Source: the human T2T-CHM13v2.0 reference genome, Homo sapiens
Assembly (NCBI RefSeq): GCF_009914755.1
Contig: NC_060928.1
DNA length: 64,000 nt
Direction: 5' to 3' (one strand)
The translations under genes were made by a program, and so were the position numbers. The notes beneath the pieces are model-generated. The model had not been told where the DNA came from. It did no database searches and worked only from the letters and a program-made list of their open reading frames with translations. Below, piece by piece: positions 1 to 64,000 of the stretch (within the stretch, counting starts at the first letter, position 1; each line of letters begins with the position of its first letter).

Positions 1-872
1 TATTTAGTCTAAGTTAAACTTAGCAAAAGCTCCAAAACTATACATGCCTATTTCATATAGTTTCCATTATTCTAGATTTAAAAATCATTTTAATTACCTA
101 TTTTCTTTATAATAAAATGTTTTAAAGTGTTTTGAAAGTGCTTAGGTCATTAAATCATACATGAATAAATTATTTAAAATTCCATAGTGGTGTATTTGCT
201 TAGAGGTAATCATACCAATATTTTATTTCAATATTTTCCACCTCAAACTTTAAGACAATTTGTGGTAAGTATATTGAAATACGTTTATTCAGAATTCTGA
301 TGTTGAAAGAGTTTTTATTTTGTTTCTTGATTCCAAGAGATACCATTCCATTAGGATTCTACTTTGCTTTCATTGGTTTTCCTATAGTAAAGGAAGAACA
401 TCTTTTTTAAAAAAATTCTGTATGATGATATAGATTTTTAAACTACCTAAATTAACCTATATATAAGACTAGTGTATAATTTTTTTCATTAAATTTTTTA
501 GACTACACACGTTTTTGCTTTCATTTTTAACCTGTATCTTTTAAAGCTTGAGAGATACCTCTCTTTTCTTTGCCATATTATTAAAATGATTTCATTTTGC
601 CTATAAAACTTAGTGGAATTGAGTGTTTGTAGTTAAGATTTGTTGTAGTGTCTCAATATATACAACTCTTCTAAAGATTTCGGAAAGCTTAGTGCTGGGC
701 CTAATTTAGAGAAAAGTATCAAGCAAAAATATGGGGGAGGTGAAATTTGCCCTATGACGATAGCACTGACAATCAAAGAGAAAGTAATTATATAGAGGAG
801 CTTCACTTATGAAGACAGAGGGCAAATGACCGTAAGTTTTAGGAAGAAATAAAAGGGATCTTAGAATGATGA

Positions 873-1236
873 CTATATCTGGTAGGGCCACCATAACAAA
901 ATACTATCTGCTGGGTGGCTTAAATAAAAGACATTTATTTTCTCTCAGTTCTGGAGGCTAGAAGTCAAAGATTGAGGTGCTCACCGGATGCTTTCTAGCA
1001 AGGCCTCTTCCTGGATTGTAGATGGCCACCTTCTCCCTGTGCCCTTAAGTGGGGGTTGGTAGGGAAGAAAGAGACATCTACTACCCCTTCTTTTTATAAG
1101 GTCACCAGTCCTATTGCATTAGGGCATCACTCTTATGGCCTGATTTATCCTTAATTACCTCCCTAAAGACCCTATTTCTGAATACAGTCACACTGGGGTT
1201 GAGGACTTCAAGATATGAATTTTAGGGAGACAACAA
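873..1236 (-). mobile_element. MaLR solo LTR, MLT1A/B-like
   Basis: Antisense MLT1 hallmarks: 'ccataacaaaatact..ctgggtggcttaaa', 'cagttctggaggctagaagtc', 'atatgaattttagggagaca'. Confidence 0.8.
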
Positions 1237-1417
1237 ATGGGAAGAGGAGGGAAGAGAATAAACATAACCTGAGGCTGTTGTCTTGAGTTTCACGCCACCT
1301 TTGTGTTGTCAGACTCAGACTTCGAGTCCTAGCACAGAAGACTACAGGGAGCCAAAGAATCCAATGTGGAATAAATTGAAAACAGTTAAATGGTGCTATT
1401 TTTTAAAAGTAGAAACA

Positions 1418-1696
1418 GCAAAGTATCACAAGGACAAAAAACCAAACACCACATGTTCTCACTCATAGTTGAGAATTGAACAATGAGAACACATGGACGC
1501 AGAAAGGGGAACATCACACACTGGGGCCTGTTGTGGGGTGGCGGGGGAGGGGGGAGGGATAGCATTAGGAGATATACCTACTGCTAAATGACGAGTTAAT
1601 GGGTGCAGCACGCCAACATGGCACATGTATACATATGTAACAAAGCTGCACGTTGTGCACATGTACCCTAGAACTTAAAGTATAATAAAAAAAAAA
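1418..1696 (+). mobile_element. 5'-truncated L1PA (L1PA4/5-like) 3' UTR with poly(A) and TSD
   Basis: L1PA 3' end ('catgttctcactcata', G-rich tract, 'accctagaacttaaagtataataaaa'); TSD aaaagtagaaaca at 1405-1417 and 1693-1705. Confidence 0.95.
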
Positions 1697-2811
1697 GTAG
1701 AAACAAAGGGAAATTGGCTTAATGAGGTTCACTGAACAATACACATCTTCAGTAAAAATGCAGTACCTCAATTTTAAAATAAATCTGATTGACATGTTTG
1801 CATTCATACTCACTATCACAAAGAATATTTGTAATCAAAATGAAAATGCAAGTAGAAATGATGTATTCAAAATTTGAGACTCAAAACTTGGGAAGAGCAA
1901 ATCATGCTTATGGAACCCCTTGTTAGACTTAGTTTGTTTCTCCTTTTTCAAGATAGCACCATTTTAACTGTTTCCAGTTTCTTCAATGTTGGATTCATTG
2001 GCACAATTTTCATTAGGATGATTTATTTTTGTGAAAAATTTAAATATTTGTTGATTGTTTCTTCAGAGCATACTAATTTTTAAAAAATACGGCCATTGTT
2101 AAGTTTCTTTGGTGCCATTATTTCAATCAAATATAGATTCATGGGTTAAAATGTTCCAAGCCAAATTATTTCTTAGTTTGATCTTCTCATTAATTTTTAG
2201 TCAATAGAAACTGTAATGTGTGCAAGCAATTTCACCCATTCTTAGTTTTACTATTGATATTATTTGTACCAAATCTAGTTTTTTTCCCAAGTCTTAAATT
2301 TGTAGATTGCAATGTTACCCAAAAGAATGACAACCACATAAAATTTTTCATAATTAAAACAAATGAGAATATGTGGCTGTTTTACTGTTTATGGGCAAGC
2401 TAAATTGGCAAAATTTCAGAAGGCAATTTGGCTTCATCTATTTAAAGTAAAAAGCGAAAATAAACACCAGCAATGTGATTTCTAGGAATCTCTGTATAGT
2501 TCTGATACATAAGTTGGTAAAAATGTACAGGCACTATTATCTTTAATAGCATAAATGCAGAAATAAATTAGTATCTATCAGGCTAAGAAGGGAAAAATCA
2601 ATTGGTCCATTTATCTCCTCTATGCTGGTTAAGGAAAGTAAAGGACTCGAGTTTTTCAAAACAGCTTTTGTTCACTGAAAAGCATATCTCTGATACTACA
2701 TTGCTATGACACAGGAATTTATGGGTGTCATGTTCACCACAGCAGCAACAAATATTTGTTTAATATTTAGTATGCCCATTTATTTATATGTATTTTCTCA
2801 TGAGATCATCA

Positions 2812-3022
2812 TCATAATGGCAACTGACACATATGACACCTAGATGCCAGACAGTCTTCAAAGCACTTTGCATCTACTGATTCATTTAATTAGCTCCATA
2901 AAGAAACTGAAGCATGGAGATATTAGTTTAATTATCTAAGGTCATATAATTGGTAAATGGATTTAAACACAGGCAGTCTCTGAGTATAGACATATGCTCT
3001 CAACTACTTTGCTATGCTGCCT
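2812..3022 (-). mobile_element. MIR fragment
   Basis: 'aaagaaactgaagcatggaga', 'aaggtcata', 'ggatttaaacacaggcagtct' resemble the antisense MIR core. Confidence 0.6.
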
Positions 3023-4199
3023 TAAAAACATGTCACACACCACAAGCATTACAACAGTCTAGTAATCAAAGAAAACAAAGAGTAACCTCAATCTTCAAAG
3101 ACTGACTGAACTCATTGGGAATAGGAAGTGCTGGATATCACCCTTGTGATGTACTGAAATGTGGCAGAGGGAATACAAGTGCCCAAACCCTTGTGACTGG
3201 TAGATTTTCATGTATCTTGATTAGTGTAGCCTGAAGACAAAGGCTATACAGATATGCCATTAGTTTCATGTGAGTGGAATGTAAAGGTAAATTACAAAGT
3301 AGATTTACATTGTATCATTTTGTGACATTTTCTAATGATTAATAACTATTTCTTGTGATCTATTCTTCTATTGCAATTTTAGATATTTTTTAATAATGAA
3401 AAGAAAGATAATTGCATATAAACAAGAATCTTAATGCTAAATTATGGAAGTACAGCATCTCAGTATACGTAATATGGTAAAAATGAAAAACAGGAAGGAG
3501 CATGACCTATATTTATTCAGTGTTGTATACCTAGCACCTAGCACAGTGTTGAGAGAATGAAATAGCTGAAATCAAGGACAGTTCATTGGGAAATGAGGTA
3601 TAAGACCCATATATTGAAGAAAGCAAGCTTTCTGGTCATCAAAAAGATTTTAGTGATACTAATTCCAAATGAAAGTAGATAGATTTATCAGTGTCACCCC
3701 TGGCATATAGATTCTGGGTAAGAAACCAAAATTATTCTTAAGCTCATTGATCATAAGTTCAAAAAAAGTCCATCAAAGAAGAATTATTCAGAATTGATGG
3801 ATTAGGACTCTAATGTTCATTTATTTTTTCATATAGTTCCACTTTTGTTTTAAAGTCATTTAAAAACTATATCCAGTAATAAACCTGAAAGTATTTATTA
3901 ATCTGCATGCCATAAATCCCTGGAGGTCTATGAGAAAACTACAAAAATGAAATTTTTTATCACGTTGAAAAATTTACATTTAACTATCAAACATTTAGAT
4001 AAAAATTTGCTAACATGGACTTAGTTTCCACTTCACAAGAACAAAATATAAAAGAATAACGCATATTTTATCCTTACATATTGACATAATTTTACTCTCA
4101 GTAGCATGCAAAGGTATTCATAAAAATAAAGGAAAGGTTTTTGCTTTTTTATAGACTGCAATTTATGATTTACAACAATTTTAAATACATTAGAAATTA

Positions 4200-4435
4200 G
4201 GCCAGGCATGGTGGCTCACGCCTGTAATCCCAGCACTTTGGGAGGCCGAGGCAGGCAGATCATGAGGTCAGGAGATTGAGACCATCCTGGCTAACATGGT
4301 GAAACCCCGTCTCTACTAAAAATACAAAAATCAGCTGGGTATGGTGGCGAGCGCCTGTAATCCCAGCTACTCGGGAGGCTGAGGCAGGAAAATCGCTTGA
4401 ATCAGGGAGGCAGAGAGATTGCAGTGAGCCCAGAT
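4200..4435 (+). mobile_element. AluS (Sc-like), 3'-truncated, no A tail
   Basis: Alu consensus from ggccaggcatggtggctcacgcc to 'gcagtgagcccagat', then an abrupt switch to unique DNA. Confidence 0.95.
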
Positions 4436-7400
4436 TCTCCTATAGGTGATTTGGCTCAGCTTTGATACTCTGCTTCTTACCATCAGTGGACTATTAATGT
4501 GTGTTTGGGAAGGCGCTTTAGCCTTTGGGATGTGGAGGAACAGTGAGCACTCTGAGCTTTCCTTCCCCATCCTCACCTTATCCCACGTACACAGTGACGG
4601 CTCTGTGGAAAAGATTTGGTGAGTGGACACAGATTTTATTTCTATTTGGGGTTCCAATTCATCATAGAAAATCCCACATGCAACCACGAAGCATCCATTA
4701 AAATTATGTCTGGATATTTCCTATCCAAATCTATGGCAGATCTGTTCTTTCTCTCACCACCCCTCAATGGCTGAGTCCAGCCATATGCCTTGTTTATTTC
4801 TGGATTTCAATTTATGTAGTTTCTTAACATCAACAATCTCTCATGATTTAAAAGTTATGGTTTTATTGCTTTGGCAGAATATTCTTGATATAAAGTGATG
4901 ATATTTTGGGAGTGTCTACCTTTTAACTAAAAGCAAAAATACTTGTTGGTAAAATTTTCATTTTCTCTTTAATGAATTCTCAGAGCAGTTTTGAAAAATT
5001 TTCTTGCTATTAAAATTGGAAATAATTTTAATTATTCTATATACAAAATGATATGCTAGTATGTGTATGCTAGTAGCTGAAAATACAGCAATAAGTCACT
5101 TGCTTTTCTTTTCAAAATGACTTTATATATTGTTAAATATGGTGACTTTAATGTCACCTTTTTTAGCGTTTACCCATTTTGCTTTGTGGCACCCATTTAT
5201 GTATTAAACAGCTACAATGTGCTAAATAGTAGTTGTTAATTTTGCACACTTAATTAGTTTTGAATCTTTAAATCACATTATAGGTATGGACTAACATTTG
5301 CGGAAGTTGCTACCAGATGGCAATGCTAACTGGAAAACATCCGTAGTAGCTAATTATGGCTCTTCAATACCATGGGGTAAAAAATCATTATAGCTCCAAG
5401 AAAATAAACACCTTTTAAAAATACAACAAATCATTAATAAATTGCCTTTCATTAGAGGAATGTGAACTTGAAAATACCAGATAAACAAGAATTAAAATAT
5501 ATTTATTTGTACATTATCCTGATTATAAAATTATTTAGGGGAACAGAAAAAAATACATGTGAATGATTAAGAGGAATAAATTAATTACAGAAGAAGTCAG
5601 AGAAAAGTAAATTAGACGTTCAGGAGGTTAAATCACAAAAGATGTGAAATGAGTTACTATGGTCTTTTTACATGATGAGAAATAATTTTAACTCTGAGCT
5701 TCCTGGTTTTTCAGCTGTGTTGGCATGGTTTATACCTGTAGTTAGAGTGGTAGAACTAACACACTGCAGATTAGGTAATAATAGGGAAATTATTTTAATT
5801 GCTGGTGATTTGATTGTTTCTCATAATATGTGATTCTTAAAATTTTCACTTCAAGCCACTGAGTCTTTTGCTTTATCTTGCATTAAGTTCCAGACAACTG
5901 TTGTTTGATCAATGACTCATTGATTAGAGTATTGTCTGAGACAAGCTGCATTAATTCTTTAAACACTGGCAACTCCCTAGAGTAGAAAGTCATTGGAGTG
6001 TCAACTTTTTGACCTCAGGCCTCAACAGCCAAGGGTTGCCTATCCACAGGAGATGTATCACATGAGTTCTTGAAACAGACCATAAGCTGTGTTCTTTCCT
6101 GCAGTCTTTCCACCCTCCTGATGCTTCCATTACATCTGCTTGAAGGCATCTAACCACTCTCAATGACATAGGATTAACATGAGAATACCAATTATCACAA
6201 AAGGATGGTATCTCCATGCTCTCCCAAAATTTGAAGTGATTAATCTGTCTGCAGTTGGCCCACAGGTGGAAAAAAATGCCATCTGTCTATATTCTACCAT
6301 ACACTCTGTCACCTCAGAGACTCAAGATGTCTCCTCCCACCCCTTTGTGGTTTCACCCAAAGTCCTTCATCCTCTCCTTGCAGCCCTCTTCCCTGGGTTT
6401 CAAACTTGAGAACATAGAGTTTTCACATTTTTCATCCTCTATGTCCACTCTTCACCTACACATATCCAGAATTTTCACAAAAATATCCTCTTCCACCCCA
6501 AACCTAAACATATCTTACAAACCAATTGATACAAATTAATTTATCAAACCTTTCAACTCTTCTAGGTAATCAGAAACATCTTGACAGTAAAATTTCCTCT
6601 AAAATAACCTGGGATAGTATGCTTGCCCTAATTCTGAAAGTTCAAATGTCAACTTTCCTTGTGGATTCTTGAAATTGTTCTTAAAAATATTTCTTCCAAC
6701 CTAGTATAGAACTTATCACACTCTCCCTTTCATTTGGAATTTACACTTTCAGATCAATCTGATTACTGCTCTTATGCCAACAACTCCTGTTGTTCTATCA
6801 GTGAGGATTTACTTCTAAGGTTGATTCTCAATACATTTTGAGTTCAGTTGACTCGGCTACACAACTCTTAAAACTACACTGCTTTTCTGTTATCAGAAAG
6901 AGCTCTTGTACTCAATTCCTGTTTTAAGCAACATTCCTTTGTGACTGATTCAAAATAGCTTATGCTATCTTGTGATCCAAAAAGCAATGATTGTAAACCA
7001 ATATATAAAGACAGATTTCCCTATAAGTACATTGTGCTAACCTAGTTACCTTCATGTTTACAGGCTGAACATAAGGCCTGACATATACACCTGGAAAAGC
7101 ATAATCTGTTTCCTATTTGTCATTATGTGTCATTCTCAAACACAACATGCAAATACATAGCATTCCTGGGAGCTAATGGAAGTGAGTTCACGAGGGGGTT
7201 TCTTGTATTATTTCTATACTTTAAGAAAAGTTAAGACTATCATTGCTTTTTGTTGGGAGAAGTCTGTACAAGAAATCACTATTCTTTATTTTATCTCTTG
7301 ACAACCTTAAGACCTTGATAGCAAATCATACTTTTTCAAGTTTTATTATGGCAAAATCAGCTTTGTTTCTTTTTCCTTCAAAATTTTAAGACGATAAAAT

Positions 7401-7972
7401 GAGTGTAGTGCTATTTAGGCAGTGAAGAAAGAAACATTATGTTGAGCTGTACCCTAAAGACATTTCTTTTGTATTATAATGCTTTCTATCCACAGATGTT
7501 AGTTGAAAATTGATATAATAGTGTTTCTTGTAAGTCTACCAGAAACAAAACAAAACAAAAAACATTTAAAAAGTAGATTAGATATAATTGTATGTGACAA
7601 ATGAGCCTGGTAGAACTGTACTAAAAACCCATAGGGAATAATTATCTATCAGTGGCACCTGCAGAGGAATTATAAGCAGCTGCAGAATTTGATTTTTGAA
7701 CAAGAAAATAGAGAAAATTACTGCAAGATTGGTATTAAACATTGAGAAGCTAGACAACAGAATAAAATATAGAACGAGAAGAGGAAGTTTTAAAAAGGAT
7801 TTTAATCCAGAGATAAAGTGTAACACGATTAGAAATTTTTAAAAATTATTATGGAAAAATGTACAGGGACAATTAGTGGGGAGTTATGAAAAGCATTCAG
7901 ATTGAATTTCACACCAAACATGTGATTCATATTTAGGAATATGTAAGTGTCTAAATTTAGAAAATGGTTTGT

Positions 7973-8100
7973 TAGGCAGCAGGGTGTAATAAAAAGCATA
8001 TGAGCTCTGCAGACATAGATGTCTCCATTCTCAGCTGTGTCTTCTACAAGATGTATGGCTTTTGAAAGTTACTGATATATCTGATTATTTGTTTACCCAG
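7973..8100 (+). mobile_element. MIR fragment
   Basis: 'aggcagcagggtgtaataaaaagcatatgagctctgcagac' resembles the MIR 5' end; highly diverged. Confidence 0.45.
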
Positions 8101-8240
8101 TCCTGTGAACAAATGAATTTGCATTTGTTTTATGCCTTGTAGACCTTGATGCATAGTAGGTATCTAGAGCAAGTGATTTTCCATTTCCCCCTTTTTATTA
8201 TTTTGGTAATTTCACAAAGCTTCATCAAGTGTGTGTGTGT

Positions 8241-9096
8241 ATTCAATTCTCATTATTCATAGTACTTAGGTCCTATAAAATTGGCATGAAAATGAATTAC
8301 GGAATACTAAACTGTTGCACCTATGGGAAATGTAGAGCTAGGTTCCTGTAAGCCTCTGGTCACATTTTCATCAACTGATCAACCCAACCTTGCTTTATAA
8401 TTGTTTCTGTTTAGGCACCTTATTAATATATTATCAAGTCATTAACATTGAATCCACAGCCAGCAGCCCTGTTACTCTTGCCCAAATAAAGCTGTTTAAT
8501 ACCTGTATTTTCTCTGTAAGGTGTATCACAGCCTTCTTGTATTTAGGAACACCAGACAGCATTTCAACACCATACTTGGGGGCCATTGTAAAAGACAAAT
8601 CACCAATAAAAAGCACAAAAATGAGAAAAATGTGGCCCCAAGTGTGGTATGGTAAATGCACTTGCTTATAGCATGAGAGCTGAAACAAGAGGCAGAAAGC
8701 AGCCTTGTCTGTCCTCAGCTGGGGACATGCTCACTGGGTGACTCACATTTTCACAGCTTAGTCGATGCACTGGTCTGAATGTTTGTGTCCCCACCTTTCC
8801 CAAATTTACCTCTTCGACCAGGTGAGGATACAACAAGAAGGCAGGCCCGCACTGGATCCTAAGTCTGCTGGTACCTTGAGCTTAACCATAACAGCATCCA
8901 GAACTGCGAAAGAAAAGAAATTCTGCTTACAAGCTATCCAGTTTATGGTATTTTGTTATAGAAGCCTGAGTGGACTAAGACACACGCTTCCTCAAATGAC
9001 TGTAAAATTGCTGCAAGTATTAATTTTGGAGTTACAAATCAATTTAAGCAAGTAGGCAAATCCACACATATGATCTGTGAATAATGAGACTAGTGG
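8241..9096 (+). mobile_element. MER82 (TcMar-Tigger) DNA transposon, split by an MLT1A LTR
   Basis: Matches recalled MER82 ('aggttcctgtaagcctctggtcac', 'cttgggggccatt', 'gagagctgaaacaaga', 'ttacaaatcaatttaagcaagtaggc'); ends 'ttctcattattca' and 'tgaataatgaga' are inverted. Confidence 0.85.
8766..8982 (+). mobile_element. Internally deleted MLT1A0-like MaLR LTR nested in MER82
   Basis: Starts 'tgcactggtctgaatgtttgtgtcccc', ends 'tatggtattttgttatagaagcctgagtggactaagaca'. Confidence 0.8.
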
Positions 9097-9655
9097 TAAA
9101 GACTTGAACTATATTAATGAATAGGACATAGTCTCTGTTTTCAATAAATTTATTCATATACCATATTTTTCTAAATTTATTCATATACTATATATGTTTT
9201 TCTCAAATGAGAAAACCATAGAGAAAAAAAGGAAAGCATTTAGTACTCCAGTTTTCATATATATATACACACACACACTAACATATATGTATATATTCAT
9301 TCATTCATACTGTTGTTGAAGGCCTCCAAGCTGAACATGGCCTCAGTCTCATCAGAACACAGACACCCTATAGCACGTAGCCCCTCAAATACATGGTGAC
9401 TATCATTTTAATTGAGAATAATGGTGGGAACTTTCAGAAATGTTCTGAAATTAGTCTAACGAATATGAGAGTAATTTAAGGAAGTTTTAATACTGCCAGT
9501 TGCAGTAAAAATAATTGAAAATTAAATTACATCCACAGGAAAATATGGAATACCTATTGAGACATCAACATTGGGAAAATTAGCATGCTGAAACAGAGCC
9601 AAAAAGAATAAACTATTTTCTCTCTGTAGGAATTGAAAACCCTCTGGTATTGGAC

Positions 9656-9902
9656 TGTATGCTGATGAGTCTAAGTTGGAATACTTCTGGTGTAACCACA
9701 TCCCGGGGGACCATTATGGGATACACTGTTGTTCTGACCCACCATATGCCACTCTTCTTGCCTGAGTCATTCTCTAGTATTTTTCTACAATGGAAGCATC
9801 TAGAATAATTTGATTGCTAAGGGAATTAACCTGCTCAGTGGTTCTTTACCTAAGCAACCTCTATAGAGCAGTGTCTTAGTAAGGTGGGTTAAAGATTGAC
9901 AG
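9656..9902. repeat. Left arm (A) of a long imperfect inverted repeat
   Basis: Aligns by eye to the reverse complement of 10610-10868; perfect blocks of 30 nt (9839-9868 / 10647-10676) and 23 nt (9685-9707 / 10819-10841). Confidence 0.95.
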
Positions 9903-9959
9903 GTCCACTGCTGAGGGTCACTATACTTACAAGAAGAAGAGAAACAAAGTTCCAGCATC

Positions 9960-10215
9960 CCCTTGCTACCTCCCTCAGTCTGCCTAAATTCCTTCATCAG
10001 TGCTATAATGGAACTCTTATATACCTCCTCTGTTGCAATTTTTATTTTTTTCTCCCTCTATACTGTACGTCACTGTCTATTGTCCACTTGCCTACTTTCC
10101 CATATATAAATAAATTCCTTGAAAACAGGGATGATGTTTTATTCATTTATGTAGTTTAAGTCTTTAGCACTGTGTTCAATATATTGAAAGTTCTCAAAGA
10201 CTTTTGTTAAATGAA
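9960..10215 (+). mobile_element. L2 3' end fragment in the inverted-repeat spacer
   Basis: 'taaattccttgaaaacagggatgatgttttattcattt..tagcactgtg..ttgttaaatgaa' resembles the L2 3' terminus. Confidence 0.6.
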
Positions 10216-10609
10216 GGACGGCGGAGATCTAAAAAGAATCAGAGATAGGGCCAGAGACGAAAAGATATGAAACCTTCCGTAATAATAGTCTGAGAGAAGC
10301 CCATGGCTGTCACACAGAGAGGAGAAAGAGAGCATCTGTTTCCATCGCTGTTGTAAAGTTGGCCTGCCCTCCTTTCCATCTCCTCTTCAATGATACCATC
10401 TTGACATCAATTTTTATTCAGAATAAGCATTACCTCTGCATCATTAGACTTACATGAAATTTGGTTTCTGAAATATCTGTTTTTATTCCCTTTCCTTGAT
10501 AGAGAGGATGAAGGCTAAGGGTGATGAAGTTTACTATACTCACCTGCTGATCATTATCACTAGTTTTACTCAAATCCAATAAGCCAAAATGGATACTTTT
10601 CTTAACCAG

Positions 10610-10868
10610 CTGTCAGTCTTTAAGATTGCCTCTGTAAGAGGCAACACTCTATAGAGGTTGCTTAGGTAAAGAACCATTGAATAGGTTAAGTCTTTTAGCA
10701 ATCAAATCATTCTAGATGATTCCATTGTAGAAAAATATCAGAGACTGACTCAGGCAAGATCATTTCAAGATGAGTGGCATATGACGGTTCAGGAGAACAG
10801 CGTATCCCGTAATGGTCTCCCGGGATGTGGTTACACCAGAAATATTTTAACATCCTCATCAGCATACA
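10610..10868. repeat. Right arm (B) of the long imperfect inverted repeat
   Basis: Reverse complement of 9656-9902 with scattered substitutions and an ~10-nt indel near 10760-10772. Confidence 0.95.
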
Positions 10869-12059
10869 ACCGAATAACCGAATACATTGGCACATAGGCT
10901 TCTCTTTTTCTAAAAGATGAAGACAAGCTTCTTCCTTTCTTTTATGAAGAGGGGATTCCTATTTCTATGAAGACCTGGTATATTGGACAAAAGAAATGTT
11001 TGCTCATATTTATTTTATAGAAAACACACTACAGCTTCTCTTTTTATACTGTACAAAATTTAGTCAAAAGTTTTATTGAGATGTTGAAAATGCTTAACAT
11101 AAAAATTTATGTAAAGAACTTGTTTTTCATTAACATCAATCCACTGTAAACAGTGAATAAATTATCTCATCTAAACAAAAGGAAATAATTGAAAATATAT
11201 GATTATGTAACTGCTCATGGTTCAGATGAAATTGCCTGATGAAAGTCAACTATTAGAGTGGCTTAAACATTTCGTCATAAGGATAAAATGGACACATCTG
11301 ATTTATGCTACTGTTCATAACAAATACATTATATTTCCAACTACGTGTTTTACATGATTTTCAAACTATATTTGTGGATAAATTTTGTGTCACTTGGTAA
11401 AAACAATTATACTGTCTTAAGTTTCTTCTTATTGGAAATGGAAGGAACTTTTTTTAATATCTGAGAAAGAAGAGACAAGATAAAAGAAAAGAGAGAAAAC
11501 AACCGGGGGGAAAAAAAAGCAGAGAAGGTAAGTGACTAGGATGCTTGATAGCCAGTGGTGGTGAGAACTCTCAGCTGGTTATGAAGCTGAAAGGACTTTT
11601 AGAAACAGAAACTGTAACTTTACATTGTTCACTCTCCAGTGTAGGATAGTACTATTCACCTGGACACCAACTGCTTTTCTGCTGGATTCTGTGAACGAAG
11701 TGTGTGAATGGATTCCTGTATGCATTTAGTTTAGCACTAAAACAAGACAAATTTGGAAAGTTTCTGAACTGATCATTAAGGAGTTAAACACCTTAAATTT
11801 TAACCAGCATATTCAATCTCAATATTAATAAAAAAAAGATTTAGATCACAGTAAATTACAAAGTGTGACTTAAGTTGACAGTTAAATGGCTAGTGTCATT
11901 CCTTCACAATTTCTAGTTTATCCAAATGTGTACATATATATCATACACATACGCTTTCACATAAACACACACACACATATTTTTGAAGTTATAAATTTCC
12001 TACTAAACTCTTCTTTAGATGTCTTTTAGAAAATTTTGTTATTTTATTTGTTCCGTTAA

Positions 12060-12330
12060 AATATTTTACAATTTCTCTAATGATTTTTGACTCATATTCC
12101 ATATGAAGTGTGTTTAATTTCTCTCATATTTGAGGATTTCCCAAATTACTCTGTGTTACTGACTGCTAATTTAATTTTCTTGTATTGTTTCATTTCTTTT
12201 TCATTTTTTCACTCATATTATGGCGCAGAAGATGACTAATGTGAAGGTTTGTGTGCTTTTGAAAAAAAAAGTGTATTCCGTTGTGCTGGGTGTAACGTTC
12301 TGTAATTATCAATTAGGTGAAATTGGTTAA
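12060..12330 (-). mobile_element. Old L1M ORF2 fragment
   Basis: 'gtgcttttgaaaaaaaaagtgtattccgttgtgctgggtgtaacgttctgtaattatcaattagg' resembles antisense L1M endonuclease-region sequence. Confidence 0.55.
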
Positions 12331-12534
12331 GAGGGGCCAGCCGTGGAACTTGGGCTGGGTGGGGGTGGGATTGAAAAGGAGCATAAGGAAACTTTATGAG
12401 CTAAAAAAATGCTCTATATCTTGAGGGTTGTGTATTTTATCATAGTTAATTATATTTCAGTACAGGGGTTTAAAACAAAACCCAAATCACCCTCCAGCTA
12501 AAGCTTCAGTTTTTGGTAATTCTTAACACGAAAC

Positions 12535-12720
12535 ACTTAAAAATAGTTGTCCACACTCACTGCTTCTACTTTCTCTCCTTTGCTTCTTTCTAATATTGCC
12601 GTAAATCAGATTTTTACCTCCACGACAACACTGTACCATTTCAAGAATCATCAAAGACTTCCACATTAATCTCCTGGTATGCATGCGATTACTTAACAGT
12701 TACTGTCTCTCAGCTTCAAG
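12535..12720 (+). mobile_element. L2 fragment, followed by a CT-rich tract to ~12840
   Basis: 'agttgtccacactcactgcttctactttctc', 'caagaatcatcaaagacttccacatt' are L2-like. Confidence 0.45.
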
Positions 12721-12879
12721 CTCCTTCTCTGTCTTCTTTCATTTCTCCCCCTTTCTCCCCTTTTCCCCCTTTCGTTTCCTTTTCTTTCCTCCTCCCTGTC
12801 TCCCTGCCTCTGTCTCTCTTTCTCTTTTTCTTTCTTGTTGGAGCTTGGACTCTGACTCCATTTCCAGCAGGATTTTCCG

Positions 12880-13330
12880 ATTTTTTTCTGTTCATTAAAG
12901 ATGCTAGAGAGGAATGAAAAGTTGGTGGAAGGAATAGGACATCTTTCCTGTTTTCTGTTCCTGTCAGAATCAGTTCAGTAGCAACAAACTGTTTACTTAC
13001 TCAGCTCCTGGACTCCTTTGACATTTTCAGCATCAGCAGGAAAAACTCTCCCTCCAAGAGATAAGCACCAGCTATGTAAGTTTAAGCTCCAGCATCACAG
13101 CGCCCTCCTCTGTGCTCTTTTGTTTCATGAAGCCCACCTGTTCCCTTCTGTGCCAACAGACTTAGCAGGTGAGTTGCTTCCTGCAGACATTTATCTGTGT
13201 GTGAGCTCAGCATTCCATTTTTCCTCCTTCAGCTTGACAATACCGTGTAACCAAGTCCTGGTATTAATTCCTCTCTCTTTACATTACTTAGTGTGGCTTT
13301 TGATTTTCTGATTAGTATAAAATGTGATAC
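12880..13330 (+). mobile_element. ERVL solo LTR, LTR33-like
   Basis: 3' part 'gtgtaaccaagtcctggtattaattcctctc..ctagtgtggcttttgattttctga' resembles the LTR33 U5 end. Confidence 0.5.
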
Positions 13331-13719
13331 TAGGAATGACGCTGGGGACATACATTCAAATTTGAGACTGTGACTTTGATTTTGCTAAGCATTTGGAATC
13401 AAATTATAGGAAGAGATTTTTGAAACTTGAAGACTATGTACCTATTTTGAAAACCTCCTTTCCTGACAATTTCCACAGCTTTTGATGAAGTTACTGGAAG
13501 AAAGTGGTGTTTGGGAAAGATCAGACCAATATAAATTTATTAACAAGATTATTTTAATAAGAGATATCCATTGTCATACTTTTTATTAGAGGATATTAAA
13601 CTTGTATCCATGTATTTGGTAATCTACTCTTTGTTTTGGAATAGACAGTTGAGTTTGTATTCAGTTTAATATGTTTAGAAATAAAGAGTACATAGCTAAT
13701 AATAGAAAACATAGAATCT

Positions 13720-13845
13720 CCTATCAGATTTGGCCAAAAACTTGTAGTTTGATCTTGGGCAAACACTTAATAACATTGGATTATACATTTCTCATGTGCA
13801 AAATGAACAAATAGTACTATTTGAGTATTAGGTTCTCTTCCAGTT
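13720..13845 (+). mobile_element. MIR/MIR3 core fragment
   Basis: 'tgatcttgggcaaacacttaa..tttctcatgtgcaaaatg..aggttctcttccagtttt'. Confidence 0.55.
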
Positions 13846-16515
13846 TTGTGGTCTCAAAGTAAAGATACAGATGTTTAGATTCAAGCTTTTTTACCCATGT
13901 GAATTAAATGTAGATAACCTCTGAATCATCTCGCAAGAGAGTCATACTTCAAAACAGATGAGAGAAAATTTTAGTAGAGACTAATTTTGGAAGATTAAAT
14001 GCTATGAAATACTATATTTTTCTTATATTTAGCAAAATATTACATTAGAAACTATTAAATAATTCAAAATATAAACAAATTATAAGTTTTAAGCGAAGTA
14101 ATTTTAAGTTTTAGGGGAAGTCATTTTTGATATAAATTAGAATATTCTTCATCCAAAAAATAATAGGCACAGTTACCTTTCAAATAGCAAAATAAGGATT
14201 GAAATAAGTAACCCCATGAGAGCAGCAACTCAGGAGACTGTCAACCTGTATTCAAATTCCCGTTTGATATACGAGTTAAACATGGAAGTTCAGAGATCAT
14301 GAAGGATCTGCATTCATAAAAAGCTTCTTAGATCAAGGGTAATATAGATTCATCATTACTACATTATTTAATTCACAGTTCATTTTTGAATTTTAGTTGC
14401 AATAGTATTTGTATATTTTATCAACTGATTCTAATAGCTCCCCGAAACTTTTTGATGTTCAAATTGTTCCCTTTTTCCGTAACAGTGTGTCATCCTATTG
14501 CCTTTTCTTTTCATTAATTGGAAGCTGATCGAATGATACCAGTTCATCATTTGGGGTGTATAACATTTTCCACTTCACAGTAATAGACTTTCTGTAATTT
14601 TCCATTTTTCTAATATTTATGGGTTCATATATGGTCTCCCAAATTTCATCTACCTTATTTTATTATTCCATTTCGTTACTCGATATTTTTCAAAAAACAA
14701 CAGAAGCAAATCACTTCATATAGAAAAAAAATCAATGGCCACATTCTGGTTCCTTGAAATCTTGGTCTACTTGATTCAAGGCCCATTTCATGCTTGTGAA
14801 GACAGACAGCCCTACATAAATACCTAAGAATCAACGCAGGATCTATAATATCATGGTCTTCCTAGACTTTGGTTGTACCTTCTATAATTACTAAATTTAT
14901 TCCACATGGTAAAGTCACAGAAAAAAATCATTAGATTCATCCTCAATTTTTTTTTCTTTCCAGAAGAAGAAATGCTTTTCAAAAATAAAAAAAAAAAACT
15001 TCTTACACAAAGCATTTATGAGAGCAGCAGTCTTTAAAAGCTCACTCATTGAAACATTCCCACTATTTCTTTACTTCATATAACGCTCAAATCTCCCACA
15101 GCACTAATTTCATTTTATTCTTTCCTTCTCATACTTTCATATCTCACCTTCGTCCCTTCTTTGCCCTTAAAACCCTAAGTTACTGTCTTTTGTATTTCCA
15201 GACAAATTCATCATCTTCTTTTCCAGTGCTCATCTTTATTTTCTATTTGCACATCCGAGTTCATCAATATGCTTAACAGATTAAGAGTAGTCACATTCCT
15301 TAGAAGTTAACTGTGTTTTACAAAACATCAATTTTGTTTTTCATTGCAAATCCAAATACTTTCTATATAGAAGGTCCTACTAGAGGATGAAAATATTGCT
15401 GCAGTTTCCTGTTGTAATGACCCCACCACTGAATCAAGACGGCTATTCCCCATCACTGTGTTACCATTCCCTACTCTGATTATTTTCACCTGCATAGAGT
15501 CTACAGCGAGAAAATTCTCCTCTAAGAGACATACCTCAATAGAATATGAAATACTCTGTTTTAAAAATATAACTTTCAAGCACTTTTATTTAAGCTTCAA
15601 TCAGTCTATCATCATTTATAAACTATCTACTTTGGTACTATCCATGAAGTGCCAAAGTGATGATGTTTCCTGTTTTACAGTGAGATCAAAATTGTAATGG
15701 ATTCCAATAGTTTAAAGAAGCTATAAAATGAGCGCATCAAGGAAGAAATTGCTTGTAAGCTGAGTAGACACGTTTCAAAAAGAGTCAGTAATATATTCTA
15801 TAGGAATGTTCTTGCCATTGATATAGCCGATCAAGATGGCTACAAATGGTTTGTGTGAAGAATGAATACCTACTACATAAATGTCTGTTATATATTTCTG
15901 CTTGTATGCTGTTATAAAACTGATAGAAAGTGTCTCTAGTTCTAGTAAAAAACTTGCCTAGTTGCTCTTTTTTCCACTAAAATAAGTGCAACTTTGCACT
16001 GATTATAAGTAAAAAAAAAAACAAAAACTATCAGCTTATATTTTTTGGAGTATAGAATTAAATAACTTTACTCAATTCAAGTTAACTAGGTGGTAGGATA
16101 AATCACTGTTTGATGCTTGCACTGATTTTACAAGCCTCTTCATGAGATAATATATTTAAAAGTAAAATTTCCATTTTAATGCCTAAAAACTGAAACTTAT
16201 ATTGGAGAGCGTTATTGTTTCTTAATACCTTTACTCAGTAAATATAGGTAGGTTATTTTTCTTCCTACTTTTGTGGGGATGTTTGAATGTCAAAATGACT
16301 TTTTATGAAAAGAGTAAAATAAAACACTCATAAAATAAATTATATGCAAAAATGAGTTAAATATAGTCTTTTCGGTCACTGTATGTATCACACATAATTT
16401 GTATACAACAAAGTAAATTTTTAAAAAATTTTTTTCAGATACAAAACTATACAATGAGGATTTAACTTTCAATTGCAATACTTTACAAAATGCTATTCTA
16501 GGTTGAATTTCTCCA

Positions 16516-16517
<2 letters not shown>

Positions 16518-16546
<29 letters not shown>
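16518..16546. repeat. (GT)n microsatellite
   Basis: Direct reading, ~14 units. Confidence 0.98.
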
Positions 16547-16547
<1 letters not shown>

Positions 16548-16945
16548 CTATGTATAGTAAAATCTACGTATAACTATATTTATATATATCTACATAGATA
16601 TACAGATATATCTATATCTTTGCCTCTATATATCACATATAAATATTTAATACAGAGAAACTGTTTTCAATTTTGTCAATATCAGAATGTTTTCTTTCTG
16701 TTAACACAATATCACATTTTATGCCTACACACATGATCCATTTTAGTCTACTTTAAGTTTCATTTTGAAGACACCACTTGCATTTGTTAACTGCCCAGTT
16801 TGAGCTATAAAAACCTGGACTACAGCAGTAGCTTTCTGTGAATAGAGATTGATATTAAAGCAACTGAAAATGTTTATAAAATGCTATTGCCTACTGCTGA
16901 TCTGGGGATTTACTACACAGTTTATTAGACTTTTTCCTTCACCAT

Positions 16946-17939
16946 TGATAGTGGCAGGAGGCAGACAAATGCCTAGGTAGATAGGGACGGGTCTCCAGTG
17001 AAACCCCATCTTCAAGTCAAATACAGCCTGAGCCTGAAAGACCTGGCTGCTAGTTCCAGATGAAACCTGAGACCTGAAGTAAGAACTTCTATTACTGTTT
17101 GCCTGTGCTTTCCTGATTTGTTCTTTCTGAATAATGCTTTTTAACCAATCAAATGTTGCTTTTTCCAATACCACCTATACCTGCCACTGCCCCATCCTGT
17201 GCCTATAAAAATCCCGGACCTAGATGAGCTAACTTCAGGTCAGAGACCACCTTCTCCTCCCCTGTTCGCTGAGAGCTGTTTTGTCGCTCAATAAAATTCT
17301 TTGTCCTCATCACTCTTGAACTGTCAGCGTGACCTCATTCGTCTTGGACATGAGACAAGAACTTGGGACTCACTGAACACAAGTACTCAGAAGGCTGTAA
17401 CACTGTGGTCCTCTGTCCTCTGGGGGAGGGCGGCTGCCCCACATGACAGGAAGCAGTGGCAAAGCTGAGCCAGCCCCAGAGCCACCAGCCAGAGCAGGGC
17501 AAGGGGCTGACAGAGCTGTTAACATGTCACTATCCCTAGGGCTGCGGATGGCAGAACTAAAAGAGCTAATTAGCAAGTAGAATCGCCCCTTCCGGGGCTT
17601 CAAGGTCTGAGCACCCCTCTTGGGGTGCCACCGCATTCCCTTCGGGGTGACATGCCTGGTCCAGCTGCAAGCCCTGCCTAGAACCTGCCTGTGTACCGGT
17701 GCTTGGAACAGCCAGCTGGACCCCACACTCACTTGCTCACACACCCACTCCTGCCAGGGGCTGAGTGCGCAGCCACAGTAGCCACGGATTTAGCTGGTGC
17801 ACAAGCCAGGCACGCCCGGGCAGGACGAGTGGGCGGGCTTCTTCCTGTGGCAGGTAGCCTGGCCAATCAAGGGCCAGGCAGGGGCGTTGCCGGCCAGAGG
17901 TCCCTGTCTGGCAAAATGACCAAGAAAAATTCCGAGTCA
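16946..17939 (+). mobile_element. Full-length ERV1 solo LTR, LTR28-like (LTR1/27/28 group)
   Basis: TG..CA ends ('tgatagtggcaggaggcagacaaatgcc' to 'aaaattccgagtca'); 4-bp TSD ccat/ccag; ~1 kb with a GC-rich 3' half. Confidence 0.85.
17145..17295 (+). promoter_or_regulatory. LTR promoter and poly(A) signals
   Basis: CCAAT 17145-17149, TATAAAA 17204-17210, AATAAA 17290-17295 in canonical U3-R order; activity unknown. Confidence 0.55.
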
Positions 17940-18188
17940 CCAGCACATATGAAGGATAGAGCATGTTCCATCTGGTGATTCTCAGTATTATTCAGAAGGA
18001 AGAGAAGGACTCCACCTTAAAATGAGGGAGTCTATCAGAATGTTGGCTGCGGGGGGATGGGCGGTTGAAATAAACATTGGTGATGATTTAATGATAGTAG
18101 CACATAATAATGCTACTCTCTTTCCTCACCATTCTGTAGCTCTTAAACTAATTTGTTTTCTATTAATAATTATATAACTTTTATTCTG

Positions 18189-18395
18189 ATATTTATTGAA
18201 TATTTATGATGTGCCAGATCCTTACAAAAACTTTGTCTTAATTCTCACAATCTCTCTCTAAGGCAGATAATCTTCTTATTCTCCTTACATATGAGGAAAC
18301 TGAAATGTTAAGTCACTTATTCATGTTGGATATTGTAATATCTAGAGCTCAAAAAGATGCCCATATGGCATCAAATTCCATAATCTAAAATACTA
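18189..18395 (-). mobile_element. MIR fragment
   Basis: 'atttattgaatatttatgatgtgccaga', 'ttacatatgaggaaactga', 'gttaagtcactt'. Confidence 0.65.
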
Positions 18396-18950
18396 TTATT
18401 GTACTATTTGTCTAGTGTTGCCTCAGGTTAGTATCAAATGCATCTTACTAAAATTATTTATTTTAAGAATATTCAATATATTTTTTGCATCTAGTAATGT
18501 GATTTTTGCATCTAGAGAAAACATGTGTTTTTAAAAATTACTGCAGCTGTGCATCTGATCAAAGAACAATAGATTTAATCACTGCCTTGAAGGTGCTACA
18601 CATTATTGATAATAAAATATTAATTTTTTAGATGAAATATATGCATCCTCAAATTAAACATTTCATTTTCTACTGCTTTTCAAATGTATTATAGTTTATT
18701 TTTCAATAATATTTAAAATAATGAGAATTGATATTCTTAGTCAGAAATTTTAAAGGCAAAACTGATTACTGCATTAACTTAGAACTGAATGATCTGTACA
18801 AAAAAGGATAAAAAGATCAAATGTAAAAGTAGGTCTTAATATCTAGGTAAACTCACACTTTAAAATGAACTTTATAACACTTCCTTAGCATTTTGTAGTG
18901 CATATGTTTTTTGCTCTTTTTTTTTTATTTTAATAGAATGTGCTATAGGA

Positions 18951-19176
18951 GGGCAGGCGCAGGGGCTCACACCTGTAATCCCAGCACTTTGGGAGCTTTG
19001 GGAGACCCAGGCAGACGGATCCCATGAAATCAGGAGTTGGAGATTAGCCTGGCCAACATGGTGAAACTCTGTCTCTACTAAAAATACAAAAATTAGCCAG
19101 GCGTGTCGGCTGGCACCTGTAATTCCAGATACTCGGGAGGCTGAGGCAGGAGAATCGCTGGAACCCAAGAAGTGGA
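18951..19176 (+). mobile_element. AluS, 3'-truncated, with internal 9-bp duplication
   Basis: Alu left arm and part of the right arm; 'ctttgggag' occurs twice in tandem; ends at 'aagaagtgga' with no tail. Confidence 0.93.
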
Positions 19177-19789
19177 CCGTAGGGTTTCTTCAAATAACAA
19201 TGAAAATAAGCTATTTCCAGAATAATACTGGTGAAATTCCTTTTGTTTTTCTATTTTATGTTGTTTCTGTTATTTAGATGTTTAATACTGAAATCTATCC
19301 CATTCAGTGCTATGCTTTCTGACTATATCATTTTAAAATGCTGTGTCCTCAGTTTTTGCAATTTAAATTAAATGTTCTGCTTCATGTAAAATTGTAATTC
19401 CAAGCTCTTTAGCCAAACCATGATAATTTTAAAAAGTGAAGAACTGAAAATTATATGATTTTTTGAATTTACTTAGACAGGTATACAATAATAATTAGGT
19501 AAAAACAAAATCATCTTTGGAGGTCTGTGGTCACTCATTTTGGATGACTATATTAATAAAATTAAGATAACTGTTATATAGCTTATTTATTTTATTCTTT
19601 GTAACATTATCCTGAAAATGCAAGAAAGTCTGATAATAGCTTATTCTTAGCTGTATTTATAAAATGACTACCAAAACAATATGCTTATTTCAAAGTTATA
19701 GTCATAAGGGGAAGTGTTAATATTTATCCGGCTTGGCACTTAAAGGATTTTGGCTCTAATATTAATATATTTAATTTGCAAATTATTTT

Positions 19790-19930
19790 TAGGACATGAA
19801 ACACTTTTATATGTAATATACCATGTTATTCTTACAGAATCACTACAAGGAATTCCATTTGACAGATGAGCAAAGTGAAAAAATAAATGATTAAGTAATT
19901 TACCAGCTCACATAACTAATGTGTGGCACC
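19790..19930 (-). mobile_element. MIR fragment
   Basis: 'ccatttgacagatgagcaaagtga', 'gattaagtaatttacc', 'cacataactaatgtgtggca'. Confidence 0.55.
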
Positions 19931-20399
19931 CAAAGCACTTCTTGACAGAATTAGGCATTAATTTGTATGAAACTACATCATAACTACAGATAAATATAGT
20001 CAGTAAATACTAGTTGATAGACAGGTTTTTATATCTATATATAAATTGTTTTATCCTCAGCATAGTTTTAGAACATAACAACAGTTTCAATAGTCTCCTA
20101 CAAACTACAAAGTTATGTTCTATTTCTTCAAACTTCTCAGATATTTAAATATACAAGCAAGCAAAAAAAATTAGTCTTAGCATCTGTTTGTATGTTGTTT
20201 AAGTTTTTTTACTAAATGTTACTTTTTGAATTTATAAGGGAATTATGATGATCGCTAATGGCTTTGTCATTTCATAGCAACACTTGATTTATTATACGTT
20301 ATTTATCTTAAAGAATATGTTGCCAGTCAAGTGAGTTTTTCATATTTTGGCATGATATTATATGTTAAAATCTTCACCACTGTAAGGTCAAAAAACTGC

Positions 20400-21440
20400 A
20401 AAAAAACAGTAAGTAAACTCAGAATAATTTGAATAAGGAAAATTAAAAGAGCAGAAATTAATGAGAAGAAAAATGAATAATAAATATAAGTAAGTGACAG
20501 AAACAAAAATTGCTTCCTGGAAAAGACAAAATATTTCGTAAATCTCTAAAAACAAATGACCTCAAAAAAATGTAAAGAAAATTCATAAATTGCAAATATA
20601 TAGAATGCAAAAGGATACAAGTAATCATCATAGAGTTACTAAAATGATACTAGTTTATGCAAATATATTCAATGTCTTGGGGCAACTATTTTCGAGGAAC
20701 TTAACTGTGTCACGGAACAAGAGTCAAGAATATCAGAATGCAAATATATCCAACATCAATAAAATAATATTCCTAATGTCCACTATGCAATAAAAAATAA
20801 GCAGGTGTGCAAAGCAGCAAGAAAATGCCACCCATAATGAAGAGAAAAATCAATCAAGAGAGACAGAAATGATACAGATAATAGAATTAGTAGAAAAGGA
20901 CATTGAAACAGGTATTACAACTATTTATATGTTCCAGAAGTTAGAGGAGTGACTGAGCATGTTTTACACATTCTGAAAAACACATAAAGATACAAATCAA
21001 CTTTCAGAAATGCAAAGTTCAATATCTGAGATTTTTTAAAATCACCTGATAAGATTAGAAGCACACTGCAGAAGAAAATCTTTGTGAATGTGAAGATACA
21101 GCAATAGAAAATTTTCAAACTAAAACAAGGGAAAAAGATCTGAGGGAAAAAATGAACCAAGCATCAGGGACTTGTGGAACAACTGTAACAATAATATTCG
21201 GTAAATTAGACTTAATCCAAACTCAAAACATAAACTTTTTAAAAGACACACAGAATTAAATATTGCGAGAAAATATTTGAAAAATGTATATACTTAAGGA
21301 TTTGTACTAGACTATGTATATATAAGTGTGTACAAATTCATATAACATTATCTGTATATACACATTCAGTCATAAGATAAATAGCCTCATAAAAATTATC
21401 TGTTGAACAGATACTTCAACAAAAATTTATGTTGACATAA
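20400..21440 (+). mobile_element. Cluster of old L1M fragments (ORF2-, ORF1- and 3'-derived)
   Basis: A-rich L1-like text; 20790-21190 resembles L1MC/MD ORF1 ('gcaagaaaatgccacccataatgaagagaaaaatcaatcaa'). Confidence 0.65.
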
Positions 21441-21444
21441 GAGC

Positions 21445-23990
21445 ATATTAAAACCACATTCTGGACCATAAAACACATCTTAACAAATTTAAAAATGGAA
21501 ATTATACAATGTTTGCTCTCAGAACACAATGAAATTAAACTAGAAATAAGTAACAGTAAGATAGCTGGAAATTTTCTAAATATTTGTAAATTAAACAACA
21601 CATTTCTAAATAACATGTTTTTAAGTGAAAATGAAAACACAACTCGTCAAAATTTGTGGGATGCAGCAGAAGCAGTGCTTAGAGGAAAATTTGTGGCATA
21701 GAATTCATATATTACGAAAGAATAAACATCTAAATTCAATTATCTAAGTATTTGGAAAACTAGAAAAAGAAAACAAATCAAAGTAAACAGGAGTAAAGAA
21801 ATGATCTAAATTATAGCATGAATTAATAAAATTAAAAACAGAAATTAAGAGAGAAAATAAAAGCAAATAAAACAAAAACTGGTTTTTTGAGAAGACCAAT
21901 AAAATTGATAAGACGCTAGGCAGGCTAGCTAAGAAAAAAAAAGATGAGGAACAAAAAGTATTAATATTATAAATGAGAGAGAAGAAATCACTGCTGATCC
22001 AGTGGATATTAAAAAATAATCAAGGAATATTATGAACCAACCTGGGCCCACAAATTTGATAACCTGATGAAAAAGGCAAATTTCTTAAAAGACGCAATTT
22101 GTCAAACTCATGCAAGAAGAAATAGATGATCTGAGTAAGTCTGTATCTGTTAGATACTGAATCTAGAACCAATTGCCTTCCAAAACAGAAAGCATCAGAC
22201 CCAGATGGACTTGCTGGGGAACTCCACCAAACATTTAAGAAAAAATTATACAAATTATTCACAATCCCTTTCAGAACTTAGAAGCAGAGGGGAAACTTTC
22301 CAACTAATTCTATGAGATCAGCATTTCCCTAATGCCAAAATCAAACAAGGACATTAGAAAAAAGAAAACTACTGACCAAAACTACATAACTGTCATGAAC
22401 ACAGATGCAAAAATCCTCAACAAGATGTTAGTAAATTCAAACCACTAATTTATAGAAAGAATTGTACGTGAAGTAAATTCATTTTATTCCCAGTATGCAA
22501 GGCTGGTACACCCGTCAAAAATTAATGTAATCCATCACATCAAGTTGCTCAAAAAAGAAGGCTCATATAATTAGATCAGGAAAAAAGCACAAAAAACACA
22601 CACACATGTGCTTCACAAAATCCATCCATGCATCATAAATATTCTCAATAAACTAGGAATAGACGGTTACTTCTTCAACTGGGTAAAAAACATTTACAGA
22701 AAGCTTCAGCGAACATACTAAATGGAGAGAAACTAGAAGCTTTCCTACTGAGAGCGGGAACAAGGCAAGGATGTCCCCCCACTATTGCCTTTCAACTTTA
22801 TACTGCAAGTCCCAGCTAATGCAATAAGACAAGACAAGGTAATGAAAGGTATTTAGATTAGGAAGGAAGAAATAGCACTGTATTTGCAGATGATATGATT
22901 GTCTACATAGAAAATCCAAAAGAATTGACCAACCCCCACCCCCACTGGAACTAATAAACAAGAATAGCAAAGTTGTAAGTTATAAGGTTTATAAGGTTAA
23001 TATATACAAGTATTTCTCTTTCCTATATCCAGCAATGCACAAGCAGAACTTGAAATTTAAAAAAAAAACCACAATCCCTCTTATATCAGTACTATGAAAA
23101 ATAATAAGTATAAATCTGACAAAATATATGCAAGATATGTTTAAGGAAAACTATAAAAGTCTGATGAAAGAAAAGAACTGAATGGAGAGATATATCATGT
23201 TCATGGATAGAAAGATTGAATATTGTCAAAATGTCAGTTCTTCCCAACCTGATCTACAGATTCAATTCACTTCCAATAAAAAATCCCAGCATGCTATTTG
23301 GTGGATGTCAACAAACTGATTCTAAAATTTACATAGCGAGGAAAAAGACCCACAATAACAAACACAGCTGTGCTCCTTGATAGTTAACCAAAGGAGCTGA
23401 AAACTTAGGTTCACACAGACACACACACACAAAAATTGCACATGGATGTGTAAAGTGGATTTATTCATAATTGCCAAAATTTGGAAGTAACCAAGATGTC
23501 CTTTAGCAGGTGCATGGATAAAGCAACTTTGGTTTATTTACATCCAAACAGTGGTGTTTTATTCAGTATTAAAAATAAATTAGCTTTGAAAACATGAAAC
23601 GACAAGGAGGAAACATAAATGCATATTACTAAGTGAAACATGTCAATCTTAAATAGCTACCTACTGTATGATTCTGACTATATGGCATTCTGGAACATGC
23701 AAAATTATCGAGATAGTAAAAAGGTCAGTGGTTGCCAGGAGTTATGGGGAGAGGGAAGGCTGAATAGGCAGAGAACAAAGGATTTTGGGGGCAGTGAAAG
23801 TATTCTGTACACTACTCTAATGGTGGTCTCTTGTCATCATAATTTTTTCTAAGCCCAAAGAATGTATAACACTAAAATTAATCCTTAAGGTAGACTTTGG
23901 ATGATAATGATGAGTCAATATAAGTTCATCAATTGTAACAAATGTTTCACTCTTGTGGGGGATGTTGATAATAGGGAAGGCCATGCGTGT
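21445..23990 (+). mobile_element. L1MC1/2-like element: decayed ORF2 plus 3' UTR
   Basis: ORF2p remnant 'QNLWDAAEAVLRGKFVA' (21495-21701), RT motif 'tatttgcagatgatatg', L1MC-type 3' UTR at 23600-23990. Confidence 0.9.
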
Positions 23991-23994
23991 TTAA

Positions 23995-25420
23995 GGGTAT
24001 TGCTAAAATTAAACATTTGGATCATATCAAGTTTTGGAGAAGCTGTGTTACAATTGAAACTCTTATACACTCTTAGTGGGAGTATAAAATGGCCTAACCA
24101 TTTGCAAAAAAAATTTTGAAAGTTTCTTAATACCTTGAACATCTATCAGTCATATGACTAAGCAATGATTACATTGTATTACACTGTATCTTGTTATATA
24201 ATATGTTAATATATATTACATAATATAGTAATAATGGCCACAATATTATTAGCTATTATTACTAGCTACCATTACTAGGTATTTACCTAAGAGAAGCAAA
24301 TGCTTGCATGCACACAAAACTTACATAATACTGTTCAGAGAAACTTTATTGCAATAGCTCAAATTGGAAATAACCTAAATGTCTATCAGTATGTAAATGC
24401 AGAAAACACATTGTGCTATATCCATACAATGGAATAGTGCTAAACAATAAAAATAAATAAACTATTGTTATACACGATGACATGGGTGAATCTCAAAATA
24501 ATTATGTTAAATAAAATAAGCCATACCAAAGAAGCACATCTTCTATATTATTCCATTTACATAAAATTCTAAGAAATGCAAACCATATTGGCAGAAAAAC
24601 AGTTGTGTTTTTTGTTTGTTTGTTTGTTTTTTGCCTGGGGATGGTAGAGATGGACTGAGAAGTGTGAGAGAGATTAAAAGGATCACAAGAAAACATTGGG
24701 AAGTGATGGACATGTTTAGCATCCTGATAGTGGTGATTAGAAAGTGCAATCATGGAGGAGTACATATGCCAAATTTACTAAGTTGCACACTGATAAACCT
24801 ACACAATGTTTATAATAGCTAAAACTAGAAAGACTGGCAACCAATTGTTGGCAAGGGTTTGAAGCAAAAGGAACTCACATATATTTCCTCTAAAAGACAT
24901 TATCTTACGATAGGAAATATATATTTACCATATGATGGTGCTATTCCATCCTTTAGTATTTACGCTGCAGGAATCAGAACAAAAGAGTTGTTCATATGTG
25001 GTCATAGCAACTACGCTCATGAAATCCCAAACTTGGAAACAACTCAGACGTTCATCTATGGTAAGTGAATGGCTCATAGTAATATACGATGCATACTACT
25101 CAGCAGTAAAAACGAACAGCCTAATGATGCATAAAAATAGTGATATGTGTTATAACTTATACTGTGAGAAAGAATCCAGCCGAAAATGTACATGTATGAT
25201 TCCATTTATAGTAAGTTCTGGAACATGCAGAACACTGTTTCAGTGATGAAGAGCAAATCAAATTGCCTAGAACTGAAGCTGGGAAGTTATTATCCACAAA
25301 GGGAAAGGTTTCTAGAGACTTTAACTGGTGGTTATACACATCTGTCAAAATTCATTAAAATGCACACAAAATTGGTGCTTTTTATTGTATAAAAATTATA
25401 TCTCAGTAGATTTGAATTAA
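23995..25420 (+). mobile_element. Two tandem L1ME-type 3' fragments
   Basis: 'ggaaaataacctaaatgtctatcag', 'catgggtgaatctcaaaataattatg', 'tgtatgattccatttatagtaagttc'; the first probably continues the host fragment at 21200-21440. Confidence 0.7.
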
Positions 25421-25469
25421 ACAACACGAAAGAATCAGGTTCCCAAGAAGCTGAATCTTGACACATTGA

Positions 25470-25731
<262 letters not shown>

Positions 25732-27039
25732 GACATGACATTTTATACGGCTATTGAAATGCAAAATTTTGCTACCTTGTATTTTTGTAAAACTGAAATT
25801 CACATTCAGAGCTAAGGTCGTGATACCTTGATTCAGCAGTTGAAAAATGGCGTGATTACAAATGAAAGCACAGGTCTACCCATGAAATGCCCAAAGTCCA
25901 GCCAATTCATTTCATGTAGGCACAAACTTATTGGACATAATTCCTTTTTAAAAAGGTTAACTTCAATGTAACCACTGAAAAGCTAAATTATGAATTATTT
26001 TATGTATATAACGGTTTTGTAGAATTTATTATTTTTCCATGCTTGACCTAACTTAATTCTACATAATAATGTAAAAGTTACCCTTGATTTTTGTTAGAAT
26101 ATGTGTCACTATCCAGTGAGGAAGCTTCTCAGTATGGGAAATGCTAAACATTTTATATTTAGTGTAGATGTAGTTATAATAGAAACCCCCCAAAATATTA
26201 TAACTTCTGGTTAAAATTAGAATTCAGAATATTTTTCTTATGTCCTAAGCAGCTTATACACAAATTCCATTGTTCACTCAAGGTGATGCCCCATAGAGTT
26301 GGCATGGTTTAATCTCACTAAATGTAGGTAGTGAAGAAAAAAAAAAGGGGGGCTCTTTTCATCTGATCACAACTAAAAACTAAGCCTAAATTCAAGTCAA
26401 GGATATGTGAGCTATCTAGTCTTATACCCAAACTCCCCACAATCCAAAACTGTTTGTTCAAATCTGACCCAAATTAAAGAAGATTGAGCAAAAAGGACAG
26501 TGAAAACTCAATCTATTTGCTCTTGTGACATGCGTTTGACTTATTTATCACTGCTGGGTCTACTGACTGAATTCACAAGAGAAATTAGAGCTCTTTGTAT
26601 TTTCTGCAGCAGACCAATTTAATATGCCAAAAGACTGTTCACTCTCATTTGCTTCCTCGACACCTGACAGACAACCGAGTAAAACTTTTTTTTATTTAAA
26701 TAAGGAACTAAGATCAAGAGTCTAATAGTTCTGAGTTCAATTCATAGACTTATTACTTGTTAGACTTAACCTGGGCGAAGCATTCCACTTGGGCTGACAT
26801 GTATAGAATGTAATAAGAATTGAATAGAGACTGTGTGGTAAATTCTTTGTGGGCAATGAAGACTAGCTGTTGGTAGATATTAGGGTCCCACCAAAAGAGA
26901 AATTCTGTCATAGGAGGCCACTGGAGTACTATAACAAATTAGTCAACCTCAACATCCTAGATAATTGGATTTCTGTTGCTTAGACTTGGTTGTTTTTACT
27001 TGTCAGCAATCATAATCATTCTATTAAATAATTATTTAT

Positions 27040-27326
<287 letters not shown>

Positions 27327-28842
27327 TTATTATTATTTAGATTTATAAAATAATACATGAAATTTAATGGTTGGTCTATTATCAGCATATTTATCCATCT
27401 AATCAATATTCTTCCAATTCTGTTTCACCCATTTTTTAATTAGTTTAGTTATTAAATCAATAAAAAGTATTACTGCAGAATGCAAAAACATGAATGATTC
27501 TCACAGGCAATATATTGAAGGAAAAAGCCAAACATATTATCATCAGATGATTCCATTCATACAAAGTTTGAGACTAGACAAAATTTAATTTGTAGTGTAA
27601 GAAAGCAGAATTGTTATTATCTCTGGGAAGGACCATGAAAGAATATTCTGGAATAATGTATATTTTGTGTAAGGTATTTCACCCATTTTAATAGTTCATA
27701 AATTTATATTAGAAAGGTCAGCATTTCTCTTGAGGAATATATGAATATAACAATCCACAATATTTTTTCATCTGAAAAAAAACCTCCATAGAGTAATAAT
27801 TGTCAAATTTTGCATTATTATCTCTAAAAAGTAATGTCATTCTTCTTTGAATTTTTCTCTACATTATTTGTACAGTGTTAGAGAAAGTGTCCTTGCAAAC
27901 TGTATTTATGAGTAACATATTAGTTCAGCCTGAGAACAAAAAATTAATAATGTCATAGGAAACCATTGGAGTACTATAATAGTGTACAGATTTCAACATT
28001 CCTTTTGCCCATCAATTTGTTTAAGATTTGAAGCAGCTTTGGGAAATAATATTTATATTTAATATAATATTAAAATTTTAACATAGTTGTTACTTTTATT
28101 GAGATTACTTTCCTCTAATAGTTATTTTGGAGTTGTCACCATTACAACATAACAATTTATAGGTTTTGCTTATAAATTTTAATTTTAACTTTAATACAAC
28201 CCTGTTTTTTGGGTAAAAATGTGATATTACTACAGTATCTACTCATTAAAGTTAATAATATAAGGCTAAAACTCTTTTTCAAAATAAACAACGTTTGTTT
28301 GCATACTTATTCCCATAAAAATGGATAAAAACAGAAATTCTTTACAAGTTATTTCAACAGGCACAAAACTATGAATAATTTCTCGAATAATTATTCCCTT
28401 CTAAAGAAGCAAAAAAAAAAAAACAAAAACAAATTTTCCTCCATGAGCTTTTCAAGTTTTGTGTGATTCATTCATAGTAAAATTTGCTTTACCCATTTGT
28501 TTTTTACAAAAGGCAAATCATTTAATGACACACATGAGTGGAATAATCAGTCAAAACTAAAATTTTTATGACCTTGAGATAAGAAAATAAACACCCTGTC
28601 ATTTTTCTTTTATTTTCGTCTTTTCTACTTTTAACAGCCATACAGAAGTCTAAACTTACCACAGAGAAAGGCTGCTCCCATGTTATTTTATAAAGATGCA
28701 GAATATTATATAATTCAGCTTGGTATTAACATATTGAAATTAATTATTCTTAAAGTTATCTTAGAAGCTGAATGTGAAGGTTCATTTTAAAAATAGAGAA
28801 TTTAATTGTATTATAAACTCAATATTTAATAATTAAAATAGC

Positions 28843-29136
<294 letters not shown>

Positions 29137-29289
29137 TTAAATAACCACACAACTAAAAATGTGATATAAAATAGAACAATGAATTGAGTGATCTCTTTTA
29201 AAAGACCACTTTGATACTTCACTAAAGTTTAGTAATATAATTAATAATTAAAATCTTAGAAAGTTGTTCTTACTTATTATAATAGCATG

Positions 29290-29606
29290 TTTTCTTTTTT
29301 TCTTTTTTCTTTTTTTTTTTTTTTTTTTGAGACAGAGTCTCGCTTTGTTGCCCAGGCTGGAATGCAGTGGCTGGATCTCCGCTCACTGCAAGCTCCGCCT
29401 CCCGGGTTCACGGCCATTCTGCCTCAGCCTGCCAAGTAGCTGGAACTACAGGCACCCACCACCACGCCTGGCTAATTTTTTGTATTTTTAGTAGAGATGG
29501 GGTTTCACCGTGTTAGCCAGGATGGTCTCGATCTCCTGACCTTGTGATCCACCCGCCTGGCCTCCCAAAGTGCTGGGATTACAGGCGTGAGCCACTGCAC
29601 CCGGCC
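29290..29606 (-). mobile_element. AluY
   Basis: 'gcaagctccgcctcccgggttcac', 'ccgtgttagccaggatggtctcgatc'; long T tail. Confidence 0.95.
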
Positions 29607-29969
29607 TATTTTTTTTCTTTAACAATAGTAAAATAGACTTTTTTCACCAAAGATGTTCTGTTTTAGAAAATAAGCAAAGCAAATAAAATTTAAATGATAA
29701 AATAAGAAAATAATTGAACCTGAAGGATAAGGGAAATTAGTTCTTTAACAGACATTCATAATCTTATATATAGTCTAATCTCACTAAAAATATTATCCTA
29801 TAGATTATTCCATCTTTCTACTCATTTTTCGAATTACTATTTTTATGATAATATAGTCATATAATTTTTCCAATTTTCTTATATTTCATTGATATATTGG
29901 TGCCTACTGGCAAATATATATATTTGAAAAAGAAATATAGATATCTAGATGTTTATATATAAATATGTA

Positions 29970-30285
29970 TTTTTTTCTTTCTTTCTTTCTTTTTTTTTTT
30001 TGGAAATGGATTCTCGCTCTATCACCCAGGCTAGAGTGCAGTGGCACAATCTCAGCTCACGGCAACCTCTGCCTCCCGGGTTCAAGCAATTATCATGCCT
30101 CAGCCTCCCCGAGTAGCTGGGATTACAGGCATGAGCCACCACACCTGGCTAACTTTTGTATTTTTAGTATAGACAGGGTTTCACCATGTTGGCCAGGCTG
30201 ATCTCAAACTCCTGACCTCAAGTGATCTGCCCGCCTCGGCCTCCCAAAGTGCTGAGATTACAGGCATGAGCCCCCACACCCAGCC
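29970..30285 (-). mobile_element. AluS (Sx/Sz-like)
   Basis: 'ccatgttggccaggctg..ctcaaactcctgacctcaagtgatc'; full dimer. Confidence 0.95.
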
Positions 30286-31328
30286 CTAGGAAATAGACAT
30301 GCTGTTTAATAAACATAACTTTATAATAATTTTGGCTATTTGGCACAGTTCATCTTTTTTTTTTCAAAATACCTGTGCTAATTCTGTGTCTATTTTTCCC
30401 AGATGAATATGACAGAACTTGTTTTATTTCTAATAAATCTGTTGAAATAGTGATTAAGATTCATTATCTGAGAACACCATTTAATCAGAAATTCTGTTAT
30501 TCTGTAAATTTTACAATTTTCAAAATATAAATATTAAGTATTTTGTGTTAAGATTATTGCTAGGTAGTTTTATTGGTCTGATAATTGAATTAGTTTTCTT
30601 TTGTGTAATTAACTTGGTTATTGCTAATGAATTTAAATTATACTTGTTTAATGTTTATTTTGCCACATACAAAAAGTCTTACTTTGTTCCTTCTCATAAT
30701 TTGACAGCAGCTTCTCTTGGATTTTAAATGTAGAAATCTGATAACTTCCTTTATAGTATCAATGTCTCTTCACTTTTTTAGGTCCCTAAAGTTACCTGAT
30801 TTTGTGTGCAAGACCCTCATAATGTTCTCTTTTTTATTAATACACAAAAATTGTACATAAATATGGGGCATGTGATATTTTGATATATGCACAAAATGTT
30901 TAATGATCAAATCCGAGTATTTGGGATATATATCACTTCAAAGATTTATCAATTCTTTGTGTTGGGAAGATTTAAATGGTTATCTTCTAGCTATTTTGAA
31001 ATATACAATACATTATTGTTAGTTATAGTAACCCTACTATACTATCGAACACTAGGACATCTTCCTTCTATCAGACTGTATGTTTGTACCCATTAACCAA
31101 CCTCTCCTCATCCCCTTCACCACCACCTTTCCCAGGCTGTGGTAACCATCATTCTACTCTCTATCTCCATGAGAACCACTTTTTTAGTTCCTGCATATAG
31201 TGAGAACATGAAATATTTGTCCCTCTGCACCTGGCTTATTTCACTTAACATAATGACCTCCAGTTCCATCCATGTTGCTTCCAAAGACAGGATTTTATTT
31301 CTTTTTATGACAGAATAGTATTTCATTT

Positions 31329-31395
<67 letters not shown>

Positions 31396-31477
31396 TATAT
31401 ATATATACACACATAAGTACATATACATATATATGCACATATGTATACATGTATACATACATACATATATACACATA

Positions 31478-31513
<36 letters not shown>

Positions 31514-31542
31514 CACACTATACTCACACACACACACACATA
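31329..31542. repeat. Compound (TG)n(TA)n(CA)n microsatellite
   Basis: (TG)7(TA)19(CA)7 at 31329-31394, then further TA/CA/TG tracts. Confidence 0.97.
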
Positions 31543-31746
31543 CCACATTTTAAAAATCCATTTATCCATTAATGATAGAATCCAGGTTGATTCTATATCT
31601 TTGCTATTGTGAATAGTGCTACAGTAAACAGGAGGCAGGGAAGTATCTCTTTGATATACAGATCTGCTTTCCTTTGGATAAATACCTAATAGTTGGATTA
31701 CTGGATTGCATGGTAGTTCTATTTTTATTTTTTTGAGAAATCATAT

Positions 31747-32122
31747 TGTATAAGTCCATTTTCATGCTGCTATGAAGAAATACCTGAGACTCCGTGATTT
31801 GAAAAGGAAAGAGGCTTAATTGACTCACAGTTCTGCATTGCTTGGAGACCTCAGGAAACTTACAATCATGGCAGAAGGCAACGGAGAAGCAGGCACCTTC
31901 TTCATAGGCTGGCAGGATGGAGTGAGTGCAAGCAGGTGAAATGCCAGACTCTTATAAAACCATCAGATCTTGTGAGACTCACTCATTATCATGAGAAAGC
32001 CATGGGGAAAACTGCCCCCATGATCCAATTACCTCCACCTGGTACTGCCCTTGACCCAGGGGGATAATGGTGGTTACAATTCAAGGTAGATTTCAATGGG
32101 GACAGAGAGCCAAACCATGTCA
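31747..32122 (-). mobile_element. THE1C/D MaLR solo LTR inserted in L1MA
   Basis: 'aattgactcacagttc', 'ggaaacttacaatcatggcagaagg', 'gagccaaaccatgtca'; degenerate 5-bp TSD catat/catgc. Confidence 0.92.
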
Positions 32123-34614
32123 CATGCTGTTTTCCATAATGGCTATCTTTACATTCCCACCAACAGTGTAAAACTTCTCTTTATATCCTTGACAGAATTT
32201 ATTACTTTTTTGTCTTTATTCATAGCAGCCATTCTCGCTGGGATGAGATATTTCATTGTGGTTTTGATTTGCGTTTCCCTGATGATTAGCGAGTTTAGCA
32301 TTTTTTATATACCTGTTGTCCAATTGCATGTCTTCTTTTGAGAAATATCTATTCAGAAACTTTTCCAAACCTTTTAAATGAGATTATATCTTTGCTGATG
32401 TTTGAGTTCCTTGTATATTCTAGATATTAGTCCCTTGTTGGATGAATAGTTTAAAAATATATTTCCCATTCTTTGTGTTGTCTCTTCATTTCGTTGATAG
32501 TTTTGTTGCTATGCAGAAGCTTTTAATATAGTCCCATTCACCTTTTTATGTTTTTGTTGCCTGCTCTTTTGATTATCTTAACCATAAAATATTTGCCTAG
32601 ACCAATGTCCTAAAGTTTTTCTCATGTTTTCTTCTAGTTGTTTTATAATTTCAGGTCTTATGTTTAAGTATTTAATCCCCTTTGAATTAACTTTTGTATA
32701 TGGTGAGAGGTAGAGATATATTTGTATCCTTCTCTATATTGACATCTTGTTTTCACAATACCATTTATTGAAGAGAGTTTCCTTCCCCCAGTGTATGTTC
32801 ATAGCAACTGGTCAAAAATTAGTCAGGTGTAAATACAGATTTATTTTAAGCTTTTCTATTCTTCTCCATTTTTCTGTGTGTCTAATTTTATAACAATGCC
32901 ATGCGTTTTAGTTACTCTAGCTTTATAATACATTTTGAAATTGGGTATTGCGATACCACCAGCTTTGTTTTGCTTGGTATTTCGATGGTCATTTGAGTCT
33001 TTTGTGGTTCCATACAAATTTTAGGATTGCTTTTTTCTATTTTTGTGATGAATGTTATTGGCATTCAAATAGGGATTGCATTAAATTCAAAGATTACTTT
33101 GGGGAGGATGGGCATTTTAACAATATCAATTCTTGTGAACATGAGCATGGGATATTTTTCCACTTGTTTGTGTTTTCTTCAATTTCTTTCATTAGCGTTT
33201 TGTGGTTTTTCTTATACAGGTCTTCACTTCCTTGGTTATATTTATTCCTAAGTATTTAATCTTTTGTAGCTATCGTAAATGGGATTGTCTTCTTGATTTC
33301 TTTTTCAGCTGACCCATTATTGGTGTATAGAAATGCTACTGATATTTATATGTTGATTTTGTATTCTGCAACTTTATACAATTTATCAGTTCTAAGAGTG
33401 TTTTGGTGAAGCCTTTAGGTTTTTTTATGAGTTTATGTTGTCTTCAAAGAAGGACAATTTGACTTCCTCTTTTCCAGTTTGACTGCATGGTATTTCTTTT
33501 TCTTGTCTGTATTGCTCAAGCTAGGATTTTCAGTATTACATTAAATGACAGTGGTGATGGTGGATGTTTGTCTTGTTCTAGTTCTTAGCAGAAAGGCTTT
33601 CAGCTTTTTCCCTTTCAGTATAATGTTAGCTGTGGATTTGTAATATATGGCCTTAATTATGTTGAGGTATGTTCCTTTTATGCCTAATTTGTTGAGAATT
33701 TCTATCATGAAGGAAATTTGAATATTATGAAATGCCTTTTATACATCTATTGAGGTAATCCTATGGTTTTTGTCCTTTACCCTATTGATTTGATGTATCA
33801 TGTTTGTTGATGTGCATATGTTGAGCCATTCTTGTATCCCAGGGATAAATACCACTTGATCATGGTGTATTATCTTTTCAAATTATTGTTGGATTCAGTA
33901 TGCTAGTATTTTCTTGAGAATTTTTGCATGTATGTTCATCAGGATATTGGCCTGAAGTTTTCTTTTAGTCATTATAGAATCCCTATGTAACTTGCTTTCA
34001 GGGTAATAGTGACCTCATAGAATGAATTAGGAAGAAGTCCCTCCTCCTCCATTTTTTTATTAATAGACAAGAATTGGTATAAGTTCTTCTTTACAAGTTT
34101 GATAGAATTCTATCATAAAGCCATGTGGTCCTGGGCTTTTGTTTGATGAAGATGTTTACTACTGATAGTCTTGTGACTCATTATTAGTCTATTTAGGCTT
34201 TCTATTTCTTCCTGATTCAATCTTGGTAGGTTGTCTGTGTCCAGGAACTTATCCATTTCTTCTAGGTTTTAAAATTTGTTAGCATATAGTTGTTCATAAT
34301 AATCTCTAATGACTTTTTTTTACTTTGATGGAAGTTGTAATATTGCCTTTTTATTTCTCATTTTTTGTCCTCTATTTTTTCTTGGTTAGTCTGGCTAGCT
34401 ATTTATCAATTGTATTTATCTTTTTAACAAACCAACACTGCATTTTGTTGATCCTTTGTAATTTTTAGTCTCTATTTCATTTGTTCTTCTCTGATCTTTA
34501 TTATTTCTTTCCTTTTACCAATTTTGGGTTTGATTTCTTCTTGCATTTCTAGTTCTTTAAGGTGCATTGTTAAAATTTTTATTTGAATTATTTCTACTTT
34601 TTAATAAAGGTGAT

Positions 34615-35054
34615 GCAGGCATAGAAAGACAAGTACTGCATATTGTCACTCATATGTGAGTGCCAAAAAAGTTGATCTCATGGAAGTAGAGAGTGGAATG
34701 AGGGTGACCAGAGGCTTGTAAGGGTAGTGAGGCAGAAGTCCTAAAGATAAATTGGTAAATGGGTACAAAAATACAAGCAGATGGAATAAGTTCCAGCCTT
34801 TGGTAGCAATGCAGGGTGACTATAGTTAACAATAATTTATTGTGTATTTCAAAATAATTAGAGGAGTGGATTTTCAATGTTTTCTCAACTCAAAAAGTGA
34901 TAAATGTTTTAAGTGATAGATATAGCAATTACCCTAATTTGATTATTACACATTGTATGGTTGTATCAAAATATTACATGCACTCCATAAAAATATACAA
35001 CTATTACCTATCCATGAAAACTAAAAATTAAATAAACATAAAATATTTAAAAAA
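34615..35054 (+). mobile_element. L1MA 3' end abutting the antisense L1MA
   Basis: 'gaaagacaagtactgcat', 'gggtgactatagttaacaataatttattg', A-rich end. Confidence 0.85.
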
Positions 35055-36116
35055 TGACTGGGGACTTGTCTGATAGATCATAGGAAAAAATAAATACAAA
35101 TAACTTTAAAAAATCCTAATTTTAATTGCTAATACATTATTTCCAAAATACAGTCATGAGATTTATTTTTTCACTAGAAATGAGATAATGTCAAAATGTG
35201 ATATAATCTCAGAGTTAAATGAGATAATATTGTGATGCTCAGTATATGAGGAAAGGAACGTTCCTATACATTTTTTCCAAGTAATTACTTAATAACTCTC
35301 AAGATTACAACTTGTCATAATTATAATTACAATTAATATCACTTGAATTGATTTAGCAACTCAATTTTTAGGCATTATTTTACACATAGCATTGATCCCA
35401 TGGGCACACATGTAAAAATAGGTATTTATAATGTCATTCATTGAAATATATTTGTAGTAACAGAATATTATGAACAAATTTAATGTTCATCAACAGAAAA
35501 CTGATTTAATAATGTATATGTTCACGCAGTAGAATACTATGAAACAAAGAAAATAATGCAAACTAAAACAAATAGACAAAAATCGTGTGTCACTGCTGCC
35601 AGGGAGGTGAAAACTACTCCCAAGTATAATACCACATGAAAAAGCAACTTGTAGAACAAAGTCTGTGATGTATAGCACCTGGGATGGAAAGACAAAAGGA
35701 AAAGATAAATGATAATAGCTGGGCTAATACTCAAGCAAAGTCTCAATAATTTTTACCCCTATGGTAACAACTATGAAAATTTGAGTCCCAAGGGAAACAA
35801 GGCCAGTGGAAGGTTTACTGTTCAACAGATTAACACCTGTGTAGATTGAATTTTAATTTATCTTTGTGTATATTACCTATTCCAAAACAACTTAATAATT
35901 TTAAATACATTTACAACACGTGAACTTGCTTGACTTGACTTGAAACCAAATCTTAGTTAAATCCAAAGTAAGACTTGTTAATATGCTACTTTAATTTTAA
36001 AAATAATGTTTTCAAAACTCACTAAATCAAAACATTAATTTAGCAACATACTGTGTCACAGAAGTTTCTGTATGATTCATGAAATCAAAGCACTACATAG
36101 TAAAAATGTGCTTTGT

Positions 36117-36423
36117 GGCCAGGCACGGTGGCTCACGCCTGTAATCCCAGCACATTGGGAGGCTGAGGCGGGTGGATCACGAGGTCAGGAATCGAGACCA
36201 TCCTGGCTAACACGTTGAAACCCCGTCTCTACTAAAAAAATACAAAAAATTAGCTGGGCGTGGTGGCGGGCACCTGTAGTCCCAGCTAATCGGGAGGCTG
36301 AGGCAGGAGAATGGCATGAACCCAGGAGGCGGAGGTTGCAGTGGGCCAAGATCGCGCCACTGCACTACAGCCTGGGCGACAGAGCGAGACTCCATCTCAA
36401 AACAAAACAAAACAAAACAAAAC
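36117..36423 (+). mobile_element. AluY with (CAAAA)n tail
   Basis: 'ccatcctggctaacac', 'gagaatggcatgaacc'; TSD core tgtgctttgt at 36107-36116 and 36426-36435. Confidence 0.95.
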
Positions 36424-36670
36424 ACTGTGCTTTGTGCTAAATAACTAAATATATAATAACCACTTGTAACAACTGAAAAATTCTTTGAACCACTAATATA
36501 TATTGCTATATGCGTAAAATATTTAGAAGCAAAGGATATTCCTGTTCTCTCTAATACATAATTCTTGGTTATTTTATTATTTTGTGAATGACATCTGACT
36601 TTCAAGAAGATTATTTATTTTTAAACAGCAAACGCAAACCACAAAGATAGAACAAGGTTCCCTTTTAAAG

Positions 36671-37357
36671 TTGCATGACTTTCAAAGTTATAGTTCTCTT
36701 TTGATCCAAGTATATATTTGAGTATCTATTTCCCTTCATACTTTTGACATGTTAGTAATGAGTTGAAACCCAGTCTGATGGCTAATATTGTCTTAACATG
36801 ATGCATTTGCTTTAACGAAGCATTATGACAAATACTTTTTGATTGCAACATAGTTTTCTTCATTGGTTGTTCAAAAGTGACCAATTTTAGTAGCTACTCT
36901 GAAATATGTAGAAATATATGTTTCAATCCAAGTTAATACATTGTTAATGCATTTCAAGTGTTTGTGCAGAGTCAACATGGAAATTGAATTTCATTTGAAA
37001 GCAAAAACAAGTTACCACTTCTCACTGAAGTGTTTATGAATATGTAAATGTTAGTCTAAATCATAGTATAGAGATCTTTTCTGAGGCATCTTTAATTATC
37101 TGAAAGGATAAATATGAGACTCATTGTCATTTGTAAGGGAAAATGACAGGCTGTAATAAAAGGAATGAATGCTAAGCATAGATTTAAAAACTGTATTACA
37201 TTAAACAATGTGAAAGAGGATATGGAAATACTAAAGATCTCAGGAGACCCAGATAACATTTAACATAGACTCTTTCAGTAATTACTCATATTGTATGACT
37301 TTCAAAGTTATAGTTCTCTTTTGATCCAAGCATATATTTGAGTATCTATTTCCCTTC
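36671..37357 (+). repeat. Dispersed 67-bp direct repeat (36671-36737 and 37291-37357)
   Basis: ttg(c/t)atgactttcaaagttatagttctcttttgatccaag(t/c)atatatttgagtatctatttcccttc; 2 mismatches; offset 620 bp. Confidence 0.97.
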
Positions 37358-40300
37358 TATTTTATTTTATCTATTTTAACTTCTATTTCCTCTTGATTTG
37401 CTGTTAACTGGTTATAATACATACCTTACCAACTTCCAATATTGGTTGTAATGACAAAACAGTGAACTATATATGAAAAATCTTTAAGAGTTATATAAAA
37501 CACCAATTAAACATATTATTTTTATAATTCTAGAAGTATTTTTATTATTTCATAGTTGTGATGACTGAACTAACAATAACCCAAGTAATTAAAACAAATT
37601 TTTATTAGTATTTATTAAATAATCTATAAGTGACTATGAATAATTTGCCATTAACTGTCCTGGAAAGAAGGAAGCTTGGTTTCAGCATCCTATGCCTCTG
37701 GAAAAGAAGAAAACATAAGAGAATCATTAAACCTTTTAAAAGAGACTGGGAGAAGTATTGATGAATTTCTCATAAATCTATTTTCCCTTGTACTATAACA
37801 GTACTCTCCAGTTTCTACGTGCATTGGAAAAAAAGTTTTGATTTTGTTTGACTTAGGAAGCTAACTTTTTTGTGAAAGAGACAGATACTCATTGTCCTTC
37901 CCAGCTCTTCTTGGATGGTTTGGAAAGAGCTTTCCTCTAATTCTGATCAGAAGTAGCAGCAACAGCTGGTTCTCCTCCCTCTGATGGAGATTACCACCAT
38001 TTCCTTTCCCACCCCAGCTGACGACGGTGTCTATTATTTATGATCATTAGATTACACTCATCCCTCAGCTTTTGGGCAGGTATACAAAACCAAATCAGCA
38101 CATCAATCTTTTCCTCTCTGAGTTTCCAGTCTACGGATTCACACCTGCCTCTTTCCCATATTTATTAGGCAAAAGCCTGAATCCACAGATGGGCCTTAAA
38201 CTGTGAAGGAAAGGAAAACAAAATTTGGAAGAATCAAATGCTACAGATAATTTCATAATCTTGATTATATTTTTTAAAAAGTAAAAAAGATTAGCAGTTG
38301 ATATTCTACCATTGCGATTCTCATTAGCAATGTTTAATTCTTACTAAACATTTTTAGATGAAAATGCAATAACATCTGTAAATACAAAAAATAAAATTTA
38401 TGTTTAAATTTATTAATATACATGGGGAAAGAAAATCCTTTCCGATTTAGTAAAGAAACAAATACTAATTCCTTGTAGAAACACTGAGTAGGCCTAACGG
38501 ATAGTTTAGAAACTGGGAGAGGGGCTAAACGTTGTTCACAAAGAAAATACATGAAGGTGTTCCTAAGCAAATGCACCAAGATAACTCTATTGAAATAATT
38601 CCATGAAATTCAAGTTCAGTATTATCTCCACTTACCCAGTTGCTGCAAAGCTTAAAGTATTTCTATAGTCATACCCACATGTACAAAATCATCTTGATGC
38701 TTGGTTAATATTATTGATTGCCTTAAGAACTGCAATTAACTAAGTTATTTGGCCTTTTATAGGAGACGTAAATTGCTGGATACTGTATCTTAAACATAAG
38801 AAATATAAAACTAAGTTTGTAACTTCTGCAGTGTATAACATAAATCAACATTGAGGCCAGGACTTTCCTTTAGGGTTCTATTTACAAAGCCACTATAATT
38901 GAATGAAAAGTAAGAATGGTGAGGGTAAGACCCTGTGAAGAGGGCTTTATTTCTGAACTAAAGATAGATTTTTAAATACGTGCCCTCTCACATAGCCTTC
39001 ACCTGAGTTTCTAGCAGCAGCTGTGCCTTGAAGTGCACACAGGAGCTATGAAACTCTAAGGGGAATAAAAGGACTAAAAGAGGAAAAAAAGTTCAAGACG
39101 TTTAAGTCAACACTATAATTATGTAGAAATAAATATAACATGTAACATATCAATTCTGATAATAGCCTCAATATGTCATCTACTTATAATTTCCCTGCTT
39201 TTAAGTAGCTTATACTGAATCAAATCGAAGTTATAGTGAAACGAACCAAGGCCAAAACTGTTTAATTGTTTAGACTTTAAGTGAATTAATGTCACCTAAC
39301 TGCTTAAGTGAATAATTATGAGGATTTTAAAGCCCAAAATTTTCTTCAAATTTCTGTCTCTATTGTTATTTTTATATATCTGCAGTATATTTTAAATAGT
39401 AACATTTCTTTATACACATCATTATTTCCTTATCTTTCTTCATATTCATATCAATCTATCTAACTTAAGGCTCTCAGAATAACAACAAAGTATTTCAAGT
39501 TTTCAGTCTTAGAATTGTCAACTTGTTAAAAAAAAAACCCATGTTATAAGTCATTTGAAATGACAACTTAATATTAACAAAAGGTCTACATAGAAAATAC
39601 TGATTCAGGAAACAGAATATAGGGAGGGAACTGGGAGCTAGTTCCCGAAACCCCACTGCTCTGAGCTGGGGATGGGTTGGGGTTAGGGCTAGTAAAAACA
39701 CCATGAATTTTCCTATTTTTTTGAATGTGGCTTTTTCTTAGTTGGATATTTATTTGTTTGTTGTAGACCTTTGGCTGTTTTTCTGAGTTCCTATAAAGTT
39801 ATTTTAGCCAGTCTCTAGTTTTTTATTTTATTTTAACGTTTCTGTTTTGTTTTTATTATTATTATTTTAATGCCTCTGGTATAAGAGGGCCTGGAACTTC
39901 TTGGTTCCAGCCATATGGCTGAAATCACTCCTCTGGAGCTATTTTTAAAGAAATATTTTGGCTCAACAAAATTAAACACTGGCATATCAAGTAAATTGGA
40001 GTAAATCAATGAATGGGTCTTCACCTAAAACCATGTGATTTTCTTATAACATAGTGATCGTGTATGCTGGATTTAAAAAAATAGCAATTATACCAATAAG
40101 GAGTTTTTGTCCAAAAACTTGTCGAAAATTGTTAACTGTATCAAACATGTAAGATCATTAAAGTAATGTCTCTTGGACGGCCATAATCCTTATTCTACAT
40201 CTCGGACAACTTAGCGCAACACATTTTCCATCTCAGTGACCTACATCTTGGGTAAAAAGCTGTTGCAATGAATTATGATAATATGTATATCATAACATAG

Positions 40301-40797
40301 TTAGCAAATTTAACTTGTATTAAACACTAGGTTAAACACGTTTAGTGTTAGCAACTCTATGTCATATAAACACGTGTGATGGAAAATGCCATAAGGAATG
40401 TGATAGATATCAGGTACAAATGTAGATTCAAACAGCATGTGATCCTAACTTCCATATGTAAATGCTGGTAGTCCTGAGGATTCACTTATTACAATGTTTG
40501 AAATCTGCTATTACTTATAGTAATCAATGGCACTTTTAATACCTTTACTTCTCTTCAACTTTCCTTTTTTATGATTTATATCTCTCAAATATTTCAGCCT
40601 GTCCATCATTTATTTCGGTAATGTATGTGTCTTTTCCAAAACTGACAGAAGATGATCTTGAAGGTTATAATGAAATTATCACTTGAAAATAAAAATGCAA
40701 TATTCCCTTTTAACCCATGTAACATAAAGCTGTCTTAGCACTTTCTTACAAGTAGGATAAAAATGCACAAATTTTTCAATTATGCTAAAAACTAACA

Positions 40798-40840
40798 TTA
40801 GGTTGATGGAAAACCCGCAATTACATTTGCACCAACCTAA
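40798..40840. mobile_element. Internally deleted MADE1 (Hsmar1-derived MITE)
   Basis: 'ttaggttg' joined to 'atggaaaacccgcaattacatttgcaccaacctaa': right TIR nearly intact, left TIR cut to 8 nt. Confidence 0.85.
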
Positions 40841-42806
40841 ATTATAATCACAGTATTATACTTTTGTTGTCACACAATTTCTAATATTATAGTTATTAAT
40901 ATAATATAAACACAACATAAATTTTAATATATAATCCTATAAATATAGGATCTATAACTTCTGACTTTCAAACTGTAAAACTTTCTGTACTTATTAACCT
41001 ATTCAGAAATCAAACCAAAAGCTTTTAATTTAATTTTAAAGTAATTCCATGATTCTGCATGACCAATTTTCCAGTCTCAATGCCAAATATTTCCAACATA
41101 CTTTCCAACTTTTTCTTGAATCTCCTTATAGTCTCTGTGCTCTTTTCTATTACCACGTTTATACCCATCACTCTGCTTCAGAAACAGATTAATTGCATCA
41201 TTTCTTCAACGAATATGTCTTATTTCATCTCTACCCTCTTCACACCAGATGTATGTCCTTCTCCTACCGTTGGTAGAAATGGCTTCAAATATTTTGCGTA
41301 ACTACTATTTAAATAATTTACAAACTGTATAATATTTTACTAAGTTTATGTAAGATTCTAAATCTTCTGTTGTCATTTCAACAATATTCACAGCATCTTC
41401 ACTAGGAGTAGCTTCCATTACAAAAAACTACTTTCTTTGCTCACACGTAAGAAGCAATCCTCATCCATTCAAGTTTTATCATAAAATTCAGCAAGTCAAT
41501 CACATCTTTGGCTTGACTTCTAATTCTAGTTCTCTTGCTATTTTCCCACTACCTGCAGTTACTTCCTCCACTGAAGCCTTGAAACAATCAAACTTATTCA
41601 TGAGAGTTGGAATCAACTTCTTACAAACTCCAAACTCCAGTTAATGTTGATATTTTGACCTCCTCCCATGAATTATGAGTGCTCTTGATGGCATGTAGAA
41701 TGGTGAATTATTTCCAGCAGGTTTTCAATTGACACCTGGATCCATTAGAGAAATCACTATCTATGGCAGCTGTAGCCTTATGAAATGTATTTCTTAAATA
41801 ATAAGACTTGAAATTCAAAGTATTACTTTATTCATGGGCTGCAGGATGGCTGTTGTGTTAGCAGTCATGAAAACAATAATCTTTTTGTACATCTTCACCA
41901 GAGCTCTTGGGTGACCAGGTGACTTGTCAGTCTTTTGAAAGGAATCTTTTTTTCTGGGCAGTAAGTCTCAAAAATGAGCTTTAAATATTCAATGAACTAT
42001 GCTGTAAACATACATGCTATTTTCTTGGCTTTGTTGCTCCATTTATAGAGCACAGACAGAATAAATTAAGCATAATTCTAAGGGCCCTAGGTTTTATGGA
42101 ATGATAAATGAGCATTGGCTTTAACTTAAAGCTATCAGTTGCATTAGCCCCTAATAAGAGAGTCAGCCTCTTTGAAGCCAGGTATTGACTTCTCCTTTCT
42201 AGCTATGAAAGTCCCAGATGACATTTCTTCCAACATAAGGCTGTTTTGTCTACACTGAAAATCTTTCATTTAGTGTAGCCACCTTCGTCCATGATCTTAG
42301 CTAGATGAATTTACTGCCATGCACTTTCTACAAAAATTCTTGCTTCACTTTGCACTTTTATGTTATGGAGACAGCTTCTTTCCTTAAACTTCATGAACCA
42401 ACCTCTGCTATCCTCAAACTTTTCTTCTGCTGCTTCATCACCTCTTTTAGCCCTTATAGAATTCATTGAAGAGAGGTAGGGCTTTGCTCTGGATTAGGCT
42501 TTGGCTTAAGGGAATGTTTTGACAGGTTTGATCTTCTATCCAGACCACATTCTCCATATTAGCAATAAGTTTGTTTTATTTTCTTATCATTCACATGTTC
42601 ACTGGTGTAGCCCTTTTAATTTCCTTCAATAACTTATCCTTTGCATTCTCAGCTTGGCTAAGCGGTGCAAGAAGCCTAGCTTTCAGCTGACGCCTTTCTC
42701 ACTAGGCTTTCTCACTAAGTGGCGCAGTCAGAACACACACATTTGTCAATTAAGCTAGCAGTTTTGTACAGGAATGCTTCATGGTGCCTCAGAACTATTA
42801 GAATAG

Positions 42807-43313
42807 TCTTAAATAAAAATTATAGAAGGCCATTGTTTTGGACTAAATTCCTGTACTAGGTCCAACAGACCAAACTAAAAATTAAAATGGAGTCACTCAT
42901 GCTAAAGTTCCATGTCATCAAACCTAAACTAAGTTGTTATCCGACCTTCCCACATATTAGGAGAGAGATATAACAGCTAATTTTCCCAAACTGACCAATA
43001 TGAAGTCTTCAACTGGCATGACAATGAAGTTTCCTCTGCTTTAATTCTTATGCACATAAAAAAGATATCCTGAGGTAACTCGATGTTAACTAATAATTTA
43101 TGTTCCTATTGTTCTGTCCAAAGTAACTAATACACTCTGTTCTTTGCTTCGGCTTTTTTAATCCCTTTTCTGTCTGTAAAGCCAACTTCTTCTGCTCAAC
43201 TCATTGGAAGACTTATTCTATTTTATAGAATGAAATGTTGCCTGATTCTAGAATTGCAAATAAAGCTGATTCATATCTTTAATCTAAATTTGTTGTAATT
43301 TTGACTTTCATCA
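42807..43313 (+). mobile_element. ERV1 solo LTR, LTR54/MER57 group
   Basis: 'taaataaaaattatagaaggccattgttttggact', 'aaaatggagtcactcatgctaaag', AATAAA near 43259; TSD atag/atgg; Tigger1 resumes after it. Confidence 0.8.
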
Positions 43314-43437
43314 ATGGTACCATCAAGGATTACTAATCACAGATCACCATAACAGATATAAAATTAATAAAAAAGTTTTGAAGTATTGTAAGAATGACCA
43401 AAAGGCAACACAAAGACACAAAGTGAGCACATTTATC

Positions 43438-43506
43438 GTGCAATGGATAAACCTCACCCTGGGAAAACCACCTTCCTGATCATGGTATCTCCCCTGCCAG
43501 TTAAGT
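43438..43506 (-). pseudogene. 3'-truncated U1 snRNA pseudogene (about U1 nt 3-71)
   Basis: Reverse complement acttaactggcaggggagataccatgatcaggaaggtggttttcccagggtgaggtttatccattgcac matches the U1 5' end with 4 substitutions; degenerate TSD gagcacattt/gtgcatattt. Confidence 0.95.
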
Positions 43507-44246
43507 GAAGTGCATATTTTTGGCAATACGGCACTGGCAGAACTGTTCAATGCAGGGTTGCCATAAACCTCCAACTTGCAAAAAATACAATATCTGCAAA
43601 ATGCAATAAAATGGCATATAAAAATATGTATGTTTATATGTATATGTGTATATATATGTTTACACATTAATATATGTATATATACACATACATTCTTTTA
43701 ATTTCATGTAATTATGAGTCAAGTGCTAAAATAATCTATTTTCTGGATTAAATTGTAATAATTATTAGTTCTGGATTAAATTGTAAAATTAAAATAATTT
43801 AGTCAAATATGCACTTATAGCCTGTCTAACCAATTATTAAATATGAACAAACGTTTTTCAAAATGCATCTTAGTTAAAAGAATAAGCCTTTGAAAATTTT
43901 GTTTATGCATCTCTGAGTAAATATTACTCATTAGTTGGATAAGAAATTTGGCATTATTTCTATTCTTACTTTTTAACTTTATTACCATAACACCTGAGAA
44001 AATTTCTTCATGTAAATAAGTAAAAGAGAAAAGAAAACGTTGGGATGTAGCAATGCCCCTCATTATTGAAACCCCTACTGATTTAAAAGTTAAAATCATA
44101 CTGTACTCTGTCATCAGAAATAGACTCTACATTTTGTTAGTTAATAATTTAATCAGGTTTTATCTCAAATTTGTCCTAAGCAAAGAGTTGGAAACCACTC
44201 TTCTTACACACAAGTTTGTTTCCTAGTAATTATCACATAGATTTTC

Positions 44247-44721
44247 TTTTTTTTTTTTTTGTCAGGAGTTTAATTCAGAAAAAGCATGATATAAAAGATG
44301 AAGTCAAGATGAGCAGCAGTTATTTAACCACATTAGAACCCAGGCCTGTAGTTTCTTTTGCTAGAGACATTTACATAAGCAGACATCATCTTTAATCTTT
44401 GTTTATATTGTCACAGTCTTGTTTTTAGTCCTTTTGCCTCTTAAAACTAAGCTGTCATTATTACTTGGACATTTTTACTGGCTTATTCATTCCAGTTGGG
44501 ATTTCCTTCCAACCTTGCCTGGGAAATCCAGTTACTAATGCAACTACAGATAACGGTAAGCTCAACTTCCACTACAGTAGCCATTTCTGTTTATCAATTT
44601 CTAATTTGTGAAATACAGAGCTGACGACTGGAGATACATAAATGAAGGAGTCTCTTACTACCTGATGCAGAGAACTGTGCTCACCTGCATTGGTAGGAGT
44701 TTTAATTTCACCATTTTCACT
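44247..44721 (-). other. Polyadenylated non-repeat retroposed segment (candidate L1 3' transduction)
   Basis: T14 at 44247-44260 directly after the TSD; minus-strand ATTAAA at 44269-44274; ~460 bp with no recognisable repeat, fused to L1 at 44722. Confidence 0.75.
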
Positions 44722-45670
44722 AGAAAATTTTCGCAACCTACTCATCTGTCAAAGGGCTAATATCCAGAATCTACAATGAACTCAAACAAATTTATAAGAA
44801 AAAAACAAACAAGTCCATCAAAAAGTGGGTGAAGGACATGAACAGACACTTCTCAAAAGAAGACATTTATGCAGCCAAAAAACACATGAAAAAATGCTCA
44901 CCATCACTGGCCATCAGAGAAATGCAAATCAAAACCACAGTGAGATATCATCTCACACCAGTTAGAATGGCAATCATTAAAAAGTCAGGAAACAACAGGT
45001 GCTGGAGAGGATGTGGAGAAATAGGAACACTTTTACACTGTTGGTGGGACTGTAAACTAGTTCAACCATTGTGGAAGTCAGTGTGGCGATTCCTCAGGGA
45101 TCTAGAACTAGAAATACCATTTGACCCAGCCATCCCATTACTGGGTATATACCCAAAGGACTATAAATCATGCTGCTATAAAGACACATGCACACTTATG
45201 TTTATTGTGGCACTATTCACAATAGCAAAGACTTAGAACCAACCCAAATGTCCAACAACGATAGACTGGATTAAGGAAATGTGGCACATATACACCATGG
45301 AATACTATGCAGCCATAAAAAAGGATGAGTTCATGTCCTTTGTAGGGACATGGATGAAATTGGAAATCATCATTCTCAGTAAACTATCGCAAGGACAAAA
45401 AACCAAGCACCGCATGTTCTCACTCATAGGTGGGAATTGAACAATGAGAACACATGGACACAGGAAGGGGAACATCACACCCTGGGGACTGTTGTGGGGT
45501 GGGGGGAGGGGGGAGGGATAGCATTAGGAGATATACCTAATGCTAAATGATGAGTTAATGGGTGCAGCACACCAGCATGGCACATGTATACATATGTAAC
45601 TAACCTGAACATTGTGCACATGTACCCTAAAAGTTAAAGTATAATAATAATAAAATAAAATTAAAAAAAA
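44722..45670 (+). mobile_element. L1PA3-like 3' fragment (ORF2 C-terminus, 3' UTR, A tail)
   Basis: ORF 44829-45236 is the ORF2p C-terminus with the cysteine-rich motif [18 protein letters not shown]; canonical 3' UTR; shares a 19-bp TSD with the segment to its left. Confidence 0.97.
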
Positions 45671-46475
45671 TTATCACATAGTTTTTCAATACTAATGTCA
45701 GTGTGTTATGATGTTTTGTTTAGTTGACTGGTGTGCTAGTACCTATTACATAGATAGCAATGCCTAGACTAAGAATTAATAAGAAGTGTCTTTCTTTAGA
45801 AAATGAGTTAAAGGGTGACCTTTCAAGCAGATTAATTTTAAGAAAAGTATAAGAGAAATTGAAGCTCTGATATTAATAGCTTAATATTTTCTATATTTAT
45901 ACGTCCCAGAAAGTTTTTGAAATCCCCAGAAGTATGTAAACCCCATTCTGAAAACTCCTGTTGTCTTGCACTTGATAGAGTCTGAAAATCAGGCTTTCAT
46001 TTTAAGCTGCTTGTGATACCCACTGTTGTTTTACAAATATTTGTTTAAAATCCTTAGGTAAGGTAAGTCACTTGAGTAACGGTTGGTTTATGTTATGTAC
46101 TTTATGATGCTCAGCCACAACTTTCAGTGCAAAATAGAATCACAAATATGCACTTGCTTAATCATCACTTTTAAAAGCATGAGTGGAAAGGGTGAAAAAA
46201 CACCCCCAAAAACACAAGGAAATAGAACGATGTAGACATTTTTAAATAGTAATACCAAAACATTTTATATTCCAACTTTAAAGCATTATAATTTATTTTG
46301 AAGAAAACTATAAATTAGATTACAACACGTTTCTGAATATAAAGTTAGACTGCAAATTAGTGGGAGTCCTTACATTTAAATTCAATTTGTAACACAGTCA
46401 CATCCCCATGCATGCACTTGCTGCTTCCCCATGGGTATATATGTACATCCTGAAAACGATATTTTTGTTTACACT

Positions 46476-46476
<1 letters not shown>

Positions 46477-46506
<30 letters not shown>

Positions 46507-46530
46507 GTATATATATATGTGTATATATAT
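46477..46530. repeat. (TA)n-rich microsatellite
   Basis: Direct reading; TA tracts interrupted by TG. Confidence 0.9.
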
Positions 46531-46729
46531 AATTTAAAGAGCTTTATTTTGTTTTCCCAGTTGGATATTCCTTGAGGGCTAGTGTCACAACTTTTTACAA
46601 AATAAGCTACATGTAGTTTTGAAAAGAGCAAACACTTATGAATGTTTTTTCATTAAAAATACCTACAAGAAAGAAGAAACAGAAATTTGGAAAAAAAACA
46701 CTATCAATCTAACACTTCAGAGATCACTA

Positions 46730-47087
46730 CATATTGAGCATCCTTAATCTGAAATCTAAAATCCCAAATGCTCCATCCCAAATTCAAAACTTTTTGAACA
46801 CTGACAGAACACCACAAGTGAAAAATTCCACAGCTGGCCTCTCGTGACAGGTCACAGTCAAAATACAGTCAAAATTTTGTTTCATGTACAAAATTATTTA
46901 AAATATTGTATAAAATTACCTTTAGGCTATATGTGTAAGGTATGTATGAAACCTAAATAAATTTCATGTTTAGCTTTGCATCTCAGTGTTAAGATATCTC
47001 ATTATTTATATATAAACATTTCCAAAAATATACACAATCTGAAACTCTTCTGGTCCCAAGCATTTTAGATAAGGGATGATCAATCTG
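46730..47087. mobile_element. Tigger4b/MER46-type DNA transposon
   Basis: TIR-like ends 'ttgagcatccttaatctgaaat' and 'attttagataagggatgatcaa'; internal 'gtgaaaaattccacagctg', 'cttctggtcccaagcatttt'. Confidence 0.8.
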
Positions 47088-47822
47088 TCCAAGGTTTTTT
47101 CCGTAGTTTTTGTCATTTTTATATTATCTTACTAAGTGTGTTACATTTCAACATCTACCTGTAAATAGATTCCATATTCTTATACATTCACTTGATTTAT
47201 TTTGATTTTAATTCATTTTAATTTTGATTTTTATTCATACGGTCAGGATAATCTTTATTCTCCTAAACTATACATTGTATTTTACAACATAAATGTGCTT
47301 ATCAAGACTTAACCCCTTTGTTGATACTTAGCTAGGCAAGAGTTTCATCTTTATAGGTAAATCCATTTCTCCACATTCTTAATAATTTCATTTGATTTCT
47401 AATTTTTCTAACTGCTTATAATTTACAATTCTAGTACTATACAGAATTTAGTTGAATATTCTGAATAATTTTAGAAAAAAATCATTCTGTGAATATTATT
47501 GCAGAATGCATTAATCTTTTTCATAGCCGATAAATTTCCTTATATCCCCATATTACTGGCTTTATGTTTCAATGTGTAATATAAACTAAACTATTTACAC
47601 ATTCTCCATAAAGCTTAGAAATAAACAACACAAAAGTAAGAACATAATGTGTAGCTGATCTGTTATATAGGAATAGTTGACCTTAACAATGTATAATACC
47701 TTAGAATTTAAAGAAGATATTGTGCTATAAAATTGAGAAAATATATATGGTATTTACAAATATGACCACATTTCATACTATAGGAAGAAAGAAAAAAAAT
47801 CACCTAAAATAATTACTATATC

Positions 47823-50800
47823 ACTTCTGGTTTCAGCTTCATGTAAAAAAAAAGTGAGTACCCTTTTCCTTACAACAAGAAATGGGACAAACTAAAAGTT
47901 ACCAGCTTTTCCTAAACCCATAAGAGAACTCAGGTGGCAGAACTGTCCAGTCTGAAATTTGGAGCTACAGGATCATCCAGTGAGCCTTAGCTAAGATCTG
48001 CCTATCTGGAGCAGATGCTGCTGAAATCATAACTGGTAGGAATATTTAAATGGTATGTTTATTGCGGCACTATTCACAATAGCAAAGACTTGGAACCAAG
48101 CCAAATGTCCAACAATGATAGACTGGATTAAGAAAATGTGGCACATATACACCATGGAATACTATGTAGCCATAAAAAATGATGAGTTCATGTCCTTTGT
48201 AGGGGCATGGATGAAGCTGGAAACCATCATTCTCAGCAAACTATTGCAAGGACAAAAAACCAAACACCGCATGTTCTCACTCATAGGTGGGAATTGAACA
48301 ATGAGAACACATGGACACAGGAAGGGGAACATCACACACTGGGGCCTGTTGTGGGGTGGGGGTACAGGGGAGGGATAGCATTAGGAGATATACCTAATGT
48401 TAAATGACGAGTTAATTGGTGCAGCACACCAACATGGCACATGTGTACATATGTAACTAACCCGCACGATGTGCACATGTACCCTAAAACTTAAAGTATA
48501 AAAAAATGGTAATTTTGATGAACAGCTGTAGGATGAATGTATATTCGTGTTAAAATAAAAAAAAAAGTAACGCCTGAGGACAGCAGTCTCAGAGTTGTCT
48601 CCATATGCTTGTGGGGCTTTACCTCCAGAAAAAACACCAGAGGCTCATAAGGAAGATCCTATATATTCTTCTCTATATCTCCAGAAGGAAGAGGGTGAGA
48701 GTAATCATTGTGAAATATATCCGAGCCTTCTCCACAGCAAACATAGTCTTCTGGAGGAGAAAACTTTGGCAGTTTAGGCATTGAGGGTTATCTCAATTGG
48801 AAGAAGTTGAATTATACTACTTCAGCCCCTTCTATTCTTCCTGTCTCATGAAGGCCTAAACCTCACAAGTCTAGGCTTGAAAGTGAAGGACAGAGGATAC
48901 TGCAGCCAGGGAACGAATTTGGAGGAAGGAGAGCTAAGCTATTTCATAGGGGGCAGAAACACTTTGAAGGTCACAGCCCCAAGACATAAGACCATTAAAA
49001 GACTGAGATGTGATCAGAAAATTACAGAACACTTCTCCTTTCCCACAGTTTACAACGATATAGTAGGGCTCCAGTGTAAAAGTAGTGGATTATAGCTGAA
49101 AAGAAGTAAGATACAGCCTCTCTTAGAAAAAAAGTACTTAGGGAAGTTCAAAGTCAAGAAGGAGGACAAAAACAAGGCCATTGGGAGAATGAAAGACTTC
49201 TGGAACTGACAGCTACCACAAATATTAAACACAGCCCAACGCTTAGCACACTACAGGCCTGTTTGCTTCAGCACTTATCACCAAAACATCATATCTTACT
49301 TTCAACAAAAATGTTACCAAGTTGGAAGGCATGACAAAAGCAAGAGAGAACATAGTCTGAAGAGCAAAACAAGCATCTGAACCAGATTCAGATATGACAC
49401 TCATGTTAGAATTATCAGTAGAGAATTTAAAATAACTATTATGAATATGTTAAATGATTTAGTAGAAAAAATAATTCAATATGCATGAGTGAATGAGCAA
49501 TGTAAGTAGAAAGGTGAAATTCTAAAGAAAAATGGTAAGAAAATGCTGGAAATTTAAAACACTGTAATAGAAATGAAGAATACCTTTGAGGGCTTATCAA
49601 TAAACTCAACATAGCTGAGAAAAGAAAGAATTTAATTTAAAATAATCGAATAAAAATTTCCTCCCCAAATAAATGTAAAAGAGAGAAAAAAACAAATAAC
49701 AACAAAAAAACAGTGTATCTAAGAACTGTAGTCCAATAAAAGGTATAATATATCATCACTGTAATACCAGAAGGAAAAGCAAAGAACAATCTGGAGGAAA
49801 TATTTGAAGTAATAATGGCCGAGACCATTTTAAAATTAATGACAAACACCAAACAACAAATTCAGTAAGCTCAGAGAACACCATGCAGGATAAATATAAG
49901 AAACAAAGAAACATAAATGCCACACCAAGGATATATTGTTTTCAAAACTTAGAAAACAAGAAACAAAGAGAAAATTTTGAAAGACAGGGGAGGTAAGGGA
50001 TGGTAGGCATGTCACCTACAGAACAGAAATAGGAATTACAGGGAATTTCTTGCTATAAGTCACGCAAAGCAATGAGAGAGTGGAATGAATTATTTATCAC
50101 ATTAAAAGAAAAAAACCCCAACAATTTATAATTGTATATCCAGTGAAATTATTCTTCAAAACAGAAGGATAAAGCCTTTCTCAAGGAAAAAATGAATAAA
50201 TTCATTACCAGTAATCTTTCCCTGAAGGAGATGATAAGTTTTTTAGACATAAGGAAAATTATGTAGGTCAGAAACTCAGGTACATAGAGAAAGGAAGAAC
50301 TTTGGAAATGAATTAAATGAAATAAAATCCTTTATTTTTCTTATTCCTGAACTAAACAAACACTAGCTGTTTAGTTGACCTAAAACAACTAGTGTTTGTT
50401 TACAACATTAATAAGTAAGAATGTACAAATAACTACTGTTTGTTTAAGGCATTAATAATAAGAATGTACTAAGTAATGATAGCATATGGATAAGTGAAAT
50501 GAATGACAGTAATGTCACAAAAGATAGTGGGGAGGAATTGGTAATATTCTATCACATGGTATCTGCAGTACATGGGAAGTGGTATAATATCACTTAAGGG
50601 TGGACTTAGATTATTTAAAATGTAAATTATAACTGTAGGGCAACAGCTAAAAAAAGGGAAATAAAAATATAATGTTAAGAGAAGAAATGAAATGGAATCA
50701 TATAAAATGTGAAATTAAAACCCCAGAGGGCAGAAAAAGAGAGAAAAGAAACAAAAGCAAACGCAATGAATATGTATCAGTTACAAACACTATAAATGTG

Positions 50801-51100
50801 AATGGTCTAAATATGCCAATTAAAAGACAGAGATTGTTATAGCACATACAAATTATGAACCAATTCTATATTGTCTACGAGAAATCCACTTTAAATATAA
50901 AGACACAGATGGGTTAAAAGTAAAGGAATATAGAAAGAAATGCCATGTTAACATGAATTTTAAAACTGCTGAAGTACCTAGAGTAATATCAAAATTATGT
51001 TAGTAATATGTTAACAATAGATGTTAAATGTGGATCTGTAGTATCTTCAGAATTTTTCTATAAATCTAAGGCTACTCTTAAACGAAATAGTTATTTTGAG
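47823..51100 (+). mobile_element. Old L1MC/MD: 5' UTR, ORF1 and start of ORF2, joined to a short 3' end
   Basis: Starts 'acttctggtttcagct'; ORF1-like 'aaatatttgaagtaataatggccgag'; ORF2 start 'aaatgtgaatggtctaaatatgccaattaaaagacagagattg'; 3'-end-like 'tttctataaatctaaggctactcttaaa'. Confidence 0.75.
48054..48506 (+). mobile_element. 5'-truncated L1PA3/4 inserted in the older L1
   Basis: ORF2p end '[23 protein letters not shown]'; 3' UTR; TSD aaatggta at 48048-48055 and 48504-48511. Confidence 0.96.
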
Positions 51101-51298
51101 AAAAATAACTTCATCGGAATCATGTTCTTAAGCAGTAAGGGCAGTATAATGCAATGTTGAAAGAAATAATATCCACATATTTATTGATACATGGAAATAA
51201 AACTATAAAGAATATTCTTAAAATAATTAGGCATAGTTTACTTTAGAGGCCATTCTATAATATGTATACTTTAAATGTTTAATTTCATCCTCTGGATC

Positions 51299-51550
51299 TT
51301 CTTAGGTCTTGGTTCCCTAGAATCAGGGACAGAAGAAGAAGTTCCTGTATGAATTATTTATTAAGGAAGTGCTATCATGCAAGGAGGTAATAGAAGCAAA
51401 ACCAAATAGAAAAGGAAGTTGAACAAAGAGGTGTGGCTCAGCCTGATTTTACAGGTATACCTGTAGTTTGAATGGCTCTTCACGATTGTTATGTCTCCAT
51501 ACAAAGGGTCTGGCTTTTATATTCCCACATTAGTCATGGGCCTCAGTCCT
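51299..51550 (-). mobile_element. Ancient ERVL LTR fragment (LTR40-like)
   Basis: 'cttaggtcttggttccctagaatcag..tatttattaaggaagtgct' resembles the antisense LTR end. Confidence 0.4.
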
Positions 51551-54239
51551 CACTACCCCCAGGATGTGCACATTAGGACACCAGGAAAATCACTTATATG
51601 GGTATGTGTTGCTTTTGTTGGCAGAAAGCCATGATAAATAGTTTCATGTAGGCTGTTTAAATCATTTGTTGAAAGTTATAAATTAGATAAATTAATTTTT
51701 TAAAACTGTCTTTTCTTTTGCTAATAGCCCACAGTGTTTTTCTATAATTTCTATGTCCTCAGATAACATGGAAGGCTCACACTATTTCTTGTTTGTGTAA
51801 ATGTTTTTCCAAAGCAGACTGCATAGTGTACCTAGATATTACTTTTTCTTTATTACTCTCTAGTGTCTTTAAACATCTTAAAGATAGGTCCAGAGTCTAC
51901 AAAATAGGAAATTAACTGGTAGCCTGACTCCAGTGGAATTATAAATCCTCAGTGCAAACATTTCTCTTTTTTACAACTTTGTTAATGATCTGATTTTACT
52001 CCATATTTTCAAAGCTAAATCACTACTGTTCAATTAATTTAAGGCTTTTAAAATGCAAACGTATAGTTGTAAGAGAACAGCTGCACTAAAGTGTTATTTG
52101 CTTAATCTGCAAGGCTATTGTTTCAGAGACACCAAGCATTCAAACGAAACATACTTCACTAGGAATTATCAGGAGTAAAATGAAGTGATGTTTTTCTCTA
52201 CAAAATACAAAATAGAGTTTAAGTGTGATGCTGTAAATTGAAGTATAATGTAATCAATTCATGAAGTACACATAGCTGCCTTACATATTTTGTGTCAATT
52301 GATGGATTTGTGTTAGAATGTAGTACTGTTTACATGATAGTACACAATGATTGGTTATCTAGATTAAATCATGGGTATAGTAAATCTAAATTAATTATTA
52401 CCTGAATCATAGTCATAAATTTCATTTTATTAGAAATAAACAGGTTTTTAATTAATGCTTTACTCATAGCTCCCTTAAGAATAAATATGGAATGAATGGA
52501 CTGTTTAAATGCATCTATATATATATACATGTTTATACTTAGCAGTTGAACACACATATATCTCTAGATACATATAATCATAAGTTCAATATCTTCCATC
52601 CTTTTAATCAGTTTTCCAAAGACAAGGATATAGAAACTATTAAAGTGAAGAAAATATCTATCAAAGATTAGGGAAGCATTACATGAAGAAAATTATTTTT
52701 TGTTTATCTCCTGGAAATAATACATTTAGAGCCAAGTTAATTTATTTTATTATTGTATCACACACAAATATAAGCCAAGTTTAATTTAAGAAAGCTAAAC
52801 ATCATATTCCTGTACCTATATATTTTTAATGCTGTTCATATTTTACATATCTTTTTATGAAGAATTGATACTTGTCCACAATTCTTTAATTATTAACTTA
52901 TGAGCTTAAGAATCTTCAAAAGGTAAACTAGTTATCTGCAAAGAACTATTCTGTCTTTAATCAAAGATATATCAAGTCTCTTTGATCTGATTAACAATAG
53001 TTTGGGGAAAAAAAAGAAGTAAACCTGCTTCTGGTCGGTTGATTAAAGACACTTTCTCTATGTTCTATCATTTCAGAGATAAAAATTCTATTTAATTAGT
53101 GATAGATTTCAACTTAAATTGCCCAAAATTCTTCAACTGAATTAGACAATAGACTAGAGAATTTTCACATACATTTACATTTGCATTAGTTAAACATTGT
53201 ATTTCTCTTGTGAAAACAATATGTTTAGTTATTCAATAAAGCAATTTTAAGTCCTAATACATTTAAAAGTAATTGTTATAGTTAATCAACATACACTCAA
53301 ATGACTGAAGAAGAAAGAATTTAAGAGAGAAAAGATGGTATATTGGCATAATGAACCAGGTATCTTTTGAATCACGTCTAAGTAACGATTTTTCAATTAA
53401 TGATAATTGTTTTAAGATATTAAGCTGTTGGTGTAAATATGTGACTATATGCAATAATACTACCTCTATGTAAACTATATGACATATTATAAATTATACA
53501 GCAAATGAATATTTTGTTATGTTCTATTTCTATGTATTTATAGCAGCCATTATGGCATAGGATATAATAGAATAATTTTTTAAAATGAGTCCAGAATTTA
53601 CCAAAATGTTGACTGATTACCGAAGAAAACTGTGTCCAAATTATTGAGATTTAATCATCTTAAAAGTAGGTTCAGAGTCTACAAGATTGTGTTTCTTTAT
53701 GAAGTTTTAATTACTTTGATGTGATTCATATGTAATATTTTCCTTTAAGTTTTAAATAATCTGAAAAGGTGGGATTGAGAGGATTAAGTTTACTTCCAGA
53801 GTAGTATATGCACTTTTTTGGTTTGAAAAACTCTGAATTAATATAACTTGCTTAGTCTAAGAGGAACACCATGGTAGAACCAAGATGAGAGTGCAGTGCC
53901 TTACATTCTCAGTGTTATTCTCATTCTATAGCACTGAACTAGCAGGAGCAAATTTCTTCATTTATTAGTCTACATTACCATACACATAAATATAAACATA
54001 TAAAACATTGTGTAAGTAATTTTTAAAAATCTCTTTCTCCATCCCTACTTTTCACTCTCTCTCTCTCTCTCTCTCACACACACTCACACACACACACTCT
54101 GTCATGTCAGAATAATGGAAGTAAAATTATTAGGGAAAACCTTAATATGTGACTATTAACCCATCATGCTGGTCAAGGGGTCAAGGCTCCACACAGTATG
54201 CACTTTCAAATGAGAGTTATTCTTTTCACTATTACAGGT

Positions 54240-55132
54240 ATGTCCTATATTGGAGTCCCACAAAAGTGGGTTTTGAGACAGAAAATTTGAGTGCAATTTG
54301 GGAGCAATCTGAAAAGGCACCTATAGGAAGAGGGCAAGTGAAACATGGAAGAACAGGAAAGGTATACAGTTTACATTAATAAGCATATCGCCATTCTGAA
54401 CAATAGACTCTTAGACCCTGTGAGGACTTACAGGAAATGATTTAGATCATATCTAAGAGTAGTTTGCTTGAGAGATGAGGAAACTGGTGTGTTTATATTC
54501 CAATTCCCAGTGATCATCATTTGAGAACTGTTCTGCAGAATCACCTTTTGTGGTAATTAGTTACAACAGGAGTAGGAAACTAGCACAATGTCAAAAATAT
54601 GGTTAGTTAAGTGGGAAAACTGTTGGTAGAATAGTGGTGTTTTGCTTTCGTTATTTTTAGAATGCCATTCTGTGACATTCATATGAAGAATTAATATATA
54701 AATTTCCTTGTGCTTAGAAATTCCACATCTAGGGAAATAGGGTTAATTGTGTATCATAAGGCATTTACCCAGACATTCACTGAAGCATTCATCAACATTA
54801 TTTATTGAATGCTGTGCTAGATATTTTCAATTTGCTTCTCTAGATCTCCCTCTATTGCATCAAAGAGCTCCCTAGTTATTCACCTTCTGGTTGGAAATGG
54901 GAGATTGTAAGTTCGGTTATGTCATCAGAGAGGGAAAGAGAGTGCAGTCAAATGATGTATTCTCTCCTGACTCCCTCATTGCCGAATTTCCCTCATGACC
55001 TAGTACTTAAGCCACTACTCCACTGAAATGGCTTTCTCTGTATCACTCTTTTATTCCCTCTATTTGGCCCTTCAAGGAATAATAATTTAGGTGTGCGTTC
55101 CATTTCTTGTTACCCATGACACAGGCTGATAC
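54240..55132. mobile_element. Ancient LTR fragments (LTR40-like 54240-54535, MLT1 end 54545-54588, LTR33-like 54830-55132)
   Basis: 'ttgagacagaaaatttgagtgcaa', 'tgtggtaattagttacaacaggagtaggaaactagcaca', 'ccatttcttgttacccatgacacaggctgatac'. Confidence 0.4.
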
Positions 55133-55763
55133 TAGAGCTCACTAGATGGCAGGTATTTTCCTAGTTGCTACCATTATATCACTCATTTAGCTCACATTCT
55201 AGTTGGCAAGTAGAACAACACAAACATAAATGAGTAAAACATATGAATTTATAAGAGAAAAAGTAAAGGTAAAAATAATTGAAGTTTCAAGAGAGAGACT
55301 GTTGGATTTGACCAGGGGAGTATATTTAAAAAGATTTGAGGGGTCATCTGTGATAATCTGGGTAGATGTGTGTATGCAGGAGAGCATTCCAGGTAGAGGG
55401 GTCATTAAGAACAAAGACCCTGAGATAGAATTGTGCCTACTGTGTTTGAGCAATAATGAAGAGACCAATGGAACTGGAGAGGAGTGATCAAAAGGGAGAA
55501 TACACGGAAGATGCAGTCACAGAGATGGACAGTTCTTATAGAATTTGGTAAGCTATTGTAAGGAATTTGCCATTCAATCTGAGCAAAATCAGTGGTTAGT
55601 GCAGGTATTTTAGGAGGGAAGCGAAATAATGTGTCTTATATTTTAATAGAATTACTCTTTCTGCCATGTTAAAAATAGAGTGAAGTGGAGTGAGATCTGA
55701 AGCTGGAAGTACAGTTAGGAGGCCGTCCCGAACATGGTGGTAAACAGATGTCAAGGATGTTGA

Positions 55764-56159
<396 letters not shown>

Positions 56160-56196
56160 TGACAAATGTGAGAAAAAAATAATTAAGGATTTCCAT

Positions 56197-56325
56197 ATTC
56201 CCAGCTACTGAGGAGGCTGATGAGGGAGGATTACCTGAACCCAGGAGTTTCAGATTGTGGTGAGATATGATCGCACCCCTGCACTCCAGCCTGGGCAACA
56301 AAGCAAGACCTTATCTCACAAAAAA
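56197..56325 (+). mobile_element. Alu right-arm fragment (AluJ/FRAM-like)
   Basis: 'cccagctactgaggaggctga..ggaggattacctgaacccagg..gcactccagcctgggcaaca'. Confidence 0.85.
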
Positions 56326-57527
56326 TTAACTAAGTAAAATCGTTAAGGATAACTCCAAGATATTTTGATCAGAGTAACTGAGAAGTTCTGACTTTACTGA
56401 AATGGGAAAGACTGTGGTAAAGCTAGTTTGTGCAGATATTTCGAGAGATTACTTTTGGATGTGTTGAATGTGATGTGTCTACTATACATCAAAGAGGACA
56501 CTTTGAGTAGCGAGTACGGAATATGGATTCTATCTCAGAGGAGAAAACTATACAGGATAAATAAACTTGGGATTTATCACCATATTGGGATTTAAAGCTG
56601 TGAGAATAGTTAAGATCAGCTAAGGATTTTGTATACGTATATAAAAGAAAAACAGTAAGATGACTGGGCTTTGCCTGGATCTGTTCACCATTTAAATGCT
56701 TGCTTTGTTAGAGAAAAATAAATGACAAAAACCGACTTTGGACAAACAGCCAATGAACACAAAAATCAAGTGATGCTGTTGTAACATAAGCAAATAAAGG
56801 GAGTGTTTCCAAAAGGATGGAATGCCCAATGTTATTAGTGGCCTAAATAAGATCGGGACTTGGAATTAATGATTCTAATTATTAAGATGGAAGATATTGG
56901 GGATCTTGGAAGAGTTGAGGGGTGAAAAATCTGATTGGATGAATTCAAGAAAGAATAGAGAAAAACATATTTTCAACGAGCTAGAATGAAGACATGGAGA
57001 AGGGAGGGGAGTTGTTTTGCTTTGTGTCATATCTAATATGGAAAAGAAATAACTGGGTACTTCTATGCTGAATAGAATGGTATGTAATAGAGGAAAAAAT
57101 ATTGACACATGAGATAAAAGAATTGCCAAATTCATTTGTCTCTGACTATCCAAAAGAAGGTATAGTTTAATGCAAAAAAGAAAATATTGTCCTTAGCTAG
57201 GAGCAAGGAGAGTTCAGCTGTCTAAGAGGAGAATAGCTTGTGCAGGCACACATGAGTGGAAGGTGCAGATTTGCAGAATTTCTTATATAGGTTATTTTGT
57301 TTTCTCACAGGGGGAAAAAGTAGGCAGTGGAGTGTGAGTGTAGGAAATGAGATAGTCAAGGATTTTGAAGGAAGAAGGTAATATAAGGAGACAGACATTT
57401 CAGAGACAAGTAGAATGAATGAAGTTAAATATGGTTGTCTAAAAATCCAATAGCCCAGTAAATTTAGTAATCATATGTCCAAAGTGACATTACTCCACAA
57501 ACGTGCTTGTTTGTGAGTTTATGTGCT

Positions 57528-57531
<4 letters not shown>

Positions 57532-57565
<34 letters not shown>
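57532..57565. repeat. (TG)17 microsatellite
   Basis: Direct reading. Confidence 0.98.
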
Positions 57566-57566
<1 letters not shown>

Positions 57567-57726
57567 ATGCTACCTACCCTCAGCTGCACTTGTATGGACC
57601 TTGAGAAATTGAATAATTAAATTTATTGAGAGTTGTTATTTTAGAAAATGCACGTGATGAGATAAAAGTGGTGAAAATTTTTAGGGTATTTGTTTGGGTG
57701 TGATTACAAAATAGATTTTTATATAT

Positions 57727-57962
57727 CAGTAACTTGTATGGCCTTACCATATACCAGGCACTATTCTAAGTTATTTACAATTATTCACTCATTGAAATAT
57801 CATAACAGCCCTGTGAGGCAGATATTATAATTTTCCCATTTTTATCAGTGAGGACACCGAGGCATAGAAGGGTTAGGAAATTTGACTAATGCGTAAGCAC
57901 TTTTAAAGGATAGACTTAAATCTCCAACCCTGGCAATCTGTGTCTACAGCTCATGCCCTTAA
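57727..57962 (-). mobile_element. MIR
   Basis: 'ccaggcactattctaag', 'aacagccctgtgaggcagatatt', 'gaggacaccgaggcatagaagggttag'. Confidence 0.8.
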
Positions 57963-58379
57963 GGAATTTGAGCAGGATACAAAGAGAGGAAAGTACATGA
58001 AGTGGGAAGTAAAATAATAAACCTTACAAGAAACTGGGATACTAGATGGAGTAAGTGGGAAAGGAACCAAGATGGTGGACTTCGGTCACTTTCTTACATA
58101 TCTTTGAAAGTGTATTTACTAATTATGCCATGTGCATGTTCAGAATGCTTTCTTCATACAAAATCTACTTATGTTTAGAAAAAGTATTTATGAGTTTCTA
58201 GATTAATAATTATTTTTCAGTTTTTGATCTGTTTGGTTGCACAAATATGTTTACTTCATGATAATTTATATCAAGAAATTTGCATGTAATTTATATCAGT
58301 AAATTAAATTAGTAGTTAAATCAATAATTTATATTAATAAATTATCATGAAATGATTATCAAAAACTAAAAATTATCAT

Positions 58380-59830
58380 TAATCCAGAAAAATCCTTTAG
58401 GCAAATGTCCAGTCACTACCACCATCCTTTATTCCATGATTAGCCCTATTCTGCTTCTAACACAATAATTTTTATTGCTTAATTTTTAACTTCATATAGA
58501 TATAATCATACTTAATCTTAAATTTGAGAAATGTGTTCATGCTATTAGAACTAGCAACAATTCATTTATGTCTTTGTATAGCATTACATTTTAAGAATAT
58601 ACCACAAGTATTTATCTATACTATTATTGATAGACAATTTGGTTATTGCCAGTTATTAGCTACTTTAAATTGTGCTGTTATTCATACTGTCATAGGTGTT
58701 TTAACTACATATTTGCCTATGGAATTTCAATGTAATTACCTAATGTTACAAATAAATAGGATTCTATTACATATCTACTCTGCAAATGTTGTATTAGTGT
58801 TCTTTTACATTATGTCGCATTTTTTCCTCCAGTTATTTGTACTTTGACAGGTTAGAGGTGTTTTGGCTTTGAAAAAATGTTTCATGGAAGTTGCAGAAAT
58901 CTTTCAAAATCACATTTATTCATGATCAGAAACACCATGTCTTATAGCAAATTTATCTAATCATTTTCTTTTAAATATGCTTCATCCCAAAATACAGATT
59001 AGTATAATTCTAGCTTTATAGAAGAGTTTGAAATTTTTCTTTCTTTATTCTCTAGAAAAGTTTAAATACTATTAGAATAATTTGTTCTTTTTAGATTAGA
59101 TAATTAAACTGTGAAATTTTCTGGGAATTATCTTTATTAAGTGCTTAGACTTTGACAACTTTTATAATTATTTTATAATAATTGGTCTATTGAGATTTTA
59201 TGTATGTCTCTGAGAGTTGGTGGCAGCCATTGCATTTTTATAAAAATCAATTCCATAGAGGTTTTTGAATTTGATTAAAATACTCTTTTAGCTATTTACA
59301 GCTTTCTCTCTGTTCTATTTTCATAAACAATTTATAAATTTGTATCTTTACCTTCTTGTGATTTTATTGCTTATAACAGCTCACTATCTTTTAATTATAT
59401 TTTTCAAAAATCTAACTCCTTACTTTGTTTGTTAAATCTAATTTTCCTCAGTAATATAAGTTATTTCTGCAGTTATATTTATTAAACTCAGTCCATTTCT
59501 CTTTTTAACTTACTAAATTTAATGCTTACTAAAAATCCCTGGGTGCTGAACTTAAGGATTGGTTTTTATTATCATTATTTTTATTTATTTTTTCATTCTT
59601 CCCAAACAGTTGTTTTGGAGAAACTTTTAAAATGCCCTAATTTGTGGAGTTTATTTTTTTTCTTCTACTTTAAAGAGACAGCTTTTATTTTTTCATTATG
59701 AGCAGAGAATATGATAGTTCTTAGCTTTGAAAATTTATTGAGATTTTCCCTATGGTAAAATTTATTGAGATTTTTCCTATGGTAGGCCATATAATTACTT
59801 TTTATAAACATTTGATTCATATATTATAAG
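58380..59830 (-). mobile_element. Old L1ME/L1M fragments
   Basis: 'aatataccacaagtatttatctatactattattgatagacaatttggttattgccagtt' (3' region) and T-rich antisense ORF2-like text. Confidence 0.5.
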
Positions 59831-59847
59831 AATATAAATGAGTAGAT

Positions 59848-61140
59848 ATTGATTGATTAACTGATGAATTCAACATATACTTACTGAATATTCAGTATGT
59901 CTTTGGCACCTGGAACTGATTAAAAAAAAAAGAAGCAAGCATTTCTGCCTTCTTGAATTTCACACTATAGCTGGAGAAGGAATAAAATAAACCATGCACA
60001 TTGTACTTAAGTACATAATGCTATCTCTTTTTAATATGATAAATGCTTTGAGAGAAATAAACAAAAAGAACAGTAATGAAGGGTAGAGAGCAAGAGTTTA
60101 AATTTTATATGTGAAGGTTTGGGAAAGAAATTGAGAAAGTGTTACTTGAATAAAGACTTGAAGAAGGTTGAAAAGAGACCCCTTTTCATATCTAGAGGAA
60201 AGAGCATTTCATGCAGAGCACACAGCCAGAGCAAAGGCTGTCAGGTATGTGAGTGTGCACCTAGTATAGTCTAGAAAGAACAAAAAAGGATAGTGTGGCC
60301 GGAGAAGAGTGAGAGAAGGGGTGCAATTGGAAAGAATAACGTCAGAACTGTAATGAGGTCATTGTAAGGACTTTGAATTGTAGTCCAACAGTAGCAGGAA
60401 GCACTGGAGGCTTTTGAGGAGAACAATGGTGTGATTATATAAATGTAATAACTATAGTATTAAAAGACCCGATCCAACAGATCTGTGGTGAACAGAATGG
60501 CTGCATGCAGTACTTCTGATGAGAGATTGTCTTGGCTAAGAGTAGGATTGTAGCAATAAAGAATTGGCTAAATTTTGGATATTTTTCAAAGTAGATCCTT
60601 CATAAAGAATTTCTTTCTACAGTGCTTGTGGGAAATGAAGGAAATACATAAAAAAGGAAATCCCTATTGTGGCCTGAGCAACTAGAAATAGAGAGTCCCT
60701 CAGACAAAAAGGTCTTATAATGAAATAAATATGGGGAGGGGGATCCAGAATTCAGCCCTGGATTTGTTCAGTTTGAGGTGTCTACTAGATATTTAAGTGA
60801 AGCCAGATACGCAATTAGATGTTGGAGTTTAATAATTAGCTATACAAGTGATTTAAAAACACAAGGCAGGAAGCTATTAATGAGGGTACGAGTAAAGACA
60901 GAGAAAATAACAGACTCGAGGATTGATATAATAATATCATAAGGGTGGAGAAAGATCAGGAATCAGGAATCAGAAGAAATGAGGAGAGTAGTACAAATGA
61001 AACAAGAAAGGAGGAGAGTGCCTGATTTAAATTGGTTTAAGAAAAAATGGGAGAACAGGGTTGGCGACAGTGAATATACTTCCACAGTTTTTGTTTTAAA
61101 GGAGATTCATGTGTTGTATAAGATCCACCAGAGAAAGAGA
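59848..61140 (-). mobile_element. L2 fragment including the 3' end
   Basis: 'ttcaacatatacttactgaatatt', 'ggaaagagcatttcatgcagag', 'ggtcattgtaaggactttg', 'gtttgaggtgtctactagatattt'. Confidence 0.75.
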
Positions 61141-61419
61141 TGTACCACCTCTCCCTTCTCAGTTTTGGTGTTGCCACATGCACAGTAGGTAGGAGATGGA
61201 TTTGCCTTATGTTGGTGGCTATAAACCCCAGGCTTGATGACTCTGGTCTAGTCTTTATCTGTGGATTAGTTGACATCTGTCAGCAGCTAGGAAGTTGACA
61301 ATCATTTTCTCCCTTTCTTTTCTCACTAACTGTTTTAAGGTGCTCTCTGTACGAAATAGGGTTAGGCATATTTATGCAATTTCTTCTTCAGCTCCTTCAT
61401 TCAAAAGCATTACAAAAAT

Positions 61420-61544
61420 ATAAGGTTAAAAATAAGGTACATAAACAAATAAAATTTGAAATTAAAAACAGATTAGCAATAAAAAAGTACTACTTAGGTA
61501 TAACCCTATCTATCTATCTATCATCTATCTATCTATCATCTATC

Positions 61545-61578
<34 letters not shown>

Positions 61579-62365
61579 AGATAGATATGACCTATATGAG
61601 AAAAACTATAAAACTCTGATGAAAGAAATCAAAGGACTAAATAAATGGAGACCAATATTGGACAGGTGTCAGTTATTCTCAGCTTGATCTATAGATTCAA
61701 TGAAACCCTAATCAAATTCCAAGTTATTTTGTGGATATGGACACACTTCTTGGAAAGCTTACATGGAGAGAAATAAGATCCAGAATAGCCAACACAACAG
61801 TCAAGGAGAAGGACAAAATTGGAGGACTGCCATTACTGACTTAAAGACATATTATAAGGCTACAATAATCATGACAGTGCAGTTTTGACGAAAGAATAGA
61901 CAAATACATCAATGGAAGAGAATAAAGAGCCCAGAAATGGGAGCATGTAATATTGTCAACAGATCTATGACAAAGGGGCAAAGACAATACAATGGGGCAA
62001 AGATAGTTTTTCCAACAAATAGTTCTAGAACAACCGAACATCCACATGCAAAAATAAATGAATTTAGACATAGAAACTTCACAAAATTTAATTTAAAATA
62101 AATCACATATCTAAAGTTAAACACAAAACTTTTAAAAACTCCTAAGAATATAACCGAAAAATATCTACATGATCTTAGACTTCATAATTGTACACCACAG
62201 GCATAATCCATGAAACAAAGAACTGGTAAGCTGGACTTCAATAAAGTTAAAATTTTCTGCTGTATGAAAGACACTGTCCAGATAATTAGAAGGCAAGCCA
62301 CAGATGAAAAGACAATATTTATAAGACATATCAAATAAAGATTGTTATCCAAAATATACAGTAAA
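61420..62365 (+). mobile_element. L1M (MC/MD-like) ORF2 fragment
   Basis: 'aaaactataaaactctgatgaaagaaatcaaag', 'gatctatagattcaatg', 'gctggacttcaataaagttaaaatttt'. Confidence 0.8.
61506..61587. repeat. Compound (TATC)n tetranucleotide STR
   Basis: TATC units interrupted by ATC, ending in a short inverted 'tagataga'. Confidence 0.95.
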
Positions 62366-62656
62366 TTCTATTTTTTAAATTTTTAATTAAAAATAATAAT
62401 CATATATTTATATGGTATAACATGATATTTTGCTTTATGAAAGCTAATTATAACCATCACTAGAAGATGGAATGAGTGCTTGTGAGTTGGTGTGATCCTC
62501 TGACTTTAAACATTCTGTTACTATATATATTTTTTAAGGATCATGCTTTAATAATTTGTAAAAATAACAGTGAAAAATTGGTAACTTGTATTTAAAGTAT
62601 TTTACTTTTGGTTACAACTCAGACTGTTTTAGGATATAATTTTGGAAGACTTGCCT

Positions 62657-63076
62657 TTTTTAAAACTTCAACTTTTATTTTAGATACAGGGATGCTTGTG
62701 CAGATTTGTTACATGGGTAAATTACACCCAAGTAATGAACATAGTACCCAATAGGTAGTTTTTCAACCTACCTCCCTATCTCCAACCCTCTAGTAATCCA
62801 CAGTGTCTACCATTTTCTTATTTGTGTCCATGTGTGCTCAATGTTTAGGTCACACCTAAAAGTGAGAAGATGCAGTATTTGATTTTCTCTTCCTACATTA
62901 ATTTGCTTAGGACTGTGGCCCCCTGCTCTATCCATGTTTTTGTGCTGCAGAGGACATTGTTTCATTCTTTTTCTGGCTCTATTGTATTCCATGGTGTATA
63001 TGAACTACGTATGCTTTATCAAATCCACCATTAATGGGCACCTAGGTTAATTCTATGCCTTTGCTATTGTGAATAG
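62657..63076 (-). mobile_element. Older L1PA (about PA13-16) 3' end
   Basis: 'acttttattttagatacaggg..gtgcagatttgttacatgggta', 'agtgagaagatgcagtatttg', 'tttgctattgtgaatag'. Confidence 0.85.
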
Positions 63077-63137
63077 ATTGGTGATGAATGAAACCAAAAG
63101 TTGATTATTCAAAAAAAAAAAAAAAAAAAAAAACAAG

Positions 63138-63466
63138 TGTAAGGAAAATGGCTGGGCTTCAGTCAGGAGTAGGCTGAGGCAGACATCCGGTGCAGCATGA
63201 CACAGAGGCTTTGGGGCCCGGCACACAACCCCGTGCACTATGTCATCATGTTTATGTAGCCATTTTGATGTAACCTGTTTTTGTGAGCTCATACCTGGCT
63301 TTCAGCGACTGTTGTCTGTGAAAAATATAACTGCACTGCTGACTCTGTAGTAGGGAGAGAGATGAATAAAGCCATGTCCCACCTACGGTCCCTCGAGGGT
63401 CTTTTCAGCTACCCACCACCTGTCCACCAACTCCCCTCCGACCCCAGCTCAGGTTGAAACCTGACA
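63138..63466 (+). mobile_element. 5' LTR (LTR18 family) of a HERV-S/HERVL18 provirus
   Basis: TG..CA ends ('tgtaaggaaaatggctg' to 'aaacctgaca'); AATAAA at 63365; followed by a tRNA-Ser PBS and gag-like sequence. Confidence 0.88.
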
Positions 63467-63468
63467 AT

Positions 63469-63486
63469 TGGTGTAGTTGGCAGGAT
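63469..63486 (+). other. Retroviral primer-binding site, tRNA-Ser
   Basis: tggtgtagttggcaggat vs TGGCGTAGTCGGCAGGAT (complement of the tRNA-Ser 3' end); both differences are CpG-type; 2 nt after the LTR. Confidence 0.9.
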
Positions 63487-63530
63487 CCCAAGGTGAGACA
63501 GCCCTTAGTCCCCGATGATCCCGGTCAGCC

Positions 63531-64000
63531 ATGTGGCCCCAGCATGGGTTGTGGTACCCGCTGGCAGCCGTGCTGCTAGGATGGGCCCTGGTGGATAGGT
63601 CCCCCATGAGCAGGGAGAAGGCGCAGAAGCACCTGGAAGCACAGAACACTGAGGGAGCGGCGCCTTTGCCAGTAGAGTTGGATGGACGATTTTGGCTGCG
63701 CTATGGGAAGTACAAGCTCAGTCTCTGCGGGATGCAGCGCAGGTAAGGGACCTCCAGGCACAAGCAGAGAACCTGGAGGCCTGGATACACAGCTTGGAAT
63801 GGGAATTAGGGGCTGCCGTTAGTCGGGCCTGGGCCCACCATCCAGGTCAGAGACCCTCGCTCGGTCTGATACCAAGGAGGAAGGACCCCCTGTTGTGGGC
63901 TCGCCCAGTGGTCCATCAGAAAATAGAGCATGAACAGCCTTTGGGGCCCCAGGGGCGGGCTCAGGGACCCCCTACCATGACAGAGCACATGTCACACAGT
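63531..64000 (+). pseudogene. gag: Frameshifted HERV-S (ERVL-class) gag N-terminus; continues past the window
   Basis: ORF MWPQHGLWYPLAAVLLGWA.. continues after a frameshift as ..AFASRVGWTILAALWEVQAQSLRDAAQVRDLQAQAENLEAWIHSLEWEL, which I recognise as HERV-S gag-like. Confidence 0.75.

What the first reader, a model, noticed from the sequence alone, without database searches (positions are those of the whole stretch)
9656..10868. ~250-bp inverted repeat matching no recognised repeat, able to form a long RNA hairpin
Seen: 9656-9902 is the reverse complement of 10610-10868 (roughly 80% identity by eye; perfect blocks of 30 and 23 nt; 707-nt spacer containing an L2 fragment). Neither arm resembles Alu, L1, MIR or an LTR I recognise. 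Of the core transition mismatches I counted about 10 that give G:U on a + transcript and 7 that give A:C, a weak bias. Established: long intramolecular dsRNA is the substrate for ADAR editing (editing-complementary sequences and editing-inducer elements) and for Dicer-derived endo-siRNA. Inference: either a selected dsRNA element in a host pre-mRNA or lncRNA, or the TIRs of an old low-copy DNA transposon or fold-back duplication.
Basis: partly seen in the sequence, partly recalled or inferred. Interest (0 to 1): 0.8.

Follow-up and report, generated by a model that had tools for sequence, protein, structure and literature searches.

The report
Old two-copy inverted duplication, gene desert
A roughly 265-base stretch of unique human DNA sits twice, in opposite orientation and 707 bases apart, in a gene desert on chromosome 4; it looks like an old, neutrally decaying local inverted duplication, not a known mobile element or a selected RNA hairpin.

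Summary
The inverted repeat is real. Arms 9643-9902 and 10610-10885 are 83-85% identical on aligned bases (80% with gaps) and lie 707 nt apart. Its edges are sharp.

It is a two-copy sequence. In the whole T2T genome each arm finds only itself and its partner. A 30-mer identical in both arms has 2 places at up to 3 mismatches. nhmmer finds nothing else in 264 kb. That genome search misses relatives below about 80% identity, so an old, diverged family is not excluded.

- No target-site duplication of 6 nt or more.
- No Pfam match reaching a gathering score, no protein-level parent and no Rfam family.
- No sub-repeats in the arms.

Either strand folds into a hairpin of about 215-230 bp. The G:U excess on the + strand is not significant: 12 v 12, 15 v 11 or 17 v 9, depending on method. 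Transitions are not enriched. The hub's table shows no transcript over the region.

Best reading (0.6): a local inverted duplication about 40-100 Myr old, drifting neutrally. Rivals are orphan TIRs of a near-single-copy transposon (0.2) and a selected dsRNA element (0.07). Conservation, transcription, editing and small RNAs could not be tested here.

The parts
9643..9902 (+). Left arm of the inverted repeat (260 nt)
   Evidence: the only other place in the genome that matches is the right arm
9903..10609 (.). 707-nt spacer; unique in the genome at BLAST level; no significant symmetry just inside the arms
   Evidence: only itself found; tests only the 198-200 nt next to each arm; 77 of 300 shuffles reach the observed score
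10610..10885 (-). Right arm (reverse complement of the left arm). It carries an 11-12-nt insertion relative to the left arm and an 8-nt tandem duplication at its outer end
10868..10884 (+). AACCGAAT x2.1 tandem duplication at the outer edge of the right arm; it explains the ragged outer boundary
   Evidence: alignment
9960..10240 (+). Fragment in the spacer that resembles an L2 3' end (by recall only). Its core 10103-10182 is the inverted partner of 9081-9160
   Evidence: for the pairing; the L2 label comes from no call
9081..9160 (-). Second, interleaved inverted partner (X) of 10103-10182, 63/80 = 79%. It lies about 480 nt outside the main unit

Best explanation
This is a local inverted (fold-back type) duplication of about 265 bp of otherwise unique intergenic DNA. 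One copy was laid down in reverse orientation about 700 bp from the other, most likely by a replication template switch or by inverted-template repair of a break. Both copies have since drifted apart neutrally to about 15-17% mismatch plus a few indels. With recalled neutral rates of 1.0-2.2e-9 per site per year, that divergence corresponds to roughly 40-100 Myr.

The pair would form a 215-230-bp imperfect hairpin if either strand were transcribed. Nothing indicates that it is transcribed, or that the pairing is maintained by selection.

Shown: the repeat, its bounds, its two-copy status, the symmetric fold, and the lack of transposon hallmarks. Inferred: the mechanism of origin, the date, and neutrality.
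For: (1) Two copies only.
- Whole-genome DNA search with the left arm, the right arm and an 81-nt core each returns 2 of 2 scored candidates, the arm and its partner.
- A 30-mer identical in both arms has 1 forward and 1 reverse place at up to 3 mismatches, against 0/0 for the reversed control.
- nhmmer with each arm and with a two-arm profile finds nothing else significant in the window or in 264 kb. The only extra hit is 35751-35825 at E 0.02-0.08, found by the left arm alone.

(2) Copies of one transposon family of the same age would differ from each arm about as much as the arms differ from each other. The search did find the partner at 82%, so such copies should have surfaced (inference).

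(3) No transposon hallmarks.
- No flanking direct repeat of 6 nt or more, and none of 8-10 nt with up to 1 mismatch, among 441 boundary pairs. The best is 5 nt, where 0.43 are expected by chance.
- No Pfam match reaches its gathering score in 14 of 14 open frames. The four matches listed lie at E 0.0087-0.21, all below their cut-offs.
- No sub-repeats in the arms.

(4) The decay looks neutral.
- ts:tv is 24:14 or 26:18.
- There are 16 gap columns, including an 11-12-nt bulge.
- CpG is depleted: 1 and 5 observed against 11.0 and 10.5 expected in the two arms.
- 5 of 44 mismatches sit at a CpG.

(5) No strand preference in the full fold, -498.7 v -497.2 kcal/mol.

(6) The spacer holds what looks like an L2 relic (recalled). 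By recalled knowledge L2 is older than the arm divergence, so it is simpler to read it as pre-existing DNA between the two copies than as transposon cargo.

(7) Locally, 5 inverted pairs with arms of 150 nt or more exist in 264 kb. Four are multi-copy (depth 30-31) and only this one has depth 1.
Against: - The whole-genome DNA search needs long exact words. It missed the 79%/80-nt partner of the spacer fragment and returned only the query itself for the L2-like stretch. An old, diverged, low-copy family is therefore not excluded.
- A TA dinucleotide lies next to both ends (9649-9650 and 10875-10876, read), so a Tc1/mariner-type TA duplication cannot be ruled out.
- The longest perfect block (30 nt) is somewhat longer than uniform decay predicts, P = 0.025 by simulation.
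- The arms-only cofold is 18 kcal/mol more stable on the + strand and has more G:U pairs, 17 v 9.
- A second, interleaved inverted pair (9081-9160 / 10103-10182) does not fit one simple fold-back event.
- Neutrality is inferred from a single genome. No orthologues could be examined.
Confidence: 0.6

Rival explanations
1. The arms are the long terminal inverted repeats of a solitary or nearly single-copy non-autonomous DNA transposon of about 1.24 kb. Alternatively, they are two oppositely oriented insertions of one 265-bp element whose other copies are lost or too diverged to find.
For: - Discrete, sharply bounded arms.
- TA dinucleotides next to both ends (read).
- The arm divergence, K2P 0.17-0.20, falls in the era when DNA transposons were still active in primate ancestors (recalled: Pace and Feschotte 2007, not read here).
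- The genome search is blind below about 80% identity.
Against: - No other copy in 3.1 Gb at the level at which the partner arm is found, and none in 264 kb by nhmmer.
- No target-site duplication of 6 nt or more.
- No transposase remnant.
- The termini do not look like the hAT, Tc1/mariner or piggyBac ends I recall.
- The internal L2-like relic would have to be captured cargo.
- The partner of that relic lies outside the supposed element.
Confidence: 0.2
2. It is a selected dsRNA-forming element. An unannotated transcript crosses both arms and folds into a long hairpin that serves as an ADAR substrate or editing-inducer, as a Dicer substrate for endo-siRNAs, or as a structured lncRNA domain.
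For: - A very stable hairpin is predicted. The arms-only cofold is -355 kcal/mol against -138 +/- 4 for shuffled partners, with 230 pairs and a longest helix of 40.
- There is a slight + strand advantage, 17 v 9 G:U pairs and 18 kcal/mol.
- The 30-nt perfect block is a little longer than expected, P = 0.025.
- Chen et al. 2017 report that 7.8% of human intergenic inverted duplicates are expressed and argue that some act as hairpin RNAs (PMC5398296; abstract and sections 6 and 12 read, plus passages by term search).
Against: - No gene or transcript over the region in the hub's RefSeq table, and no Rfam family.
- The full-length fold is equal on both strands.
- Wobble counts are not significantly asymmetric (12 v 12, 15 v 11, 17 v 9).
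- Transitions are not enriched over transversions.
- There are 16 gap columns, including an 11-12-nt bulge.
- Any inverted duplicate of this age folds like this, so the fold itself is not evidence.
Confidence: 0.07
3. It is a complex event. One multi-step template-switching rearrangement, or two local inverted copy events close in time, created both interleaved inverted pairs, 9643-9902/10610-10885 and 9081-9160/10103-10182.
For: - The two pairs have similar identity, 79% against 80-85%.
- The X-to-Y and X'-to-Y' spacings are similar: 567 and 507 nt start to start, from the coordinates.
- Nothing else in 264 kb matches X or X' better than E 0.002, and an iterated profile finds no more copies.
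Against: - Both X and X' look like L2 3' ends with their own tails (recall). They may simply be two L2 copies of one subfamily.
- The stretches between the paired blocks show no similarity in either orientation.
- The similar spacing has roughly a 1-in-6 chance of arising by accident (my estimate).
Confidence: 0.15

Closest known systems
Intergenic inverted duplicates of mammalian genomes (Chen, Oliver, Zhang, Gao, Long 2017, PMC5398296; detected with Inverted Repeats Finder)
   Same: It meets their definition: two reverse-complementary arms of 10-10,000 nt with a spacer of 0-1,000 nt, in intergenic DNA (section 12 of the paper). It is also predicted to form a stable hairpin.
   Different: It lies in the extreme tail for arm length. 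The paper gives the 80th percentile of human arm length as 36 nt, while these arms are about 260 nt. Expression status is unknown here. The paper's supplementary lists could not be opened, so I cannot say whether this locus is in their set.
Non-autonomous DNA transposons with long terminal inverted repeats (MITE-like elements, MuDR/Ricksha-type long TIRs; names recalled)
   Same: Two inverted arms bracket a short non-coding interior, with discrete ends.
   Different: No other copies, no target-site duplication and no transposase trace.
Hairpin-RNA (hpRNA) endo-siRNA loci of Drosophila and mouse oocytes, and Alu-Alu inverted pairs that are the main human ADAR substrates (recalled; PMC10317233 seen in a search listing only)
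   Same: The geometry matches: arms of hundreds of nt with a loop under 1 kb, giving a long intramolecular duplex if transcribed.
   Different: Those loci are transcribed, and they are either near-perfect duplexes that target a gene or multi-copy Alu. Here there is no transcript, no target elsewhere in the genome and 15-20% mismatch.
Template-switch mutations that create reverse-complement copies (Loytynoja and Goldman 2017, PMC5453318; Monttinen and Loytynoja, 10.1101/2021.04.15.439925; abstracts in a search listing only)
   Same: This is the proposed mechanism of origin: a reverse-complement copy of nearby sequence made during replication.
   Different: As I recall them, the described events are tens of nt long and adjacent to their template. 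Here the copy is about 265 nt and lies 707 nt away.

Membership tests
Class II DNA transposon / MITE with TIRs | Multiple dispersed copies in the genome | tested here: not met
   Each arm finds 2 of 2 candidates, itself and its partner. The 30-mer at up to 3 mismatches has 2 places, control 0. nhmmer finds nothing else in 264 kb. Caveat: the search is blind below about 80% identity.
Class II DNA transposon / MITE with TIRs | Target-site duplication flanking the TIRs | tested here: not met
   No exact direct repeat of 6 nt or more, and none of 8-10 nt with up to 1 mismatch, over 441 boundary pairs. The best is 5 nt, at chance level. A 2-nt TA duplication cannot be judged.
Class II DNA transposon / MITE with TIRs | Terminal inverted repeats | tested here: met
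   Arms 9643-9902 / 10610-10885. This feature alone does not separate a transposon from an inverted duplication.
Class II DNA transposon / MITE with TIRs | Transposase remnant, or similarity to an autonomous partner | tested here: not met
   14 of 14 open frames of 40 aa or more have no Pfam match reaching its gathering score; the best is E 0.0087, below its cut-off. A six-frame genome search with the 58-aa arm frame finds only the two arms below E 0.1.
Intergenic inverted duplicate (Chen et al. 2017 definition) | Reverse-complementary arms of 10-10,000 nt, spacer of 0-1,000 nt, outside genes | tested here: met
   Arms of about 260 nt and a spacer of 707 nt. No gene lies over the region in the hub's table. 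The definition was read.
hpRNA / endo-siRNA or ADAR-substrate hairpin | Transcription through both arms on one strand | not testable with these tools
   No expression data are on hand. The hub's RefSeq table lists no transcript over 9643-10885.
hpRNA / endo-siRNA or ADAR-substrate hairpin | Small RNAs or A-to-I sites mapping to the arms | not testable with these tools
   No small-RNA or editing database is on hand.
hpRNA / endo-siRNA or ADAR-substrate hairpin | Pairing kept by selection (strand-specific wobble excess, compensatory changes) | tested here: inconclusive
   G:U on + v - is 12 v 12, 15 v 11 and 17 v 9, none significant. The full fold is -498.7 v -497.2 kcal/mol. Compensatory changes need orthologues, which are not available.
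Foldback (FB-type) element | Arms built of tandem sub-repeats | tested here: not met
   TRF finds only an 8-nt x2.1 duplication at the edge of one arm.
Any curated RNA family (Rfam 15, incl. miRNA precursors) | Covariance-model match | tested here: not met
   In 9000-11500 on both strands at E up to 1, the only match is a chance hit to a Yersinia sRNA at 11158-11278, E 0.86.

The most novel reading that the evidence does not exclude
An unannotated transcript in this gene desert crosses both arms. The resulting hairpin of about 230 bp is kept by selection as a unique, non-Alu, non-transposon dsRNA source in human: an ADAR substrate, a Dicer substrate or an innate-immune 'self' dsRNA. The slight + strand surplus of G:U pairs (17 v 9) and the over-long 30-nt perfect block (P = 0.025) would then be its faint traces.
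Probability: 0.06. Interest if true: 0.55.

Novelty: new member of a known kind. Interest (0 to 1): 0.18.

Why it matters
If it is what it appears to be, it matters little. It is one more neutral inverted duplicate, of a kind counted in the millions in the human genome, though unusually long-armed and not built from a known repeat at the sensitivity reached.

It has modest value as a clean, datable example of a medium-sized (about 265 bp) inverted copy placed 0.7 kb away. That size class lies between the short template-switch events described in print and large palindromes.

It would matter more only if transcription and conservation data showed a maintained hairpin. Long non-repeat intramolecular dsRNAs are, to my recollection, rare in human. 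No search was made here to support that statement.

Tried and rejected
- **Sensitive genome-wide search.** I built a sequence-only covariance model of the two arms (R1), but this genome does not accept RNA models. A second mismatch-tolerant pattern given by reference was not accepted.
- **Sensitivity controls for the genome DNA search.** The 707-nt spacer and a 106-nt piece of its L2-like core each returned only themselves. They missed the known 79% partner, so 'no other copy' holds only for relatives that share long exact words.
- **Coding origin rejected.** The 58-aa frame shared by both arms has no parent elsewhere (other hits at E 0.48 or worse). No Pfam match reaches a gathering score.
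- **Extension of the repeat rejected.** nhmmer alignments overhang to about 9604/10937, but the flanks alone score below shuffles, with 295 of 300 reaching the observed score.
- **L2 fragments.** I tried to grow a profile of L2 3' ends from the two L2-like fragments, to see whether they share derived states. No further members turned up in 264 kb after 5 rounds, so the question stays open.
- **Foldback element and Rfam families rejected**.
- **Literature search.** A search for the DNA-transposon history paper did not return it. What I say about transposon activity dates is recalled.

Full report
**The observation**

The repeat finder reports three collinear inverted blocks:
- 9756-9868/10647-10759, 113 nt, 90%
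- 9675-9760/10766-10851, 86 nt, 86%
- 9643-9669/10855-10881, 27 nt, 81%

A gapped local alignment joins them into 9648-9902 against 10610-10876, with 215 matches, 38 mismatches and 16 gap columns. That is 85% on aligned bases and 80% with gaps. blastn within the window gives 9643-9902 v 10610-10881, 79.6% over 274 columns, E 2e-58. A MAFFT alignment gives 214/258 = 83%.

The spacer is 707 nt. The perfect blocks of 30 and 23 nt are there. The edges are sharp: the 200 nt outside each arm align no better than shuffles, with 295 of 300 reaching the observed score. The apparent overhang in nhmmer alignments is therefore not real. An 8-nt tandem duplication at 10868-10884 makes the right outer edge ragged.

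**Copy number**

The window's own assembly (T2T-CHM13, 3.1 Gb) can be searched.
- The left arm, the right arm and an 81-nt core each return exactly two scored candidates, the query and the partner arm, at 82-90% identity.
- A 30-mer identical in both arms, and so presumably ancestral to the pair, has one forward and one reverse place at up to 3 mismatches. The reversed control has none.
- nhmmer with each arm and with a two-arm profile finds nothing else at E < 0.01 in the window or in 264 kb, meaning the window plus 100 kb on each side.
- In that 264 kb there are 5 local inverted pairs with arms of 150 nt or more. Four are built from a multi-copy repeat (depth 30-31) and only this pair has depth 1.

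The limit of this evidence must be stated. The genome DNA search depends on long exact words. With the spacer, or with its L2-like core, it returned only the query and missed a known 79%/80-nt partner 1 kb away. A more sensitive model search of the genome was not accepted. What is shown is that no family of comparable age exists. An old, strongly diverged, low-copy family is not excluded.

**Is it a transposon?**

For an element with TIRs, the two arms of one copy diverge from each other about as fast as different copies of the family do. A family that left arms 83-85% alike should have left other copies in the range where the partner arm itself was found. None exists.

Other hallmarks are also absent:
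- No flanking direct repeat of 6 nt or more, and none of 8-10 nt with one mismatch, among 441 boundary combinations. The best, 5 nt, is at chance level.
- No transposase trace. 14 of 14 open frames have no Pfam match reaching its gathering score (the four listed matches lie at E 0.0087-0.21, below their cut-offs). A six-frame genome search with the frame shared by the arms finds only the arms.
- No sub-repeats as in foldback elements.

A TA next to each end leaves a Tc1/mariner-type duplication formally possible.

The spacer carries what I recall as an L2 3' end (9960-10240); this label comes from no tool. By recalled knowledge L2 is older than the arm divergence, so it is more simply pre-existing DNA between two copies than cargo.

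**Is it a selected RNA hairpin?**

Either strand folds so that the arms pair: -498.7 kcal/mol for + and -497.2 for - over 9640-10885.

| Arms alone | + strand | - strand |
|---|---|---|
| Cofold energy (kcal/mol) | -355.4 | -337.3 |
| Inter-arm pairs | 230 | 214 |
| G:U pairs | 17 | 9 |
| Longest helix | 40 | 31 |
| Shuffled partners (kcal/mol) | about -138 | about -133 |

Any inverted duplicate of this identity folds like this, so the fold is a consequence of the repeat and not evidence of function.

Transition mismatches that leave G:U on + versus on - number 12 v 12 (table), 15 v 11 or 17 v 9. My binomial for the last is about 0.17, two-sided. Transitions are not enriched, at 24:14 or 26:18. 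There are 16 gap columns, including an 11-12-nt bulge. CpG is depleted as in surrounding DNA.

The one mild oddity is that a 30-nt perfect run is longer than uniform decay predicts, P = 0.025. No Rfam family matches. The hub's table shows no transcript over the region; the nearest lncRNAs are about 44 and 53 kb away.

**Most likely history**

K2P distance between the arms is 0.17 (by hand from the counts) to 0.20. With recalled neutral rates of 1.0-2.2e-9 per site per year, this gives about 40-100 Myr (for the arithmetic). That is a minimum if the arms ever exchanged sequence by gene conversion.

I read it as a local inverted duplication of unique DNA, made by a template switch to the opposite strand during replication or by break repair, and neutral since. 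Template-switch copying is described in print for shorter, adjacent events (PMC5453318 and 10.1101/2021.04.15.439925; abstracts in the listing only).

The general class is known. Chen et al. 2017 count 4.3 million inverted duplicates in human, 1.9 million of them intergenic. Their definition is arms of 10-10,000 nt with a spacer up to 1,000 nt. The 80th percentile of arm length is 36 nt, and 7.8% are expressed (PMC5398296; abstract, sections 6 and 12 and term passages read). This locus fits that definition and sits far out in the arm-length tail.

**An unexplained detail**

A second inverted pair is interleaved with the first: 9081-9160 v 10103-10182, 63/80 identical, nhmmer E 3e-8. One member lies in the spacer and the other about 480 nt outside the unit. 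The order X, Y, X', Y', with both primed copies inverted, cannot come from one simple fold-back.

Nothing else in 264 kb matches either member better than E 0.002, and an iterated profile gains no members. They may be two L2 copies of one subfamily, or a second local inverted copy of similar age. If the latter, it would favour a complex template-switch event and count further against a transposon.

**What could not be done**

- Repeat-library annotation.
- Orthologue alignment: no other eukaryote genome is held.
- Expression, editing, small-RNA and duplex-mapping data.

These are the decisive tests and are listed under next steps.

**Verdict**

The repeat is real and not a chance match, and it is not a recognised multi-copy repeat. 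It is probably an old neutral inverted duplication. It is a new member of a known kind and of low interest unless transcription and conservation data say otherwise.

Noticed in passing
window 9081-9160 and 10103-10182: A second inverted pair (79% over 80 nt) is interleaved with the main one. One member lies outside the main unit and one lies in its spacer. Both look like L2 3' ends by recall. Nothing else in 264 kb matches them comparably.
   Followed up: partly
window 9145-9193: Direct 22-nt repeat at 27-nt spacing (TAAATTTATTCATATAC[C/T]ATAT), next to the upstream L2-like fragment. It is a small tandem duplication.
   Followed up: no
window 9257-9310: A stretch that matches several places around 31306-31506 on both strands at 78-88%. 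From the alignment it reads as a (TG)n/(TA)n-type simple repeat.
   Followed up: no
window 10868-10884: Perfect 8-nt tandem duplication AACCGAAT x2.1, exactly at the outer edge of the right arm.
   Followed up: partly
window 25478-30272 and 115197-117433 (the latter outside the window, in L021-L022): Four local inverted pairs of a multi-copy element of about 250-330 nt (depth about 30 in 264 kb), presumably Alu pairs. Inside the window they coincide with stretches the hub lists as masked.
   Followed up: no
window 35751-35825: Weak nhmmer match (E 0.02-0.08) to positions 141-218 of the left arm only. It is not found by the right arm or by the two-arm profile, so it is probably chance in AT-rich sequence.
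   Followed up: no
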